The notes under the pieces were generated by a model. That model was not told where the DNA came from, made no database searches, and worked only from the letters and a program-made list of their open reading frames with translations. From NCBI RefSeq assembly GCF_003334785.1, contig NZ_QOWV01000013.1: a DNA stretch of 64,000 nt; one strand, 5' to 3'. The translations under genes were made by a program, and so were the position numbers. This stretch comes from Escherichia coli (GTDB taxonomy: Bacteria; Pseudomonadota; Gammaproteobacteria; Enterobacterales; Enterobacteriaceae). Of the stretch, positions 1 through 64,000 are shown one piece after another (within the stretch, counting starts at the first letter, position 1; the number at the start of each line of letters is the position of its first letter).

Positions 1-90
1 CGTGTCAGTGGTGGCGCATTATAGGGAGTTATTCCGGCCTGACAAGAGGAAATTTAAAATAATTTTCTGACCGCGCAACATTCAACCAAA

Positions 91-948
91 TCAGCCTAAA
101 ACTGCCAGTTTTTCGAGCGTTTCGAAGCCGTAACGCTGTAAAACGGGCAATAATTGTTCAGCTCCTGGCGTCATTGCCATACAAAAGGCAATATTCGCAT
201 CGGCAGATTTTGCATCCGGGGCTTCATGTTCTAACAACCAGGCCGTTCGGCGAGCAATCGCTGCGCCAGAATCCACCAGCCGGGTTCCCTCTGGCAGCAC
301 TTGTAACAGTTCTTCTTGTAGTAGAGGGAAATGGGTGCAACCCAATACAACGGTATCTGGCGGCTCTTTCATTCTTAACCACGGGCGTAGGATACGTTTT
401 AGTGCATCCAGAGAAACATCTTCGCCATGTAGCTTCGCTTCAGCCAACTCAACCATCTCTGCCGAGCCCAGCATTTCTATCTGGCATTCATTAGCGAAAC
501 GCGCGATCAGCTCATGAGTATAAGAACGTTTAACTGTTCCGCGGGTTGCCAGTAATCCGACAATGCCATTTGCCGTCAGACGTGCAGCAGGTTTAATCGC
601 CGGCACGACACCAACAACCGGGAAGTCGAACTTTTCGCGTAATGCAGGAAGTGAAACGGTACTGGCAGTGTTGCAAGCGACCACAGCCAGCGCAAGGGGA
701 TAACGTTCTTGCACCGCGGTGACAATTGCCACCACTCGCTCAACAATAAACGCTTCGCTTTTTTCGCCATACGGGAAAGCGACGTTATCGAAAGCATAAA
801 TGTAATGGAGATCCGGTAAGAGATGCCGGATCTCGTCATAGACCGACAACCCACCGACGCCGGAGTCAAACACCAGCACGGTGGGACGTGGTTCAGAAGG
901 TGTAGCTGCCAGACAAGGTGTATTCCCGTCCTGCAGTTTGGTAGCCAT
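91..948 (-). CDS. murI: Glutamate racemase (285 aa); annotated start is an internal ATG of the 289-aa ORF 91..960
   Basis: ORF translation [33 protein letters not shown] matches MurI; 5' end overlaps the btuB 3' end. Confidence 0.93.
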
Positions 949-2737
949 AGACTGTCTCATAATCTTTGTCGAACAGGTTGGCTATTTTACCACGAACTGT
1001 CAGGTGAGAGGTGACCGGATACGCAACCGCAAGATCCCACAAGCTCACACCGCCCATTTTAACGGTTTGATAAGGATAAGATGAGTAATCCTTATCATAG
1101 CGAGTGCCTAAATACTGATAAGTAATACCCCAGTCGAAGTCATACAACTGCCAGTCGAGCTGGTATTTCACCTGCTGTTTAGCACGGCGTAACAACGGCG
1201 TGTCGGTAATCGCATTGCGCGCATCGACATAATCATAACTCACAGTATGCGTCAGTGGTCCGGTATCAAAATTGGCGGTCGCCTCGACGCCCTTAATCCG
1301 CGCTTTCCCTTCGTTGTAATATTTCAGGGTGTGATCATCATAATCGATCAAGTCACTGACATCGTTACGATATCCGGAAATACGCCAGTTCACCCCAGCG
1401 GTTAAGCCTTCAAACGCGCCTTCCCACTGTTTGCTTTTCTCCGGGTCCAGATTCGGATTTCCGTAGAAGCCATACAGTTGCCCCAGATTTGGTGCCTTAT
1501 AAGATGTCCCGTAGGAAGCAATGAAGCGATAACCTTCGATGAATTCCCAACCGGCGCTGGTTTGCCAGGTTCCATGACGACCAAACTGTGAGTTATCGTC
1601 ACTGCGTGCTGCGCCTTCAAAGGTAAAATCGCCGACTTGTTGCAGCCCGGTCAGATAGATGCCGGTATTACGTTGATCATATCCATCCTCAACATAACCT
1701 GTACCCGGCGTCGTAGTCTGTTTCTGCCAGTCGACACCCGCACCAATACTACCGTGACCAACGATGACATTGTTTGCCCACTGGACGGTGTATTGCTTCA
1801 TCTCATCGAGCGTCGCCGACGAATCATAACGACCATAATGGGGATCGTAGTTGTAATCTTTGCTATGGCTATAGCTGGTAATGAGTTGTGATTTAATCAG
1901 TTCGCCGTTATAGCGCAGCCCGGCGTCCCAACTTTGGCTATAGAGTTTACGGGTATCGAGCAACGGTGAACCGGGAGAATAATACGCGTCATAATTGGTA
2001 CGGTTATCATAGCCATAGCCGCGCACAAAGCCGCTCCAGGCATCAGTAAAGTTATGCTCCAGCGCGCCATAAAGCGTTTTACTTAAAAAACCATCGTTAT
2101 CTGTCTGCGCTTGCGTTCCGGTATTACCATAGGCAACAACATCATAACCATGAGTATGGGCATAATCGCCCAACAGCGTTACCCGTGTCTTATCCCCCAG
2201 TTGTTGCTGCGTAGAGACATCATAGTTCTGATAACTATTGCTTCCCCACCCTGCTGAAATTTCCGTTCCGGGTTCATCGCGCGTCGTGATGATATTCACC
2301 ACCCCGCCTATTGCATCGGAACCATAAACAGCGGAGCGCGGCCCACGGATATATTCAACACGCTGGACAAGCGCAATAGGGAACTGGCTAAGGTCGGCAG
2401 AACCACTCACCCCCGCCAGATTCAGGCGTACGCCATCAATTAACACCAACACATGACTGGCATTTGTACCGCGAATAAAAATAGATGAGAGCTGACCTGA
2501 ACCGCCGTTTTGGGTGATATCGACGCCCGGAAGACGGCGCAGCACATCATTGACCGAGGTCGACTGCCAGCGGTCGATATCCTGACGGGTCACAACGGTG
2601 GTTGGTGCAAGCACAGTGCTGCGCGGCTGTTCAAAACGGTTAGCAGTAACGACGAGAGTATCCGGGCTGGTATCCTGTGCCCAAGCGGAAAATGCCGTGA
2701 CGGAACACGCCGTCAGCAGCGAAGCTTTTTTAATCAT
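893..2737 (-). CDS. btuB: TonB-dependent vitamin B12 outer membrane transporter (614 aa precursor)
   Basis: ORF 893..2782 contains [23 protein letters not shown] signal peptide and C-terminal terminal-Phe beta-barrel (..LSGSYTF); start taken at the MIKK methionine. Confidence 0.95.
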
Positions 2738-2977
2738 TGTAAAGCATCCACAATAGAAGAAGGATGCCGCAGGTTTCATCAATATTACGCGATGATGAGA
2801 ACCAGATGCGACGTTGGCCGGCAGGTCTTCGGGCTTGGAGGGGTATCTAAGATACTAAGAGATGATGACTTCCCACCGAATGGCAGTGTCCGCATAACGC
2901 AATCATCGCACCTTTCCTTACCGCTGCGCGTCAGCTCCAGATTCGCACTGGATTCCCTATTAACTCACAGGACCGGC
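2738..2977 (-). promoter_or_regulatory. btuB 5' leader containing the adenosylcobalamin (B12) riboswitch
   Basis: Minus-strand sequence begins GCCGGUCCUGUGAGUUAAUAGGGAAUCCAGUGCGAAUCUGGAGCUGACGCGCAGCGGUAAGGAAAGGUGCGAUGAUUGCGUUAUGCGGACACUGCCAUUCGGUGGGAAGUCAUCAUCUCUUAG.., which I recognise as the E. coli btuB leader, about 240 nt upstream of the btuB ATG. Confidence 0.85.
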
Positions 2978-3105
2978 AAGTGGATGCTACAGGTTGTAAC
3001 AAGTTACTGTCCAGACGTAGCTCACAAATAGGAATTCATCAAGATCTGGACATCTGATGAGCAATCCCTACAATCGCCGCGTACTTTAATTTTTCAGGAT
3101 ACATC

Positions 3106-4206
3106 ATGACCCCCGAACACCTTCCAACAGAACAGTATGAAGCGCAGTTAGCCGAAAAAGTGGTACGTTTGCAAAGTATGATGGCACCGTTTTCTGACCT
3201 GGTTCCGGAAGTGTTTCGCTCGCCGGTCAGTCATTACCGGATGCGCGCGGAGTTCCGCATCTGGCACGATGGCGATGACCTGTATCACATCATTTTCGAT
3301 CAACAAACCAAAAGCCGCATCCGCGTGGATAGCTTCCCCGCCGCCAGTGAACTTATCAACCAGTTGATGACGGCGATGATTGCGGGTGTGCGTAATAATC
3401 CCGTTCTGCGCCACAAGTTGTTCCAGATTGATTACCTCACTACGCTGAGTAATCAGGCGGTGGTTTCCCTGCTATACCATAAGAAGCTGGATGATGAGTG
3501 GCGTCAGGAAGCGGAGGCCCTGCGCGATGCACTGCGCGCGCAGAATCTGAATGTGCATCTGATTGGTCGGGCAACGAAAACCAAAATCGAGCTGGATCAG
3601 GATTACATCGATGAACGTCTGCCGGTCGCAGGGAAAGAGATGATCTACCGTCAGGTAGAAAACAGCTTTACCCAGCCGAACGCGGCGATGAATATTCAGA
3701 TGCTGGAATGGGCGCTGGACGTAACCAAAGGCTCAAAAGGCGATTTACTGGAGCTGTACTGCGGCAACGGTAACTTTTCATTAGCGCTGGCGCGTAATTT
3801 TGATCGGGTATTAGCCACCGAAATCGCTAAGCCGTCGGTTGCTGCTGCGCAATACAACATCGCAGCTAACCATATTGATAACGTACAAATTATTCGTATG
3901 GCGGCAGAAGAATTTACTCAGGCGATGAATGGTGTGCGCGAGTTTAACCGCCTGCAAGGGATCGACTTAAAGAGTTATCAGTGCGAAACCATTTTTGTCG
4001 ACCCACCGCGCAGCGGTCTGGACAGTGAAACCGAGAAAATGGTGCAGGCGTATCCGCGTATTTTGTACATCTCCTGTAACCCGGAAACGTTATGCAAGAA
4101 TCTGGAAACATTAAGCCAGACGCACAAGGTCGAACGTCTGGCTCTGTTTGATCAGTTCCCCTACACGCACCATATGGAGTGCGGCGTATTACTGACCGCG
4201 AAGTAA
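3106..4206 (+). CDS. trmA: tRNA (uracil54-C5)-methyltransferase (366 aa)
   Basis: ORF translation [32 protein letters not shown]..; divergent from btuB as in K-12. Confidence 0.95.
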
Positions 4207-4215
4207 AACCCATGC

Positions 4216-4237
4216 CGGATGCGCTAGCATCCGGCAT
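4216..4237. terminator. Perfect palindrome gccggatgcgctagcatccggc between convergent trmA and yijD; likely bidirectional terminator hairpin
   Basis: 22-nt inverted repeat seen directly in the 39-bp trmA/yijD gap. Confidence 0.5.
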
Positions 4238-4245
4238 AATACCGA

Positions 4246-4605
4246 TTACTCAGCAACTTCCTGCTTACGGTTACGCATCTTCGCGCCAATCCAGAACACC
4301 ATAATGACGGAGAGTACTGCCGGGAAGAAGTTAGAGCCGATATCCGGATATTCCGCACGAACTACCGTGCTGTACAGCAGTACGCCGAGAATAAAACAGG
4401 CAGCTGCCAGACCCGGCAAGCCTACCGGCATAGTGCGATTAAGATAACGTTGATGCAGGCAGTAAACCGTCAGCACCAGGGAAATAATCGGGAATACAGA
4501 AAATGGCACAATGGAGCTAAACAGCGCTGCGAAAGTACCATTAATCGATAAGCCAGCAACTAACGCCAGCAGCAGCGTACCTCTATCTTGATTTGCTTGT
4601 TTCAT
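4246..4605 (-). CDS. yijD: Inner membrane protein YijD (119 aa, DUF1422)
   Basis: 119-aa hydrophobic ORF immediately downstream of fabR with 1-nt overlap, as in K-12. Confidence 0.85.
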
Positions 4606-5252
4606 TACTCGTCCTTCACATTTCCCGGAATAATTGCGGTTTTCTCTTGTTCACGGCGATACCAGTAATAAGCCCCTTTCGAAATCATTCGCAGTTGCAG
4701 TACCAGTCGCTCTTCTAATTGCCGACGTTGTTCGACGCCGACGTCCAACGCCTCGGCACCCGCACTGAAGACAATTGTCACCATTGCTTCGGCTTGCGCT
4801 TCAGTAAACGCACGCGGCATATGGTTTTCGAGTTCCAGATAGTCCGCAAGTTCCGCAATGAAGTGCTGAATTTCACGCGCAACGGCGGCACGAAACGCAG
4901 CGGAGGTGCCGGAGCGTTCCCGCAATAATAACCGGAAGGCGTTAGGATTATTACCGATGAACTCCATAAATGTGGAGACCGAGGTGCGGATCACACTCCC
5001 GCCTTTGGCGATACGCTGACGCGCCTGGCGCATGAGTTGGCGTAGCATTAAACCGCTCTCATCAACCATGGTCAGACCCAGTTCGTCTACGTCGCGGAAA
5101 TGCCGATAAAAAGAGGTGGGAGCAATGCCCGCTTCACGCGCCACTTCACGCAAACTCAGGCTGGCGAAGCTGCGTTCAGCACTTAATTGGCTAAATGCGG
5201 CTTCCACCAGCGAACGGCGGGTTTTTTCTTTTTGTTGCGCTCTTACGCCCAT
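4605..5252 (-). CDS. fabR: TetR-family repressor of unsaturated fatty acid biosynthesis (215 aa; longer 234/247-aa in-frame starts exist upstream)
   Basis: ORF contains [52 protein letters not shown] (TetR HTH). Confidence 0.88.
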
Positions 5253-5585
5253 CACGATGTCTGAATCCTTGCCAAAAGTACTGCTGGCACTATACCAGAG
5301 AATGAACATACTGGATTGCTCCAGTATTGTGAATGAACGGTAACGCAATAAAACATATTTACTGCAATTCTTTGGCCGGTTCTTTTACGTACAGCGGAAA
5401 CCTGCCGCTTAAACGGAGAGTATCGTCGATAAAAATCCAATAAAACGTCAGGGCAAAAGTAAGAAACAGACAAAGCAAAGGCCGCTCAGGATATAGCCAG
5501 ATAAATGACGGGGATCAATTGGCTTACCCGCGATAAAATGTTACCATTCTGTTGCTTTTATGTATAAGAACAGGTAAGCCCTACC

Positions 5586-6986
5586 ATGCCACATTCCTAC
5601 GATTACGATGCCATAGTAATAGGTTCCGGCCCCGGCGGCGAAGGCGCTGCAATGGGCCTGGTTAAGCAAGGTGCGCGCGTCGCAGTTATCGAGCGTTATC
5701 AAAATGTTGGCGGCGGTTGCACCCACTGGGGCACCATCCCGTCGAAAGCTCTCCGTCACGCCGTCAGCCGCATTATAGAATTCAATCAAAACCCACTTTA
5801 CAGCGACCATTCCCGACTGCTCCGCTCTTCTTTTGCCGATATCCTTAACCATGCCGATAACGTGATTAATCAACAAACGCGCATGCGTCAGGGATTTTAC
5901 GAACGTAATCACTGTGAAATATTGCAGGGAAACGCTCGCTTTGTTGACGAGCATACGTTGGCGCTGGATTGCCCGGACGGCAGCGTTGAAACACTAACCG
6001 CTGAAAAATTTGTTATTGCCTGCGGCTCTCGTCCATATCATCCAACAGATGTTGATTTCACCCATCCACGCATTTACGACAGCGACTCAATTCTCAGCAT
6101 GCACCACGAACCGCGCCATGTACTTATCTATGGTGCTGGAGTGATCGGCTGTGAATATGCGTCGATCTTCCGCGGTATGGATGTAAAAGTGGATCTGATC
6201 AACACCCGCGATCGCCTGCTGGCATTTCTCGATCAAGAGATGTCAGATTCTCTCTCCTATCACTTCTGGAACAGTGGCGTAGTGATTCGTCACAACGAAG
6301 AGTACGAGAAGATCGAAGGCTGTGACGATGGTGTGATCATGCATCTGAAGTCGGGTAAAAAACTGAAAGCTGACTGCCTGCTCTATGCCAACGGTCGCAC
6401 CGGTAATACCGATTCGCTGGCGTTACAGAACATTGGGCTAGAAACTGACAGCCGCGGACAGCTGAAGGTCAACAGCATGTATCAGACCGCACAGCCACAC
6501 GTTTACGCGGTGGGCGACGTGATTGGTTATCCGAGCCTGGCGTCGGCGGCCTATGACCAGGGGCGCATTGCCGCGCAGGCGCTGGTAAAAGGCGAAGCCA
6601 CCGCACATCTGATTGAAGATATCCCTACCGGTATTTACACCATCCCGGAAATCAGCTCTGTGGGCAAAACCGAACAGCAGCTGACCGCAATGAAAGTGCC
6701 ATATGAAGTGGGCCGCGCCCAGTTTAAACATCTGGCACGCGCACAAATCGTCGGCATGAACGTGGGCACGCTGAAAATTTTGTTCCATCGGGAAACAAAA
6801 GAGATTCTGGGTATTCACTGCTTTGGCGAGCGCGCTGCCGAAATTATTCATATCGGTCAGGCGATTATGGAACAGAAAGGTGGCGGCAACACTATTGAGT
6901 ACTTCGTCAACACCACCTTTAACTACCCGACGATGGCGGAAGCCTATCGGGTAGCTGCGTTAAACGGTTTAAACCGCCTGTTTTAA
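5586..6986 (+). CDS. sthA: Soluble pyridine nucleotide transhydrogenase (466 aa)
   Basis: [25 protein letters not shown].. FAD/NAD Rossmann motif, 466 aa; 3' end overlaps oxyR 3' end by 18 nt. Confidence 0.95.
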
Positions 6987-7886
6987 AACTTTATCGAAAT
7001 GGCCATCCATTCTTGCGCGGATGGCCTCTGCCAGCTGCTCATAGCGGCTGCGCAGCGGTGAGCCAGGACGATAAACCAGGCCAATAGTGCGGCGTGGTTC
7101 CGGCTTAATGCACGGCAGATAAACAACCCCATCGCGTTTGCGCTCCGGCGGCACAGCCAGCGCTGGCAGTAAAGTGATCCCGCTACCTGCCGCCACCATG
7201 TTGCGCAGAGTTTCCAGGCTGGTCGCGCGGAAGTGTGTATCTTCATCCGCCCCGGCTTCAAAACAGAAACCCATTGCCTGATCGCGCAAACAGTGACCAT
7301 CTTCCAGCATCAGCAGTTTTTCCCCTGCCAGATCGGCCATCGGTACGCATTCGCGGTTCGCCCACGGGTGATCTTCATAGATAGCCAGCAACATTGGCTC
7401 ATCAAACAACGGCACTTCAATGAATGCTTCGCTCTCTTTCACCAGCGCGAGGATCACGCAATCGAGTTTGCCGCTGTCCAGTTGCGCCAGTAACTGGTGG
7501 GTCTGTGCTTCATGCAGATACATTTCCAGCTTTGGAAAGGTCTGGTGCAGCATAGGGATAATATGCGGTAGCAGGTACGGTCCAACTGTGGGAATCAAAC
7601 CAATGTGCAGCGGTCCGGACATCGTCTCGCCCTGCTGGCTTGCCATCTCTTTAAGGACTTTCACCTCACGCAGCACGGTACGCGCCTGATCCACCAGCAG
7701 CATTCCCGCCTGGGTGAACAACACTTTACGGCTGGTCCGCTCCAGCAACATCACGCCCAGCTCATCTTCCAGCTTACGAATTTGCCCGCTAAGCGTCGGC
7801 TGGCTAACGTGGCAGGAATCTGCCGCACGCCGAAAATGGCGGTGTTCAGCCAATGCCACCAGGTACTCAAGATCACGAATATTCAT
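6969..7886 (-). CDS. oxyR: LysR-family hydrogen peroxide-responsive regulator OxyR (305 aa)
   Basis: ORF contains [44 protein letters not shown]; annotated start internal to the 315-aa ORF. Confidence 0.95.
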
Positions 7887-7981
7887 TATCCATCCTCCAT
7901 CGCCACGATAGTTCATGGCGATAGGTAGAATAGCAATGAACGATTATCCCTATCAAGCATTCTGACTGATAATTGCTCACA

Positions 7982-8094
7982 GAAACGGAGCGGCACCTCT
8001 TTTAACCCTTGAAGTCACTGCCCGTTTCGAGAGTTTCTCAACTCGAATAACTAAAGCCAACGTGAACTTTTGCGGATCTCCAGGATCCGCTTTT
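7982..8094 (+). ncRNA. oxyS: OxyS small regulatory RNA (about 109 nt) with intrinsic terminator
   Basis: Sequence GAAACGGAGCGGCACCTCTTTTAACCCTTGAAGTCACTGCCCGTTTCGAGAGTTTCTCAACTCGAATAACTAAAGCCAACGTGAACTTTTGCGGATCTCCAGGATCCGC followed by a T8 run; divergent from oxyR. Confidence 0.9.
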
Positions 8095-8152
8095 TTTTGC
8101 CATAAAAAAGCCCGGCGATAAGCCAGGCTCAAATTTATACATATAAATGTTC

Positions 8153-9526
8153 TTACCCTAACCGAGCCTGCGCAAAAGCAATCGCCTGCGCCACCTGCTG
8201 CGGTGAGACGCCGCCTTTTGCCGCACGCTTGTCGAGGCACGATTGCAGCGACAGAATCGGATAGACATCTTCGTCAATCACCTGACTGAATTTCTGCAAC
8301 TCACTGAGCGGCAGATCTTCCAGCGGTTTGCCCTGACGAATGGCTTCCACCACCGCTTCACCAACAATATGGTGCGCCTCGCGGAACGGTACGCCTTTCG
8401 CCACCAGATAATCCGCCAGTTCGGTGGCGTTGGCGTAACCCTGCTGAGCCGCTTCCTGGCAACGTGGACGTTTCACCTGAATGCCGTCCAGCACCAGCGC
8501 CGCCATATGCAGGCAGTCCAGCCAGGTATCGAGCGCGTCGAACAGACCTTCTTTGTCTTCCTGCATATCTTTGTTGTAAGCCAGCGGCAAACCTTTCAGC
8601 GTCATCATCATGCCGGTTAACGCCCCCTGCACCCGGCCGCATTTACCGCGAATCAGCTCCAGCGCATCCGGGTTTTTCTTCTGCGGCATTAATGATGAAC
8701 CGGAAGTCACGCGGTCAGAAAGCTCCACAAACCCCGCTTCGCCGGTGTTAAAGAAAATCAGATCTTCAGCAAAACGCGACAGATGCACCATGCCGATAGC
8801 GGCAGCAGAAAGCAGTTCCAACACATGGTCACGGTCAGAAACGCTGTCGAGACTGTTACGGGTCGCCGAAGCAAAGCCCAGCCAGCCTGCTAACTGTTCA
8901 CGGTCGATTTCATAGGCCGTTCCCGCCAGCGCGCCACAGCCTAGCGGGCTGACATCCAGACGCTTAAGCGCATCCTGCAAACGGCTTTCATCACGCGCCA
9001 GCATCTCAACATAGGCCAGGCACCAGTGCGCGAACGTCACCGGCTGGGCGCGTTGCAGGTGAGTGTAACCTGGCATTACCGCGTCCTGATTGTTTTGTGC
9101 GGTTTCCACCAGCGCCGATTGCAGCTGCCGGTTAGCCGTCAGTAACTCGCTAACGGTATCTTTGCACCACAGTTTCAGGTCAGTCGCTACCTGATCATTA
9201 CGGCTACGCCCGGTATGCAGCTTTTTGCCTAACTGGCCCACTTTGTCGATCAGTTTGCCTTCCACCCAGCTATGGATATCTTCGGCGTCGCTTTCAAGGA
9301 TTTGTTGTGGCCTGGCGCGAACATCTTCCAGCAACACGTTCAGCGCCTCTTCCAGTTGCGCCTGCTCTTCTGCGGTTAACACGCCTACCGTGACCAGGGC
9401 TTTGGACCAGGCCACAGAGCCAACAATATCCTGCTCCGCCAGACGGTAATCAAAGCGCAGTGAGTCGTTGAATTGTTTGAACCGTTGATCTGCTGCCTGG
9501 GTAAAACGCCCGCCCCAAAGTGCCAT
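8153..9526 (-). CDS. argH: Argininosuccinate lyase (457 aa)
   Basis: [37 protein letters not shown].., 457 aa; last gene of argCBH. Confidence 0.95.
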
Positions 9527-9586
9527 AACTCTGTTTCCTTATTTTGAAATTCAATGCCGGAAAGCTGCGCCTCCGGCCAACAAAAC

Positions 9587-10363
9587 TTAAGCTAAAATCC
9601 GCGTACCCATCGGCATACCGTTAAACAGTGCCGGAAGCTGCTCCGCATGACGCCAGGAGGCGATATCTACCGGACGGCCCAGCGTGCGGGCCGCATCCAG
9701 CGCCGCGTTCACTTTCACTATCATGCCGTCAGTAATAATGCCCTGCTCAATCAGTTGTTCTGCTTTCGCGGCGGTCATTTCGGCAATGCGTTGCCCTTTG
9801 CCGTCGAGAATGCCGCTGACGTCGGAGAGCAAAATCAGATCCGCGCCCAGCGTTGCCGCCAGCGCCGTTGCCGCCTGGTCGGCATTGACGTTCATCAGTT
9901 GCCCTTCGTCTGTTACGCCAATGGAGCTGACCACCGGCAGATAACCGTTCTCCAGCAAGGAGTTGATAAGCTTAGGCGAACCTGGCTGCGCCAGTCCAAC
10001 ATGACCTAACTCTTCATCAAGCTGGGTCACTTTGACGCTGTCGCCGTCACCGAGAAACAAACCTACGGCCGCAATCTGATGTTTCTTCGCCCATGCCAAC
10101 AGGGTTTTATTTGCCGTTCCCGCCAGTGCTCCGGTGATAATGTCTATCTGATCAGCAGGCGTCACCCGCAGGCCGTTTTTCTTTTTCACCGGCAGATTCA
10201 GCCCTTTCATCAGCTCATCCACCACGCAACCGCCGCCGTGCACAATCACCAGCGGACGCTGATGTGACTCACGATAATTCACCAGTGCGCTAAACAGACG
10301 TTCCAGCGCCTCTTCACTATCCAGCAGTACGCCGCCCAGTTTGATAATTAATGGATTCATCAT
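9587..10363 (-). CDS. argB: Acetylglutamate kinase (258 aa)
   Basis: ORF contains [24 protein letters not shown]..; annotated start internal to the 269-aa ORF. Confidence 0.93.
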
Positions 10364-10370
10364 TGCACCC

Positions 10371-11375
10371 TTAAATAAGAGACTGCGTTTCCGCATAGCC
10401 GAAACGAATATTGGCGCACTGTACCGCTTGTGCCGCCGCGCCTTTCAGTAAGTTGTCTTCGGTCGCCACAATAATCAGATGCTCGCCCTGAACGGCAAAC
10501 CCGATATCGCAAAATGGCAGCCCAACGACATTTTTCAGCGCCGGAACGCCTTTGTCATACAGCCGCACCAGCGGTTTATGGGCATACGCCTGCTGTAACA
10601 CTTGCGCGACTTGCGCCTGGGTCACACCCGATTTCAGGCGGCAGGTAATGGTTTCGAGAATGCCGCGCGGGAAATTGCCCAGATGTGGGGTGAAGATAAC
10701 GTCAGCACCGAGGTGTGTGGCGATCTCTGGTTGATGGCGATGAGTAAAGACGCCATACGGTTGCAGGCTAACTTCACAAAAGCTGTTTGAAATGGCCGCT
10801 TTACGCCCTGCACCGCTCACGCCGCTGGTGGCGTTGATCACCGGCCACTGATTGAGGTCAAGAAGATCGGCATCAATCAACGGTTTCAGCGCCAGCTGTG
10901 CCGCCGTCGGATAACAGCCCGGCACCGCAATCAAATTCGCTTCTTTTAATTTATTACCGCACCACTCCGCCAGACCGTAGGCTGCCTGTTCCAACAGTTC
11001 CGGGTATTGATGGGTAAAGCCGTAATATTTTTCATAGAAGGTGGCGTCGTTAACACGAAACGCGCCGGAAAGGTCGAACACCACGCAGCCCGCTTCAAGA
11101 AACTGCGGCGCTAAATCGTGGCTAACTTCATGGGCGGTGGCGAGAAACACTACGTCCACCCCTGGGCTAAACTCGCTGATATCCGACATCGGCTGCAACG
11201 GCAGATCAACGATGCCTTTTAGCTGCGGATGCAAATCGGAGATTAACTTTCCCGCATCATTGCTTTGCGCTGAAACAGTCAAAGCGGTTATGTTCATATG
11301 CGGATGGCGATTTACATAGGTCACTAGCTCTGCGCCAGCGTAGCCGCTGGCACCCACAATCAGCGTATTCAACAT
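10371..11375 (-). CDS. argC: N-acetyl-gamma-glutamyl-phosphate reductase (334 aa)
   Basis: [43 protein letters not shown].., 334 aa. Confidence 0.95.
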
Positions 11376-11465
11376 CGGGGCTATTCACCTTCTTATGTCT
11401 GGTTGCCAGGTTAAACGTAAAACATTCACCTTACGGCTGGTGGGTTTTATTACGCTCAACGTTAG

Positions 11466-11505
11466 TGTATTTTTATTCATAAATACTGCATGAATATTGA
11501 TACTA
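11466..11505. promoter_or_regulatory. argE/argCBH divergent control region with paired ArgR operator (ARG boxes)
   Basis: tgtatttttattcataaatactgcatgaatattgatac: two adjacent AT-rich TNTGAAT..ATTCA-like half-site palindromes between the divergent argE and argC starts. Confidence 0.6.
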
Positions 11506-11528
11506 TCATGACCAGAGGTGTGTCAACA

Positions 11529-12680
11529 ATGAAAAACAAATTACCGCCATTTATCGAGATTTACCGCGCTCTGATTGCCACACCTTCAATAAGCGCCACG
11601 GAAGAGGCACTCGATCAAAGCAATGCAGATTTAATCACTCTGCTGGCGGACTGGTTTAAAGATTTGGGCTTCAATGTGGAAGTGCAGCCTGTTCCAGGAA
11701 CTCGCAACAAATTCAATATGCTGGCAAGTATCGGACAGGGGGCTGGCGGCTTGTTGCTGGCGGGGCATACCGATACGGTGCCATTTGATGACGGTCGCTG
11801 GACGCGCGATCCGTTTACACTGACGGAGCATGACGGCAAGCTTTACGGCTTAGGCACCGCCGACATGAAAGGCTTTTTTGCGTTTATCCTTGATGCGCTA
11901 CGCGATGTCGACGTCACGAAACTGAAAAAACCGCTCTACATTCTGGCGACTGCTGATGAAGAAACCAGTATGGCCGGAGCGCGTTATTTTGCCGAAACTA
12001 CCGCCCTGCGCCCGGATTGCGCCATCATTGGCGAACCGACGTCACTACAACCGGTACGCGCACATAAAGGTCATATCTCTAACGCCATCCGTATTCAGGG
12101 CCAGTCGGGGCACTCCAGCGATCCAGCACGCGGAGTTAACGCTATCGAACTAATGCACGACGCCATCGGGCATATTTTGCAATTGCGCGATAACCTGAAA
12201 GAACGTTATCACTACGAAGCGTTTACCGTGCCATACCCTACGCTCAACCTCGGGCATATTCACGGTGGCGACGCTTCTAACCGTATTTGCGCTTGCTGTG
12301 AGTTGCATATGGATATTCGTCCGCTGCCTGGCATGACACTCAATGAACTTAATGGTTTGCTCAACGATGCATTGGCTCCGGTGAGCGAACGCTGGCCGGG
12401 TCGTCTGACGGTCGACGAGCTGCATCCGCCGATCCCTGGCTATGAATGCCCACCGAATCATCAACTGGTTGAAGTGGTTGAGAAATTGCTCGGAGCAAAA
12501 ACCGAAGTGGTGAACTACTGTACCGAAGCGCCGTTTATTCAAACGTTATGCCCGACGCTGGTGTTGGGGCCTGGCTCAATTAATCAGGCTCATCAACCTG
12601 ATGAATATCTGGAAACACGGTTTATCAAGCCCACCCGCGAACTGATAACCCAGGTAATTCACCATTTTTGCTGGCATTAA
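11529..12680 (+). CDS. argE: Acetylornithine deacetylase (383 aa)
   Basis: ORF contains [48 protein letters not shown]; M20 peptidase family. Confidence 0.93.
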
Positions 12681-12683
12681 AAC

Positions 12684-12907
12684 GTAGGCCGGATAAGGCG
12701 CTCGCGCCGCATCCGGCGCTGTTGCCAAACTCCAGTGCCGCAATAATGTCGGATGCGATGCTTGCGCATCTTATCCGACCTACAGTGACTCAAACGATGC
12801 CCAACCGTAGGCCGGATAAGGCGCTCGCGCCGCATCCGGCACTGTTGCCAAACTCCAGTGCCGCAATAATGTCGGATGCGATACTTGCGCATCTTATCCG
12901 ACCTACA
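12684..12907. repeat. Two tandem REP/BIME units (about 101 bp each, period 123 bp) in the argE-ppc spacer
   Basis: gtaggccggataaggcgctcgcgccgcatccggc...atcttatccgacctaca occurs twice almost identically (12684..12784 and 12807..12907). Confidence 0.85.
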
Positions 12908-13154
12908 CCTTTGGTGTTACTTGGGGCGATTTTTTAACATTTCCATAAGTTACGCTTATTTAAAGCGTCGTGAATTTAATGACGTAAATTCCTGCTATTT
13001 ATTCGTTTGCTGAAGCGATTTCGCAGCATTTGACGTCACCGCTTTTACGTGGCTTTATAAAAGACGACGAAAAGCAAAGCCCGAGCATATTCGCGCCAAT
13101 GCGACGTGAAGGATACAGGGCTATCAAACGATAAGATGGGGTGTCTGGGGTAAT

Positions 13155-15806
13155 ATGAACGAACAATATTCCGCATTGCGTAGTAATGTCAGTATGCTCG
13201 GCAAAGTGCTGGGAGAAACCATCAAGGATGCGTTGGGAGAACACATTCTTGAACGCGTAGAAACTATCCGTAAGTTGTCGAAATCTTCACGCGCTGGCAA
13301 TGATGCTAACCGCCAGGAGTTGCTCACCACCTTACAAAATTTGTCGAACGACGAGCTGCTGCCCGTTGCGCGTGCGTTTAGTCAGTTCCTGAACCTGGCC
13401 AACACCGCCGAGCAATACCACAGCATTTCGCCGAAAGGCGAAGCTGCCAGCAACCCGGAAGTGATCGCCCGCACCCTGCGTAAACTGAAAAACCAGCCGG
13501 AACTGAGCGAAGACACCATCAAAAAAGCAGTGGAATCGCTGTCGCTGGAACTGGTCCTCACGGCTCACCCAACCGAAATTACCCGTCGTACACTGATCCA
13601 CAAAATGGTGGAAGTGAACGCCTGTTTAAAACAGCTCGATAACAAAGATATCGCTGACTACGAACACAACCAGCTGATGCGTCGCCTGCGCCAGTTGATC
13701 GCCCAGTCATGGCATACCGATGAAATCCGTAAGCTGCGTCCAAGCCCGGTAGATGAAGCCAAATGGGGCTTTGCCGTAGTGGAAAACAGCCTGTGGCAAG
13801 GCGTACCAAATTACCTGCGCGAACTGAACGAACAACTGGAAGAGAACCTCGGCTACAAACTGCCCGTCGAATTTGTTCCGGTCCGTTTTACTTCGTGGAT
13901 GGGCGGCGACCGCGACGGCAACCCGAACGTCACTGCCGATATCACCCGCCACGTCCTGCTACTCAGCCGCTGGAAAGCCACCGATTTGTTCCTGAAAGAT
14001 ATTCAGGTGCTGGTTTCTGAACTGTCGATGGTTGAAGCGACCCCTGAACTGCTGGCGCTGGTTGGCGAAGAAGGTGCCGCAGAACCGTATCGCTATCTGA
14101 TGAAAAACCTGCGTTCTCGCCTGATGGCGACACAGGCATGGCTGGAAGCGCGCCTGAAAGGCGAAGAACTGCCAAAACCAGAAGGCCTGCTGACACAAAA
14201 CGAAGAACTGTGGGAACCGCTCTACGCTTGCTACCAGTCACTTCAGGCGTGTGGCATGGGTATTATCGCCAACGGCGATCTGCTCGACACCCTGCGCCGC
14301 GTGAAATGTTTCGGCGTACCGCTGGTCCGTATTGATATCCGTCAGGAGAGCACGCGTCATACCGAAGCGCTGGGCGAGCTGACCCGCTACCTCGGTATCG
14401 GCGACTACGAAAGCTGGTCAGAGGCCGACAAACAAGCGTTCCTGATCCGCGAACTGAACTCCAAACGTCCGCTTCTGCCGCGCAACTGGCAACCAAGCGC
14501 CGAAACGCGCGAAGTGCTCGATACCTGCCAGGTGATTGCCGAAGCACCGCAAGGCTCCATTGCCGCCTACGTGATCTCGATGGCGAAAACGCCGTCCGAC
14601 GTACTGGCTGTCCACCTGCTGCTGAAAGAAGCGGGTATCGGGTTTGCGATGCCGGTTGCTCCGCTGTTTGAAACCCTCGATGATCTGAACAACGCCAACG
14701 ATGTCATGACCCAGCTGCTCAATATTGACTGGTATCGTGGCCTGATTCAGGGCAAACAGATGGTGATGATTGGCTATTCCGACTCAGCAAAAGATGCGGG
14801 AGTGATGGCAGCTTCCTGGGCGCAATATCAGGCACAGGATGCATTAATCAAAACCTGCGAAAAAGCGGGTATTGAGCTGACGTTGTTCCACGGTCGCGGC
14901 GGTTCCATTGGTCGCGGCGGCGCACCTGCTCATGCGGCGCTGCTGTCACAACCGCCAGGAAGCCTGAAAGGCGGCCTGCGCGTAACCGAACAGGGCGAGA
15001 TGATCCGCTTTAAATATGGTCTGCCAGAAATCACCGTCAGCAGCCTGTCGCTTTATACCGGGGCGATTCTGGAAGCCAACCTGCTGCCACCGCCGGAGCC
15101 GAAAGAGAGCTGGCGTCGCATTATGGATGAACTGTCAGTCATCTCCTGCGATGTCTACCGCGGCTACGTACGTGAAAACAAAGATTTTGTGCCTTACTTC
15201 CGCTCCGCTACGCCGGAACAAGAACTGGGCAAACTGCCGTTGGGTTCACGTCCGGCGAAACGTCGCCCAACCGGCGGCGTCGAGTCACTACGCGCCATTC
15301 CGTGGATCTTCGCCTGGACGCAAAACCGTCTGATGCTCCCCGCCTGGCTGGGTGCAGGTACGGCGCTGCAAAAAGTGGTCGAAGACGGCAAACAGAGCGA
15401 GCTGGAGGCTATGTGCCGCGATTGGCCATTCTTCTCGACGCGTCTCGGCATGCTGGAGATGGTCTTCGCCAAAGCAGACCTGTGGCTGGCGGAATACTAT
15501 GACCAACGCCTGGTAGACAAAGCACTGTGGCCGTTAGGTAAAGAGTTACGCAACCTGCAAGAAGAAGACATCAAAGTGGTGCTGGCGATTGCCAACGATT
15601 CCCATCTGATGGCCGATCTGCCGTGGATTGCAGAGTCTATTCAGCTACGGAATATTTACACCGACCCGCTGAACGTATTGCAGGCCGAGTTGCTGCACCG
15701 CTCCCGCCAGGCAGAAAAAGAAGGCCAGGAACCGGATCCTCGCGTCGAACAAGCGTTAATGGTCACTATTGCCGGGATTGCGGCAGGTATGCGTAATACC
15801 GGCTAA
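13155..15806 (+). CDS. ppc: Phosphoenolpyruvate carboxylase (883 aa)
   Basis: [29 protein letters not shown].. ..GMRNTG, 883 aa. Confidence 0.96.
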
Positions 15807-15823
15807 TCTTCCTCTTCTGCAAA

Positions 15824-15850
15824 CCCTCGTGCTTTTGCGCGAGGGTTTTC
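15824..15850 (+). terminator. ppc intrinsic terminator
   Basis: ccctcgtgcttttgcgcgagggttttc hairpin plus T-run 18 nt after the ppc stop. Confidence 0.6.
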
Positions 15851-15987
15851 TGAAATACTTCTGTTCTAACACCCTCGTTTTCAATATATTTCTGTCTGCA
15901 TTTTATTCAAATTCTGAATATACCTTCAGATATCCTTAAGGAATTGTCGTTACATTCGGCGATATTTTTTCAAGACAGGTTCTTACT

Positions 15988-17721
15988 ATGCATTCCACAG
16001 AAGTCCAGGCTAAACCTCTTTTTAGCTGGAAAGCCCTGGGTTGGGCACTGCTCTACTTTTGGTTTTTCTCTACTCTGCTACAGGCCATTATTTACATCAG
16101 TGGTTATAGTGGCACTAACGGCATTCGCGACTCGCTGTTATTCAGTTCGCTGTGGTTGATCCCGGTATTCCTCTTTCCGAAGCGGATTAAAATTATTGCC
16201 GCAGTAATCGGCGTGGTGCTATGGGCGGCCTCTCTGGCGGCGCTGTGCTACTACGTCATCTACGGTCAGGAGTTCTCGCAGAGCGTTCTGTTTGTGATGT
16301 TCGAAACCAACACCAACGAAGCCAGCGAGTATTTAAGCCAGTATTTCAGCCTGAAAATTGTGCTTATCGCGCTGGCCTATACGGCGGTGGCAGTTCTGCT
16401 GTGGACACGCCTGCGCCCGGTCTATATTCCAAAGCCGTGGCGTTATGTTGTCTCTTTTGCCCTGCTTTATGGCTTGATTCTGCATCCGATCGCCATGAAT
16501 ACGTTTATCAAAAACAAGCCGTTTGAGAAAACGTTGGATAACCTGGCCTCGCGTATGGAGCCTGCCGCACCGTGGCAATTCCTGACCGGCTATTATCAGT
16601 ATCGTCAGCAACTAAACTCGCTAACAAAGTTACTGAATGAAAATAATGCCTTGCCGCCACTGGCTAATTTCAAAGATGAATCGGGTAACGAACCGCGCAC
16701 TTTAGTGCTGGTGATTGGCGAGTCGACCCAGCGCGGACGCATGAGTCTGTACGGTTATCCGCGTGAAACCACGCCGGAGCTGGATGCGCTGCATAAAACC
16801 GATCCGAATCTGACCGTGTTTAATAACGTAGTTACGTCTCGTCCGTACACCATTGAAATCCTGCAACAGGCGCTGACCTTTGCCAATGAAAAGAACCCGG
16901 ATCTGTATCTGACGCAGCCGTCGCTGATGAACATGATGAAACAGGCGGGTTATAAAACCTTCTGGATCACCAACCAGCAGACGATGACCGCCCGCAATAC
17001 CATGCTGACGGTATTTTCGCGCCAGACCGACAAGCAGTACTACATGAACCAGCAACGTACGCAGAGTGCGCGTGAATACGACACCAACGTGCTGAAGCCG
17101 TTCCAGGAAGTGCTGAATGACCCTGCGCCGAAGAAACTGATCATTGTTCATCTGCTGGGTACGCATATCAAATACAAATACCGCTACCCGGAAAATCAGG
17201 GCAAGTTTGATGGCAATACCGATCATGTTCCGCCGGGATTAAACGCGGAAGAGCTGGAGTCATATAACGATTATGACAACGCTAACCTGTATAACGATCA
17301 TGTGGTTGCCAGCCTGATTAAAGACTTTAAAGCAGCAAACCCGAACGGTTTCCTGGTTTATTTCTCTGACCACGGTGAAGAGGTTTACGACACGCCGCCG
17401 CACAAAACTCAGGGGCGTAATGAGGACAACCCGACGCGTCATATGTACACCATTCCGTTCCTGCTGTGGACGTCAGAAAAATGGCAAGCGACTCATCCCC
17501 GTGATTTCTCGCAGGATGTTGATCGTAAATACAGCCTGGCGGAACTGATCCACACCTGGTCAGATTTGGCGGGCTTATCTTACGACGGTTACGATCCAAC
17601 CCGTTCAGTGGTGAATCCGCAGTTCAAAGAAACTACCCGCTGGATTGGTAACCCGTATAAGAAAAACGCACTGATCGATTACGACACACTGCCCTATGGC
17701 GATCAGGTGGGTAATCAGTAA
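15988..17721 (+). CDS. eptC: Phosphoethanolamine transferase (577 aa, N-terminal membrane domain plus sulfatase-like domain)
   Basis: MHSTEVQAKPLFSWKALGWALLYFWFFSTLLQAII.., 577 aa (yijP). Confidence 0.9.
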   Translation: MHSTEVQAKPLFSWKALGWALLYFWFFSTLLQAIIYISGYSGTNGIRDSLLFSSLWLIPVFLFPKRIKIIAAVIGVVLWAASLAALCYYVIYGQEFSQSVLFVMFETNTNEASEYLSQYFSLKIVLIALAYTAVAVLLWTRLRPVYIPKPWRYVVSFALLYGLILHPIAMNTFIKNKPFEKTLDNLASRMEPAAPWQFLTGYYQYRQQLNSLTKLLNENNALPPLANFKDESGNEPRTLVLVIGESTQRGRMSLYGYPRETTPELDALHKTDPNLTVFNNVVTSRPYTIEILQQALTFANEKNPDLYLTQPSLMNMMKQAGYKTFWITNQQTMTARNTMLTVFSRQTDKQYYMNQQRTQSAREYDTNVLKPFQEVLNDPAPKKLIIVHLLGTHIKYKYRYPENQGKFDGNTDHVPPGLNAEELESYNDYDNANLYNDHVVASLIKDFKAANPNGFLVYFSDHGEEVYDTPPHKTQGRNEDNPTRHMYTIPFLLWTSEKWQATHPRDFSQDVDRKYSLAELIHTWSDLAGLSYDGYDPTRSVVNPQFKETTRWIGNPYKKNALIDYDTLPYGDQVGNQ

Positions 17722-17740
17722 TTATCAGCCAGGCGCTATT

Positions 17741-17824
17741 TGCCGGATGCGACGCTTGACGCGTCTTATCCGGCCTACAGATCGCGGCGGTAGGCTGGAT
17801 AAGGCGTTTACGCCACATCCGGCA
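17741..17824. repeat. REP pair in the eptC-yijO spacer
   Basis: tgccggatgcgacgcttgacgcgtcttatccggcctaca ... taggctggataaggcgtttacgccacatccggca. Confidence 0.8.
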
Positions 17825-17935
17825 ATACAACTGCCGCAATGTTTACATCGAACTCCCCTCAGGCCACACTTTTCAGGTGGCCTTTTTTAATAATGCCAGT
17901 TACTGTTTTCCCGTCTACATACCTAAGGGAATAAC

Positions 17936-18787
17936 ATGTATCACGACGTCAGCTATCTGCTCTCCCGCCTGATCAACGGCCCGCTGTCCCTGCGCCAGAT
18001 TTACTTTGCCAGCAGTAACGGCCCGGTGCCCGATCTTGCGTATCAGGTCGATTTTCCACGGCTGGAAATTGTGCTGGAAGGTGAGTTTGTTGATACCGGC
18101 GCTGGAGCAACGTTAGTTCCCGGCGATGTGCTGTACGTTCCTGCTGGTGGCTGGAATTTTCCACAATGGCAAGCCCCCGCTACTACCTTTAGCGTGCTGT
18201 TTGGCAAACAGCAACTCGGCTTCAGCGTCGTGCAATGGGATGGCAAACAATATCAAAATCTGGCGAAGCAACACGTCGCCCGACGCGGCCCACGCATAGG
18301 TTCTTTTCTGCTACAAACGCTCAATGAAATGCAAATGCAGCCGCAGGAGCAGCAAACGGCAAGGCTTATCGTCGCCAGCCTGCTTAGCCACTGCCGCGAT
18401 TTGCTTGGCAGCCAAATCCAGACCGCCTCACGCAGCCAGGCACTATTTGAAGCTATTCGCGATTATATCGACGAACGCTATGCCTCCGCGCTTACCCGCG
18501 AATCTGTTGCACAGGCGTTTTATATTTCGCCAAATTACCTCTCGCACCTGTTTCAAAAAACGGGGGCCATTGGTTTTAACGAATACCTGAATCACACGCG
18601 ACTGGAGCACGCTAAGACGTTATTGAAAGGCTATGACCTGAAGGTAAAAGAAGTGGCGCACGCCTGCGGCTTTGTCGACAGCAACTACTTCTGCCGTCTG
18701 TTTCGTAAAAACACCGAACGCTCGCCGTCGGAATATCGCCGGCAGTACCACAGCCAACTGACAGAAAAACCGACTACTCCAGAATAA
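17936..18787 (+). CDS. yijO: AraC-family transcriptional regulator (283 aa)
   Basis: 283-aa ORF with C-terminal AraC HTH (..YISPNYLSHLFQKTGAIGFNEYLNHTRLEHAKTLL..). Confidence 0.88.
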   Translation: MYHDVSYLLSRLINGPLSLRQIYFASSNGPVPDLAYQVDFPRLEIVLEGEFVDTGAGATLVPGDVLYVPAGGWNFPQWQAPATTFSVLFGKQQLGFSVVQWDGKQYQNLAKQHVARRGPRIGSFLLQTLNEMQMQPQEQQTARLIVASLLSHCRDLLGSQIQTASRSQALFEAIRDYIDERYASALTRESVAQAFYISPNYLSHLFQKTGAIGFNEYLNHTRLEHAKTLLKGYDLKVKEVAHACGFVDSNYFCRLFRKNTERSPSEYRRQYHSQLTEKPTTPE

Positions 18788-19115
18788 GATGGGTTTGCTG
18801 CGGCGCAGAAAGCACTTTGCGCACCGCGCTCATTACCCGCTGCGGCTCACGCAGGAATGCGTAGATGCTGCATTGCACATAGCGGCAATGTTCAAATCGC
18901 TCGGCACCGGCAAGCTCGATATCCGTAATCAACAGAGCAACATCCGCCCGGCGGATATCCTCATCCGCTAAACGATTCTCCGTTCCCAGCGCGCCCTGAG
19001 TTTCAATGCTGACTCCCCACTTCTCTAACAGGCACAACTTTTCCAGCCGTTCCGCCGCCATATAAGTATGCGCCACGCCGCTTACGCAGGCGGTTACTGC
19101 CACCAGGTATGCCAT
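18774..19115 (-). CDS. frwD: PTS fructose-like EIIB component (113 aa)
   Basis: ORF contains MAYLVAVTACVSGVAHTYMAAERLEKL (PTS IIB Cys motif); annotated start internal to the 134-aa ORF. Confidence 0.88.
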   Translation of the reverse strand: MAYLVAVTACVSGVAHTYMAAERLEKLCLLEKWGVSIETQGALGTENRLADEDIRRADVALLITDIELAGAERFEHCRYVQCSIYAFLREPQRVMSAVRKVLSAPQQTHLILE

Positions 19116-19116
19116 T

Positions 19117-19995
19117 TTAACCTCCCACGGTAACCTGAAGTCCGGCCCGTTCTGCCATTTCGCGCATCGTTGCCACATCAGCTGACGACGGCGCAGGCAC
19201 CTCTTTCATCGACCATGTTTTCCCCAGCAGGCGGTATTTCGGTTCGCCGTACTGATGAAACGGTAACAGATGGATCTGCCTGATATTCAGCGGGATCAGT
19301 ACATCCAGCGCCTGCTGCATATTCTCCCGGCTGAGCGTGAAACCAGGGATCAGCGGTAAACGCGGGATCACGTTGACGCCCTCACTCACCAGCAAACGCA
19401 GATTCTCCAGCACGCGTGGCAGGTTCATCTTCACCACATCCCGCGCCTGAGTCGCGTCCATAATTTTTAAATCGAACAACACTTCATCGCACAATTTCGC
19501 CAGCGGTAATAGCTTGCTGGCTGGTGCGTCTCCGGCAGTTTCAATGGCGCATGACACACCCCACAGCCGCAGTCGCTGTAAAAAACGGGTAGCAAACTCC
19601 GCCTGCATTAACACTTCGCCGCCAGAAAGCGTGACGCCGCCGCCGGACGTGCGAAAGAAAATGTCATCTTTCATCACTTCCCGTTCCAGAGCGTCAAGGC
19701 TGATATCGCGACCAATCCGTTCAAACGCCCCGGAGGGGCATTCATCCGCATCACGCAAACATTTCGCACAGTGCAGACATTTCGCCTCTCTGCGTACCGT
19801 CTGGATTTTGCCGGAGATCGACTCCGGATTAGCACACCACGGGCAAAGATGCGGACAGCCTTTAAAAAAGACCACCGTACGAATGCCCTCGCCGTCATTC
19901 AGTGAATAACGCTGAATGTTGAAAATGCGCGCCACATCATCGCGGCGCGTTTCCACAACGTTACAGCTGATGCGCTGTCCGGCGGATGATGTCAT
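19117..19995 (-). CDS. pflC: Glycyl-radical enzyme activase, radical SAM (292 aa)
   Basis: ORF contains MTSSAGQRISCNVVETRRDDVARIFNIQRYSLNDGEGIRTVVFFKGCPHLCPWCANPES (CxxxCxxC radical-SAM motif). Confidence 0.9.
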   Translation of the reverse strand: MTSSAGQRISCNVVETRRDDVARIFNIQRYSLNDGEGIRTVVFFKGCPHLCPWCANPESISGKIQTVRREAKCLHCAKCLRDADECPSGAFERIGRDISLDALEREVMKDDIFFRTSGGGVTLSGGEVLMQAEFATRFLQRLRLWGVSCAIETAGDAPASKLLPLAKLCDEVLFDLKIMDATQARDVVKMNLPRVLENLRLLVSEGVNVIPRLPLIPGFTLSRENMQQALDVLIPLNIRQIHLLPFHQYGEPKYRLLGKTWSMKEVPAPSSADVATMREMAERAGLQVTVGG

Positions 19996-22258
19996 CCTGG
20001 ATCTCCTTCGACAGTTCGACAAAGAAGGCGCTGTATCCGGCAACGCGCACCACCAGCCCGGCATAATCTTGTGGGCGCTGTTGCGCTTCCCGCAACGTGT
20101 CGGCGTTCACCACGTTAAACTGAATATGTTGTAACTTAAGCTGGGTAAACGCCCGTAAGAAGTCGGCCAGTTTGCGTAATCCTGCTTCACCTTCCAGGGT
20201 CGCCGGAGTGAATTTCACGTTCAGCAACGTACCGTTAGACAGCAGCGTGTTATCGAGCTTACTGACTGACTTCAGTACCGCTGTTGGCCCTTGTGCGTCC
20301 TGGCCCAGCATGGGTGACAAGCCGCCGTCTGCCAGCTGTTCTCCGGCAAAACGACCGTCTGGCGTCGCGCCAACCACCGATCCCAACGGGACGTGAGCAG
20401 AAACGGTATACGATCCCGGCGTGAAGTAGCCGCCGCGCGGGTTCTGGTATTTTTCCACTTCTTTGCAGTAGTGGCGCAACAGTTCGGCGCTGATGTTATC
20501 CACCTCGTCGATATCGTTACCGTATTTCTCGAAGCGGTTAATTAAGCGAGCGCGGACTTTTTCGCCTTCTGGCGTTGCGAAGTTGGCTTTTAATACCGAC
20601 AGCAATTCGTCAAAACTTAAACGCTGTTGCTCAAAAACCATCCCTTTCAACGCATGGAGAGAATCGCTCAGGTTGGCGATACCGATCCCCTGTACGCCGG
20701 AGAAGTTATAACGCGCGCCGCCATCGGTAATATCGCGGCCTTTTTCCAGACAATCGCTGATAAACGATGAGAGCAGCGGTACAGGTGCCCAGTCGCGATG
20801 GCCGATATCACAAATATTGCTGCCCTCAACCATCAGGGTGATGTAGTGGCTGATCTTGGCGCGGATCTGCTCCAGTAAACCTTCATAAGTCAGCGCAGCA
20901 TTGCCTTCATTTTCATGCAGGCAGATTTCCATCACTTTCAGCAGATTAAACATCGCGATGTCATGCAAGCCGTAGGTTCTGCCGGGAATAGATAATTCCA
21001 CACAGCCCACTACGGAATAGTCGCGCGCATCTTCCAGCGAAACGCCACGGTTGAGGAACGCTGGCACCACCACTTCATCGTTAAAGATTTGCGGAATACC
21101 GGTGCCGAAGCGAATGGTTTCGGCGGTTTTCATCAGGAACGGCGTGTCGATCAAGGCGTTAGTGCGCACGCCGAGGTTCGGTTGCGGTAATTGCACGCTT
21201 TGATAGGCGTCAAGGCAAAGGAACGAAAGCACGTTCACCGCGCTACGTCCGTTCTCGGTTAACCCGCCGAGCAGTGCGGTATAGCCGGTCGGGAAACCGG
21301 CGAAATAACGCGCGCTACTGGTGGAGCGCAACAGCACGATGTCGTTGCATTTCACCCATAAAGATTCGAGCAGTTCTTTCAGGAACGCCGCATCTTCGCC
21401 CTGGGTTAATGATGTCTAATAGAACGGCAACATATACTGGTCGAAGCGCCCCAACGATAGCGAACTGGCGTTGGATTCGTATTGCAGAATGATGTTCATG
21501 TACCAGAATAACTGGCACGCCTGCCAGAACGTCTGCGGCTTATGTTGCGCGTTATGGCGGGAGATCTCTGCAATAGTCAGCAGCTCTTCGCGACGCTGGG
21601 CATCTGTGCAGTTTGCCGCCATCGTTTCCGCCAGTTCGGCGTAACGCAAAATGTGTTTCTGCGAGGCTTCCAGCAGTAACAACGCGGCCTGATAAAAGTG
21701 ATTCTCCGGCTGTTGCTGACAATGTTGCTGCATCTGTGCCACCAGCTCACCCAGCCCGTGATTCAACAGGCGTGGGTAATCAATAATAATGTGCCCCTGG
21801 CCTTTATCCGTCTGGTTGATGCTGAAAATCTGCGTGTTGGTCGCGGCTTTTACTTCATCTGTCATCTGCCCGTTGATGAAATCTTTCATCGAACGTTTTT
21901 CCCAGTACGGGAACAACTCTTCACGGTAGATACGTTTATCTTCTTCGCTGATAGCAAAGCGGTCCTGCGGACGCGTCGGGAATTGATCCAGCTCTTTCAG
22001 CAGCCAGTAAGGGTCCATTTCCGGCGACATAATCCCGGCGCGCGGTTTTACGGTGCGGTTACCGGCAATCAGTTCTTCATCACGAATCGAAATTTCAACA
22101 TGTTCAAGGATATACGCTGTTGCTTTCGCCCGGCGCAATATCACCGGTTCGCCTTCGGTTTGCCGATGGCTGGCGGTATAAAGCAGCGCCCGCTCCAGCG
22201 AGATTTCACGGGTATTGGCAAACAGTGCAGTTTTGAGGCGAGAGATACGATTCGTCAT
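19961..22258 (-). pseudogene. pflD: Pyruvate formate-lyase-like glycyl radical enzyme PflD, interrupted by an in-frame TAG at 21416..21418 (280-codon N-terminal ORF, 464-codon remainder including the glycyl-radical C-terminus)
   Basis: ORFs 21416..22258 (MTNRISRLKTALFANTREISLERALLYTASHRQ..) and 19961..21355 (..RVAGYSAFFVELSKEIQDDIIRRTAHQL) share one frame; the 20 intervening codons read TSLTQGEDAAFLKELLESLW with no other stop; total 766 codons equals intact 765-aa PflD. Confidence 0.8.
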
Positions 22259-22308
22259 GAGGAACTCCTGTGGGAAAGCGAACCCGCCCTTGCGAGCGGG
22301 AGAAGAAC

Positions 22309-22629
22309 TTAAGCGGTTTGCGCCAGGTGAGCTTCAATTTTGCTCATAATGGCGTCAGCACGTTTTACTGCATCGCTGATGTTGACGCGCACGATGGTCT
22401 TGCCAGCAAAACGCTCTTCAAACTTGATGCCGATATCTTTGGTCAGAATCACCATATCAGCGCTCGCCACATCTTCCGCAGTCAGTTCATTTTCCAGACC
22501 AATTGACCCCTGGGTTTCTACTTTCACTTCCCAGCCTTTCGCTTTCGCGGCACTTTCCAGCGCCTCTGCTGCCATATAGGTATGGGCAACACCTGAAGGA
22601 CATGCGGTTACTGCAATAATTTTCGTCAT
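22309..22629 (-). CDS. frwB: PTS fructose-like EIIB component (106 aa)
   Basis: MTKIIAVTACPSGVAHTYMAAEALESAAKAKGWEVKVETQG.., 106 aa. Confidence 0.9.
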   Translation of the reverse strand: MTKIIAVTACPSGVAHTYMAAEALESAAKAKGWEVKVETQGSIGLENELTAEDVASADMVILTKDIGIKFEERFAGKTIVRVNISDAVKRADAIMSKIEAHLAQTA

Positions 22630-22643
22630 GGCTCGTTCCTCAA

Positions 22644-23723
22644 TTAATTAATTTCAAAATCCAAATCCAGGTCGTCTTCTTTTTCATCAGTCGAAGACCC
22701 ATTTTTACGCGCCAGACTTTTCAGCACGTTCACACAAACAGCCGTCACCACTGCTCCGACAGCCACTGCTGCGATATAACCCAGCTTGCCTTCAACCACC
22801 GGCAGCACAATCAGACCACCCCAGCCTGCATAGCACTGCGCACCGACCAGCGCCGCAGTTACTGCACCACAAACTGAACCGACCATGATGGAAGGAATGA
22901 CACGCAGCGGATCGGCAGCGGCGAAAGGAATCGCCCCTTCAGTAACGCCAACACAGCCCATCACCAGTGTCGCTTTGCCGGTTTCGCGCTCTTCTGCGGA
23001 GAAATTTTTACGACCAATCAGCGTCGCCAGCCCCATCCCCAGCGGCGGGATACAAATACCCACGGCAGCGATGGCCACCACGGTATAAACACCCTGAGCA
23101 ACGCAAATCAGCATGAAGGCATAGGCCACTTTGTTAACCGGACCGCCCATATCGAACGCCAGCATCAGACCCATGATCACCGCCAGCATAACAATGCTGC
23201 CCTGCTGCATCCCCTGAAGCCACTGAGTCAGGCTGTTGGTCAACGCCCCTACAGGCTCGCCCAAGCCCCACATCATGATGCCTGCGGTAATCAGTGTGCC
23301 GACGATAGGAATAATGAAGATAGGCATCACCGAGCGCAGAACTTTATGCACCGGAATTTTCTTCAGGTAATGCACCACGATGCCGCCGATAATCCCGGCG
23401 ATCAGTGCACCAAAGAAGCCCGCACCAAAGCTGTTACCAACCCAGGCACCGATAGCGCACGGAGCCAGCGCAGAACGCTCTGCAATGGAATAACCGATGT
23501 ACGCTGCGAGGAAAGGCACCATCAGCGTCAAGCCCGCAACGCCGATATCAAACAGTTTTTTCAGATTTGGATCGGCTACGGCATCCGGCACTGCGCCTTT
23601 GCCATACAACATGACGGAAACCGCCAGCAAAATACCGCCCGATACCACGAAGGGAATCATGTGTGAAACGCCCGTCATTAAATGCTGACGGGTATTTTTC
23701 AGGATCTGCACCAACTCATTCAT
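22644..23723 (-). CDS. frwC: PTS fructose-like EIIC permease (359 aa)
   Basis: 359-aa polytopic membrane ORF MNELVQILKNTRQHLMTGVSHMIPFVVSGGILLAV.. Confidence 0.9.
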   Translation of the reverse strand: MNELVQILKNTRQHLMTGVSHMIPFVVSGGILLAVSVMLYGKGAVPDAVADPNLKKLFDIGVAGLTLMVPFLAAYIGYSIAERSALAPCAIGAWVGNSFGAGFFGALIAGIIGGIVVHYLKKIPVHKVLRSVMPIFIIPIVGTLITAGIMMWGLGEPVGALTNSLTQWLQGMQQGSIVMLAVIMGLMLAFDMGGPVNKVAYAFMLICVAQGVYTVVAIAAVGICIPPLGMGLATLIGRKNFSAEERETGKATLVMGCVGVTEGAIPFAAADPLRVIPSIMVGSVCGAVTAALVGAQCYAGWGGLIVLPVVEGKLGYIAAVAVGAVVTAVCVNVLKSLARKNGSSTDEKEDDLDLDFEIN

Positions 23724-24031
23724 AAGCTGCTCCCGGGCTTGCGAAAGCCCATGTCCATATTTTTGATGGAGGAAACAATAGGCAATCGCAGGCGGAGCAA
23801 ACAGTGGATAAAAAGGCCATTTACTGGACTTTTGTAATATCAGTACAAAAATGCGATCCGCCTCATAACTTGCGATAAACCGGAAGCATGCCGCAAAACA
23901 GCGTCTTGTGAGACGCGTCGCAAATTGACGGTTACATTACATTTGTCCAGCTTTTGGCAGATTTGTCACATGGCAGGCCGTTGCCGTGCGCTCTTATCCT
24001 GTAAACAGAAAACCGTACCGGGAGAGAGGCA

Positions 24032-26533
24032 ATGGCCCTGATTGTGGAATTTATTTGTGAGCTACCTAACGGCGTACATGCGCGTCCGGCAAGCCACGTT
24101 GAAACGCTGTGTAATACTTTTTCATCACAAATTGAGTGGCATAACCTGCGCACTGACCGCAAGGGCAACGCCAAAAGCGCCCTTGCGCTGATTGGCACCG
24201 ATACGCTGGCGGGCGATAACTGCCAGTTACTGATTTCCGGGGCCGACGAACAGGAAGCGCACCAGCGTTTAAGCCAATGGCTGCGCGATGAATTCCCCCA
24301 CTGCGATGCGCCGCTGGCGGAAGTTAAATCTGACGAACTGGAACCACTGCCGGTTTCACTGACCAATCTGAATCCGCAAATTATCCGCGCCCGCACCGTG
24401 TGCAGCGGTAGTGCAGGCGGCATTCTGACGCCGATCTCTTCTTTAGATCTCAATGCGCTGGGTAATCTTCCCGCAGCCAAAGGCGTTGACGCCGAGCAAT
24501 CCGCACTGGAAAACGGCCTGACGCTGGTACTGAAAAACATTGAGTTTCGTCTGCTGGATAGCGACGGTGCTACCAGCGCGATTCTGGAAGCTCACCGATC
24601 CCTGGCTGGCGATACTTCCCTGCGCGAACATTTACTGGCAGGCGTCAGCGCCGGATTAAGCTGCGCCGAAGCAATTGTTGCCAGCGCGAATCACTTTTGC
24701 GAAGAGTTTTCCCGTTCCAGCAGCAGCTACCTGCAAGAACGTGCCCTGGACGTACGCGACGTCTGCTTCCAGTTACTCCAGCAAATCTACGGTGAGCAAC
24801 GCTTCCCGGCACCGGGCAAACTGACGCAGCCCGCCATTTGTATGGCTGATGAACTGACCCCCAGCCAGTTCCTCGAACTGGATAAAAATCACCTCAAAGG
24901 ATTGTTGCTCAAAAGCGGCGGCACCACCTCACATACGGTGATCCTTGCCCGTTCGTTCAACATTCCAACGCTGGTTGGTGTGGATATTGATGCCCTTACT
25001 CCGTGGCAGCAACAAACGATTTATATCGACGGCAACGCCGGGGCGATTGTGGTTGAGCCAGGGGAAGCCGTAGCTCGTTATTATCAGCAAGAAGCCCGCG
25101 TACAGGACGCCCTGCGTGAGCAACAGCGTGTCTGGCTGACCCAACAAGCCCGTACCGCTGACGGTATCCGCATTGAAATTGCCGCTAACATCGCTCACTC
25201 CGTGGAAGCGCAGGCCGCATTCGGCAATGGTGCGGAAGGCGTTGGTTTGTTCCGCACTGAAATGCTCTATATGGATCGCACCAGCGCACCGGGCGAAAGC
25301 GAGTTGTACAACATTTTTTGTCAGGCGCTGGAATCCGCCAACGGACGCAGCATTATTGTGCGCACTATGGACATTGGCGGCGACAAACCCGTTGATTATC
25401 TGAACATTCCCGCAGAGGCAAACCCGTTCCTCGGTTATCGCGCCGTGCGTATTTATGAAGAGTACGCGTCGTTGTTTACCACGCAGCTACGGTCGATCCT
25501 CCGCGCCTCCGCTCACGGCAGCCTGAAAATCATGATCCCGATGATCTCCTCAATGGAAGAGATCTTATGGGTGAAAGAAAAACTGGCGGAAGCCAAACAG
25601 CAACTACGTAACGAACACATTCCGTTTGATGAGAAAATCCAGCTCGGCATCATGCTGGAAGTGCCGTCGGTGATGTTCATCATCGATCAATGCTGCGAAG
25701 AGATTGATTTCTTTAGTATTGGTAGTAATGACCTGACGCAGTATCTGCTGGCGGTGGATCGCGATAACGCTAAGGTTACTCGTCACTACAACAGCCTGAA
25801 TCCGGCATTCTTGCGGGCGCTCGATTACGCCGTGCAAGCGGTGCATCGCCAGGGCAAATGGATTGGTCTGTGCGGTGAGCTGGGAGCGAAAGGTTCCGTG
25901 CTGCCGTTGCTGGTCGGCTTAGGGCTGGATGAACTCAGCATGAGCGCACCATCAATTCCGGCGGCGAAAGCTCGGATGGCGCAACTTGATAGCCGTGAGT
26001 GCCGCAAGTTGCTCAACCAGGCAATGGCCTGCCGTACTTCGCTGGAAGTGGAACACCTGCTGGCGCAATTCCGCATGACCCAACAAGACGCACCGCTGGT
26101 CACCGCCGAGTGCATCACACTGGAAAGCGACTGGCGCAGCAAAGAAGAAGTGCTCAAAGGCATGACCGATAACCTGCTGCTGGCGGGCCGCTGCCGCTAT
26201 CCGCGTAAACTGGAAGCCGACTTGTGGGCGCGCGAGGCCGTTTTCTCTACCGGTCTGGGCTTTAGTTTTGCCATTCCACACAGCAAATCAGAACACATTG
26301 AGCAATCCACCATCAGCGTGGCGCGTCTGCAAGCGCCGGTGCGCTGGGGCGATGATGAAGCGCAATTCATCATTATGTTAACCCTGAACAAACACGCTGC
26401 GGGCGATCAGCATATGCGCATTTTCTCGCGCCTCGCTCGCCGCATCATGCACGAAGAATTCCGTAACGCGCTGGTTAACGCCGCCTCTGCCGACGCTATC
26501 GCCAGCCTGCTGCAACATGAACTGGAACTGTAA
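24032..26533 (+). CDS. ptsA: Multiphosphoryl transfer protein, HPr-EI-EIIA fusion (833 aa)
   Basis: [26 protein letters not shown] (HPr-like) followed by an Enzyme I-like PEP-utilising domain and a C-terminal IIA-like domain; divergent from frwC. Confidence 0.9.
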
Positions 26534-26544
26534 AAGGAAACATC

Positions 26545-27207
26545 ATGGAACTGTATCTGGACACCGCTAACGTCGCAGAAGTCGAACGTCTGGCACGCAT
26601 ATTCCCCATTGCCGGGGTGACAACTAACCCGAGCATTATCGCTGCCAGCAAGGAGTCCATATGGGAAGTGCTGCCGCGTCTGCAAAAAGCGATTGGTGAT
26701 GAGGGCATTCTGTTTGCTCAGACCATGAGCCGCGACGCGCAGGGGATGGTGGAAGAAGCGAAGCGCCTGCGCGACGCTATTCCGGGTATTGTGGTGAAAA
26801 TCCCGGTGACTTCCGAAGGTCTGGCAGCAATTAAAATACTGAAAAAAGAGGGTATTACTACACTTGGCACTGCTGTATATAGCGCCGCACAAGGGTTATT
26901 AGCCGCACTGGCAGGGGCAAAATACGTTGCTCCGTATGTTAACCGCGTAGATGCCCAGGGCGGAGACGGCATTCGTACGGTTCAGGAGCTGCAAACGCTG
27001 TTAGAAATGCACGCGCCAGAAAGCATGGTGCTGGCAGCCAGCTTTAAAACGCCGCGTCAGGCGCTGGACTGTTTACTGGCAGGATGTGAATCCATCACCC
27101 TGCCCTTAGATGTAGCGCAACAAATGCTCAACACCCCTGCGGTAGAGTCAGCTATAGAGAAGTTCGAACACGACTGGAATGCCGCATTTGGCACTACTCA
27201 TCTCTAA
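26545..27207 (+). CDS. fsaB: Fructose-6-phosphate aldolase 2 (220 aa)
   Basis: [37 protein letters not shown].., transaldolase-like, 220 aa. Confidence 0.93.
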
Positions 27208-27217
27208 AGGAGCAATT

Positions 27218-28321
27218 ATGGACCGCATTATTCAATCACCGGGTAAATACATCCAGGGCGCTGATGTGATTAATCGTCTGGGCGAATACCTGAAGCCGCT
27301 GGCAGAACGCTGGTTAGTGGTGGGTGACAAATTTGTTTTAGGTTTTGCTCAATCCACTGTCGAGAAAAGCTTTAAAGATGCTGGACTGGTAGTAGAAATT
27401 GCGCCGTTTGGCGGTGAATGTTCGCAAAATGAGATCGACCGTCTGCGTGGCATCGCGGAGACTGCGCAGTGTGGCGCAATTCTCGGTATCGGTGGCGGAA
27501 AAACCCTCGATACTGCCAAAGCACTGGCACATTTCATGGGTGTTCCGGTAGCGATCGCACCGACTATCGCCTCTACCGATGCACCGTGCAGCGCATTGTC
27601 TGTTATCTACACCGATGAGGGTGAGTTTGACCGCTATCTGCTGTTGCCAAATAACCCGAATATGGTCATTGTCGACACCAAAATCGTCGCTGGCGCACCT
27701 GCACGTCTGTTAGCGGCGGGTATCGGCGATGCGCTGGCAACCTGGTTTGAAGCGCGTGCCTGCTCTCGTAGCGGCGCGACCACCATGGCGGGCGGCAAGT
27801 GCACCCAGGCTGCGCTGGCACTGGCTGAACTGTGCTACAACACCCTGCTGGAAGAAGGCGAAAAAGCGATGCTTGCTGCCGAACAGCATGTAGTGACTCC
27901 GGCGCTGGAGCGCGTGATTGAAGCGAACACCTATTTGAGCGGTGTTGGTTTTGAAAGTGGTGGTCTGGCTGCGGCGCACGCAGTGCATAACGGCCTGACC
28001 GCTATCCCGGACGCGCATCACTATTATCACGGTGAAAAAGTGGCATTCGGTACGCTGACGCAGCTGGTTCTGGAAAATGCGCCGGTGGAGGAAATCGAAA
28101 CCGTAGCTGCCCTTAGCCATGCGGTAGGTTTGCCAATAACTCTCGCTCAACTGGATATTAAAGAAGATGTCCCGGCGAAAATGCGAATTGTGGCAGAAGC
28201 GGCATGTGCAGAAGGTGAAACCATTCACAACATGCCTGGCGGCGCGACGCCAGATCAGGTTTACGCCGCTCTGCTGGTAGCCGACCAGTACGGTCAGCGT
28301 TTCCTGCAAGAGTGGGAATAA
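27218..28321 (+). CDS. gldA: Glycerol dehydrogenase (367 aa)
   Basis: ORF contains [41 protein letters not shown]..; iron-containing alcohol dehydrogenase family. Confidence 0.93.
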
Positions 28322-28365
28322 CCTACTCCAAACTCCCGGCTTGTCCGGGAGTTTGAACGCAAAAT

Positions 28366-28465
28366 TGCCTGATGCGCTACGCTTATCAGGCCTACGCAAT
28401 CTCTGCAATATATTGAATTTGCGTGCTTTTGTAGGCCGGATAAGGCGTTCACTCCGCATCCGGCA
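28366..28465. repeat. RIP/BIME-1-type element (REP - IHF-like core - REP) in the gldA-yijF spacer
   Basis: gcctgatgcgctacgcttatcaggcctac..attgaatttgc..gtaggccggataaggcgttcactccgcatccggca. Confidence 0.8.
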
Positions 28466-28595
28466 CTCTGTGCCAGTAATCTGAAACTCCCACGTTGTTC
28501 AGGAATTTTTTATCCGCTTCTGGACATTTTCTCTACAGAACAATCGTTAGCCCGGAAGGTCGAATCTGTGACTCTTATTTTCACGGACGAACCAG

Positions 28596-29213
28596 ATGAA
28601 AGCTTCACTGGCGCTGCTCAGCCTGCTAACGGCATTTACCAGCCACTCCTTAAAATCTCCCGCCGTTCCACCAACCGTGGTACAAATCCAGGCCAATACC
28701 AACCTTGCCATCGCAGACGGTGCCAGACAGCAAATTGGCAGCACGCTATTTTACGATCCGGCGTATGTGCAGCTTACTTATCCTGGCGGTGATGTTCCGC
28801 AAGAACGCGGTGTATGTTCCGATGTGGTGATCCGCGCATTGCGCAGCCAGAAGGTCGATTTGCAGAAACTGGTTCACGAAGATATGGCGAAGAATTTTGC
28901 TGAGTACCCGCAAAAATGGAAGTTAAAGCGCCCGGACAGCAACATCGATCACCGTCGGGTGCCTAATCTGGAAACCTGGTTTAGCCGCCATGATAAAACA
29001 CGCCCCACCAGCAAGAACCCCAGTGACTATCAAGCGGGCGATATTGTCTCCTGGCGACTGGATAACGGGCTGGCACATATTGGGGTGGTTTCAGATGGCT
29101 TCGCCCGCGACGGTACGCCGCTGATGATACATAACATTGGCGCAGGCGCGCAGGAAGAAGATGTGCTGTTTAACTGGCGGATGGTGGGGCATTATCGTTA
29201 TTTTGTTAAATAA
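28596..29213 (+). CDS. yijF: DUF1287 family protein with signal peptide (205 aa)
   Basis: MKASLALLSLLTAFTSHSLKSP.. signal-like N-terminus, 205 aa, position matches K-12 yijF. Confidence 0.85.
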   Translation: MKASLALLSLLTAFTSHSLKSPAVPPTVVQIQANTNLAIADGARQQIGSTLFYDPAYVQLTYPGGDVPQERGVCSDVVIRALRSQKVDLQKLVHEDMAKNFAEYPQKWKLKRPDSNIDHRRVPNLETWFSRHDKTRPTSKNPSDYQAGDIVSWRLDNGLAHIGVVSDGFARDGTPLMIHNIGAGAQEEDVLFNWRMVGHYRYFVK

Positions 29214-29239
29214 GAGATCGCCCCACATGAAGAAAAAAT

Positions 29240-30145
29240 TCAGATCCTTTTTACACTGACGGCTTCTTTTTTCTTACGGCTCACCAGCGCCAGTGCCAGC
29301 ACAATCAGCACAATACCGCTACCTTCAACGGCCCCCGGATTCTCGCCGAGCAGCCACCAGGAAAAGAGTACGCCGCAAACGGGAACGGCCAGTGTGCTTA
29401 AGCTGGCAATACTGGCAGGCAAGTTTTTCAATACAAACAACCATAAGCTCCACGCCAGTGCCGTCGCCAGAATCGCACTGTAGGCCAGCGCCCAGAACAC
29501 GGTGGGCTGCCAGTCAATTTCACGTTGCGGCACCAGTAAAGCGACCACACTCATCACCAGCGCCGCATACAGCATCTGCCAGGATGTTAACGACAATAAA
29601 TCCACGCGCGGATGACGGGCATACAGACGTTTAGCAACAATCGCGCTCGCCCCCCAACTGACGCCGGAGAGGATTGCCAGCATGGCACTTTTCATCGAAG
29701 AGAAATCGAGTTGCCACGGCTGCAACACCAAAAATAAGCCGAAAGCGGCAATCAGAATCGCGAAATATTGCCCACGTCGCAGGCGTTCACCGAGAAACAA
29801 CGCGGCGAAAATCACCACCCAGAACGGCATGGTATAGCTCAGGATCGCCACCTTCCCCGCACCTCCGCTGACCAACGCCCACTGCGCCAGACCAACCATC
29901 CCGCAGGTTTGTAACAGGGCAATGGCTAAGGTGTATTTAAACGGTGTCGGGCGCATTCCGCGACCACGTAATAAAAGGACGATGAATAAAACGAGAGCGC
30001 CGAAAATGCAGCGTAAGGCGGTAAAGTCGAAGGCACCGATGTAACTGGTGACTTGCTTCATGAAAATCCAGCTATAACTCCAGATAAGTGTGAGCACAAC
30101 CAGGCCACTGATTGCCAGTGGGTTGCTCTTTCCTGCGGCAGACAT
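29240..30145 (-). CDS. yijE: EamA/DMT-family inner membrane exporter (301 aa; cystine exporter)
   Basis: ORF contains [30 protein letters not shown]; annotated start internal to the 312-aa ORF. Confidence 0.88.
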
Positions 30146-30237
30146 GAGAGATCCAGTGTGTAGTTTTCGTTCGCCCACTATACGCTGGTAAAGAACGTTC
30201 AGCGACTGCCAGCAAGCAGCCGCTGAACGGGGTCAGA

Positions 30238-32472
<2,235 letters not shown>

Positions 32473-32746
32473 TTATAATTGAATTAATCCACGGATGCGA
32501 TAGTTGAGATCTTACATATTGTTGGTTAAAGAGATGTAGATCAAATTGATCTTAATTAAGCTTTTTTGATTATGTCCGAATTCGGACAAATGCTTTATAA
32601 AAAAGGGATTTAGCTTCATATCCTTCAAGTAATGAGGGAGAAAACAAGGCTGATAACCTTATTTTCCCGCCCTCATTTCGAGGCAGCATTTTGTTCTCTG
32701 TTTAAAATTTGTGATCACTGTGTGATTTTCACAAAAGCCACACTAT

Positions 32747-33640
<894 letters not shown>

Positions 33641-33682
33641 TTACCTCATCAATCGCTTGTAGTTATATGTTGTGTTGTGCAC

Positions 33683-33718
33683 ATCTATCCGTTTAGACGT
33701 CCAGATGTAAAGATGAAG
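33683..33718. promoter_or_regulatory. MetJ operator (tandem met boxes) in the metF promoter
   Basis: ..acatctatccgtttAGACGTCCAGATGTAAAGATGaagg: tandem 8-bp AGACGTCT-like repeats just upstream of the metF start. Confidence 0.65.
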
Positions 33719-33985
33719 GAAAAGCCGAAGGGCGTCAACCGAAAAATGACCAATGATGGTGAGGAAAAATCAGGGAAGATGAAAAAACTTCAGGATGGTA
33801 AGAAAAAGAAAATCCGGTATGCAAAGCAAACCGGACTGCAAATATAAACTAACCATGTACTTATTGCTTCTTGCCGGATTCGTCGTAAACGCTTAATCCG
33901 GCCTAATCCTATGATAATTCAATATATTTCATTAGAAACCATAAACCCGAAAACATGAGTACCGGGCATTATTAAATTTCTGAAA

Positions 33986-36418
33986 TTACAACAACTGTGC
34001 CAGTCGGTTGATATCCGACTGAATCGCCCCGGCGGTGACGTCGCGCCCAGCGCCAGGTCCGCGGATCACCAGAGGGTTATCGCGATACCAGCGGCTTTCG
34101 ATGGCAAAGACGTTATCGCACGGCAGCAGTGATGCCAACGGATGATCTTCACGCACCGCTTCCACGCCTACACGCGCTTTACCGTTGGCATCGAAACGCG
34201 CCACGTAGCGCAGCACCAGCCCCATTTCGCGGGCCGCTTCCAGCCGTTGCACCATCTGCTCGTTCAGTTCATCGCCATTTTCAAAGAAATGGTCGATGCT
34301 GCCGCCTTCGCAATGAGCAGGCACCAGCGATTCCACACGTACCTGATCCGGTTCGATGTTGTAACCTGCTTCACGCGCCAGAATCACCAGCTTGCGCATC
34401 ACGTCTTTGCCAGAGAGATCGTCACGCGGGTCAGGTTCGGTTAAGCCCTGCTGCCACGCCTGATCCACCAGCTCGGTAAACGGCACGCTACCGTCGAATT
34501 GCAGGAACAGCCAGGAGAGCGTGCCGGAGAAGATCCCGCTGATCGACAAAATAGTATCGCCGCTGTCGATCAGATCGCGCACGGTGTGGTTGATCGGCAA
34601 GCCCGCACCGACGGTGGCATTGTACAGCCAGTGACGCCCGGTTTTTTCGAAGGCGTCGTAGATCTGGCGATATTTATTGCTGTCGCTGGCTCCCGCCAGT
34701 TTGTTGGCGCTGATAACGTGGAAACCGTGGCTGGCGAAATCAAGATACTGATCAGCAAGCTGCTGGCTGGCGGTAACGTCCAGCACCACTAAATCATCAT
34801 ACGGATGGGCGCGCATCCACAGGAACAACGACTCTTCATCCTGCTCAACCGCTTCATCGTTGAAGAAGGCTAACGCGCGGCTGGCGTCCAGCCCGTCATA
34901 GCTCAACAGGCTGCGGCGGCTGTCCACCACACCTGCCAGCACAAACTCAAAGCCGGTACGTGCCGAAAGCGTGCTCTGCTCACGGGCGAACAGTTCCAGC
35001 CAACGGGAACCGATATTGCCCTTACCGAACAATACCAGGCCGATGCGTTTTTCTGCGCGGAAGACGGACTGATGCAGCCCCTGAATCAGGCTTTCGGTCG
35101 GGCCGGTGCGCAGTACTGCCACCAGGCTGATGCCGTCATCGGACTGCCAGGTAAATTCGACCGGCTGGCCTTTCAGTTGCTGCCAGAAGCGGTGGCAATG
35201 CAGCGGGTTACGGGTGACGCCTGCACCGACCATCGCCACCAGCGCCAGCCCCTGACGCAGGCGCAGTTCGCCAGGTAATCCCGCTTCGTCGAGGATTTTC
35301 AGCGCACTGTCGGCCACTTCTGAGGTGTAGCAAAATTGCAGCAACTGGCGATCGTTATGTACGCCAACCGCCAGCGGGCGTACCTGCGCGCGTTTCAGGA
35401 TTTGGTCGATCTCTTTATGCGCCAGTTTGAAATCCTGACTGGCGGGCACCTGAAACTCAATCAAACAGACATCATCGTGGCTGGTGACAATACGCGCACC
35501 AGTACCGGAGGCCAGCACGCGTTCAATGCGCGTGGAACCTTGATCCGGCGTGTAGCTACAGCGCAGTTGCAGGTCGATTTCGCTGCCAGAAACCGGCTGT
35601 AAAGTACGGGCGTGAAGAACGGGAGCCGCCAGGCGCGCCAGTTCGCTGGCCTCATCCAGACGCAGCAACGGCAGCAGGCAGGCATCTTTCACTTTACGCG
35701 GGTCGGCACTGTATACCCCGGCGACGTCGCTCCAGATGGTTACGCGAGAAACACCCGCCAGCGCACCGATTTGTGTCGCGGAATAGTCGGAACCGTTACG
35801 CCCCAGCAGCACCGTTTCACCGGCGTTGTTGCGGCTGATAAATCCGGTCACCACCAGACGTTTGCCCGGATGTTGCACCAGCAGCTGTTGCAGCAACGGG
35901 TAAGAAAGCCCTTCATCAACCTGCGGTTGTGCGGCGCGTTCAGCGCGTAAAAACTCGCGGGCATCAAGCCAGGCCGCTGGCAGCCCTTGTTGATTAAGTA
36001 CCGCAGACATCAGACGTGCCGACCATACTTCCCCGTGGCCCACCACTTCCGCATACACTGCGTCGTTAATACCGCTGTCGAGCAGCGCCGCCAGGCGCTC
36101 AAGGTCGCTGACAAAAGCGCTAATGAGGCTATCGGCTTCTTCAGCGGGTAGCAGACCGCTAATCAGATCGCACTGATAGCGACGCAGCGTTTGTTGAACC
36201 TGATGCGCAGAGAGACGATCGGTCTGGCTTAGTTTCAACCAGTTAATCAACTGGTTAGTGGTGCTACCGGCGGCGGAAACCACCATCATATCGTCAGGCT
36301 GAGAGTACTCCGCCATAATGCCCGCGACACGCAAATAACACTTCACATCAGCCAGACTACTGCCACCAAATTTATGCAGCTGACGACCTTTCGCCCCTGC
36401 CTGCGCAATCACACTCAT
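33986..36418 (-). CDS. metL: Bifunctional aspartokinase II / homoserine dehydrogenase II (810 aa)
   Basis: MSVIAQAGAKGRQLHKFGGSSLADVKCYLRVAGIMAEYSQPDDMMVVSAAGSTTNQLINWL.., 810 aa; 2 nt after the metB stop. Confidence 0.95.
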   Translation of the reverse strand: MSVIAQAGAKGRQLHKFGGSSLADVKCYLRVAGIMAEYSQPDDMMVVSAAGSTTNQLINWLKLSQTDRLSAHQVQQTLRRYQCDLISGLLPAEEADSLISAFVSDLERLAALLDSGINDAVYAEVVGHGEVWSARLMSAVLNQQGLPAAWLDAREFLRAERAAQPQVDEGLSYPLLQQLLVQHPGKRLVVTGFISRNNAGETVLLGRNGSDYSATQIGALAGVSRVTIWSDVAGVYSADPRKVKDACLLPLLRLDEASELARLAAPVLHARTLQPVSGSEIDLQLRCSYTPDQGSTRIERVLASGTGARIVTSHDDVCLIEFQVPASQDFKLAHKEIDQILKRAQVRPLAVGVHNDRQLLQFCYTSEVADSALKILDEAGLPGELRLRQGLALVAMVGAGVTRNPLHCHRFWQQLKGQPVEFTWQSDDGISLVAVLRTGPTESLIQGLHQSVFRAEKRIGLVLFGKGNIGSRWLELFAREQSTLSARTGFEFVLAGVVDSRRSLLSYDGLDASRALAFFNDEAVEQDEESLFLWMRAHPYDDLVVLDVTASQQLADQYLDFASHGFHVISANKLAGASDSNKYRQIYDAFEKTGRHWLYNATVGAGLPINHTVRDLIDSGDTILSISGIFSGTLSWLFLQFDGSVPFTELVDQAWQQGLTEPDPRDDLSGKDVMRKLVILAREAGYNIEPDQVRVESLVPAHCEGGSIDHFFENGDELNEQMVQRLEAAREMGLVLRYVARFDANGKARVGVEAVREDHPLASLLPCDNVFAIESRWYRDNPLVIRGPGAGRDVTAGAIQSDINRLAQLL

Positions 36419-36420
36419 TT

Positions 36421-37581
36421 TTACCCCTTGTTTGCAGCCCGGAAGCCATTTTCCAGGTCGGCAATTAAATCTTCGCCATCTTCAATACCGGTGGAGATAC
36501 GCAGCAGCGTCTCGGAGATCCCGGCGGCAGCACGCGCTTCTGGTGCCATGCCTGCATGTGTCATGGTTGCGGCGTGAGAGATTAAACTTTCCACTCCCCC
36601 TAATGATTCCGCCAGCGTAAACAACGACAGCCCGCCCAGGAAACGACGCAGCGTCTGCTCATCGCCATCCAGTTCAAAACTCAACATTGCGCCAAAGCCT
36701 TTTTGCTGGCGCGCGGCAATTTCATGCCCCTGATTTTCCGGCAACGACGGGTGATACAGTTTTTTCACCAACGGCTGGGTTTGCAGGTATTTCACAATCG
36801 CCTGCGCGTTGCGCTGCGCCAGCTCCATACGCGGCACCAGCGTTCGCAACCCACGTAGCAGCAGATAGCTGTCAAACGCGCCGCCCGTCACGCCAATATT
36901 GTTTGCCCACCAGGCCAGTTCAGTGACAACGTCCGGGTCTTTAGCAATCACCACGCCGGCCACTACGTCTGAGTGACCGTTCAGATATTTCGTGCATGAA
37001 TGCAACACCAGATCGGCACCTAATGCCAGCGGATTTTGTAATGCCGGGCTTAAGAAGGTGTTATCCACCACGCTCACCGCCCCGACTTCCCTTGCCAGAT
37101 GGCAGATTTTCGCAATATCCACGACGCGTAACAATGGATTACTTGGGCTTTCTACCAGTACCAGTTTGGGTTTTTCTGCCAGCGCTGCCCGTAATGCCTG
37201 TTCATCGCCTTGATCAACAAACAACACGCGATAGCAACCGCGTTTCGCCAGACTGTCGAACAGGCGATAGCTACCGCCGTAGCAGTCGTGCGGCGCAACC
37301 AGCAGATCGCCAGGTTTCAAAAAGACGGTCGTTACCAGGTGAATCGCGGACATGCCGGTATTAGTAAGTACTGCACCAGCACCACCTTCCAGTTCTGCCA
37401 GCGCACGCTGAACCACATCGCGCGTTGGGTTGCCGCGACGCGAGTAATCATGCGCGCGCGGTTCATTAAATCCGGTAAAGTTATAGGTGCTGGAAAGATG
37501 GATCGGTGGGACAACGCAACCATACTGTTCGTCGTCATTTAACCCGCTACGCACTGCGATGGTGGCCTGTTTACGCGTCAT
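36421..37581 (-). CDS. metB: Cystathionine gamma-synthase (386 aa)
   Basis: ORF contains MTRKQATIAVRSGLNDDEQYGCVVPPIHLSSTYNFTGFNEPRAHDYSRRGNPT..; annotated start internal to the 445-aa ORF. Confidence 0.93.
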   Translation of the reverse strand: MTRKQATIAVRSGLNDDEQYGCVVPPIHLSSTYNFTGFNEPRAHDYSRRGNPTRDVVQRALAELEGGAGAVLTNTGMSAIHLVTTVFLKPGDLLVAPHDCYGGSYRLFDSLAKRGCYRVLFVDQGDEQALRAALAEKPKLVLVESPSNPLLRVVDIAKICHLAREVGAVSVVDNTFLSPALQNPLALGADLVLHSCTKYLNGHSDVVAGVVIAKDPDVVTELAWWANNIGVTGGAFDSYLLLRGLRTLVPRMELAQRNAQAIVKYLQTQPLVKKLYHPSLPENQGHEIAARQQKGFGAMLSFELDGDEQTLRRFLGGLSLFTLAESLGGVESLISHAATMTHAGMAPEARAAAGISETLLRISTGIEDGEDLIADLENGFRAANKG

Positions 37582-37644
37582 GTGATGAAGTTCCCTGGGC
37601 TTTGTCGGTGAAATGTCAGGCACCAGAGTAAACATTGTGTTAAT

Positions 37645-37676
37645 GGACGTCAATACATCTGGACATCTAAACTTCT
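37645..37676. promoter_or_regulatory. MetJ operator (four tandem met boxes) in the divergent metB/metJ control region
   Basis: GGACGTCA ATACATCT GGACATCT AAACTTCT tandem 8-bp repeats. Confidence 0.7.
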
Positions 37677-37857
37677 TTGCGTATAGATTGAGCAAATCCC
37701 AAATAGCCGTTAAAATTATATGCATTATCACGCCGACAGGTGCATTACACGATGTCACGGTAACGCCTGTACGGTAAACTATGCGGGTTTACGGTCAGTA
37801 CCCACATCAACTGTGTGGTCTGGTCTCAATTTATTGACGAAGAGGATTAAGTATCTC

Positions 37858-38175
37858 ATGGCTGAATGGAGCGGCGAATATATCAGCCCATACGCTGAGC
37901 ACGGCAAGAAGAGTGAACAAGTCAAAAAGATTACGGTTTCCATTCCTCTTAAGGTGTTAAAAATCCTCACCGATGAACGCACGCGTCGTCAGGTGAACAA
38001 CCTGCGTCACGCTACCAACAGCGAGCTGCTGTGCGAAGCGTTTCTGCATGCCTTTACCGGGCAACCTTTGCCGGATGATGCCGATCTGCGTAAAGAGCGC
38101 AGCGACGAAATCCCGGAAGCGGCAAAAGAGATCATGCGTGAGATGGGGATTAACCCGGAGACGTGGGAATACTAA
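37858..38175 (+). CDS. metJ: Methionine repressor MetJ (105 aa)
   Basis: ORF contains [72 protein letters not shown].. Confidence 0.95.
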
Positions 38176-38204
38176 AGCAAAAAAGAGCGGCGCGGAGTGG
38201 AATC

Positions 38205-38302
38205 GCCTGATGCGCTACGCTTATCAGGCCTACGTCATATTGCAATTTATTGAATTTGCACGAACTTGTAGGCCGGATAAGGCGTTCACGCCGCATCCGG
38301 CA
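38205..38302. repeat. RIP/BIME-1-type element in the metJ-yiiX spacer
   Basis: gcctgatgcgctacgcttatcaggcctacg..tgcaatttattgaatttgca..gtaggccggataaggcgttcacgccgcatccggca; near-identical to the copy at 28366..28465. Confidence 0.8.
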
Positions 38303-38358
38303 TAAACAACGAGCACGTTGTCTGCGACCCACCGCTTTTTATACATGGACGTTTAACT

Positions 38359-38967
38359 ATGAAAAACAGGCTGCTGATCCTCAGCCTGCTGGTTTCTGTA
38401 CCTGCCTTTGCCTGGCAGCCACAAACCGGCGACATCATCTTTCAGATCTCTCGCTCATCGCAAAGTAAAGCGATCCAACTGGCGACCCATACCGATTATA
38501 GCCACACCGGTATGCTGGTGATACGCAACAAAAAGCCCTACGTTTTTGAAGCAGTCGGCCCGGTGAAATACACCCCGCTCAAGCAGTGGATCGCCCATGG
38601 TGAAAAGGGCAAATACGTTGTTCGCCGCGTTGAAGGCGGACTGAGTGTTGAACAACAGCAAAAACTGGCGCAAACGGCAAAACGTTATCTCGGTAAACCG
38701 TATGATTTCAGCTTCTCATGGAGCGACGATCGCCAGTACTGTTCGGAAGTGGTGTGGAAGGTTTACCAGAACGCGCTGGGAATGCGCGTGGGCGAGCAGC
38801 AGAAGTTGAAAGAGTTCGACCTGAGCAGCCCACAAGTTCAGGCAAAGCTCAAAGAACGTTACGGCAAGAATATTCCGCTTGAGGAAACGGTGGTCTCGCC
38901 ACAAGCCGTTTTCGATGCGCCACAACTCACCACGGTCGCCAAAGAATGGCCGCTGTTTTCGTGGTAA
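38359..38967 (+). CDS. yiiX: Secreted/periplasmic protein of unknown function, 202 aa (permuted papain-like/NlpC-like fold suggested)
   Basis: 202-aa ORF with signal peptide MKNRLLILSLLVSVPAFAWQPQTGDIIFQ; position matches K-12 yiiX. Confidence 0.8.
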   Translation: MKNRLLILSLLVSVPAFAWQPQTGDIIFQISRSSQSKAIQLATHTDYSHTGMLVIRNKKPYVFEAVGPVKYTPLKQWIAHGEKGKYVVRRVEGGLSVEQQQKLAQTAKRYLGKPYDFSFSWSDDRQYCSEVVWKVYQNALGMRVGEQQKLKEFDLSSPQVQAKLKERYGKNIPLEETVVSPQAVFDAPQLTTVAKEWPLFSW

Positions 38968-38986
38968 TACGACCAAAATTCAGGCA

Positions 38987-39016
38987 CAAAAAAAGCGCCG
39001 TGCGGCGCTTTTTTCG
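38987..39016. terminator. Bidirectional intrinsic terminator between convergent yiiX and rpmE
   Basis: aaaaaaagcgccgtgcggcgcttttttcgg: GC hairpin flanked by an A-run and a T-run. Confidence 0.7.
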
Positions 39017-39027
39017 GAAATCCGGTC

Positions 39028-54745: not shown

Positions 54746-55513
54746 ATGCGACATCCTTTAGTGATGGGTAACTGGAAACTGAACGGCAGCCGCCACATGG
54801 TTCACGAGCTGGTTTCTAACCTGCGTAAAGAGCTGGCAGGTGTTGCTGGCTGTGCGGTTGCAATCGCACCACCGGAAATGTATATCGATATGGCGAAGCG
54901 CGAAGCTGAAGGCAGCCACATCATGCTGGGTGCGCAAAACGTGGACCTGAACCTGTCCGGCGCATTCACCGGTGAAACCTCTGCTGCTATGCTGAAAGAC
55001 ATCGGCGCACAGTACATCATCATCGGTCACTCTGAACGTCGTACTTACCACAAAGAATCTGACGAACTGATCGCGAAAAAATTCGCGGTGCTGAAAGAGC
55101 AGGGCCTGACTCCGGTTCTGTGCATCGGTGAAACCGAAGCTGAAAATGAAGCGGGCAAAACTGAAGAAGTTTGCGCACGTCAGATCGACGCGGTACTGAA
55201 AACTCAGGGTGCTGCGGCATTCGAAGGTGCGGTTATCGCTTACGAACCTGTATGGGCAATCGGTACTGGCAAATCTGCAACTCCGGCTCAGGCACAGGCT
55301 GTTCACAAATTCATCCGTGACCACATCGCTAAAGTTGACGCTAACATCGCTGAACAAGTGATCATTCAGTACGGCGGCTCTGTAAACGCGTCTAACGCTG
55401 CAGAACTGTTTGCTCAGCCGGATATCGACGGCGCGCTGGTTGGTGGTGCTTCTCTGAAAGCTGACGCCTTCGCAGTAATCGTTAAAGCTGCAGAAGCGGC
55501 TAAACAGGCTTAA
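54746..55513 (+). CDS. tpiA: Triosephosphate isomerase (255 aa)
   Basis: [53 protein letters not shown].. Confidence 0.97.
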
Positions 55514-55522
55514 GTCTGACAG

Positions 55523-55545
55523 GTGCCGGATTTCATATCCGGCAC
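55523..55545. terminator. Bidirectional terminator hairpin between convergent tpiA and cdh
   Basis: gtgccggatttcatatccggcac. Confidence 0.6.
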
Positions 55546-55567
55546 TTACTTTCCTTAACTCTTCGCC

Positions 55568-56323
55568 TTAACGCAAAATCTCACACTGATGATCCTGAAT
55601 TTCCTCGGCTGAAGCACGGTTAAGCGTCAGTAGATTTCGTTGTGTCGCCAGCAATACAAATGAGTTATCACTCTGCCGTACCATCGCCAGCCCGTAGCGT
55701 CCCATATGTTCCCGCGCCTCAGGTACTTCTTCTGCCAGCATCATAAATGGGCTGCGTTGTACCAGTTCGCTTTCCGTTACCCGACGCGCCAGGTATTCAT
55801 GCCCGCGCAAACCACCTGGCAGTGGCAACCAGCGGCTGCTGATGTTCGCCAGATTGTTATCCAGCTGTTTGCGCACATCAGGACGAATACAAGAGATATG
55901 AATATGAAAATGGTTTTGCGTACGCCCGGTGCGGGAGTTGATCGCCAAAGAAACCGCGCGATCGGGAACCGGCTGGCCGTATTTTTTGCTCATAAAATCA
56001 CGCGCCTGCCAAGCCAACCAAAAGAAGTTCGGCGTTGAAGGATCGGTCAACAAAGGACTTTCAGTACCGTTAATACGATACGTTGGCATCAACAGATATT
56101 GCAGTGGGCCATTAAGATCTTTTAAAACCACGTATCCGGCATTGGGTTTGACTTCCGCACATGGCGAAGGATTTTGATTTTGCTGCTGATTGGGCAAACA
56201 TTCCTCAAGGACAATCTTACGTAATGTATCCGACTCTTCACCGGTTAATTTCCAGTAACCAATACCGGCAGCCACAACGGCGATAACTATCATCACCAAA
56301 AAAAGAAGACCCGCTTTTTTCAT
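55568..56323 (-). CDS. cdh: CDP-diacylglycerol pyrophosphatase (251 aa)
   Basis: ORF contains [66 protein letters not shown]..; annotated start internal to the 315-aa ORF. Confidence 0.9.
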
Positions 56324-56429
56324 CTTTTTTTCCCTGTACCTCAAAGAGATGCAAGGGTAACGCAAAATCGTGACAAATAAAAAACCCGGTCGCGAGAAAC
56401 CACCGGGTTTGATAATTATCCTGGGGAAA

Positions 56430-57419
56430 TCAGCGTTTGCTGATCTGATCGAACGTACCGCCGTTAGCAAAATGCTCTTTTTGCGCTTTCGTCCAGCCGC
56501 CGAACTCTTCATCAATGGTGAATAACTTCAGCTTTGGAAACGCATTTTCGTACTTTTTCGCCACCTCAGCGTCGCGCGGACGGTAGTAGTTTTTCGCGGC
56601 AATTTCCTGACCTTCTGGCGAGTAGAGATATTTCAGGTAGGCTTCCGCCACCTCTTTAGTACCTTTTTTCTCGACCACTTTATCGACCACCGACACGGTT
56701 GGCTCTGCGAGGATAGACTCACTCGGCGTGACGATTTCGAATTTATCTTTCCCCAGTTCATTCGCTGCCAGCAGAGCTTCGTTTTCCCAGGCAATCAGTA
56801 CATCGCCAATTCCGCGCTCGACAAAAGTGTTAGTGGAGCCACGCGCGCCAGAATCCAGAACTTCGACGTTTTTATACAGTGCCCGAACAAAATCCTGTGC
56901 TTTTGCCTGATCGTTGTTGTTGTGATGCAGCGCGTAGCCCCAGGCTGCCAGGTAGTTCCAGCGCGCGCCACCAGAGCTTTTCGGATTAGGCGTGATCACC
57001 GAAACACCCGGTTTAATCAGATCGTTCCAGTCATGGATCTGCTTCGGATTTCCCTTACGTACCAGGAAAACAATGGTGGAAGTGTACGGTGCGGAGTTAT
57101 CCGGCAGACGTTTGATCCACTCTTTATCAATCCGCCCGCGTTCCGCAATTGCGTCCACGTCATAGGCCAGAGCCAGCGTGACAACATCAGCTTCAATACC
57201 GTTGATTACCGACGTCGCTTGTTTACCTGAGCCACCGTGTGACTGACGAATCACCACGTTATCACCAGTTTGCTGTTTCCAGTGGGCGCTGAATGCCTTG
57301 TTGTACTGTTCGTACAATTCGCGCGTTGGATCATATGAAACGTTAAGAAGCTGAATATCCTTTGCCATAACGCTGGTTGCCGCCAGCAAAAATGTTAACC
57401 CTACGCCCCACTTGTTCAT
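56430..57419 (-). CDS. sbp: Periplasmic sulfate-binding protein (329 aa)
   Basis: [68 protein letters not shown].. Confidence 0.94.
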
Positions 57420-57584
57420 CGCCCGACTCTCTTATGTTGTGTTGTGATGAGCAAAGCGTGCCAGAAGGTTAACCAAACATTAAAGAATAAAAAAAGATTG
57501 GCTATAACTTGCGGGTATATGTTGAGGGATTAAAAAGGCGGAAGAAATCCGCCTCATATTGCTGACAAAGTGCGCTTTGTCCAT

Positions 57585-57692
57585 GCCGGATGCGGCGCGA
57601 ACGCCTTATCCGGCCTACAAAAGTTTGCAAATTCAATAAATTGCAGAATTCATGTAGGCCTGATAAGCGAAGCGCATCAGGCATTTTTGCTT
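57585..57692. repeat. RIP/BIME-1-type element in the sbp-pfkA spacer (inverted relative to the copies at 28366 and 38205)
   Basis: tgccggatgcggcgcgaacgccttatccggcctaca..tgcaaattcaataaattgca..gtaggcctgataagcgaagcgcatcaggca. Confidence 0.8.
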
Positions 57693-57738
57693 CTGTCATC
57701 GGTTTCAGGGTAAAGGAATCTGCCTTTTTCCGAAATCA

Positions 57739-58701
57739 TTAATACAGTTTTTTCGCGCAGTCCAGCCAGTCACCTTTGAACGGACGCTTCATGTTTTCGA
57801 TAGCGTCGATGATGTCGTGGTGAACCAGCTGTTCGTTCTGGATACCTACACAACGACCGCCGTAACCTGCCAGCAGCAGATCGATAGCGTAAGCGCCCAT
57901 ACGGGAAGCCAGAATACGGTCGTAAGGCACCGGAGAACCACCGCGCTGGATGTGGCCCAGCACAGTTGCGCGGGTTTCACGACCGGTTTCTTTCTCGATG
58001 AAATGCGCCAGTTCGTCAACATCACACATATGTTCGGTAATCGCCACGATCGCGTGTTTTTTACCTTTCGCGATACCCGCTTTGATTTCGTTTACCAGGT
58101 CTTCACGGCTGAATTCAACTTCCGGAACCACAACGAATTCACAGCCACCGGCAATGGCCGCAGCCAACGTCAGATCTCCACAATAACGGCCCATCACTTC
58201 CACCACGGAAATACGCTGGTGAGAAGAAGAGGTGTCACGCAGACGGTCGATCGCTTCTACAACGGTGCTCAGCGCAGTGAAGAAACCGATAGTGTAGTCA
58301 GTGCCTTTGATGTCGTTGTCGATAGTGCCCGGCAGACCGATGCACGGGAAGCCCATTTCGGTCAGACGCATTGCACCCATGTAGGAACCGTCACCGCCGA
58401 TAACCACCAGCGCGTCGATACCACGTTTTTTCAGGTTTTCGATAGCCACGGCGCGGATGTTCTCGTCGCGGAATTCCGGGAAACGCGCAGAACCGAGGAA
58501 CGTACCGCCACGGTTGATCATGTCAGACACGCTGTAACGGTCTAGCTGTACCATACGGTCTTCATACAGACCCAGATAGCCGTCATAAATACCCATTACT
58601 TCCAGACCTTCTGTCAGCGCAGAACGAACAACCCCGCGAATTGCGGCGTTCATGCCTGGCGCATCACCGCCGCTTGTCAACACACCGATTTTCTTAATCA
58701 T
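57739..58701 (-). CDS. pfkA: ATP-dependent 6-phosphofructokinase I (320 aa)
   Basis: ORF contains [58 protein letters not shown].. Confidence 0.96.
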
Positions 58702-58881
58702 GACTACCTCTGAACTTTGGAATGCAAAATGAAATCTGTTGCCGGAAGTCTTCTTGCACATCGAAGTGATCCAACGAATGTGCAAATAGTATAACAATCA
58801 CTTCCTGCTGAATTGATTCAGGTCAGGCCAAATGGCGGTATTTTATACACAAAATGCGGGTCTGGCTCTCTTTTATACTGA

Positions 58882-59784
58882 TTATGAAAGCATAGACCGT
58901 TTACCCTCCCTGGGTACGACGGAACAGGGGTCCTGATGGATAATTACATCCGATCCCGGAAAACGCCGTAAAATAGCCTGCTCTACCTGATCCGCCACCA
59001 TATGTGCCTGAACCAAAGGCAGAGAGTCTTCCATTTCCAAATGAATCTGAATAAAGCGGGTCGGCCCTGACTGCCGCGTGCGAAGATCGTGAGCGCCGCT
59101 AACACCCGGCCAGGAAGTCACGATATCAATAATTTCTTGCCGTTCCTCATCAGGCAATGCGCGATCCAGTAATGACTGTACCGCCTCATATCCCATGCGT
59201 AACGCGCTATATAAAATATAGATGCCGATTCCCAATGCAAACAGAGCATCGGCGCGATGCCAGCCGTACCAGGACAACCCCAGCGCCAGCAGAATTGCGC
59301 CGTTCATCATAACATCAGACTGGTAATGTAGCATATCAGCCCGCACCGCCTGGCTTTGCGTCCGCCGCACCACCCAACGCTGAAACGAGACAAGGATAAT
59401 CGTACAAATTAGCGCCACAATTGTCACGATAACCCCGACGCCTGGATCTGTCATCGGTGTTGGAGATATCAGATGTTGAATACCCGTCAAAAACAGGAAT
59501 AGTGCCGAACCGGAGATAAACATACTTTGCGCCAGCGCCGCGAGGGACTCAGCTTTACCGTGACCAAACGAGTGATTATCGTCGGCAGGTTGCAGGGAAT
59601 ATCGCACCACCAATAAATTCGTCAACGACGCGCCGATATCCACCAGCGAATCCACCAGCGCGGCGAGAATACTCACCGACCCGGTATACCACCATGCAAA
59701 AATTTTAATCAGCAATAGCAGCGAAGCCATCGCCGTCGCAGCAATCGCCGCCCGACTGACCAGCCGTCCATAAGATTGATTCAT
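58882..59784 (-). CDS. fieF: Cation diffusion facilitator Fe/Zn efflux transporter (300 aa)
   Basis: ORF contains [81 protein letters not shown]. Confidence 0.93.
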
Positions 59785-59865
59785 AAATACTCCCGCTATC
59801 AACTGACGCTAGTATAACGGAAGCAAATCATCTGCAATGCATTAAGCAGCAGGCAAATTGAGGAT

Positions 59866-59923
59866 AAAAAAAACCCCCACAGCATGTGGGGGAAGACAGG
59901 GATGGTGTCTATGGCAAGGAAAA
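59866..59923 (-). ncRNA. cpxQ: CpxQ small RNA, processed from the cpxP mRNA 3' UTR
   Basis: Minus strand reads UUUUCCUUGCCAUAGACACCAUCCCUGUCUUCCCCCACAUGCUGUGGGGGUUUUUUUU, ending in the cpxP intrinsic terminator, just downstream of the cpxP stop. Confidence 0.75.
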
Positions 59924-59932
59924 CAGGGTTTA

Positions 59933-60433
59933 CTACTGGGAACGTGAGTTGCTACTACTCAATAGCTTCAACGATGAACTTTTTTGCCATTGCGTCACGT
60001 CACGCAACTGCTCCATTCGTTGTTGATGTTTCTCGTTTAAAACCGCTTGCTGCTCCGGCGTTAACAGGCGATACATTTGGTTGCGGACTTTTGCCATCTC
60101 AACCTGACGAGCAATTTGCTCATTCGCCATTTTTTCTGCCTGTGCGCGCACAGCGTTTTCATCAAAATTTTCTGCGGTGACAAGGCGATGCATTGTCTCC
60201 AGTTCGCTAACATTAACAGGAGGCTGTTCGTGCCGGGCCTGTTGCATAAGATCTCGCATCTGCTGACGCTGATGTTCGGTTAAACTTATGCCGTCGAACA
60301 TATGGCTCTGCGTACTGCGCTGCGTAAGTTCTTCACCCGGATGCCAGTTATCGCCTGAACCGACTTCAGCAGCGTGGCTTAATGAACTGACTGCCAGCGT
60401 TGAGGCCATGACGGCAGCGGTAACTATGCGCAT
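59933..60433 (-). CDS. cpxP: Periplasmic Cpx pathway inhibitor/adaptor CpxP (166 aa)
   Basis: ORF contains [70 protein letters not shown]. Confidence 0.94.
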
Positions 60434-60512
60434 CATTTGCTCCCAAAATCTTTCTGTCGCGATTCAACGATAGAGAGTTTACGATTCAGGCTGCAAACAT
60501 GCGTCAGGGGGT

Positions 60513-60527
60513 GTAAAACAACGTAAA
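60513..60527. promoter_or_regulatory. CpxR-P binding site (GTAAA-N5-GTAAA) in the divergent cpxP/cpxRA control region
   Basis: GTAAAacaacGTAAA matches the CpxR box consensus exactly. Confidence 0.75.
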
Positions 60528-60582
60528 GTCATGGATTAGCGACGTCTGATGACGTAATTTCTGCCTCGGAGGTATTTAAACA

Positions 60583-61281
60583 ATGAATAAAATCCTGTTA
60601 GTTGATGATGACCGAGAGCTGACTTCCCTATTAAAGGAGCTGCTCGAGATGGAAGGCTTCAACGTGATTGTTGCCCACGATGGGGAACAGGCGCTTGATC
60701 TTCTGGACGACAGCATTGATTTACTTTTGCTTGACGTAATGATGCCGAAGAAAAATGGTATCGACACATTAAAAGCACTTCGCCAGACACACCAGACGCC
60801 TGTCATTATGTTGACGGCGCGCGGCAGTGAACTTGATCGCGTTCTCGGCCTTGAGCTGGGCGCAGATGACTATCTCCCGAAACCGTTTAATGATCGTGAG
60901 CTGGTGGCACGTATTCGCGCGATCCTGCGCCGTTCGCACTGGAGCGAGCAACAGCAAAACAACGACAACGGTTCACCGACACTGGAAGTTGATGCCTTAG
61001 TGCTGAATCCAGGCCGTCAGGAAGCCAGCTTCGACGGGCAAACGCTGGAGTTAACCGGTACTGAGTTTACCCTGCTCTATTTGCTGGCACAGCATCTGGG
61101 TCAGGTGGTTTCCCGTGAACATTTAAGCCAGGAAGTGTTGGGCAAACGCCTGACGCCTTTCGACCGCGCTATTGATATGCACATTTCCAACCTGCGTCGT
61201 AAACTGCCGGATCGTAAAGATGGTCACCCGTGGTTTAAAACCTTGCGTGGTCGCGGCTATCTGATGGTTTCTGCTTCATGA
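60583..61281 (+). CDS. cpxR: Envelope stress response regulator CpxR (232 aa, OmpR family)
   Basis: MNKILLVDDDRELTSLLKELLEMEGFNVIVAHDGEQALDLLDDSIDLLLLDVMMPKKNGIDTLK.. Confidence 0.96.
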   Translation: MNKILLVDDDRELTSLLKELLEMEGFNVIVAHDGEQALDLLDDSIDLLLLDVMMPKKNGIDTLKALRQTHQTPVIMLTARGSELDRVLGLELGADDYLPKPFNDRELVARIRAILRRSHWSEQQQNNDNGSPTLEVDALVLNPGRQEASFDGQTLELTGTEFTLLYLLAQHLGQVVSREHLSQEVLGKRLTPFDRAIDMHISNLRRKLPDRKDGHPWFKTLRGRGYLMVSAS

Positions 61282-62651
61282 TAGGCAGCTTAACCGCGCG
61301 CATCTTCGCCATCTTCTGGCTGACGCTGGCGCTGGTGTTGATGTTGGTTTTGATGTTACCCAAGCTCGATTCACGCCAGATGACCGAGCTTCTGGATAGC
61401 GAACAGCGTCAGGGGCTGATGATTGAGCAGCATGTCGAAGCGGAGCTGGCGAACGATCCGCCCAACGATTTAATGTGGTGGCGGCGTCTGTTCCGGGCGA
61501 TTGATAAGTGGGCACCGCCAGGACAGCGTTTGTTATTGGTGACCACCGAAGGCCGCGTGATCGGCGCTGAACGCAGCGAAATGCAGATCATTCGTAACTT
61601 TATTGGTCAGGCCGATAACGCCGATCATCCGCAGAAGAAAAAGTATGGCCGCGTGGAACTGGTCGGTCCGTTCTCCGTGCGTGATGGCGAAGATAATTAC
61701 CAACTTTATCTGATTCGTCCGGCCAGCAGTTCTCAATCCGATTTCATTAACTTACTGTTTGACCGCCCGCTATTACTGCTGATTGTCACCATGTTGGTCA
61801 GTACGCCGCTGCTGTTGTGGTTGGCCTGGAGTCTGGCAAAACCGGCGCGTAAGCTGAAAAACGCTGCCGATGAAGTTGCCCAGGGAAACTTACGCCAGCA
61901 CCCGGAACTGGAAGCGGGGCCACAGGAATTCCTTGCCGCAGGTGCCAGTTTTAACCAGATGGTCACCGCGCTGGAGCGCATGATGACCTCTCAGCAGCGT
62001 CTGCTTTCTGATATCTCTCACGAGCTGCGCACCCCGCTGACGCGTCTGCAACTGGGTACGGCGTTACTGCGCCGTCGTAGCGGTGAAAGCAAGGAACTGG
62101 AGCGTATTGAAACCGAAGCGCAACGTCTGGACAGCATGATCAACGATCTGTTGGTGATGTCACGTAATCAGCAAAAAAACGCGCTGGTTAGCGAAACCAT
62201 CAAAGCCAACCAGTTGTGGAGTGAAGTGCTGGATAACGCGGCGTTCGAAGCCGAGCAAATGGGCAAGTCGTTGACAGTTAACTTCCCGCCTGGGCCGTGG
62301 CCGCTGTACGGCAATCCGAACGCCCTGGAAAGTGCGCTGGAAAACATTGTTCGTAATGCTCTGCGTTATTCCCATACGAAGATTGAAGTGGGCTTTGCGG
62401 TAGATAAAGACGGTATCACCATTACGGTGGACGACGATGGTCCTGGCGTTAGCCCGGAAGATCGCGAACAGATTTTCCGTCCGTTCTATCGTACCGATGA
62501 AGCACGCGATCGTGAATCTGGCGGTACAGGTTTGGGGCTGGCGATTGTTGAAACCGCCATTCAGCAGCATCGTGGCTGGGTGAAGGCAGAAGACAGCCCG
62601 CTGGGCGGTTTACGGCTGGTGATTTGGTTGCCGCTGTATAAGCGGAGTTAA
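61278..62651 (+). CDS. cpxA: Envelope stress sensor histidine kinase CpxA (457 aa)
   Basis: MIGSLTARIFAIFWLTLALVLMLVLMLPKLD.. HAMP, H-box SHELRTPLTRL, ATPase domain; ATGA overlap with cpxR. Confidence 0.96.
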   Translation: MIGSLTARIFAIFWLTLALVLMLVLMLPKLDSRQMTELLDSEQRQGLMIEQHVEAELANDPPNDLMWWRRLFRAIDKWAPPGQRLLLVTTEGRVIGAERSEMQIIRNFIGQADNADHPQKKKYGRVELVGPFSVRDGEDNYQLYLIRPASSSQSDFINLLFDRPLLLLIVTMLVSTPLLLWLAWSLAKPARKLKNAADEVAQGNLRQHPELEAGPQEFLAAGASFNQMVTALERMMTSQQRLLSDISHELRTPLTRLQLGTALLRRRSGESKELERIETEAQRLDSMINDLLVMSRNQQKNALVSETIKANQLWSEVLDNAAFEAEQMGKSLTVNFPPGPWPLYGNPNALESALENIVRNALRYSHTKIEVGFAVDKDGITITVDDDGPGVSPEDREQIFRPFYRTDEARDRESGGTGLGLAIVETAIQQHRGWVKAEDSPLGGLRLVIWLPLYKRS

Positions 62652-62667
62652 ACTTCGCATTTGCAGG

Positions 62668-62746
62668 CAGGATAAGGCGTTTACGCCGCATCCGGCATTT
62701 GAGCAGGATGCCTGATGCGACGCTGATAGCGTCTTATCAGGCCTAC
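62668..62746. repeat. REP pair in the cpxA-yiiM spacer
   Basis: ggcaggataaggcgtttacgccgcatccggca ... gcctgatgcgacgctgatagcgtcttatcaggcctac. Confidence 0.8.
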
Positions 62747-62756
62747 ACTCCGGGGG

Positions 62757-63431
62757 TTATTTTCCCCACAACCGGCGGGAAAAATCTTCGATCTTGCCGC
62801 TCAGTCGGCGCTTTTGCATCGTCCGCGTCCAGCTTTTCGATAACCCGGCAGCGGAGAGTAAACGGTGATATTGATCGTCATCAAACGGCATATGCCATGC
62901 GATGGCGGCAGCCTCCTGCACGGTCACATCGCTGACACGGGAAACCAACTCCAGCGGCGCGTCCGCAGACACTTTCCCTGGCGCTATCACGCTATACAAC
63001 CACCCCACCTTACCTGTGTTTTGCATCAACTGCGCTATATCGCTGATATCAAAATGGTAATTGAGTTTATAGCAAGGCGAGCGCGGCTGGCTGACCTGAA
63101 TTAATGCCTCTCCCCAGCGGAAAATATCGCCCATATAAACATTACTTTCCGTCAGGCCGTCGGTTGAGAGGTTTTCACCAAACGCAGGCGCAACAAACAA
63201 CTCCGCCTGTTCCGGAAATTCCCGCGCCCAGTAGAGATAATGCTCACGAGGATAATGACACAGCGCTCTGTCTGGCCCGCCGTGAACCTTTTTCTCCGCC
63301 TGCTCGTCACCTTCCAGCCCCAGCTCCGTCAGCATCAACTCACCATCAACCTGGATTTTAGCAATTGCGCTGGGTTTGCCTTCGGGATAAGCCTGAATCT
63401 TGCCTGTGTATACATCAACCGGATATCGCAT
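62757..63431 (-). CDS. yiiM: MOSC-domain protein YiiM (224 aa; N-hydroxylated base analog detoxification)
   Basis: ORF contains MRYPVDVYTGKIQAYPEGKPSAIAKIQVDGELMLTELGLEGDEQAEKKVHGGPDRALCHYPREHY.. Confidence 0.9.
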   Translation of the reverse strand: MRYPVDVYTGKIQAYPEGKPSAIAKIQVDGELMLTELGLEGDEQAEKKVHGGPDRALCHYPREHYLYWAREFPEQAELFVAPAFGENLSTDGLTESNVYMGDIFRWGEALIQVSQPRSPCYKLNYHFDISDIAQLMQNTGKVGWLYSVIAPGKVSADAPLELVSRVSDVTVQEAAAIAWHMPFDDDQYHRLLSAAGLSKSWTRTMQKRRLSGKIEDFSRRLWGK

Positions 63432-63579
63432 CTGTTCCCTCTCCACGAGAAATTTCCCCATTAGACCATATTTATTTTATGTCAGGCGTGCTGTTTTCGC
63501 GGTAAGTATCCAGGCAGGAACTCAATAGCAAACCGGACGAACGTTAGTTCATCCGGCTGTGGGGATTAAGGAAGCAGGT

Positions 63580-64000
63580 TTATTTCACCGTACCTAAAAT
63601 TTCGATTTTCGCTGCTCTGGCTTTGACTTTACGTGACCAGATAGAGGTAAGAATTGGCACCAGAATCGAAGTCACAATGACCGCCGTCGCTACCAGCGAA
63701 GTTGCTGCCGGAGCCATCGGTTTAAACGCAGGCACCATTTCTGCAATCAGCACAGGTGTCGCTACCGCGGCCCCTGCGGAACTGGAAGCGGCAATTCCGG
63801 CAGTGCCATCGCCACCGCCAATCAATTTATCGGCGATAATCAACGGAATACCGGTCACGATAATTACTGCCACACCCAACAGGATCCCCAGCAAACCAGT
63901 CTGGGCAATCACAGTCAAATCAATGGTATTGCCCAGCGCGAAGGCAAAGAATGGAATCAGCGTTTGCACCGCTTTGCTGAAAAATTCTCGCAATTCAGGG
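63580..64000 (-). CDS. kdgT: 2-keto-3-deoxygluconate permease, C-terminal part only (gene continues past the window end)
   Basis: Hydrophobic ORF ..[50 protein letters not shown].. ending at a stop at 63580; no start codon within the window. Confidence 0.8.

Follow-up and report, generated by a model that had tools for sequence, protein, structure and literature searches.

How is an essential gene kept expressed when its start codon lies inside the end of a gene that is repressed by vitamin B12? In the window analyzed here, a 64,000-nucleotide stretch of Escherichia coli DNA, murI begins within the last codons of btuB, and the two genes are read in different frames of the same strand (Table 1). 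The answer that we favor, with moderate confidence, is that this is an ancient dual-coding overlap of the Enterobacterales, in which murI would be autonomous by virtue of signals residing in the end of btuB, likely an internal promoter together with a Shine-Dalgarno sequence. The protein products are not in question, as both frames of the overlap encode real proteins. BtuB is identified from its translation and from the RefSeq annotation of the identical MG1655 sequence, its Proteus homolog contains the Pfam domains Plug and TonB_dep_Rec, and MurI is identical at 285/285 residues to chain A of PDB entry 2JFN, the crystallized E. coli glutamate racemase. A script check of the coordinates gave a frame offset of 2 between the genes, the murI start codon ATG948 being assembled from adjoining Tyr and Gly codons of btuB (T-AT G-GC), while an in-frame TAG is located 12 codons upstream of ATG948. 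The leader of btuB matches the cobalamin riboswitch model with 87 bits (E = 2e-21; gathering score, 31.5), and a riboswitch is annotated by RefSeq as well. A preliminary description of the locus had proposed a 56-nt out-of-frame overlap, riboswitch control of btuB, and essentiality of murI. Coordinates, frames, and the RefSeq annotation of MG1655 all agree on the first of these, the RF00174 match upstream of btuB on the same strand supports the second, and the third is in accord with Goodall 2018, where the essential-gene list includes murI and does not include btuB.

Table 1. Features of the btuB-murI locus, in coordinates of the window
Feature	Position	Strand	Description
btuB CDS	893-2737	minus	TonB-dependent vitamin B12 outer-membrane receptor, 614 aa; ATG 2737, TGA 895-893
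murI CDS	91-948	minus	Glutamate racemase, 285 aa, MATKLQDG...; ATG 948-946, stop 93-91
Dual-coding overlap	893-948	minus	56 nt; last 18 sense codons and stop of btuB, residues 1-19 of MurI
Cobalamin riboswitch aptamer, btuB leader	2803-2992	minus	Rfam RF00174
In-frame upstream ATG (ATG960)	958-960	minus	MRQS-MATK extension, 289 aa; arises from btuB Tyr codon TAT instead of TAC
Constrained single-coding btuB block	949-1002	minus	Codons -35 to -19 from the btuB stop; synonymous entropy 0.19
Extended -10-like motif TGGTAAAAT	984-992	minus	In btuB codons CGT GGT AAA ATA; candidate internal murI promoter
Predicted transcription start	977-979	minus	29-31 nt upstream of murI ATG, from standard -10 spacing, if the motif is active
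Weak Shine-Dalgarno-like GAGA	955-958	minus	6 nt upstream of ATG948, in btuB codons GAG ACA

The overlap as such is already known and belongs to the standard annotation of K-12. The surrounding 3.2 kb match E. coli K-12 MG1655 at 100% identity and occur in every one of the 5426 complete E. coli genomes searched, and RefSeq annotates an overlap of 56 nt in MG1655 as well (btuB 1964-3808 and murI 3753-4610 in the numbering of the extracted locus), such that the K-12 overlap in RefSeq and EcoCyc and the one described here do not differ. It was reportedly described by Doublet et al. in 1992 and 1993, upon the cloning of murI (dga). The btuB-murI overlap has already been termed “well-characterized” in the literature, and a TraDIS preprint gives it as the reason why the Keio collection has no btuB knock-out (10.1101/2025.12.01.691526). 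Because RefSeq annotates the overlap and the literature already describes it, we make no claim of novelty for the arrangement, and since it is textbook annotation, the overlap by itself raises no new question. The additions made here are modest, namely the exactness of the overlap across the order and a synonymous-site footprint upstream of murI.

When examining the distribution of the overlap with one genome per species, close MurI relatives were found in 373 species, the best 80 of which were retrieved, all of them Enterobacteriaceae. Together with Proteus (Morganellaceae) and, among the sister orders, Shewanella, these constitute the sampling. A long btuB frame ending, with TGA or TAA, exactly 56 nt after the equivalent of ATG948 is present in 78 of the 80 Enterobacteriaceae species. 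The remaining two have a damaged btuB, in which the junction and the last ~50 codons are kept. In Intestinirhabdus alba there is one in-frame TGA ~190 codons before the end, and in Citrobacter amalonaticus AUH_CA_2023_1 there are many frameshifts, for which sequencing error is a possible cause; the murI overlap is intact in both, and both btuB genes appear to be pseudogenes. Further afield, the trmA-btuB-murI order and the 56-nt overlap with its ATG recur in Proteus (MurI 67% identical), and the overlap is also retained by three highly divergent alleles of E. coli btuB. Judging from these comparisons, the overlap is conserved far beyond chance. Separately, we encountered a typical Enterobacteriaceae btuB-murI junction in CACSKA010000012.1, a record titled 'Chryseobacterium sp. 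18061', with a MurI 89% identical to that of E. coli. The record closely resembles Citrobacter sp. 18056 from the same study, and the assembly is probably mislabelled or contaminated.

It is conceivable that the annotated murI start is itself an artefact, the true start being located downstream of the btuB stop (for example GTG at codon 24 or 26) or at ATG960. MurI proteins outside the Enterobacterales do have only 3-10 residues ahead of the FDSGVGG core, transposon insertions in the overlap are tolerated in one orientation, which implies that the N-terminal tail is not strictly essential, and most E. coli genomes contain ATG960. Against this stands the codon itself. ATG948 is present in 80/80 Enterobacteriaceae and in Proteus, and the btuB Tyr codon that supplies it is TAT in every one of the 80, with a synonymous entropy of 0. 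Other conserved Tyr codons of btuB mix TAT and TAC, and the fixation of this one is therefore direct evidence for selection on ATG948. Moreover, btuB synonymous sites are frozen over the whole overlap, both open reading frames are called translated by ribosome-profiling tools, and the crystallized form of the enzyme has 285 residues. We consider the overlap and ATG948 to be real with near certainty and an annotation artefact to be barely credible. The MRQS extension noted in the preliminary description does exist in this strain, and the K-12 71-mer containing ATG960 is identical in 4694 of 5426 E. coli genomes; what fell away was its role as a start. Among 80 aligned sequences the codon is TAC in 77, with ATG seen in the window, in one other Escherichia representative, and in Proteus, and an anti-SD duplex check revealed no Shine-Dalgarno-like sequence upstream of ATG960. 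Neither conserved nor preceded by such a sequence, ATG960 was ruled out as the murI start: though common within E. coli, it is unlikely to be functional because of the TAC found in 77/80.

A more quantitative view of the constraint was obtained by aligning the final 250 codons of btuB from 80 sequences and computing normalized synonymous-codon entropy. The btuB background (198 codons) averages 0.79, and even the lowest of 191 background windows of 17 codons reaches 0.707, compared with 0.07 for the 18 overlap codons and 0.19 for the 17 codons upstream of them (-35 to -19). In the murI frame, codons 2-19 yield 0.07 and codons 36-130 yield 0.75, and the suppression in the overlap is evident from both frames (0.07 vs 0.79 for btuB and 0.07 vs 0.75 for murI). 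The near absence of btuB-synonymous change indicates that a second constraint is present in the overlap, which could be the MurI tail or RNA/DNA signals. The two proteins do not share the burden equally. Amino-acid entropy within the overlap averages ~0.17 bits for BtuB versus 0.33 bits for MurI residues 2-19, making BtuB the more conserved partner, and what variation there is falls mostly on third positions of btuB codons, corresponding to second positions in murI, where 12 of 18 columns vary at low frequency. Consequently, it is the BtuB C-terminus that sets most of the overlap sequence. This C-terminus is the last strand of the barrel and ends in Phe, a signal for outer-membrane assembly.

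Does murI then depend upon the translation of btuB? The preliminary description had inferred that the two are coupled, or that btuB translation occludes murI, in which case MurI would follow B12 through the riboswitch. Every ribosome finishing btuB does cross the murI start, much like in the co-directional overlaps of coupled pairs of the trpE-trpD and trpB-trpA type (ATGA/TGATG), and the Shine-Dalgarno-like sequence of murI is weak (-2.7 kcal/mol). However, efficient termination-reinitiation is known for stop and start codons within a few nucleotides of each other, as in overlaps of only a few nt, whereas the btuB stop is located 56 nt downstream of the murI start. Compared with the 1-4 nt of the trp-type pairs the overlap is far longer, and disruption of btuB is tolerated. 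RNA structure provides little support for coupling either. In the minimum-energy fold, AGCCA (-35 to -31) forms a helix with UGGCU at the start codon, but these 5 bp are the single pairing at the start and exhibit no compensatory changes, and over 151 nt around the murI start the predicted energy is -35.6 kcal/mol versus a shuffled mean of -36.3 (z = 0.17), which is nothing unusual. As the fold is no better than shuffled sequence, an unmasking of structure is not indicated. A B12-switchable essential enzyme would also make B12 toxic, which it is not known to be.

The condition of btuB in natural and engineered strains points in the same direction. Sequenced E. coli isolates (ECO-104, RM10410, and EC416; from clinical, crow, and pig sources) carry IS421, IS2 (in opposite orientation), and ISApl1 insertions that interrupt btuB 552-738 nt into the gene and leave murI intact; presumably, these are phage- or colicin-resistant variants. 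Likewise, an engineered deletion of ~1000 bp from the 5' end of btuB, ATG included, is viable, and transposon insertions within the overlap are tolerated with a ~10-fold orientation bias (10.1101/2025.12.01.691526), a bias that fits native murI signals located just upstream of the overlap. It should be borne in mind that outward transcription from the inserted elements, whether IS or kan cassette, could drive murI in such disrupted-btuB mutants. The distance between stop and start, the RNA structure, the btuB disruptions, and the constrained block upstream together render an obligatory coupling of murI to btuB translation, or a control of murI by B12, unlikely, and the coupling or occlusion first proposed is, in our estimation, highly improbable. 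On this indirect evidence, we hold with considerable confidence that translation of btuB is dispensable for murI expression, although it may have a modest modulatory effect.

The block of constrained btuB codons immediately upstream of the overlap is proposed to hold the murI signals. Within this block is the motif TGGTAAAAT, which fits the extended -10 pattern TGnTAnnnT, having a TGn directly upstream of a TAnnnT hexamer. The form TGGTA[A/G]AAT is invariant in 80/80 aligned sequences, Proteus included; the A/G at the third base of the hexamer reflects a Lys-to-Arg replacement (AAA to AGA) in Cedecea and Proteus, which keeps TAnAAT. Synonymous positions just after the hexamer, at -35 and -32 relative to the murI ATG, vary freely (58/22 and 59/21), and by this comparison the motif is conserved beyond coding need. 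Within E. coli, the 40-mer at 962-1001 is identical in 5413 of 5426 genomes. TGNTANAAT has two matches in the 64-kb window on both strands, where shuffles predict 6.7 +/- 2.5; the second match is found at 63355-63363 on the minus strand. Nearer to the start codon, the GAGA element forms an anti-SD duplex of -2.7 kcal/mol, versus a median of -3.4 for the long open reading frames of the window, and the btuB GAG codon that supplies it is invariant in 80/80. A generic promoter scan did not list TGGTAAAAT, and no recognizable -35 element accompanies it. The same scan returned a promoter-like TTATCA-16-TATGAT at 1094-1121, but the free variation among species at the synonymous sites of its codons (entropies of ~0.9-1.9 bits) spoke against a conserved murI promoter, and this candidate was discarded. 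Whether TGGTAAAAT is an active promoter seems to us evenly balanced.

The principal competitor to an internal promoter is a single operon, with murI transcribed only from the btuB promoter and translated from its own weak ribosome binding site, the conserved block being an unstructured, A-rich standby site for ribosomes. Indeed, the block could well serve translation initiation and not transcription, and downstream genes often constrain the 3' end of the gene upstream. The two genes are co-directional and no terminator-like site lies between the btuB body and murI, the single terminator-like match being found at 2331-2346, early in btuB. Even so, lesions that put an end to btuB translation are expected to lower read-through from the btuB promoter by Rho-dependent polarity. 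Polar effects would therefore be anticipated for the IS insertions and for the I. alba nonsense codon, yet the essential murI works. It is also established knowledge that E. coli grows normally with B12, despite the repression of btuB. Furthermore, the constraint reaches ~52 nt upstream and is sharply limited to the positions of TGnTAnAAT, the sites directly following being free to vary. The literature is closer to the operon: btuB-murI has been treated as one (10.1101/2024.01.04.574217), co-transcription being assumed there, and no published murI transcription start or promoter was found by keyword searches or in Kim 2012, Conway 2014, a 2025 Sci Adv operon paper, Ettwiller 2016, Shimada 2014, the Adams 2020 preprint, and Goodall 2018, which together with the missing -35 match counts in favor of the operon. 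On balance, we consider it unlikely that the btuB promoter is the sole source of murI transcripts, though this is the most serious of the rival explanations.

Based upon these observations, several steps can be envisioned for the arrangement that we favor. Firstly, murI would be independent of both btuB translation and the B12 riboswitch, its signals being embedded in the last ~35 btuB codons and kept there by selection on btuB synonymous sites. Secondly, transcription would most likely start from the internal sigma-70 extended -10 promoter TGGTAAAAT, producing a leader of ~29 nt, and the weak GAGA element would serve the start of translation. Thirdly, transcripts reading through from the btuB promoter would probably supplement murI expression under low B12. 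We infer, and do not observe, the activity of the promoter, the position of its start site, and the relative share of the two transcripts. The preliminary description had itself named what would speak against coupling, namely an independent murI promoter and ribosome binding site that give B12-independent expression. The former are matched in part, by a conserved TGGTAAAAT as a candidate promoter and a weak Shine-Dalgarno sequence upstream of murI. There are parallels elsewhere, since the ftsZ promoters within ddlB, ftsQ, and ftsA and the rpoD promoters within dnaG are also promoter-like elements inside an upstream open reading frame, and the putative murI element, whose conservation is visible at synonymous sites, would likewise shield an essential downstream gene from upstream regulation. 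Unlike those buried promoters, the present candidate is an extended -10 lacking a -35 and is only ~29 nt from the start codon. As a side observation, TTGTCA-16-TATAAT, a promoter close to the consensus (11/12), is located just downstream of murI at 18-45 of the window on the minus strand, behind an A/T-rich stretch. From its position and sequence we take this to be rrnB P1, and in MG1655 16S rRNA is annotated ~370 nt after murI.

How this overlap might have arisen can be considered from MurI relatives outside the Enterobacterales, which start 3-10 residues before the FDSGVGG core and are found in other gene contexts. In Shewanella decolorationis (CP031775.3), a fabR-like gene and trmA (on the opposite strand) are followed directly by murI, a neighborhood shared with E. 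coli except that btuB is absent, and MurI starts with MSQPILVFDSG; another MurI relative adjoins argG-argH, after them and again without btuB. At its N-terminus, E. coli MurI is longer by 19 residues, exactly the stretch encoded by the overlap. From the Shewanella trmA-murI arrangement without btuB and its short MurI, it follows that the Enterobacterales extension corresponds to the overlap, and the gene orders suggest an insertion of btuB into an older trmA/murI intergenic region. The simplest reading would be that btuB and its riboswitch came between trmA and murI in the ancestor of the Enterobacterales, after which the murI start moved into btuB. Alternatively, btuB may have been inserted or extended. 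An origin by extension of murI into btuB is thus something that we infer, and the first 19 residues of MurI would be a lineage-specific extension written in a second frame over the conserved C-terminal beta-strand of BtuB. The coincidence of the 19-residue extension with the overlap is like overprinting, in which an N-terminus is extended into the frame of a neighbor, with BtuB as the more conserved partner within the overlap.

The tail itself yields few clues. Insect endosymbionts that keep murI have divergent N-terminal tails of similar length, and a literature search for a function of the MurI N-terminal extension found nothing usable. An AlphaFold2 model built from a shallow alignment of 6 MurI sequences was poor (mean pLDDT 57), with residues 1-18 below 50 and devoid of secondary structure, which gives weak support to the tail being disordered and says little about its possible function. 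The tail may have gained a function, given that the synonymous sites in that stretch are frozen.

Another aspect of the locus is the variability of btuB, which is highly polymorphic within E. coli. By megablast, identity to K-12 btuB is only 80-90% in 375 of 5426 genomes, the examples listed covering ~30-37% of the query, and 60-80% in another 91. Some alleles are ~50-60% identical to K-12 over the last 600 nt of btuB until ~100 nt before the murI ATG, at which point identity jumps to 97-100% and stays there through murI. Such a pattern resembles a replacement of alleles driven by phages or colicins, its sharp boundary falling close to the putative murI signals. A copy of the btuB 3' end and the murI 5' region was also seen in two E. 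coli plasmid records. Taken one step further, the last ~100 nt of btuB might act as a unit of murI, with TGGTAAAAT and the Shine-Dalgarno sequence insulating the racemase from B12 across the Enterobacterales, the same segment forming the recombination boundary of btuB alleles, and the 19-residue tail possibly being functional. We offer this extended interpretation tentatively and judge it to be somewhat short of probable.

Whatever the mechanism, the overlap has practical and evolutionary consequences. A clean deletion of btuB is impossible without damage to murI, and in transposon screens for phage and colicin receptors the overlap leads to spurious hits in murI. The evolution of btuB under pressure from phages is constrained by it as well. 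An internal promoter, if real, would account for how MurI, an essential peptidoglycan enzyme, can be encoded behind a B12-repressed gene without becoming sensitive to B12, and it would provide a clear case of regulatory signals maintained at synonymous sites.

Follow-up and report, generated by a model that had tools for sequence, protein, structure and literature searches.

The convergent genes sthA and oxyR of Escherichia coli share the last 18 nucleotides of their coding sequences. We think it likely that the arrangement is an old tail-to-tail coding overlap rather than a dedicated regulatory device, and that each transcript acquires its 3' end inside the partner's coding sequence through Rho-dependent termination together with trimming that is halted by a protective hairpin. 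As there is no spacer between the two genes, the 3' end of each has to be formed inside the coding sequence of the other. The locus itself is not new. The udhA/oxyR overlap, the idea that it might be regulatory and the transcript ends are already known in print, and an overlap that is present in every annotation carries little weight as a discovery. What the pair offers is a worked example of how, once a spacer is lost, the signals that end and stabilise an mRNA come to be written into the codons of a neighbour. Positions below refer to the window, the whole 64,000-nucleotide stretch of E. coli chromosomal DNA that was analysed.

The gene sthA (also named udhA), encoding the soluble pyridine nucleotide transhydrogenase, occupies 5586..6986 on the + strand (466 amino acids, TAA stop at 6984-6986), and oxyR occupies 6969..7886 on the - strand (305 amino acids, with a TAA stop that is the complement of 6969-6971). 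The true start of oxyR is 7886; the open reading frame caller begins at 7916, where an ATG lies upstream in the same frame. SthA and OxyR both match NCBIfam equivalogs over their full length (NF003585 with 805.7 bits for SthA; NF008361 with 632.9 bits, covering profile positions 1-305 of 305, for OxyR), which marks both as genuine protein-coding genes on opposite strands. The window sequence and the list of reading frames show sthA ending in ...CGC CTG TTT TAA. The segment shared by both strands, TTAAACCGCCTGTTTTAA at 6969..6986, is read as L N R L F followed by the stop in SthA and, on the other strand, as L K Q A V followed by the stop in OxyR. RefSeq annotates the identical 18-nt overlap (sthA 1387-2787 +, oxyR 2770-3687 -), so that sequence, reading frames and annotation agree exactly with the convergent 3' overlap reported in the preliminary description of this DNA.

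The codons of the two genes are aligned antiparallel in phase 123:321, and each TAA stop faces a TTA leucine codon of the partner. Each stop codon thus lies inside the partner's reading frame (at 6969-6971 and 6984-6986), as it likewise does in the 80 species compared below. Two perfect palindromes can be read directly from the sequence, the 12-nt CGGTTTAAACCG at 6965..6976 with the oxyR stop at its centre, and GTTTTAAAAC at 6980..6989 with the sthA stop at its centre.

The overlap is neither a product of chance nor an annotation artefact. The junction, taken as 561 bases, was recovered from 5426 of 5426 complete E. coli genomes at an identity of at least 95%. To look beyond the species we used one genome per species, which gave 80 loci from Enterobacteriaceae whose SthA is at least 91% identical. 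Of these 80 species, 78 have an overlap of 18 nt; in the remaining two, Enterobacter soli and Pluralibacter gergoviae, the overlap is 27 nt and a CAA has replaced the oxyR TAA. Erwinia, Hafnia, Serratia and Edwardsiella, four genera that belong to three families other than Enterobacteriaceae, share the length of 18 nt. In Pectobacterium zantedeschiae the canonical oxyR frame ends in ...ENLSK* and the overlap is 9 nt; there the sthA Leu465 codon has changed from CTG to TTA, a change that is synonymous in sthA, creates a new oxyR stop and removes QAV from OxyR. A 43-nt overlap called in Pectobacterium (locus L086) proved to be an artefact of a frameshifted oxyR and was set aside.

The exception is Dickeya dianthicola, in which sthA and oxyR stand 116 nt apart. 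The spacer holds two diverged copies of the 18-mer, TTAAACCGGTTATTTTGA at the sthA end and TTAAGCCGACTGTTTCGA at the oxyR end, each agreeing with the E. coli sequence at 14 of 18 positions. It also contains tandem duplications, one of which folds, just 3' of sthA, into a hairpin of 11 bp with a U run behind it. Judged from these sequence comparisons, the overlap is ancestral for at least five Enterobacterales families, with Morganellaceae, Budviciaceae and Vibrionaceae lying outside the sample, and Dickeya has undone it through duplication of the 18-mer. Among cluster representatives beyond Enterobacterales the search gave no homologue above 59% identity, and the single genomic context examined among them had a different neighbour. 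Azotobacter and Pseudomonas lack the udhA/oxyR arrangement (Partipilo et al., 2022, J Biol Chem, PMC9460512). Since the Dickeya genes are 116 nt apart and the arrangement is absent from Azotobacter and Pseudomonas, coupling of sthA to oxyR is not obligatory.

The comparison points to SthA as the protein that dictates the 18 bases. The C-terminal end of SthA is invariant in 117 of 120 homologues, including that of Dickeya, where there is no overlap, and its NGLNRL motif is still present in homologues at 45-59% identity. On the OxyR side, similarity to solved OxyR structures from other phyla ends at residues 289-297. Residues 299-300, directly before the overlap, vary freely across the 80 species, and the LKQAV that follows is nearly fixed. 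The OxyR tail is most readily understood as an extension under no constraint of its own, which takes its sequence from the antisense of the constrained SthA end; the OxyR frame would run into the antisense of the sthA codons until it meets Leu462 TTA, which it reads as TAA. The stop leaves its own mark on sthA. In the species alignment the Leu462 codon is restricted to TTA (or CTA, rarely CTG) because it lies opposite the oxyR stop, and Leu459 uses all six leucine codons. In such an arrangement one protein's tail can be merely the antisense reading of the other's conserved end.

The position at which sthA transcripts end is available from published Term-seq data, in which MG1655 4159345(-) is catalogued as a 3' end of the type 'primary sthA / antisense oxyR' (Adams et al., 2021, eLife, PMC7815308, Supplementary file 1). 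This end is supported by 78,428 reads in LB at OD 0.4 and by 54,987 reads in LB at OD 2.0 (PMC7815308). It corresponds to window position 7031, a mapping that we verified against the 3'-end strings of sthA and oxyS as two independent anchors, and it lies 45 nt beyond the sthA stop and 63 nt into oxyR. With this published dominant end, the sthA 3' UTR occupies 6987..7031 on the + strand, within oxyR codons 286-300.

This short UTR contains a stem-loop, GGCCAUCC-N10-GGAUGGCC at 7001..7026 on the + strand, that we propose both protects and defines the sthA mRNA 3' end. Its free energy is -15.1 kcal/mol, with a z-score of -3.0 against shuffles, and the mapped 3' end falls 5 nt further on. The stem is followed by UCUGC, and the tail, UCUGCCAGC, contains no U-tract. 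The stem-loop lies within oxyR codons 287-296, and its arms encode conserved OxyR residues (EAI and MDGH). A terminator scan of 6300-7700 found no canonical terminator at or just after either stop, its sole match being a weak one inside sthA at 6822-6842; on the strength of this negative scan we rejected the idea that the junction holds a canonical terminator, whether intrinsic or bidirectional. The preliminary description had stated that no intergenic terminator can exist here. That holds trivially, there being no intergenic DNA, but signals for 3'-end formation do exist, embedded in the partner coding sequences. For sthA this is the stem-loop at 7001-7026, and the published bicyclomycin scores point to termination by Rho on both strands.

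Of the 80 species, 77 retain the stem (median free energy -15.1 kcal/mol), and the loop varies freely. In the stem alignment 97.1% of cells are paired, and compensatory double changes occur at three of the eight pairs. One of these, A-U to G-C in nine species, combines a synonymous change at D294 with an I289V replacement in OxyR; the others are G-C to A-U in two species and C-G to U-A in one. Where D294 has changed from GAT to GAC without a partner change, as at loci L023 and L069, a G·U wobble results. None of 500 shuffles matched the covariation score, and controls in which the stem was slid along the alignment fell to 19-50% paired. When the Pseudocitrobacter clade (three species) and two further loci (L048 and L079) are left aside, single-sided changes in the stem are all G·U on the + strand, with no A·C; the eight + strand wobbles all fall outside the clade whose hairpin has decayed. 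Because the single-sided changes take this form, the alignment points to selection acting on the sthA-sense RNA. Protein constraint contributes to conservation of the hairpin arms as well, given that they encode conserved OxyR residues. In other families, hairpins after the sthA stop were not homologous to that at 7001-7026 and were not significant against shuffles. An Rfam search of 6500-8300 at E-values up to 1 returned OxyS (7982-8091) only, and no family at the junction. In a literature search for a small RNA derived from the sthA 3' UTR, sthA appeared only as a target of Spot 42, at its 5' end.

Synonymous variation is suppressed on both sides of the junction. Measured as normalised synonymous codon entropy across species, the last 46 codons of sthA score 0.41, the lowest of 421 windows (gene mean 0.63, minimum elsewhere 0.57), and the last 30 codons of oxyR score 0.35, the lowest of 276 windows (mean 0.59, minimum elsewhere 0.52). 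The drop persists beyond the 18 shared bases, to 0.44 for sthA codons 421-460 (p < 5e-5, codon shuffle) and 0.43 for oxyR codons 276-299 (p = 0.0015). The constrained stretch runs roughly from 6846 to 7061, which is where the two embedded 3' UTRs lie. Some of this constraint may reflect selection for particular codons where the proteins are very conserved.

A structure conservation index, calculated in 120-nt windows over the whole 2.3 kb and both strands for 37 species, singles out the same place. On the + strand the index peaks at 0.74 at 6936-7055. On the - strand it reaches 0.73-0.74 at 6816-6965, the top - strand values of the scan, against 0.35-0.41 for the + strand there; elsewhere in sthA the - strand index is at most 0.34 (mostly 0.04-0.3). 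It is at 6816-6965 that the antisense index most clearly exceeds the sense index in sthA. The index therefore peaks at the junction, each time on the strand that suits the UTR in question.

For oxyR, RNAalifold predicts a structured 3' UTR at 6859..6979 on the - strand, inside sthA codons about 425-464. The predicted - strand helices pair 6946-6950 with 6927-6931, 6911-6920 with 6876-6885 plus extensions and, as the outer helix, 6973-6979 with 6859-6865. In this structure 99.3% of alignment cells are paired, a figure derived from and counted on one and the same alignment. The variation is one-sided and consists of wobble-compatible transitions; compensatory changes were absent from the alignment, and the shuffle control was uninformative. 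The conserved oxyR 3' UTR structure is accordingly a prediction, for which the strand asymmetry of the index speaks. The Term-seq tables list no oxyR 3' end (PMC7815308), and the SMRT-Cappable-seq supplements name neither sthA nor oxyR. From the low-resolution bicyclomycin score considered next, together with the predicted structure, we infer that oxyR transcripts probably end inside sthA, at about the far side of this segment.

In the bicyclomycin experiment of the same study (Adams et al., 2021, PMC7815308, Supplementary file 2), Rho-dependent regions were recorded on both strands. One peaks at window position 6867 on the - strand, which is oxyR-sense and antisense to sthA (MG1655 4159509(+), Rho score 5.10, p = 3e-16; PMC7815308). 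The other peaks at 7361 on the + strand, which is sthA-sense and antisense to oxyR (MG1655 4159015(-), Rho score 5.81, p = 6e-31; PMC7815308); the 800-nt downstream counting window of this second score contains oxyS (7982-8091), and the score could be too high if bicyclomycin induces that gene. In base composition, the - strand has a C/G ratio of 1.5 at 6811-6888; on the + strand the ratio is about 1.0 directly after the stem and reaches 1.56-1.8 only at 7227-7344. These ratios are compatible with rut sites and do not decide the matter.

Taken together, we envisage that RNA polymerase passes each stop codon and yields an untranslated RNA that is antisense to the partner. Beyond its stop, the sthA RNA would fold into the conserved GC-rich stem-loop at 7001-7026, leaving a stable end at 7031. 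The most likely route to this end would be Rho termination downstream of sthA followed by 3'-to-5' exonuclease trimming back to the hairpin; we favour this route because the stem-loop has no U-tract and the published score suggests that further read-through is sensitive to bicyclomycin. On the other strand, oxyR transcripts would enter sthA for about 100 nt, through the conserved structured segment, and be stopped by Rho near 6867. Rho would thus act within about 100-400 nt of the stops, with exonucleases trimming to protective structures. The trimming step at the sthA 3' end is suggested by the likeness of this end to a known class. Steady-state ends of Rho-dependent transcripts have been found to lie precisely just past stable stem-loops without a U-tract, which shield them from PNPase and RNase II (Dar and Sorek, 2018, PMC6061677), and the sthA 3' end appears to fit this class of protective stem-loops.

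Complementarity between the two mature mRNAs extends over at least 63 nt (6969-7031), and its probable length is about 170 nt (about 6860-7031). The preliminary description had proposed that the sthA and oxyR mRNAs are antisense to each other at their 3' ends. This is logically forced, since each mRNA must include its own stop codon, and it is borne out by the sthA end at 7031, by the Rho region at 6867 and by the listing of the pair in ExcludonFinder. Transcript ends falling short of the overlap on both strands would have told against it; Term-seq instead puts the sthA end 63 nt into oxyR. ExcludonFinder reports oxyR-sthA among 165 convergent transcript overlaps found in at least half of 58 MG1655 transcriptomes (NAR, 2025, PMC12288877). 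In these published data sthA and oxyR are neighbours on opposite strands with overlapping transcripts, which is one feature of a convergent excludon. The further proposal of the preliminary description, that two redox genes are coupled here by possible transcriptional interference, is speculation and is not specific to this pair.

An alternative is that the hairpin at 7001-7026 acts as an intrinsic terminator of a non-canonical kind, that RNA polymerase lets the sthA transcript go at about 7031 free of Rho, and that the bicyclomycin signal downstream is unrelated, for example a reflection of oxyS. In its favour are a very abundant and precise 3' end 5 nt past a hairpin of about -15 kcal/mol and the confounding of the Rho-score window by oxyS. 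We nevertheless regard this as rather unlikely: the tail UCUGCCAGC offers no U-tract after the stem, the terminator scan is negative there, and the signature is exactly that of the Rho-dependent, exonuclease-trimmed ends of Dar and Sorek (PMC6061677). A more sweeping objection is that no selection acts on RNA here, and that hairpin conservation, low synonymous diversity and a high structure index are all by-products of protein and codon constraint in two C-terminal regions. The arms do encode conserved OxyR residues, the C-terminal domain of SthA is invariant as protein, and the - strand structure lacks compensatory changes. Against it stand three stem pairs with compensatory double changes, one of them joining a synonymous D294 change to I289V in nine species. 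Nor does it sit well with single-sided changes that, outside the Pseudocitrobacter clade, L048 and L079, are always sthA-sense G·U and never A·C, or with a structure conservation index whose higher value switches to the antisense strand only beside the junction. We therefore hold it to be distinctly improbable that RNA-level selection is absent.

The preferred reading, an old overlap with embedded 3'-end signals and no dedicated regulatory role, has also to be set against a functional convergent excludon, in which RNase III acting on the duplex, or colliding polymerases, would make sthA and oxyR antagonise each other and so link the peroxide response with NAD(P)H balance. Membership of oxyR-sthA in the ExcludonFinder core set, the transcript overlap of at least 63 nt, retention of the arrangement across five Enterobacterales families and the fact that the idea has been raised in print (PMC9460512) all lend it some appeal. 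Yet our literature search brought up no expression or RNase III result for the pair; a full-text search on RNase III, double-stranded RNA, antisense and convergent transcripts together with oxyR returned nothing specific to it. Some 75% of convergent operons overlap likewise (PMC4161252), Rho appears to cut both read-throughs within about 100-400 nt, and Dickeya, which has placed 116 nt and a terminator-like hairpin between the two genes, has retained both. A simpler reason for the persistence of the overlap is that two frames are hard to part without a duplication. On this balance we find a functional excludon unlikely. If expression of either gene influences the other, we expect the influence to be small; a large regulatory effect is unlikely because 276 of 370 convergent operons are alike in this respect, Rho appears to limit both read-throughs, the Dickeya genes are separate, and Azotobacter and Pseudomonas lack the arrangement.

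A stronger version would make the 3' regions of about 170 nt, perfectly complementary and conserved in structure, a selected post-transcriptional link, through which the level of sthA, as set by carbon source, Spot 42 and ArcA, alters the 3' integrity of oxyR mRNA and the level of OxyR. We consider this very improbable. Were it true, duplex formation, RNase III cleavage or head-on polymerases would set the peroxide response according to the NADPH/NADH state, and the synonymous constraint on both sides would be the trace of an interaction between the mRNAs that goes beyond 3'-end formation. On the reading that we prefer, the embedded signals have left their traces in covarying stem pairs, in suppressed synonymous change and in a rare Leu codon retained as the partner's stop. 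There is a practical side to this as well, in that deletion or recoding of the 3' end of either gene alters the coding sequence or the mRNA 3' end of the other.

The locus has been described before. Partipilo et al. (2022, PMC9460512) noted that the udhA 3' end overlaps the oxyR 3' end and that this 'might indicate some transcriptional regulation'. Theirs is the same locus, the same observation and the same speculation, with the overlap given as 12 nt, stops excluded, versus 18 nt here. The 'excludome' of ExcludonFinder (PMC12288877) likewise lists the same oxyR-sthA locus as a convergent transcript overlap. Neither report (PMC9460512; PMC12288877) analyses the structure of the 3' ends, conservation beyond E. 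coli or evolutionary origin, all of which are treated here. What we add is the fit of the sthA end to a known class, the covarying stem-loop in oxyR codons 287-296, the suppressed synonymous change, the antisense OxyR tail and the resolution of the overlap in Dickeya; these are details within known categories.

Those categories accommodate most of what is seen at the junction. As in the class of Dar and Sorek (PMC6061677), the sthA transcript has a precise 3' end a few nucleotides after a stable stem-loop and no U-tract; the published score, which oxyS could inflate, suggests bicyclomycin-sensitive read-through downstream. Its stem-loop is distinctive in being embedded in the coding sequence of a convergent gene and in also encoding OxyR residues 287-296. 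Among convergent E. coli operons, 276 of 370 (about 75%) make complementary 3' ends, with a mean overlap of 286 nt (Conway et al., 2014, PMC4161252). sthA and oxyR resemble convergent operons such as ilvA/ilvY (Sameshima et al., 1989, cited in PMC4161252) in standing tail-to-tail with transcripts that run into each other. In most convergent operons (PMC4161252) the coding sequences are spaced and the overlap arises from leaky terminators, whereas those of sthA and oxyR themselves overlap, so that overlap of their transcripts is obligatory. Among short convergent coding overlaps, of which E. coli has 58 (Lillo and Krakauer, 2007, PMC2174442), phase 123:321 accounts for 33% of those of 5 nt or more (PMC2174442). 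sthA-oxyR is one of these roughly 58, has this typical phase and, like other short convergent overlaps (PMC2174442), fits an origin through a change of stop codon. It differs from generic short overlaps (PMC2174442) in having been kept across at least five Enterobacterales families and resolved, in Dickeya, by way of a duplication.

Both stop codons in the 18-nt segment shared by the convergent 3' ends of sthA and oxyR are the midpoints of perfect palindromes, at 6965-6976 (CGGTTTAAACCG) for oxyR and at 6980-6989 (GTTTTAAAAC) for sthA. The two palindromes may be no more than a consequence of the symmetry with which TAA faces TTA in this overlap phase. At its other end, oxyR as a mechanical open reading frame begins at an in-frame upstream ATG at 7916 (-), giving 315 aa; the annotated start, backed by an NCBIfam profile, is 7886 (-), giving 305 aa.

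The homologous locus of Dickeya dianthicola (L083, 3890-4041) has a 116-nt spacer between sthA and oxyR. The ancestral 18-mer is present there twice, in diverged form, and each gene ends in one of the copies. In D. dianthicola the overlap has thus been resolved through duplication. The spacer also carries an AT-rich 18-nt repeat in about 3.3 copies, and a tandem duplication of ACCGGTTATTTTGATG that yields an 11-bp hairpin and U run 3' of sthA.

In Pectobacterium zantedeschiae (L086), oxyR (3865-4809) is frameshifted near codon 250, its tblastn matches being split over frames -3 and -2, and the 314-aa OxyR and 43-nt overlap as called are therefore artefacts. The canonical oxyR frame gives a C-terminus of ...ENLSK* and an overlap with sthA of 9 nt, which arises from a synonymous CTG to TTA change at sthA Leu465.

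In the three Pseudocitrobacter loci (L027, L031 and L034), 3 nt have been inserted into the part of oxyR that encodes the protein's tail, and the last SthA residue is W, not F. Within their region homologous to 6990-7030, the hairpin at the 3' end of sthA is degenerate, with a free energy of -3 to -6 kcal/mol and mismatches that become G·U if read on the opposite strand.

Divergent from oxyR, the OxyS sRNA gene (7982-8091, +; Rfam RF00035, 139.5 bits) has a published Term-seq 3' end that maps to 8097 (PMC7815308). OxyS shares its strand with sthA and lies within the 800-nt window from which the published Rho score at 7361 was computed (Adams et al., 2021), making it a possible confounder of that score.

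A metagenomic SthA homologue with 59% identity (L088/L089) also has a convergent overlap, of 17 nt (3894-3910), with a different partner, a gene of 783 aa for which no Pfam match was found. The sthA 3' end may be susceptible to such overlaps.

Follow-up and report, generated by a model that had tools for sequence, protein, structure and literature searches.

What is the palindromic DNA that lies between argE and ppc in this Escherichia coli genome, how did its unit come to be present twice, and does the number of units matter to the genes on either side? REP and BIME arrays, the grammar of y and z2 elements from which they are assembled, and the variation of their copy number between strains have been known since the 1990s. 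The array examined here, within a 64-kb stretch of E. coli DNA (hereafter the window, meaning that stretch at its full length), represents a familiar class of element, at a locus that has been noted before. The REPs of the K-12 ppc-argE intergenic region have appeared in a published figure, together with antisense starts that would read into them (PMC7967276). What we add is an allele census of this one locus in 5,426 genomes; the observation that two-unit alleles originated repeatedly and that laboratory K-12 derivatives differ in unit number; and the finding that the site past the argE stop codon has been filled repeatedly by differing repeat families across the Enterobacteriaceae.

A two-unit BIME-2-type array in the argE 3' untranslated region

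Tandem Repeats Finder placed a tandem array at 12683-12907 (period 123, 1.8 copies, 98% matches, 0 indels), and a repeat search returned two 105-nt copies (12680-12784 and 12803-12907) that are 97% identical at an offset of 123 nt. The initial annotation had described a tandem duplication of a composite REP/BIME unit at this place, and that description holds, with a 123-nt period and 97-98% identity. Only three positions differ from copy to copy, namely 12682/12805 (a/c), 12718/12841 (g/a) and 12760/12883 (g/a), the last of which is the difference between gatgcttgcgc and gatacttgcgc. The two copies align with each other and both carry REP hairpins, as homologous units should. Between the copies the 30-nt inner linker varies only at its first base and, like the 22-nt core of the spacer, is confined within the 64-kb window to the argE-ppc array. 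Because this non-REP linker matches in both copies and is absent elsewhere in the window, the repeat is attributable neither to chance nor to two separate REP insertions. No other long-period tandem array was detected by Tandem Repeats Finder in the whole 64-kb window, and the six further REP sites found there are lone REPs or single pairs (Table 1), in agreement with the remark that no other BIME of the window is iterated.

The array had been placed between argE and ppc, and its position after the end of argE at 12680 and before the start of ppc at 13155 agrees with this. The two genes were also said to be convergent, which is mistaken: both are encoded on the + strand, with argE upstream. 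RefSeq annotation agrees in seven other E. coli genomes, and among loci fetched from other Enterobacteriaceae (120, of which 106 had upstream sequence long enough to test) the C-terminus of ArgE was encoded upstream of ppc and on the same strand in 106 of 106. The array thus lies in the argE 3' untranslated region, upstream of the ppc promoter region. The longest argE open reading frame begins at 11490, and the start given in Table 1 follows from the RefSeq gene length of 1152 nt. Over its first 25 kb the window is nearly identical to K-12-like strains. A terminator scan of 12500-13300 found no intrinsic terminator on either strand, the T6 site of the right flank failing the scan, and no sigma-70-like promoter was found on the + strand of the same interval. 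The hairpin and T6 run of the right flank occupy the position at which many other Enterobacteriaceae carry a hairpin and T-run after argE.

Table 1. Coordinates of the argE-ppc array, its flanks and the other REP sites of the window
Feature	Position	Strand	Basis
argE (acetylornithine deacetylase) CDS, stop codon TAA at 12678-12680	11529..12680	+	ORF list, RefSeq annotation
Unit 1, y-type REP, GTAG-first, GTAGGCCGGATAAGGCGCTCGCGCCGCATCCGGC	12684..12717	+	Sequence, hairpin fold
Unit 1, inner linker GCTGTTGCCAAACTCCAGTGCCGCAATAAT, 30 nt, without IHF-like motif	12718..12747	+	Sequence, IHF motif scan
Unit 1, inverted z2-type REP, CTAC end, GTCGGATGCGATGCTTGCGCATCTTATCCGACCTAC	12748..12783	+	Sequence compared with REP325, fold
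Inter-unit spacer AGTGACTCAAACGATGCCCAACC	12784..12806	+	Sequence, allele alignment, unit dissection
Unit 2, y-type REP	12807..12840	+	Sequence, repeat comparison
Unit 2, inner linker; first base A versus G in unit 1, otherwise the same	12841..12870	+	Sequence
Unit 2, inverted z2-variant REP; upper stem GATACTT versus GATGCTT	12871..12906	+	Sequence
Right flank, weak hairpin and T6 run (12930-12935)	12907..12937	+	Fold of about -9 to -11 kcal/mol
Conserved region ahead of ppc (promoter and 5' leader), with hardly any variation among the aligned E. coli alleles	12938..13154	+	Allele alignment
ppc (phosphoenolpyruvate carboxylase) CDS, 883 aa, same strand as argE	13155..15806	+	ORF list, RefSeq
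Lone REPs	~4214, ~17742		REP census of window
Single BIME-1 pairs	28367-28465, 38205-38302, 57585-57690		REP census of window
Single y-z2 pair	62670-62746		REP census of window

Each 100-nt unit consists of a y-type REP, a 30-nt linker and an inverted z2-type REP, and a 23-nt spacer separates the units. The GTAG of unit 1 begins 3 nt past the argE stop codon and the stem of its hairpin 7 nt past it. The four REPs are imperfect palindromes within the 20-40 nt by which REPs are defined, each with a GTAG or inverted CTAC foot, and they are extragenic as REPs are, lying between the argE stop and the ppc start without a RefSeq CDS. An E. coli genome holds a median of 5-6 matches to the unit. At 33 of its 34 positions the y REP equals the first y REP of REP325 in MG1655, the exception being the second base (T versus A). 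The z2 REP has the 36-nt length of a z2 and differs at six positions from the canonical REP325 z2 of MG1655, GCCTGATGCGACGCTTGCGCGTCTTATCAGGCCTAC; in the predicted hairpin these six differences form exactly three compensatory pairs (C-G to T-A, T-A to G-C and C-G to T-A).

Folded as RNA, the y REP alone is predicted to reach -21.1 kcal/mol (z-score -2.05) and the z2 REP alone -19.4 kcal/mol (z-score -5.1); as DNA the corresponding values are -12.2 and -10.3 kcal/mol. A whole unit is predicted to form one long hairpin, of -58.2 kcal/mol in one unit and -53.7 kcal/mol in the other as RNA (z-scores -6.9 and -8.1) and of -28.2 kcal/mol as DNA for unit 1, and the whole array reaches -123.6 kcal/mol as RNA (z-score -9.4). 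Covariation along the long y-z2 hairpin was negligible (term -0.24), with changes on both sides in only 2 pairs among 12 unit variants, so that the variants give no evidence of selection on the long-hairpin fold. Two open reading frames run inside the palindromes, at 12668-12937 (+) and 12677-12892 (-), and are unannotated in every RefSeq record examined.

BIME-2 elements consist of y and z2 REPs in multiple tandem copies, and the tandem copy number per locus differs among strains (PMC3333891). We show that the argE-ppc repeat is a two-unit BIME-2-type array: it pairs a y REP with an inverse z2-type REP, as in the Gilson/Bachellier scheme summarised in PMC3333891; its copies are nearly identical, conserved and arranged head-to-tail; their number varies between strains; and it has no L linker with an IHF site. 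It departs from BIME-2 in its 30-nt inner linker, where a short S linker (13 nt in REP325) would be usual, and in its z2 REP, which is the variant with three compensatory pair changes. Textbook BIME-2 also has flanking motifs of the s, l or r type. The array may count as an "atypical BIME" because of the 30-nt inner linker.

Its closest counterpart in our comparisons is REP325, between yjdM and yjdN, which has the same (GTAG-y)-linker-(z2-CTAC)-spacer grammar on the coding strand of the upstream gene, sits between co-directional genes and begins just past the upstream stop codon. The two arrays differ in period (100 nt in REP325, 123 nt here), in unit number (about six, as against two in the window and three in MG1655) and in the sequences of linker and spacer; moreover, REP325 has been characterised experimentally. 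The REPIN/RAYT system (PMC3333891, PMC3116915) offers a further likeness, in that the array has a GTAG-tagged REP with an inverted REP, and the CC|TAC at the end of each unit resembles the cleavage site mapped as "iREP II". At the z-type "iREP I" site, TGCC|TGAT is altered to TGTC|GGAT, and the essential C|T is lost. Amplification of the array is explained by homologous recombination as well as by mobilisation through TnpA(REP).

Unit number across Escherichia coli and its relatives

The initial annotation had suggested that copy number at such loci often varies between strains, and a comparison across E. coli confirmed it for this locus, with alleles ranging from 0.5 to 4 units in E. coli and reaching 5 in E. 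whittamii (Table 2). The census covered 5,426 complete E. coli genomes, and each query was designed to reach the 80% coverage threshold on the allele sought and on no other; the three- and four-unit alleles are given only as a sum, the search joining pieces in such a way that repeated parts of the query map to one genomic unit. Its counts describe a collection biased towards laboratory K-12 derivatives and clinical lineages, in which short-read collapse of repeats is possible in single assemblies. The spans seen in an independent systematic sample of 60 genomes, taken with a flank-only query, agree with the census counts: 22 of these genomes had one unit, 16 a half unit, 14 three units and 4 the replacement repeat, while two units, four units, the 18-nt-deletion variant and a divergent locus were met once each.

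Table 2. Alleles of the argE-ppc intergenic region and their counts in the census of 5,426 complete E. coli genomes
Allele	Example	Intergenic length	Genomes	Share
Four units	Strain 32F4	720 bp		
Three units (2.8 copies by Tandem Repeats Finder)	K-12 MG1655	597 bp		
Three units, 18-nt deletion inside first y REP	Strain EH10-18-47	579 bp		
Two units	The window	474 bp	~115, by subtraction	~2.1%
Exactly one unit	E. coli C, O157:H7, ATCC 8739	351 bp	2,269	41.8%
Half unit (z2 REP only; half-unit junction)	CFT073, ST131, M24	301 bp	1,530	28.2%
Different G+C-rich palindromic repeat replacing the BIME	STLIN_13	411 bp	285	5.3%
One or two units			2,384	
Remainder (three or four units and variants)			1,227, by subtraction	~22.6%

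The two-unit state of the window is uncommon, and short-read assembly can collapse a tandem repeat of 123 bp; the 25 kb around it are, besides, nearly identical to K-12, whose reference has three units. That the window represents a three-unit array lost in assembly is nevertheless very improbable, given the roughly 115 complete genomes with two units, which include natural isolates from many hosts, appear as single uninterrupted alignments and comprise at least two haplotypes. For at least 60 of them a single 427-bp alignment was seen directly, and 30 match the window exactly.

Two-unit alleles are best read through their arrangement of units. That of the window equals the MG1655 allele minus one unit, with unit 1 and spacer of MG1655 followed by a unit identical to its unit 3, and it is the expected product of a crossover anywhere within the ~95 nt common to units 2 and 3. 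A second two-unit haplotype, represented by strain LB858871, has another combination of the SNPs that mark the units. Because these two haplotypes are structurally different, two-unit alleles arose at least twice. The K-12 derivatives GM4792, MC1061 and OV2 have two units and MG1655 three, so that either the array changed on a laboratory time scale in these strains or their assemblies collapsed.

These alleles show in part that copy number changes by gain and loss of the whole 123-bp unit. Unequal homologous recombination or replication slippage between units would be the likely route, possibly assisted by TnpA(REP), the REP-associated transposase. The spacer is limited to alleles with at least two units, and since one-unit and half-unit alleles are without it, they cannot regrow by unequal crossover.

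Elsewhere in the genus, E. whittamii has 5 units, E. albertii 2 units and a z2 remnant, and Escherichia sp. E1V33 2 units. Because multi-unit arrays occur in these other species, the array, including its spacer, must be old within Escherichia. Comparison beyond the genus shows in part that it is an Escherichia feature, absent from most other Enterobacteriaceae: in 66 of the 106 loci outside Escherichia the intergenic region is no longer than 290 nt and has no insert, and 36 of those 66 carry a hairpin and T-run, most of them about 40 nt past the argE stop; in E. coli the equivalent position keeps no more than the weak hairpin and T6 run. The post-argE spot is taken by other REP types in Salmonella and in several Citrobacter species, and by a different repeat array in Pseudenterobacter.

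Candidate roles of the array

REP325 stabilises the upstream mRNA, attenuates transcription ahead of the downstream gene in a partly Rho-dependent way and gives rise to a ladder of hairpin-terminated RNAs, and tandem gene pairs with a REP show a genome-wide bias towards upstream expression; REP effects are also context-dependent, and the half-lives of REP-terminal mRNAs are not generally longer (bioRxiv 10.64898/2026.03.23.713779). By analogy with REP325, the most likely role of the argE-ppc array is protection of the argE 3' end from exonucleases, and it probably also curbs read-through from argE into ppc, a canonical terminator being absent. Upon transcription of argE, each unit would fold into very stable RNA hairpins; these would halt 3'-to-5' exonucleases, thereby stabilising the argE message, and in combination with the unstructured, C-rich linker and spacer they could bring about partial, Rho-assisted termination. 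Fewer transcripts begun at the arginine-regulated argE promoter would then run on into ppc, which would retain its own conserved promoter region, and a larger number of units would be expected to form a stronger barrier. As a second effect, the first hairpin, 3-7 nt past the stop codon, may slow translation termination and lower the yield of ArgE, and the y REPs are candidate gyrase sites at the DNA level. The initial annotation had named gyrase binding and a barrier role in transcription or mRNA stability, and both are plausible for this array, having been published for BIME-2 elements and for REP325 (PMC6379681; bioRxiv 10.64898/2026.03.23.713779).

Taken as a whole, the explanation that joins a BIME-2-type identity and the gain and loss of units to a role as stabiliser and attenuator is the one we favour, with moderate confidence. 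Against it, or at least against any strict need for the array, half-unit (28%) and replaced (5%) alleles are common and most Enterobacteriaceae are insert-free, so that no single copy number can be required, and covariation among the unit variants is negligible. If copy number does tune the expression of argE or ppc, the natural alleles of 0.5 to 5 units would already supply the means of testing the terminator-plus-stabiliser model of REP function.

It is possible, though less likely than not, that the array is instead essentially neutral or selfish DNA, which persists and is resized only through TnpA(REP) and recombination, any effect on transcripts being incidental. The common alleles span half to four units, with another repeat at the same spot in 5% of genomes, and the one-unit and half-unit alleles, unable to expand by unequal crossover, total 70%. 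The 66 short, insert-free loci among the 106 from other Enterobacteriaceae point the same way, as does the negligible covariation, and in other genera unrelated REPs or other repeats sit at this place, as would be expected of an insertion hot spot more than of a conserved function. However, the three fully compensatory z2 pairs imply that the hairpin itself is maintained, the array has been kept across Escherichia species, and REP325, a similar array, measurably affects its neighbours. Maintenance of the hairpin could, for its part, reflect recognition by the transposase instead of a function for the host.

The position of the first hairpin raises the thought that the stop-proximal REP acts mainly to lower ArgE synthesis, terminating ribosomes being stalled and trans-translation following. 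REPs no more than 15 nt from a stop codon are reported to cut protein yield (Liang et al. 2015, as summarised in PMC7967276), and the GTAG and the stem of unit 1, at 3 and 7 nt past the TAA, fall inside the limit given there; the distance from stop codon to REP hairpin is, moreover, constant in alleles of one, two, three and four units. In the half-unit allele (28% of genomes), by contrast, the remaining hairpin stands about 19 nt past the argE stop codon, so any such effect would be dispensable, and a role confined to the first hairpin leaves the iteration of the unit unexplained. We regard it as doubtful as the main role, and retain it as the secondary effect named above beside mRNA protection and attenuation.

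A role at the level of DNA, as a strong gyrase site or a topological insulator between the argE and ppc transcription units, seems unlikely. Gyrase cleavage sites are significantly enriched in BIME-2 elements, chiefly in their y REPs and regardless of transcription (PMC6379681), and the two y REPs of the array are predicted to be able to extrude as DNA hairpins. Cleavage was seen in only a subset of BIME-2 elements, however, with sucC-sucB and tldD-yhdP highlighted in that work, and the accessible portion of its supplements makes no mention of argE or ppc.

The idea of mRNA protection and attenuation can be carried further, to the speculative and rather improbable proposal that unit number after argE is a heritable, stepwise dial. 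More units would then give greater argE mRNA stability and more Rho-assisted insulation of ppc, the first hairpin would trim ArgE translation, and the alleles of the phylogroups (half a unit in CFT073 and ST131-type strains, one in O157:H7 and three in K-12) would be real regulatory variants, subject to one-way decay towards the one-unit and half-unit states.

Both units resemble naRNA4 (Rfam RF02564), a family derived from REP325, at 56.7 bits (12687-12780) and 53.3 bits (12810-12903), both on the + strand and with E-values of about 1e-8 to 1e-9. Other Rfam matches, to miRNA and snoRNA families, fell far under their thresholds and were set aside as chance matches to hairpins. The likeness to naRNA4 would invite the view that the array encodes HU-binding RNAs that condense the nucleoid, along the lines of the original proposal (PMC4550694), but both scores lie below the Rfam gathering threshold of 59.5 bits, and a 2026 preprint that shares an author with that proposal reports REP325/naRNA4 to be without measurable nucleoid compaction (bioRxiv 10.64898/2026.03.23.713779). 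This reading is largely contradicted, and we consider it highly improbable for the argE-ppc array.

Least probable of all is an IHF-binding BIME of the RIB/RIP kind, as the initial annotation had entertained in listing IHF among possible ligands: the IHF motif WATCAANNNNTTR is absent from the array even when one mismatch is allowed, and its REPs are y and z2, not y and z1. Such binding is a property of the L linker of BIME-1, which the array resembles in being an intergenic, inverted pair of REPs. BIME-1 elements are single-copy, pair y with z1 rather than z2 and have an L linker with ATTCAATAAATTG-type IHF motifs, none of which applies to the argE-ppc array, and BIME-1 identity was accordingly rejected on its z2-type second REP, its iterated unit and its want of an IHF motif. 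The three BIME-1 linkers of the window served as positive controls, and each of the three matches WATCAANNNNTTR with one mismatch.

Variation within the argE-ppc array

The z2 REPs of the array (12748-12783 and 12871-12906) differ at six positions from the canonical z2 sequence of REP325 (comparison locus L012), and these six differences form three fully compensatory base pairs, defining a z2 subfamily that has kept its hairpin rather than its sequence. The number of units also varies among K-12 derivatives, with two present in GM4792 (genome matches H114 and H193), MC1061 (H136 and H195) and OV2 (H137 and H199), whereas MG1655 carries three (L001/L002). The two-unit sequence of GM4792, MC1061 and OV2 is identical to that of the window, and reflects either the loss of a unit during laboratory descent or collapsed assemblies.

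A smaller change was seen in E. coli EH10-18-47 (L009), where the y REP of the first unit has an internal 18-nt deletion that converts GGCGCTCGCGCCGCATCCGGCGCTG to GGCGCTG and would destroy the hairpin proximal to the stop codon. The deleted stretch is bounded by the direct repeat GGCGCT, and the event looks like a slippage deletion.

Other repeats at the post-argE site

In 285 of 5,426 complete E. coli genomes (5.3%), the BIME is absent and its site holds another palindromic repeat, rich in G+C (…CCCCTCGCCCCTTCGGGGAGAGGGTTAGGGTGAGGGG…), that may resemble 'boxC'. This repeat is dispersed genome-wide, at a median of three places per genome, including one near trmJ, and the allele that carries it at argE-ppc retains a CTCAAATGATGCCCAAA segment homologous to the inter-unit spacer of the BIME. 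In Enterobacter sp. BIGb0383 (L018) the argE-ppc intergenic region extends to 1,313 bp and contains a low-G+C insertion of ~1 kb with an apparent ORF, while in Pseudenterobacter timonensis (L070) the corresponding region of 455 bp has a different tandem array at the same post-argE position, consisting of ~31-nt units (e.g., GGTTCCCTCTCCCGGAAGTTGGCGCCGAAC) with CCCTCTCCCC…GGGGAGAGGG palindromes on its flanks. Intergenic repeats seem to have landed repeatedly at the post-argE site.

Possible transcription signals flanking the array

Many insert-free Enterobacteriaceae (L013 and L087, among other comparison loci) possess a strong hairpin followed by a T-run ~40 nt 3' of the argE stop codon, an arrangement resembling an intrinsic terminator. 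All that remains in the E. coli sequence downstream of the BIME (window 12907-12937) is a weak hairpin plus a T6 run at 12930-12935, as if such a terminator had decayed. On the minus strand, two overlapping promoter-like matches (13192-13163; CTGACA, a spacing of 16 or 18 nt, and AATATT or TATTGT) face the array, antisense from the ppc start; antisense transcription starts have been reported in the K-12 ppc-argE intergenic region (PMC7967276, Fig. 5A).

REP and BIME elements elsewhere in the window

The three BIME-1 L linkers of the window were used as positive controls when the array was scanned for IHF sites; each contains the IHF-like motif ATTCAATA(A/T)ATTG, with one mismatch relative to WATCAANNNNTTR.

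Coordinates of the replacement-repeat allele and of further REP/BIME elements
Feature	Sequence	Position	Composition
Replacement-repeat allele	E. coli STLIN_13 (L005)	481-643	
BIME-1, single	Window	28367-28465	z1 REP, L linker, y REP
BIME-1, single	Window	38205-38302	z1 REP, L linker, y REP
BIME-1, single	Window	57585-57690	z1 REP, L linker, y REP
y-z2 pair, single	Window	62670-62746	Canonical BIME-2 unit in one copy, with a short linker of 13 nt
Lone REP	Window	about 4214	
Lone REP	Window	about 17742

Follow-up and report, generated by a model that had tools for sequence, protein, structure and literature searches.

The question raised by the frw region of Escherichia coli is which compound its PTS takes up and which reaction is carried out by PflD, the glycyl radical enzyme encoded among the PTS genes, in a strain whose pflD carries an amber codon. 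The locus singled out in a preliminary description occupies positions 18774-27207 of the window (the whole stretch of 64,000 nt that was analysed), and its ends coincide with gene ends. The window is E. coli chromosome, with DNA 99.965% identical to that of K-12 MG1655 over 17 kb including the locus, and the same genes, order and orientation are found in the MG1655 b3945-b3953 locus (1,5-anhydromannitol branch). All locus proteins are identical to those of MG1655, the organism used to establish the pathway (FrwD, PflC, FrwB, PtsA, FsaB, GldA and YijO at 100%) except PflD, with Q281*, and FrwC, with the single substitution A252T; the radical enzyme is predicted to be absent from the strain studied, unlike K-12. 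A chance match is of no concern, the 8.4-kb stretch having a match in 5426/5426 complete E. coli genomes. The frw–pflDC / ptsA–fsaB–gldA region is textbook E. coli, first described in the 1990s. It is a long-known region with a function already assigned in 2024, and not a discovery. We regard it as very probable that the genes of the locus serve E. coli to use 1,5-anhydromannitol anaerobically (a branch of 'anhydroglycolysis'), a route broken at PflD in this strain. The features are listed in Table 1.

Table 1. Features of the frw region, with coordinates in the window and the family models recognizing the products.
Feature	Position	Strand	Product or content	Family model
yijO	17936..18787	+	AraC-family HTH region; outside the coordinates of the preliminary description	NCBIfam; RefSeq annotation
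frwD	18774..19115	-	second PTS EIIB, fructose type, 113 aa	NF007747 equivalog, 224 bits (cut-off 153)
pflC	19117..19995	-	radical-SAM activase of PflD, 292 aa	NF007483 equivalog, 627 bits (cut-off 326)
pflD	19961..22258	-	glycyl radical enzyme, frame of 765 codons, interrupted at codon 281	NF007437 passed (CAG version)
pflD amber TAG (CAG, Gln281 in relatives)	21416..21418	-	codon 281 of 765	
frwB	22309..22629	-	PTS EIIB, fructose type, 106 aa	NF007783 equivalog, 210 bits (cut-off 135)
frwC	22644..23723	-	PTS EIIC, fructose family, 359 aa	NF007787 equivalog, 719 bits (cut-off 426)
frwC/ptsA divergent control region	23724..24031		308 bp	
ptsA	24032..26533	+	HPr-EI-EIIA multiphosphoryl transfer protein, 833 aa	TIGR01417 passed
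fsaB	26545..27207	+	fructose-6-phosphate aldolase 2	TIGR00875 and NF009296 passed
gldA	27218..28321	+	L-1,2-propanediol/glycerol dehydrogenase	NF047954 equivalog, 753 bits (cut-off 700)

NCBIfam recognized every locus product above the curated cut-off of the model concerned, which for PtsA is that of the enzyme I domain. The gene inventory given in the preliminary description was borne out: family models and coordinates agree on two EIIB genes and one EIIC gene around pflD-pflC, and the Pfam domain order and coordinates agree with a divergent HPr-EI-EIIA fusion followed by fsaB and gldA. The last of these, which is the final gene of the ptsA-fsaB-gldA operon described in PMC6643234, starts just past the end coordinate of the preliminary description, and its product is named a bifunctional L-1,2-propanediol dehydrogenase by the NCBIfam model. 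The first 35 nt of pflC are shared with the 3' end of pflD, pflC has a Shine-Dalgarno sequence of its own (AAGGAG), and the convergent yijO and frwD overlap at their 3' ends by 14 bp.

All five PTS functions are present in the locus, the EIIC in FrwC, the EIIB in both FrwB and FrwD, and the HPr, EI and type 2 EIIA in PtsA. Pfam analysis of PtsA gave, in this order, PTS-HPr (residues 7-84), the N-terminal, mobile and C-terminal PEP-utilisers domains (123-653) and PTS_EIIA_2 (690-829). Each part of PtsA contains a His-containing motif, NGVHARPAS from residue 13 in HPr, GGTTSHT from 296 in EI and AIPHS from 747 in EIIA, and both FrwB and FrwD keep the Cys10 motif TACxSGVAHTYMAAE. By analogy with PTS proteins in general, these His motifs and the Cys10 residues are the putative phospho-acceptors.

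With CAG at codon 281, PflD matches residues 17-781 of PDB entry 8yjo ('Probable dehydratase PflD') at 100% identity; structures of the E. coli paralogue YbiW (8id7 and 8yjn) are also in the PDB. In the alignment of the three proteins Cys419 of PflD lines up with the Cys that is invariant in YbiW and PflB, and the loop containing it is G418-C419-V420-E421 in PflD, GCIE in YbiW and Cys418-Cys419 in PflB, so that the adjacent Cys-Cys pair of PflB is replaced by Gly-Cys in PflD. The glycyl radical motif RVAGY (Gly741), of the superfamily form RVxG[FWY], is kept in the PflD frame, beyond the stop at codon 281 in the window. The cluster motif CX3CX2C of PflC was found as CPHLCPWC at residues 47-54, and this protein also passed TIGR02494. 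A Cys-x-Glu loop, with the general-base Glu two residues on from the catalytic Cys, is typical of glycyl radical eliminases such as glycerol dehydratase, choline TMA-lyase and HypD.

Both RefSeq and NCBIfam label PflD 'formate C-acetyltransferase', and its PFL-like fold and glycyl radical domain (Pfam PF02901 and PF01228), as well as the superfamily, the radical motif and the radical-SAM activase partner that PflD/PflC have in common with PflB/PflA, would suit a second pyruvate/2-ketobutyrate formate-lyase which would split a C-C bond in a keto acid made from a PTS sugar by radical chemistry. We consider this extremely improbable. PflD is 24% identical to PflB, has the eliminase-type GCVE loop in place of the Cys-Cys of the C-C-cleaving formate-lyases, and remained far below the cut-off of TIGR01255, the equivalog model of pyruvate formate-lyase, EC 2.3.1.54 (122 bits, cut-off 994), while it passed TIGR01774, of the PFL2/glycerol dehydratase subfamily (1356 bits, cut-off 678). 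After PflD and its close homologue, the best matches among solved structures of known function were dehydratases and lyases of the same fold, namely B12-independent glycerol dehydratase 1r8w, propanediol dehydratase 5i2a and choline TMA-lyase CutC (E values from 1e-195 to 1e-128), whereas PFL was a distant match at E = 5.6e-33; 8yjo is itself titled a dehydratase.

The preliminary description had considered the substrate of this PTS and the reaction of PflD not established, which is out of date for a protein of the same sequence as 8yjo. According to the review PMC12441222, citing Ma et al., JACS 2024, 146:26187, PflD converts 1,5-anhydromannitol-6-phosphate to 1-deoxy-fructose-6-phosphate under strict anaerobiosis, a ring opening that also speaks against a formate-lyase; the polyol is phosphorylated to 1,5-anhydromannitol-6-phosphate by a PTS, and a growth phenotype and enzymology have been published for the pathway. 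After the 2024 pathway work the locus can no longer be called 'cryptic' or 'least understood'. The substrate, a phosphorylated cyclic polyol, distinguishes PflD from the other eliminases. The outcome differs as well, being reportedly a ring-opening C-O cleavage and not loss of water or an amine; in the 2024 work of Ma et al., C-C cleavage is said to belong to the later aldolase step. The radical step is C–O and not C–C cleavage, in which the GCVE loop is seen in the protein and the chemistry is as Ma et al. reportedly describe it. Since PflD has a different chemistry from PflB, 'formate C-acetyltransferase' is a misnomer. The proposal of a PTS uptake route feeding an anaerobic glycyl radical step, followed by FsaB and GldA, could be retained, but its radical C-C cleavage has to be given up, PflD having GCVE and not Cys-Cys.

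A close parallel is YbiW of the E. coli 1,5-anhydroglucitol-6-phosphate branch, which shares the GC(I/V)E loop and the RVAGY motif with PflD. The genes of an activase (YbiY) and an Fsa aldolase (FsaA) adjoin ybiW, although YbiW is only 39% identical to PflD and ybiW is without flanking PTS genes. Both enzymes give 1-deoxy-fructose-6-phosphate, YbiW from the glucitol epimer and PflD from the mannitol one, according to the same review. FsaB, a class I aldolase of the Fsa/TalC type, scored 355 bits against TIGR00875 (cut-off 246) and is 70% identical to FsaA; its Lys85, in IVVKIPV, aligned with the Schiff-base lysine of FsaA in IVVKVPV.

In the pathway proposed, the phosphate of PEP would travel along the EI, HPr and EIIA domains of PtsA to FrwB and/or FrwD, and 1,5-anhydromannitol would be imported by FrwC as the 6-phosphate, the Frw PTS being the presumed transporter of this compound. 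The radical-SAM activase PflC would place the radical on Gly741 of PflD, whose Cys419 and Glu421 would then serve to break a C-O bond and open the ring of the anhydro-sugar, giving 1-deoxy-fructose-6-phosphate. In the work of Ma et al., FsaB reportedly cleaves the latter, presumably to glyceraldehyde-3-phosphate and hydroxyacetone, and GldA is said to reduce the product, so that hydroxyacetone and NADH would yield 1,2-propanediol. In this strain, the CAG-to-TAG change at codon 281 would stop the pathway at the radical step.

The gene order was the same in Citrobacter, Salmonella and Edwardsiella. The chromosomal context differs in Edwardsiella, where the module has no adjacent gldA, and this constancy of order in a different context argues for one functional module. 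Taken together, the genes might form a catabolic island that moves horizontally. Neighbourhood also bears on whether Frw is a spare fructose PTS, with FsaB and GldA serving fructose-6-phosphate and dihydroxyacetone and the glycyl radical enzyme an unrelated passenger. FrwB, FrwC, FrwD and the EIIA domain of PtsA all belong to the fructose PTS family, a putative anaerobic fructose PTS has been said to include PtsA, and FsaB and GldA were shown to contribute to dihydroxyacetone use (PMC6643234). Such a reading is nevertheless quite unlikely, since the frw operon has pflD and pflC within it, flanked by frwB and frwD, and this position is kept in four genera, including one with a different context, so that they are not passengers; all the parts are, moreover, linked by the published pathway (PMC12441222).

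The amber codon noted in the preliminary description was confirmed, the TAG being read from 21418 to 21416. K-12 and the closest complete genome have CAG (Gln) at codon 281, and apart from this codon pflD differs from that of K-12 by one silent change, Q281* being the sole difference in the protein. The 765-residue reading frame is thus not intact in the window. Cys419, Glu421 and Gly741 are all encoded downstream of the stop, and from the sequence PflD is predicted to be cut short ahead of the catalytic Cys loop and the glycyl radical domain. A 41-mer containing the amber codon was found in 0/5426 complete E. coli genomes, whereas the control 41-mer with CAG matched 2764 of them. The exact 280-aa amber product was found on 28 public contigs, compared with at least 1000 contigs for intact PflD.

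A single-base change carried by no complete RefSeq genome might be a sequencing or assembly error, or might be read through by a suppressor tRNA, with PflD made normally. A suppressor of the glnV/supE type (glnV44) inserts Gln and would restore the wild-type residue exactly after a CAG-to-TAG change. This explanation, too, has little probability. TAG was present in 6/6 pflD loci fetched, comprising independent NCBI assemblies and SRA-derived contigs, and one TAG-bearing public contig was 100% identical to the window across 6.8 kb; the identical codon in independent assemblies therefore rules out a sequencing error. Amber suppressors are rare among natural isolates of E. coli; the window itself contains no tRNA gene that could show one either way, and suppression keeps a small probability. 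The amber allele is rare and segregates naturally, and is no designed feature. We infer that it is a functional null, and a polar effect on pflC and frwD is conceivable. Unless the strain has an amber suppressor, its pathway is expected to fail at the radical step.

Whether the locus as a whole is a vestigial, decaying and functionless remnant was judged from its conservation. Besides the premature stop in the window, public assemblies contained truncated pflD products ending after residues 285 (15 contigs), 344 (6) and 355 (27), as well as a frameshift near 326 (6 contigs), and a scan of 23724..24031 gave no consensus promoter of the sigma-70 type. Against this, the 8.4-kb locus was at least 80% covered in 5394/5426 complete E. 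coli genomes and pflD alone counted as full length (at least 80% coverage) in 5397/5426; the contigs with intact PflD far outnumber those with the amber form; the identity of PflD was 89% or higher in Salmonella, Citrobacter, Enterobacter, Leclercia, Lelliottia and Edwardsiella; and a pair of E. coli haplotypes differed by 25 synonymous and 6 non-synonymous coding changes. Together with the published growth phenotype and enzymology (PMC12441222), this leaves a remnant hardly credible. Decay across related genomes, named in the preliminary description as the sign of a vestigial locus, is already refuted at the species level by the conservation counts and holds only for pflD here. Niche-specific selection against the radical step, and not neutral loss, could lie behind the several independent nonsense alleles of pflD in public assemblies (codons 281, 286, 356 and others).

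Blocks of the frwC/ptsA control region are conserved with Salmonella, Citrobacter and Edwardsiella, with a variable stretch between them, and a CRP-like site (23955-23970) falls within a conserved block; a search of 23724..24031 for FNR boxes, allowing up to two mismatches, gave none. The function of YijO is listed as unknown in PMC9308461. Its gene lies beside the module in Citrobacter, Salmonella and Edwardsiella, the orthologue of the last being 83% identical, and YijO may be a candidate regulator of the module. Since yijO travels with the module even in the differing context of Edwardsiella, YijO could be a dedicated regulator sensing anhydromannitol or its phosphate and acting on the conserved frwC/ptsA blocks. 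These three linked ideas, a larger unit with YijO as its regulator, the gene set as a mobile catabolic island and niche-specific selection behind the pflD nonsense alleles, are put forward only tentatively, and we think them rather doubtful as a whole.

The database label 'formate C-acetyltransferase' misled the author of the preliminary description, and the sequence (GCVE, not CC) speaks against it. The long-standing functional gap of the locus was closed in 2024, and its only local peculiarity is the rare natural stop codon in pflD. YijO is a cheaply testable candidate for the regulator of the pathway. For strains with the amber allele a failure to ferment 1,5-anhydromannitol is predicted, and the allele is relevant to studies of 1,2-propanediol production or gut metabolism in which such strains are used.

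The gene inventory of the frw-pfl locus given in the preliminary description was confirmed by open reading frame calls, which were concordant with the RefSeq annotation of the nearest complete genome, E. coli FDAARGOS_1248, and by NCBIfam and Pfam models. The limits proposed for it coincided with the ends of frwD and fsaB, but gldA, named as one of its genes, lies just past the end. All the products exceeded the curated NCBIfam cut-offs, PtsA through its enzyme I domain model. According to Pfam, PtsA is a fusion of HPr, enzyme I and EIIA type 2 domains in that order, and a His-containing motif was present in each of the three. The Cys10 motif was kept in both EIIB proteins (FrwB and FrwD), PflC showed the CX3CX2C motif, and Lys85 was present in FsaB. 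The ptsA-fsaB-gldA operon was already known (PMC6643234). No known RNA was found inside the locus by the Rfam scan; those detected in the window are all located outside it.

Coordinates of the features of the window, differences from FDAARGOS_1248 and truncated forms of pflD
Feature	Position	Strand	Basis or remark
yijO	17936-18787		AraC-family gene; counterpart in Edwardsiella tarda locus L015, 12529-13389
frwD	18774-19115	minus	ORF and RefSeq annotation
pflC	19117-19995	minus	ORF and RefSeq annotation; NCBIfam model
pflD	19961-22258	minus	ORF and RefSeq annotation
frwB	22309-22629	minus	ORF and RefSeq annotation
frwC	22644-23723	minus	ORF and RefSeq annotation
Divergent frwC/ptsA control region	23724-24031		308 bp
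ptsA	24032-26533	plus	ORF and RefSeq annotation; Pfam domains
fsaB	26545-27207	plus	ORF and RefSeq annotation
gldA	27218-28321	plus	ORF and RefSeq annotation
btuB cobalamin riboswitch	2803-2992		Rfam
OxyS	7982-8091		Rfam
ES036, two copies	57620-57661, 38226-38267		Rfam
L31 leader	39247-39299		Rfam
ClpQY promoter element	43911-43968		Rfam
naRNA4	62666-62743		Rfam
FDAARGOS_1248 difference	29124		YijF V177M
FDAARGOS_1248 differences	32608, 32695		both intergenic, katG-metF
FDAARGOS_1248 difference	34660		MetL H587Y
FDAARGOS_1248 difference	50425		silent, glpK
FDAARGOS_1248 difference	61662		CpxA I129V
pflD truncation	after T285		15 contigs
pflD truncation	after V355		27 contigs
pflD truncation	after L344		6 contigs
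pflD frameshift	near residue 326		6 contigs

The window is chromosomal E. coli DNA. Its alignment with K-12 MG1655 gave 99.965% identity across 17 kb (6 SNPs), and the FrwD, PflC, FrwB, PtsA, FsaB, GldA and YijO sequences are the same in both. FrwC differs by A252T, and the sole difference in PflD is the stop at codon 281 in the window. Because of this near-identity, knowledge of the K-12 locus applies directly to the window. FDAARGOS_1248 differs by 7 SNPs over about 51 kb and one 123-bp indel; besides the amber SNP, the only substitutions are those in the table. In the argE-ppc interval (12680-12907) a 105-nt unit occurs twice in tandem with a spacing of 123 bp, and FDAARGOS_1248 is 123 bp shorter at this repeat.

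The preliminary description treated the PTS substrate and the reaction of PflD as not established, a view that is outdated. The sequence of PDB entry 8yjo, deposited as 'Probable dehydratase PflD', matches uninterrupted PflD at 100% identity, and structures of its paralogue YbiW have also been deposited in the PDB. According to a passage of a review (PMC12441222) citing Ma et al. (JACS 2024, 146:26187), a PTS phosphorylates 1,5-anhydroglucitol and 1,5-anhydromannitol, and the respective 6-phosphates are converted to 1-deoxyfructose-6-phosphate by YbiW and PflD in a strictly anaerobic, glycyl-radical reaction; growth on both polyols thereby becomes possible for E. coli and many gut bacteria. 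Two further articles also cite Ma et al.

PflD was aligned with K-12 YbiW and PflB for an active-site comparison, the check suggested in the preliminary description, in which radical C-C cleavage had been proposed. The Cys loop of PflD reads G418-C419-V420-E421 and that of YbiW GCIE, whereas PflB has a Cys-Cys pair without the Glu; the RV(A/S)GY glycyl motif, with Gly741 in PflD, is common to the three proteins. PflD shares 39% identity with YbiW and 24% with PflB. Beyond PflD itself, the closest solved structures of known function were B12-independent glycerol dehydratase, propanediol dehydratase and choline TMA-lyase, PFL being a distant match. The GCVE loop, these identities and the structure matches argue for eliminase-type C-O chemistry, as judged from sequence, and against radical C-C cleavage. 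PflD is thus misnamed in the databases, where it is labelled 'formate C-acetyltransferase'. The C-C cleavage of the 1,5-anhydromannitol pathway is reportedly a later aldolase step, in which FsaA or FsaB is said to split 1-deoxy-fructose-6-phosphate into glyceraldehyde-3-phosphate and hydroxyacetone, the latter reportedly being reduced by GldA to 1,2-propanediol. These steps fit both the NCBIfam name of GldA and the known operon.

The in-frame amber codon noticed in pflD was verified: the coding strand reads TAT TAG ACA, with the stop at 21418-21416 (minus strand), and a CAG (Gln) codon is found in FDAARGOS_1248 and K-12. A 41-mer centred on the amber codon matched none of 5426 complete genomes, versus 2764 matches for its CAG version, and the best pflD match among these genomes still contained one mismatch. 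Independent NCBI assemblies and SRA runs contain the exact 280-residue product, on 28 contigs in all, whereas intact PflD is encoded on at least 1000; TAG was carried by all six loci retrieved (6/6), one of which, ERR271234, matches 6.8 kb of the window at 100% identity. Since the same product recurs on independently derived contigs, a sequencing or assembly error is excluded and the amber codon is real.

The carriers have in common a central 5.2-kb tract with only two differences, and their flanks diverge (27 SNPs in about 1 kb). Such a near-identical tract between different flanks favours, from sequence comparison, a single origin followed by spread through recombination, and makes independent mutation on two backgrounds less likely. 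Recurrent mutation at a Dcm hotspot was rejected as the origin, the context being TAT-CAG-ACA and not CCWGG.

The truncated PflD is devoid of Cys419, Glu421 and Gly741, and in-frame restarts after the stop are limited to GTG or TTG codons, all weak, at 302-310, so that a null allele is predicted. The pflC gene overlaps the end of pflD and has its own AAGGAG site, and polarity of the amber codon on pflC or frwD may occur. A Gln-inserting amber suppressor would give back wild-type PflD; no tRNA genes were found within the 64-kb window.

In the control region, simple scans revealed neither a consensus sigma-70 promoter nor an FNR box, and no repeats were found. Comparison of four genera gave a footprint-like pattern of conserved blocks at about 23775-23790, 23800-23871 and 23932-23975, interrupted by variable sequence at about 23872-23931. 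One conserved block contains a CRP-like site (23955-23970), CRP-like matches being not above chance window-wide. The best-scoring match, at 23907, is in the non-conserved stretch and is not claimed as a site.

PMC9308461 places YijO among the transcription factors whose function is unknown. Its gene is convergent with frwD, their 3′ ends overlapping by 14 bp, and stays with the frw-pfl module in Citrobacter, Salmonella and, in another chromosomal context and with 83% identity, Edwardsiella. Its AraC-family membership, the overlap and this co-travel make YijO a reasonable candidate regulator of the pathway. No defence-system match was obtained for YijO and YijF.

The 8.4-kb stretch was matched in 5426/5426 complete RefSeq E. 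coli genomes, with at least 80% covered in 5394; two of the matches are on plasmid-classed records. The pflD gene is present in 5418 of the 5426 and essentially full length in 5397. About 20–30 genomes contain only part of it, as in strain TB354, where 32% of pflD is annotated beside a 'PEP-utilizing enzyme' fragment. In a word-indexed protein search the matches listed, every one at least 89% identical and thus above mid-range orthologues such as PDB 8id0, place PflD in Salmonella, Citrobacter, Enterobacter, Leclercia, Lelliottia, Pluralibacter and Edwardsiella. In a 50%-clustered search a single cluster took in all PflD orthologues; the next ones (47% and 43% identity) represented different subfamilies of glycyl radical enzymes, their contigs being short or unrelated, and yielded no distant synteny.

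The order gldA-fsaB-ptsA / frwC-frwB-pflD-pflC-frwD / yijO is maintained in Citrobacter and Salmonella. In E. tarda ATCC 23685 (locus L015, 4033-13389) it is fsa-ptsA / frwCB-pflDC-frwD / AraC-family gene, without an adjacent gldA, flanked by the unrelated uvrC/pgsA on one side and ato-like genes on the other. FrwC and PflD are 90–91% identical to those of E. coli, which seems high for this pair of genera. The unrelated flanks and this identity suggest that the module is a self-contained unit, probably transferred horizontally as a whole.

Two E. coli haplotypes differ by 25 synonymous and 6 non-synonymous coding changes. This ratio, the conservation and the gene order speak against a vestigial, decaying locus, the alternative raised in the preliminary description; at the species level the locus is not vestigial. 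The interpretation given there was partly supported but outdated. The system was already known, its function having been resolved in 2024, and its sole local peculiarity is the rare natural nonsense allele of pflD. A small share of public E. coli assemblies encode other truncated products (P0003, P0014, P0015 and P0002), and in the two commonest, besides that at codon 281, the next codon encodes Gln in intact PflD. Such low-frequency truncations are what would be expected if a catabolic gene of niche-specific use were lost occasionally.

Follow-up and report, generated by a model that had tools for sequence, protein, structure and literature searches.

A C-to-T amber mutation at codon 281 of pflD in a wild Escherichia coli lineage, probably an ordinary pseudogenisation

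A single in-frame TAG within the pflD gene of the 64-kb stretch of Escherichia coli DNA analysed here (hereafter the window, meaning that whole stretch) raises the question of whether this strain can still make the glycyl-radical enzyme PflD and, with it, the questions of whether the stop codon is genuine and how the lineage came to carry it.

The interrupted pflD frame and its genomic setting

On the minus strand, pflD extends from an ATG at position 22258 to the native TAA that ends at 19961, a frame of 2298 nt or 766 codons in which the sequence itself, the ORF list and the translation agree on a single internal stop, codon 281 [Table 1]. The stop leaves two minus-strand ORFs in one frame, 21416..22258 (280 aa followed by TAG) and 19961..21355 (464 aa, with a GTG start), between which lie the TAG and then 20 sense codons (TSLTQGEDAAFLKELLESLW). 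The first-pass annotation of this DNA had described the same arrangement, and every item of it, from the single TAG and the spacing of the two ORFs to the combined length, was reproduced. Base-by-base comparison found A at plus-strand position 21418 of the window and G in both MG1655 and NCTC9038, the latter being the nearest complete genome to the window, a difference that, read on the coding strand, turns CAG into TAG. The first-pass annotation gave K-12 a glutamine codon here; MG1655 indeed reads CAG and not TAG, and the comparison likewise agrees with the proposed single C-to-T nonsense change in an otherwise intact 765-aa PflD. The amber is the sole pflD coding difference from NCTC9038, the remainder of the gene past the stop being identical to that genome and still in frame, with no second stop and no frameshift. 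Relative to MG1655, pflD has two base differences, one of which is a synonymous change in the codon for G385 at 21104. A premature in-frame stop at a codon that is a sense codon in close relatives, in a gene otherwise collinear with theirs, is what a nonsense pseudogene would show. The amber is read directly from the sequence, so no comparison with chance expectation applies.

Table 1. Coordinates, in the window, of the amber codon, the parts of pflD on either side of it and the neighbouring operon genes.
Feature	Position	Strand	Observation
pflD amber codon, TAG in place of CAG (Gln281)	21416..21418	minus	Sequence and translation; comparison with both references
pflD codons 1-280	21419..22258	minus	Sole part translatable from the native start; N-terminal 280 positions of the PFL-like domain
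pflD remainder, codons 282-765 and TAA	19961..21415	minus	Now untranslated; Cys419 codon at 21002-21004, Gly741 codon at 20036-20038
pflD codon 285, 13 nt past the amber	21404..21406	minus	21405 = pflD nt 854; ACC (Thr) in the window, ATC (Ile) in the second TAG clone
pflC, radical-SAM activase, 292 aa	19117..19995	minus	Intact by translation; no difference from MG1655
frwD, PTS IIB component, last operon gene	18774..19115	minus	Intact; no differences from NCTC9038 or MG1655
frwB, PTS IIB component, upstream of pflD	22309..22629	minus	Intact; identical to NCTC9038 and MG1655
frwC, PTS IIC component, first operon gene	22644..23723	minus	A252T (C to T at 22970) relative to NCTC9038 and MG1655

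In collinear order but reversed orientation relative to MG1655, the window matches the murI–kdgT region of E. coli, and the annotation of the collinear NCTC9038 locus places pflD within the gene order frwC-frwB-pflD-pflC-frwD. The last 35 nt of pflD are shared with the start of pflC, which is served by a ribosome-binding site of its own (AAGGAG) in the 3' end of pflD, 7 nt before the pflC ATG; the equivalent gene in related loci carries the Pfam domains Fer4_12 and Radical_SAM. A radical-SAM activating enzyme thus lies next to the interrupted gene, its sequence identical to that of MG1655, and the earlier statement that pflC and frwD remain intact stands for both genes. In the frwB-pflD spacer (22283-22300, minus strand), a hairpin of high GC content, CCCGCTCGCAAGGGCGGG, and a T-containing tract after it lie 25 nt before the pflD start. 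Both MG1655 and NCTC9038 have this element unchanged; it might dampen read-through from frwB to pflD.

Over 44 kb the window differs from NCTC9038 by 10 substitutions and one indel, and over its full 64 kb it differs from MG1655 by 20 substitutions and one extra 123-bp REP-containing unit; several synonymous differences from MG1655 are common to the window and NCTC9038. As judged from these comparisons, the host is closely related to K-12 yet distinct from it, with a wild-type-like phylogroup A background, and a laboratory supE or supF background is therefore unlikely. The 123-bp unit lies in the argE-ppc spacer (12683-12907), where it is present 1.8 times; NCTC9038 is alike in this respect and MG1655 has one copy fewer. 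At the position of NCTC9038 equivalent to 38362 of the window, in yiiX, that genome has one base fewer (its yiiX measures 645 nt, against 609 nt in MG1655), probably reflecting a frameshift or homopolymer error of this PacBio-era reference rather than of the window.

Apart from the amber, five coding sites distinguish the window from both MG1655 and NCTC9038 (22970 in frwC, 29124 in yijF, 34660 and 34004 in metL, and 14435 in ppc). All are GC-to-AT changes, and they comprise frwC A252T, yijF V177M and metL H587Y together with synonymous changes at ppc Q427 and metL R805; those at 14435 (ppc) and 22970 (frwC) are both present in a contig of the assembly ERR271234. Two intergenic differences between katG and metF, 87 bp apart at 32608 (T to A) and 32695 (G to T), are likewise unlike MG1655 and NCTC9038, and both occur in strain JKHS016, suggestive of a small imported tract and not of new mutations. 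The GC-to-AT bias (seven of the nine differences from both references in the first 36 kb), along with the fact that many of the changes are non-synonymous, prompted us to consider chemical mutagenesis or a mutator background; the idea was dropped as the alleles at 4225, 32608 with 32695, 44976 and 54097 are also found in other wild genomes. Sharing of these SNPs was tested by joined 55-mers with forced-mismatch spacers; those at 14435, 22970, 29124 and 34004 are at most putatively private.

Predicted consequences for PflD and its operon

Intact PflD consists, by Pfam, of a PFL-like domain (residues 1-626) and a Gly_radical domain (residues 645-747), with the cysteine of the GCVE motif at residue 419 and the glycine of the RVAGY motif at residue 741. 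From general knowledge of glycyl-radical enzymes we take these two residues to be the thiyl and glycyl radical sites, respectively. Both of them, as well as the entire Gly_radical domain, lie past codon 281 and are absent from the 280-aa product, and neither the glycyl-radical motif (RVxG) nor the catalytic cysteine is found in what is translated. The first-pass annotation had predicted the loss of the C-terminal glycyl-radical domain, a prediction that the positions of the domain and of Gly741 confirm and to which the position of Cys419 adds the loss of the active-site cysteine. Scoring against the NCBIfam equivalog model for PflD (NF007437, cut-off 1109 bits) gave a concordant picture: intact MG1655 PflD reaches 1724.8 bits, the 280-aa product 605.4 bits (profile positions 1-280 of 765) and the downstream 464-aa ORF 1056.7 bits, the latter two falling below the cut-off. 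Neither fragment thus gives a full-length match to NF007437 or to TIGR01774, the model for the PFL2-glycerol dehydratase subfamily of glycyl-radical enzymes, and at the DNA level the identity of the locus as pflD is unambiguous. Translation would stop after 280 of 765 residues and, barring suppression of the stop, no active enzyme is predicted.

For a long time the annotation of PflD read putative formate acetyltransferase, with no known function (PMC5600444). According to a 2025 review (PMC12441222) that cites Ma et al. (JACS 2024), PflD cleaves 1,5-anhydromannitol-6-phosphate, and its paralogue YbiW (PflF) cleaves 1,5-anhydroglucitol-6-phosphate, both to 1-deoxyfructose-6-phosphate and both after phosphorylation by the PTS. 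In that newer description PflD is a dehydratase-type glycyl-radical enzyme and not a formate acetyltransferase (PMC12441222); PDB entry 8yjo is titled 'Probable dehydratase PflD'. The K-12 protein (b3951, NP_418386.1; structure 8yjo) is encoded at the same locus, in the same gene order and by the same 2298-nt frame as in the window, with identical neighbours pflC, frwD and frwB, but is full-length owing to CAG at codon 281, whereas the product of the window ends at residue 280. The nonsense change would accordingly deprive the frw/pflDC sugar-alcohol pathway of the enzyme that cleaves 1,5-anhydromannitol-6-phosphate. YbiW belongs to the same family and follows the same pathway logic, PTS uptake and then radical C-O cleavage, in the account given by PMC12441222; it appears among the PDB homologues as 8id7 and 8yjn. 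Its locus lies outside the window, however, and its substrate is a different epimer, and it would not be expected to replace PflD for anhydromannitol.

The effects of the amber may extend to the genes downstream. The 1.4 kb of mRNA past the stop would be free of ribosomes, and Rho-dependent polarity would then probably reduce the expression of both pflC and frwD. One stretch some 230 nt past the stop is moderately C-rich and G-poor (37% C, 21% G), and this composition, together with general knowledge of transcriptional polarity, suggests that the two genes, though intact, may be under-expressed; the strong ribosome-binding site of pflC itself speaks against such an effect. A consensus scan for internal promoters and terminators that might alter polarity yielded nothing informative.

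Distribution of the amber allele and its two haplotypes

The allele was sought with a 55-base query centred on the SNP at 21418, such that each 28-mer seed had to include the variant base. TAG was present in none of the 5,426 complete RefSeq E. coli genomes, and the query with the C restored (CAG) was found in 5,384 of them, in agreement with the first-pass reading of TAG as a nonsense change from CAG. An exact-sequence look-up of the 280-aa product in a much larger assembly collection found it in 39 blocks, and it is recorded on 28 contigs; the blocks include NCBI assemblies (including GCA_917051225.1 and GCA_966652705.1) and the Logan assemblies ERR271234, ERR15466661, ERR15466750, ERR15466644, SRR18003277, SRR28811438, SRR33821964 and ERR9384385. 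All eight further full-length pflD copies that were aligned have TAG at codon 281, and the amber is thus reproducible in independent data. Over 15,574 bp the ERR271234 contig and the window are 100% identical, the ppc and frwC SNPs included, and the SRR28811438 contig, which shares frwC A252T with it and with the window, differs from the window by two SNPs in 8,263 bp. A search of the literature for this allele, for pflD pseudogenes and for pflD nonsense alleles found nothing specific.

The remaining background is distinct. Eight contigs (L005, L007-L010, L012-L014), mutually identical wherever they overlap, represent a second TAG clone whose flanks are 0.7-0.9% diverged from the window (155 mismatches in 20.8 kb, for example), and which is nonetheless the same as the window across 19556-24816 except at 22970, where frwC A252T is absent, and at 21405, in codon 285 of pflD [Table 1]. 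The combination of CAG at codon 281 with ATC at codon 285 occurs in three complete genomes, including that of MB19, an isolate from poultry in Cuba. MB19 differs from the second TAG clone by 12 mismatches in 19.4 kb, one of which is at 21418 and seven of which fall within one REP element. All four combinations of the alleles at codons 281 and 285, sites 13 bp apart, exist. Since the nearest relative of each TAG clone has CAG together with the matching codon-285 allele, the simplest history, reconstructed from these haplotypes, is that the identical C-to-T nonsense change most likely arose twice, independently. A single origin followed by transfer on a very short conversion tract, with an end in the 13 bp that separate codons 281 and 285, is the less likely of the two histories.

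Origin of the allele and significance

Together, these observations make it very probable that a genuine, heritable and tolerated C-to-T amber inactivates pflD in this lineage. A spontaneous C-to-T transition would have turned the CAG codon for Gln281 into an amber in a wild phylogroup A lineage of E. coli, and the loss of pflD would have been neutral or nearly so, as its persistence and recurrence suggest. The allele appears to be old enough to have been sampled repeatedly and to have acquired extra SNPs nearby. In laboratory culture, a missense change that pflD carried as a passenger mutation had no phenotypic effect (PMC12416847). In molecular terms the change is of the same class as the classical CAG-to-TAG ambers of the lacI amber collection, a G:C to A:T transition that converts a Gln codon to UAG, but it differs from these in being found in wild isolates, without laboratory selection, and in having no hotspot motif.

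Truncated forms of other lengths fall in the same cluster of proteins as the pflD product, namely 285 aa (P0003, 15 contigs), 355 aa (P0014, 27 contigs), 344 aa (P0015, six contigs) and 337 aa (P0002, a frameshift form, six contigs). Like the amber, these are independent loss-of-function alleles each found on several contigs, and they differ from it in position and background; as predicted from the protein products, they show that pflD has been repeatedly inactivated in nature. We note that the CAG codon for Gln286 lies inside a Dcm site, CCAGG (21399-21406, aaCCCAGGg, pflD codons 285-286), a sequence that is a classical hotspot of 5-methylcytosine deamination, and that the 285-aa form ends just before Gln286, as would be expected of such deamination judging from the length of that protein.

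That the same nonsense change is found on two haplotypes, each with close CAG relatives, and that at least four other truncating alleles circulate, might be taken as the mark of selection instead of drift, the loss of PflD being adaptive, or of a mutational hotspot at codon 281. The window clone moreover carries a second change in the operon, frwC A252T. The sequence around the amber does not favour a hotspot, no Dcm CCWGG motif being present at codon 281 and no inverted or quasi-palindromic repeat within ±80 bp of it, and no hotspot mechanism was apparent there. Nor is the recurrence itself very surprising, since pflD is often hit and only 56 GC-to-AT transitions in the gene are able to create a stop, so that, with many loss-of-function events sampled, a coincidence would not be very improbable. 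Two of the six changes of the lineage fall in the frw operon, which is not significant by our own estimate (p ~0.07), and the allele is rare, being absent from the complete genomes and recorded on 28 contigs in a very large collection. We consider adaptive loss or a hotspot to be improbable, though it is the least improbable of the alternatives to a neutral amber.

A second alternative is that the amber is read through and the gene remains functional, whether by a suppressor tRNA or by a near-cognate tRNA-Gln that would provide a low level of full-length PflD. A supE-type tRNA-Gln could in principle suppress CAG-derived ambers; it is well established that glutamine would be inserted at UAG by supE-type or near-cognate decoding, recreating the native protein exactly, and the 484 codons downstream have stayed in frame and free of other lesions. 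An intact downstream frame is, however, also what is expected of a young pseudogene, and basal readthrough of UAG is typically below about 1%, at which a near-cognate tRNA-Gln restores the native residue at trace level. The wild-type-like host is no laboratory derivative of K-12, the 64-kb window contains no tRNA gene (possible suppressor loci, glnV and tyrT among them, lie outside it), and a stop found in 0 of 5,426 complete genomes, where CAG prevails, is not a conserved recoding or readthrough site. Functional readthrough therefore appears quite unlikely.

Less likely still is an error of sequencing, base-calling or assembly, or another artefact of the record, behind which the true genome would read CAG. 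The absence of TAG from every complete RefSeq genome lends this some colour, a single-base substitution being the smallest artefact possible. Against it, the identical allele recurs across several projects, in assemblies made independently and drawn from NCBI as well as Logan, and the 15.6-kb ERR271234 contig matches the window with zero differences while sharing its ppc and frwC SNPs. The base-call or assembly error that the first-pass annotation had named as the way in which it might be wrong is thereby excluded for practical purposes.

The two remaining explanations we regard as barely credible. Deliberate introduction of the amber into a laboratory strain, by base editing or as a site for a non-canonical amino acid, would fit the CAG-to-TAG change typical of cytosine base editing and amber-codon engineering, but not the occurrence of the allele in two natural-looking backgrounds and many unrelated sequencing runs, the lack of vector or scar sequences, or a 64-kb region set apart from its closest relatives by no more than scattered SNPs, of which several are present in other wild isolates. 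A functional split enzyme, in which the 280-aa piece would assemble with a re-initiated C-terminal piece, draws on the prediction by gene callers of a 458-aa downstream ORF with PFL-like and Gly_radical domains, but no Shine-Dalgarno-like sequence precedes any in-frame GTG or TTG codon (302, 308 and 310) in the first 80 codons past the stop, which makes separate translation of the C-terminal part unlikely, at least 20 barrel residues would be missing, neither fragment reaches the NF007437 cut-off, and split enzymes are, to our knowledge, without precedent in the glycyl-radical family.

On the preferred reading of a genuine and tolerated amber, pflD is here probably a young pseudogene, the product of ordinary, neutral pseudogenisation, and should be flagged as such in the annotation of this lineage. 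The predicted phenotype is an inability to ferment 1,5-anhydromannitol anaerobically by the recently described radical glycolysis-like route. Several independent truncating alleles, together with the amber on two haplotypes, fit weak or conditional selection on this pathway. Were certain gut or animal niches instead to favour the loss, or the mutated cytosine to be an unrecognised hotspot, pflD would be a gene that adaptive loss strikes repeatedly. As it stands, the amber is an ordinary and well-understood kind of mutation in a dispensable sugar-pathway gene, and current understanding is unchallenged by it.

Follow-up and report, generated by a model that had tools for sequence, protein, structure and literature searches.

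What does the short stretch of DNA between cpxP and fieF encode, on which strand, and does it do more than end the cpxP message? In the window, meaning the whole 64,000-nucleotide (64-kb) stretch that was analysed, a preliminary description had reported a GC hairpin and U-run on the minus strand just after the cpxP stop and had matched them to the small RNA (sRNA) CpxQ. Both observations hold: the hairpin is present and is detected by a terminator scan (59892..59874), and minus-strand 59923..59866 agrees at 58 of 58 positions with the ncRNA cpxQ (b4716) of Escherichia coli K-12 MG1655, which occupies 4106330..4106387 of NC_000913.3 (58 nt) and starts 10 nt past the last base of cpxP. Downstream of the stop codon at 59935..59933 the minus strand reads UAAACCCUG and then UUUUCCUUGCCAUAGACACCAUCCCUGUCUUCCCCCACAUGCUGUGGGGGUUUUUUUU, with its last base at 59866. 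The interval originally proposed, 59866..59932, does contain CpxQ (58 nt, 59866..59923) but is too wide for the RNA itself, as it also spans a 9-nt linker and corresponds to the whole 67-nt 3′ untranslated region (UTR). Because exactly these 58 nt are annotated as cpxQ in MG1655, we place the mature RNA at 59923..59866.

The window carries the annotated and published 58-nt sequence (UUUUCCUUGCCAUAGACACC...), including the C at position 11 on which the published C11G mutant depends (PMC6755755). Its cpxP–fieF stretch is 100% identical to MG1655 and to many other E. coli strains, and the cpxP–cpxQ and cpxQ–fieF spacings are equal in the window and MG1655. A 29-nt core occurs as a single copy in the 64-kb window, with a chance expectation of 0 even when three mismatches are allowed, and our own correct-strand covariance model, built from other species, gives one strong match in the window, at 59866..59923 on the minus strand (90.4 bits). 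Identity, anatomy, conservation, published pairings and the literature agree in supporting this interpretation: the segment is almost certainly cpxQ, the gene for the Hfq-dependent sRNA CpxQ. CpxQ is already known and annotated in K-12 and is a textbook sRNA derived from a 3′ UTR. The primary discovery paper is reportedly Chao and Vogel 2016 (Mol Cell 61:352); the seed and cleavage-site details used here rest on reviews and on papers later than that one. The parts of the gene and its parent transcript are as follows.

60513..60527, plus strand: perfect CpxR box GTAAA-N5-GTAAA in the cpxR–cpxP intergenic region (motif scan).
59933..60433, minus strand: cpxP coding sequence (CDS), the parent mRNA (homologues named CpxP with PF07813 LTXXQ; the open reading frame reaches an upstream ATG at 60436).
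59935..59933, minus strand: cpxP stop codon TAG.
59924..59932, minus strand: 9-nt linker UAAACCCUG from the cpxP stop to the CpxQ 5′ end; processing context CCCUG before the cut and UUUU after it.
59866..59923, minus strand: mature CpxQ sRNA, 58 nt (identity to b4716 and covariance model).
59911..59923, minus strand: unpaired 5′ seed, CpxQ nt 1–13, UUUUCCUUGCCAU (minimum free energy fold; invariant in 80 species).
59894..59910, minus strand: stem-loop 1, CpxQ nt 14–30, AGACA / CCAUCCC loop / UGUCU (predicted in 30 of 30 distinct variants).
Within 59894..59910, minus strand: loop and 3′ side of stem-loop 1, a second conserved segment, single-stranded or weakly paired.
59874..59892, minus strand: terminator hairpin CCCCCACA-UGC-UGUGGGGG, 8 bp, of which 6 are G-C (terminator scan, covariation).
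59866..59873, minus strand: 3′ U-tract, 8 U (sequence, terminator scan; 99% conserved).

The 58-mer has a minimum free energy of −17.4 kcal/mol (z = −2.8; 1 of 200 shuffles folds as well), in a predicted structure that leaves nt 1–13 unpaired and continues with a 5-bp stem-loop (nt 14–30), an 8-bp terminator hairpin (nt 32–50) and eight U residues. A hairpin with a U-tract is the usual Hfq-binding 3′ end (PMC9438474). It is also what any terminator at the end of a gene looks like, and the scan over 2 kb returned 3 sites against 2.3 expected from shuffles, as might be anticipated if the segment served cpxP simply as its 3′ UTR and Rho-independent terminator and had no separate function. Comparison across species bears directly on that reading.

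Loci for this comparison were found through the CpxP protein and not through the RNA. The initial protein search returned only near-identical Escherichia CpxP, and diversity came from a representative set and a protein-anchored genome scan: E. coli CpxP was aligned with representatives at 41–60% identity, and the alignment was used in one scan of species-representative genomes, yielding 80 Enterobacteriaceae loci with CpxP identities from 62% to 98%. The CpxQ core was located 5–32 nt past the cpxP stop in all 80. Mean identity to E. coli, expressed as the per-position fraction of the 80 species, was 0.999 for CpxQ nt 1–35, 0.79 for the rest of the hairpin, 0.99 for the U-tract and 0.40 for the next 83 nt downstream, compared with 0.751 for the last 180 nt of the cpxP CDS (0.606 at third codon positions). 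The CCCUG before the cut was 96–99% conserved in these species though it lies outside the mature RNA. A review describes the CpxQ region as the most conserved part of the cpxP gene (PMC9438474). Seven outgroup loci from Erwinia, Pantoea, Yersinia, Brenneria, Musicola and Sodalis, obtained via named CpxP orthologues, also have an intact CpxQ core after cpxP (64.7–92 bits with our own model, always on the cpxP strand). The arrangement seen in the window, an RNA in the 3′ UTR on the cpxP strand that ends at the cpxP terminator, is shared by the 80 and the 7 other species. The sole divergent CpxQ among the 80 species was that of Trabulsiella guamensis (locus positions 2017..2084; 53 bits with our own model), which retains nt 1–28 while its 3′ part has been exchanged for a different, longer segment with a new terminator.

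The 8-bp stem and 8-U tract form a Rho-independent terminator, and the stem is backed by covariation. In a model-based alignment, terminator covariation reached 0.193 versus 0.051 in shuffles, with 0 of 500 shuffles as high and all slid registers far below; compensatory changes, with both sides altered, occur at 5 of the 8 terminator pairs across species, and the 15 terminator arm types found among the variants all stay complementary. Every one of the 30 distinct CpxQ variants, folded singly, gave two hairpins and a U-tract. We used per-variant folding and the model-based alignment because MAFFT put GCC-type terminator stems out of structural register, although terminator covariation in the MAFFT alignment points the same way. 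Stem-loop 1 is invariant, and covariation therefore neither supports nor opposes it. A terminator has no need of the 31 invariant nt upstream of its stem, nor would it explain why nt 1–35 are 99.9% conserved while the stem drifts with compensatory changes and the CDS stands at 75%. Published work in E. coli moreover includes Northern blots, seed mutants with their compensatory counterparts, and phenotypes of deletion strains (PMC6755755, PMC4817254), and a plain terminator is an extremely unlikely account of the segment.

The preliminary description had further taken fieF to be convergent with cpxP, with the same hairpin lying downstream of fieF as well. Neither statement survives. The fieF gene lies on the minus strand like cpxP, in the following arrangement.

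58882..59784, minus strand: fieF CDS, downstream of CpxQ and in the same direction (open reading frame, MG1655 annotation, 80-species comparison).
59811..59816, minus strand: TATACT, likely −10 element of a promoter of fieF's own.

Of the 80 species, 66 have fieF downstream in the orientation of cpxP and none has it in the reverse orientation; the other 14 lack it within the 1.5-kb flank. Read on the plus strand, the hairpin has an A-run before it and AAGACAGGG after it, with no U-tract, and for this reason it terminates in one direction only; the terminator scan listed no plus-strand site at the hairpin. The start of fieF is 81 nt downstream of the CpxQ U-tract, and the gene probably has its own promoter in this 81-nt spacer, judging by TATACT, which recurs in other genera. 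The motif C(C/G)(G/T)(C/T)TATACTAGC recurs ahead of fieF in many species, and a strict promoter scan did not pick up TATACT at 59811..59816. The corrected orientation of fieF is one practical gain for a window that in itself has little new significance.

The strand of the RNA is also at issue in Rfam. At gathering thresholds, Rfam 15 reports no family at the CpxQ locus. In a permissive scan the best sub-threshold match was Hrs1 (RF02628), on plus-strand 59866..59938, with 41.4 bits against a threshold of 56.4 (E = 9e-7); with this score, and on the strand opposite cpxP, the window does not belong to the Hrs1 family as modelled. The other permissive matches (NsiR1, anti-hemB and others) were rejected as chance terminator look-alikes. 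Elsewhere in the window, Rfam matches above threshold were the OxyS sRNA (7982..8091, plus strand), a cobalamin riboswitch (2803..2992, minus), a ClpQY promoter element (43911..43968, plus), an L31 ribosomal protein leader (39247..39299, minus), a naRNA4 element (62666..62743, plus) and two ES036 elements (57620..57661, plus; 38226..38267, minus).

Since the sole notable Rfam match at the locus, at 41.4 bits, is to Hrs1 on the plus strand, a functional RNA could be sought there, in the orientation that Rfam gives to Hrs1. We see practically no chance of this. On the plus strand the hairpin is not followed by a U-tract, and the scan shows nothing there that resembles a promoter. Hrs1 was originally described in Erwinia amylovora as a 74-nt RNA that depends on Hfq and lies between cpxP and fieF, on their strand (130070..130143, plus) and with a terminator (PMC4070566, Table 1). 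The Erwinia and Pantoea loci that pass the Hrs1 threshold (83.4, 68.2 and 64.6 bits) do so only antisense to cpxP, with matches on the minus strand and cpxP on the plus strand (L084 2005..2078, L085 2029..2101, L086 2011..2084), and the Hrs1 model consensus opens with AAAAAAA and then a hairpin, as a terminator does when read in reverse. From these matches, the Rfam Hrs1 model appears to represent the wrong strand, reverse-complementary to the true RNA, and Rfam 15 has no usable CpxQ family. The location, strand, terminator and Hfq dependence of Hrs1 (PMC4070566) identify it as the CpxQ of Erwinia, and E. coli would fall below the Hrs1 threshold because the model is reverse-complemented and tuned to Erwiniaceae, and not for a biological reason.

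Among the matches listed, PGAP-annotated E. coli genomes carried no feature under the CpxQ sequence. This silence and the missing Rfam match reflect a gap in Rfam and not the absence of the RNA: of 5,426 complete E. coli genomes, all but one (5,425) have the 67-nt 3′ UTR. The Rfam gap, together with an Hrs1 family that is too narrow and apparently on the wrong strand, accounts for the failure of automated annotation to report CpxQ in thousands of E. coli genomes. The K-12 version is the minority form, with 899 genomes at least 99% identical and 4,518 (~83%) one base off. In the one example checked, the differing base was in the terminator loop (window 59882), UGC in K-12 versus UGA, leaving the stem, tail and seeds untouched; UGA is the commonest loop in other genera and is also found in phage WPhi. 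One recoded laboratory strain, E. coli B95.deltaA, has TAAGTTTG and not TAGTAAAC at the cpxP stop and following bases (its positions 693..700, equivalent to window 59928..59935), a change that sits 5–10 nt upstream of the CpxQ processing site.

How the RNA is made can be compared with the literature. GTAAA-N5-GTAAA is the consensus of the CpxR box in the Cpx regulon. The motif has one match in the 64 kb against 0.08 expected, and the match is upstream of cpxP. Cpx control of cpxP has been described (PMC4817254), and CpxQ acts alongside CpxP in the Cpx response (PMC9438474, PMC4817254, PMC6755755, PMC10250213). What follows on cleavage by RNase E, binding to Hfq, repression of targets and CpxQ physiology is as reported in the literature. 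RNase E frees CpxQ from cpxP mRNA, mutation of the conserved cleavage site abolishes CpxQ, and Hfq both sharpens the RNase E cut and protects CpxQ (PMC9438474); the RNA naturally bears a 5′ monophosphate and has a half-life of more than 16 min (PMC10250213), and in Yersinia pestis an Hfq CLIP peak falls on the cpxP 3′ UTR (PMC6635623). Relative to the RNase E motif, RN before and WUU after the cut (PMC5222698), the U residues at +1, +2 and +3 of the CpxQ 5′ end fit, but −2 is U and not a purine.

Some sRNAs from 3′ UTRs arise as primary transcripts (PMC9438474), and CpxQ could in principle be of this MicL type, started from a promoter of its own within the end of cpxP. We give this origin scarcely any credence: there is no promoter-like site on the minus strand from 59924 to 60100, a start with U is disfavoured and a construct with its +1 at the native end starts a few nt upstream (PMC10250213), and dependence on RNase E and a natural 5′ monophosphate have been reported (PMC9438474, PMC6755755).

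Under the preferred reading, in which CpxQ is cut from cpxP mRNA, we considered features upstream of the cut. A-R-N triplets are the Hfq distal-face motif, and two runs of them precede the processing site.

59948..59959, minus strand: AGUAGUAGCAAC, four consecutive A-R-N triplets in CpxP tail codons.
59929..59937, minus strand: second A-R-N run, AGUAGUAAA.

In the 50 nt before the cut, A-R-N triplets covered 18.3 versus 2.4 nt, with at least 3 triplets in 80 of 80 Enterobacteriaceae, an enrichment for which the Ser-rich CpxP tail and common descent are confounders and which is absent upstream of the cut in the seven outgroups. The motif persists past earlier stop codons in some species. These runs might constitute a hypothetical Hfq distal-face platform for CpxQ processing. 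A precursor helix that would mask the seed (AUGGCAA in the cpxP CDS with UUGCCAU in CpxQ) was rejected as a conserved feature, being found in 10 of 81 loci and only in the Escherichia/Citrobacter/Salmonella clade.

CpxQ represses nhaB, skp, agp, ydjN and fimA (PMC9438474, PMC5736990) and, in E. coli, cfa, in which a compensatory mutation partly makes up for C11G in the sRNA (PMC6755755); by lowering Skp in E. coli it keeps outer membrane proteins from being wrongly inserted into the inner membrane (PMC4817254). We examined pairing with contiguous-helix scans on K-12 target regions, which replaced a long-query duplex prediction that gave unrealistic loops, and compared the results with the published sites (PMC6755755 and PMC10250213). 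By computation, the conserved seed can pair with validated targets: CpxQ nt 4–11 pair with cfa at about −135..−128, with C11 opposite the G of the published mutant pair (PMC6755755); nt 7–18 pair with nhaB at about +299..+310 of the CDS, including a U7:G pair, as published for E. coli; and nt 3–13 cover the Shine-Dalgarno sequence of skp. Nt 18–25 (ACCAUCCC) are complementary at 8 of 8 positions to skp −20..−13. Shuffle statistics are weak for such short seed helices, and the value of these predictions therefore lies in their coincidence with published sites. A site in the 5′ region of cpxP was also sought, as a cause of the reported drop in CpxP production, and was rejected as unconvincing: there was no helix of at least 7 bp there, and the duplex energy was no better than that of shuffles. 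Grabowicz et al. likewise could not predict a CpxQ site in cpxP.

Taken together, transcription would run from the CpxR-activated cpxP promoter through cpxP and end at the hairpin and U-tract (59892..59866). RNase E, guided and then shielded by Hfq, would cut 9 nt past the stop, between CCCUG and UUUU, to free a stable 58-nt RNA with a 5′ monophosphate, of which nt 1–13 and the stem-loop-1 region (about nt 17–31) would base-pair with target mRNAs, among them those of nhaB, skp, cfa, agp, ydjN and fimA, blocking translation or promoting decay by RNase E. One transcript would in this way supply both a periplasmic protein, CpxP, and a cytoplasmic riboregulator, each relieving envelope stress.

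The 3′ part of cpxQ also coincides with a phage attachment site.

59863..59909, minus strand: attB, 47-nt core of WPhi-type P2 phages (CpxQ nt 15–58 plus AUC), unoccupied.

The window matches the attP of phage WPhi at 46 of these 47 positions, the sole mismatch being the loop allele. In WPhi (AJ245959.1 253..299) the core reads in the sense direction, follows ogr at a distance of 112 nt and precedes the convergent int gene; some 50 or more further Peduovirus records, of phages from Escherichia, Salmonella and Yersinia, contain it too. The phage-borne segment, comprising the last 44 nt of cpxQ, includes most of stem-loop 1 with the second seed, the terminator and the U-tract. E. coli strain 167 has an occupied site: a P2-family prophage separates CpxQ from fieF, with a direct repeat of 47 nt at its two ends (CpxQ nt 15–58 plus ATC; copies at L094 20024..20070 and L095 ~19041..19087). 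Its cpxP-side junction has a full-length CpxQ (92.5 bits with our own model) with the loop UGA, as in WPhi, and its fieF-side junction has a copy without the 5′ seed (56.9 bits) with the loop UGC. If the attP of the strain 167 prophage carries UGA, the crossover took place 5′ of the loop and the CpxQ terminator of this lysogen is phage-derived. Site occupancy was inferred from counts of BLAST places: of 5,426 complete E. coli genomes, 791 have the core joined to the WPhi int-side arm and ~835 have a split cpxP–fieF junction, so that the attachment site is occupied in roughly 15%.

These observations raise a further explanation for the conservation, namely that WPhi-type integration and excision overwrite and homogenise host nt 15–58, and that the phage and not sRNA function maintains the sequence. 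At least 50 P2-family phage records do contain the 47 nt, some 15% of complete E. coli genomes have an occupied site, and the strain 167 junctions, which differ in their loop alleles, show that phage sequence replaces part of the host copy. Yet nt 1–14, outside the phage core, are equally invariant; the terminator, the likeliest part to be replaced by a phage, is the most variable across genera; and genera with a terminator unlike that of WPhi still retain nt 1–31. Maintenance by phage is consequently very unlikely.

Other insertions were seen next to CpxQ. A Citrobacter locus has a 1.27-kb insert after CpxQ that ends in a partial second copy of the CpxQ 3′ half, and in Brenneria and Musicola a phage-type integrase gene comes right after CpxQ. 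Immediately past the U-tract, several of the 14 loci without a nearby fieF show a ATCAATCACTTA-like junction similar to the WPhi arm; these shared junctions suggest that related elements have inserted at one site in several genera.

One paper, on prophage Wphi1 in E. coli W, names the WPhi site 'cpxP-fieF' (PMC3032704), and another lists it by its coordinate, 4104392 (PMC3448106); each was written before CpxQ was known and regards the site as intergenic. In the literature searched, we found no paper that links CpxQ with a phage attachment site or calls the site an sRNA gene, and one may exist elsewhere. A long-known attachment site of P2-family phages, used in ~15% of complete E. coli genomes, thus falls inside cpxQ. 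It is possible, though we consider it doubtful, that the site is more than a landing pad, with lysogens expressing a host–phage chimeric CpxQ and the phage ogr transcript ending in a truncated CpxQ look-alike that has no 5′ seed and keeps the Hfq-binding module and second seed. If so, this look-alike could, while the phage develops, be a competitor for Hfq or regulate some of the CpxQ targets. Only this overlap of cpxQ with the WPhi attachment site and the orientation problem in Rfam go beyond the textbook account.

Other phages also attach at the 3′ end of a small RNA gene: phage 186 in tRNA genes, Fels-2 in ssrA, and P2-type prophages of E. coli W, B and Crooks at rybB and cyaR. Their cores, like that of WPhi, duplicate the final portion of the RNA gene, and one of the two junctions therefore again holds a complete gene after integration (PMC3448106, PMC3032704). 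The WPhi site differs from these in having been described as intergenic before CpxQ was known.

Among sRNAs, the CpxQ of K-12 (2016) is the same gene as the one described here, equal in sequence, position, strand, terminator and seeds, with no difference. Hrs1 (Zeng and Sundin 2014), which aligns with the cpxP 3′ UTR and CpxQ, is its Erwinia orthologue, described two years earlier and reported to be conserved only in Erwinia. SroC (from gltI), SdhX (from sdh-suc), NarS and GlnZ resemble CpxQ in being freed near a stop codon and using the parent's terminator, in their 5′ monophosphate and Hfq binding, and in having a seed more conserved than the parent CDS (PMC9438474, PMC5222698). Unlike them, CpxQ is shorter, makes up nearly the entire 3′ UTR of a monocistronic mRNA, and serves the same stress response as the protein encoded upstream.
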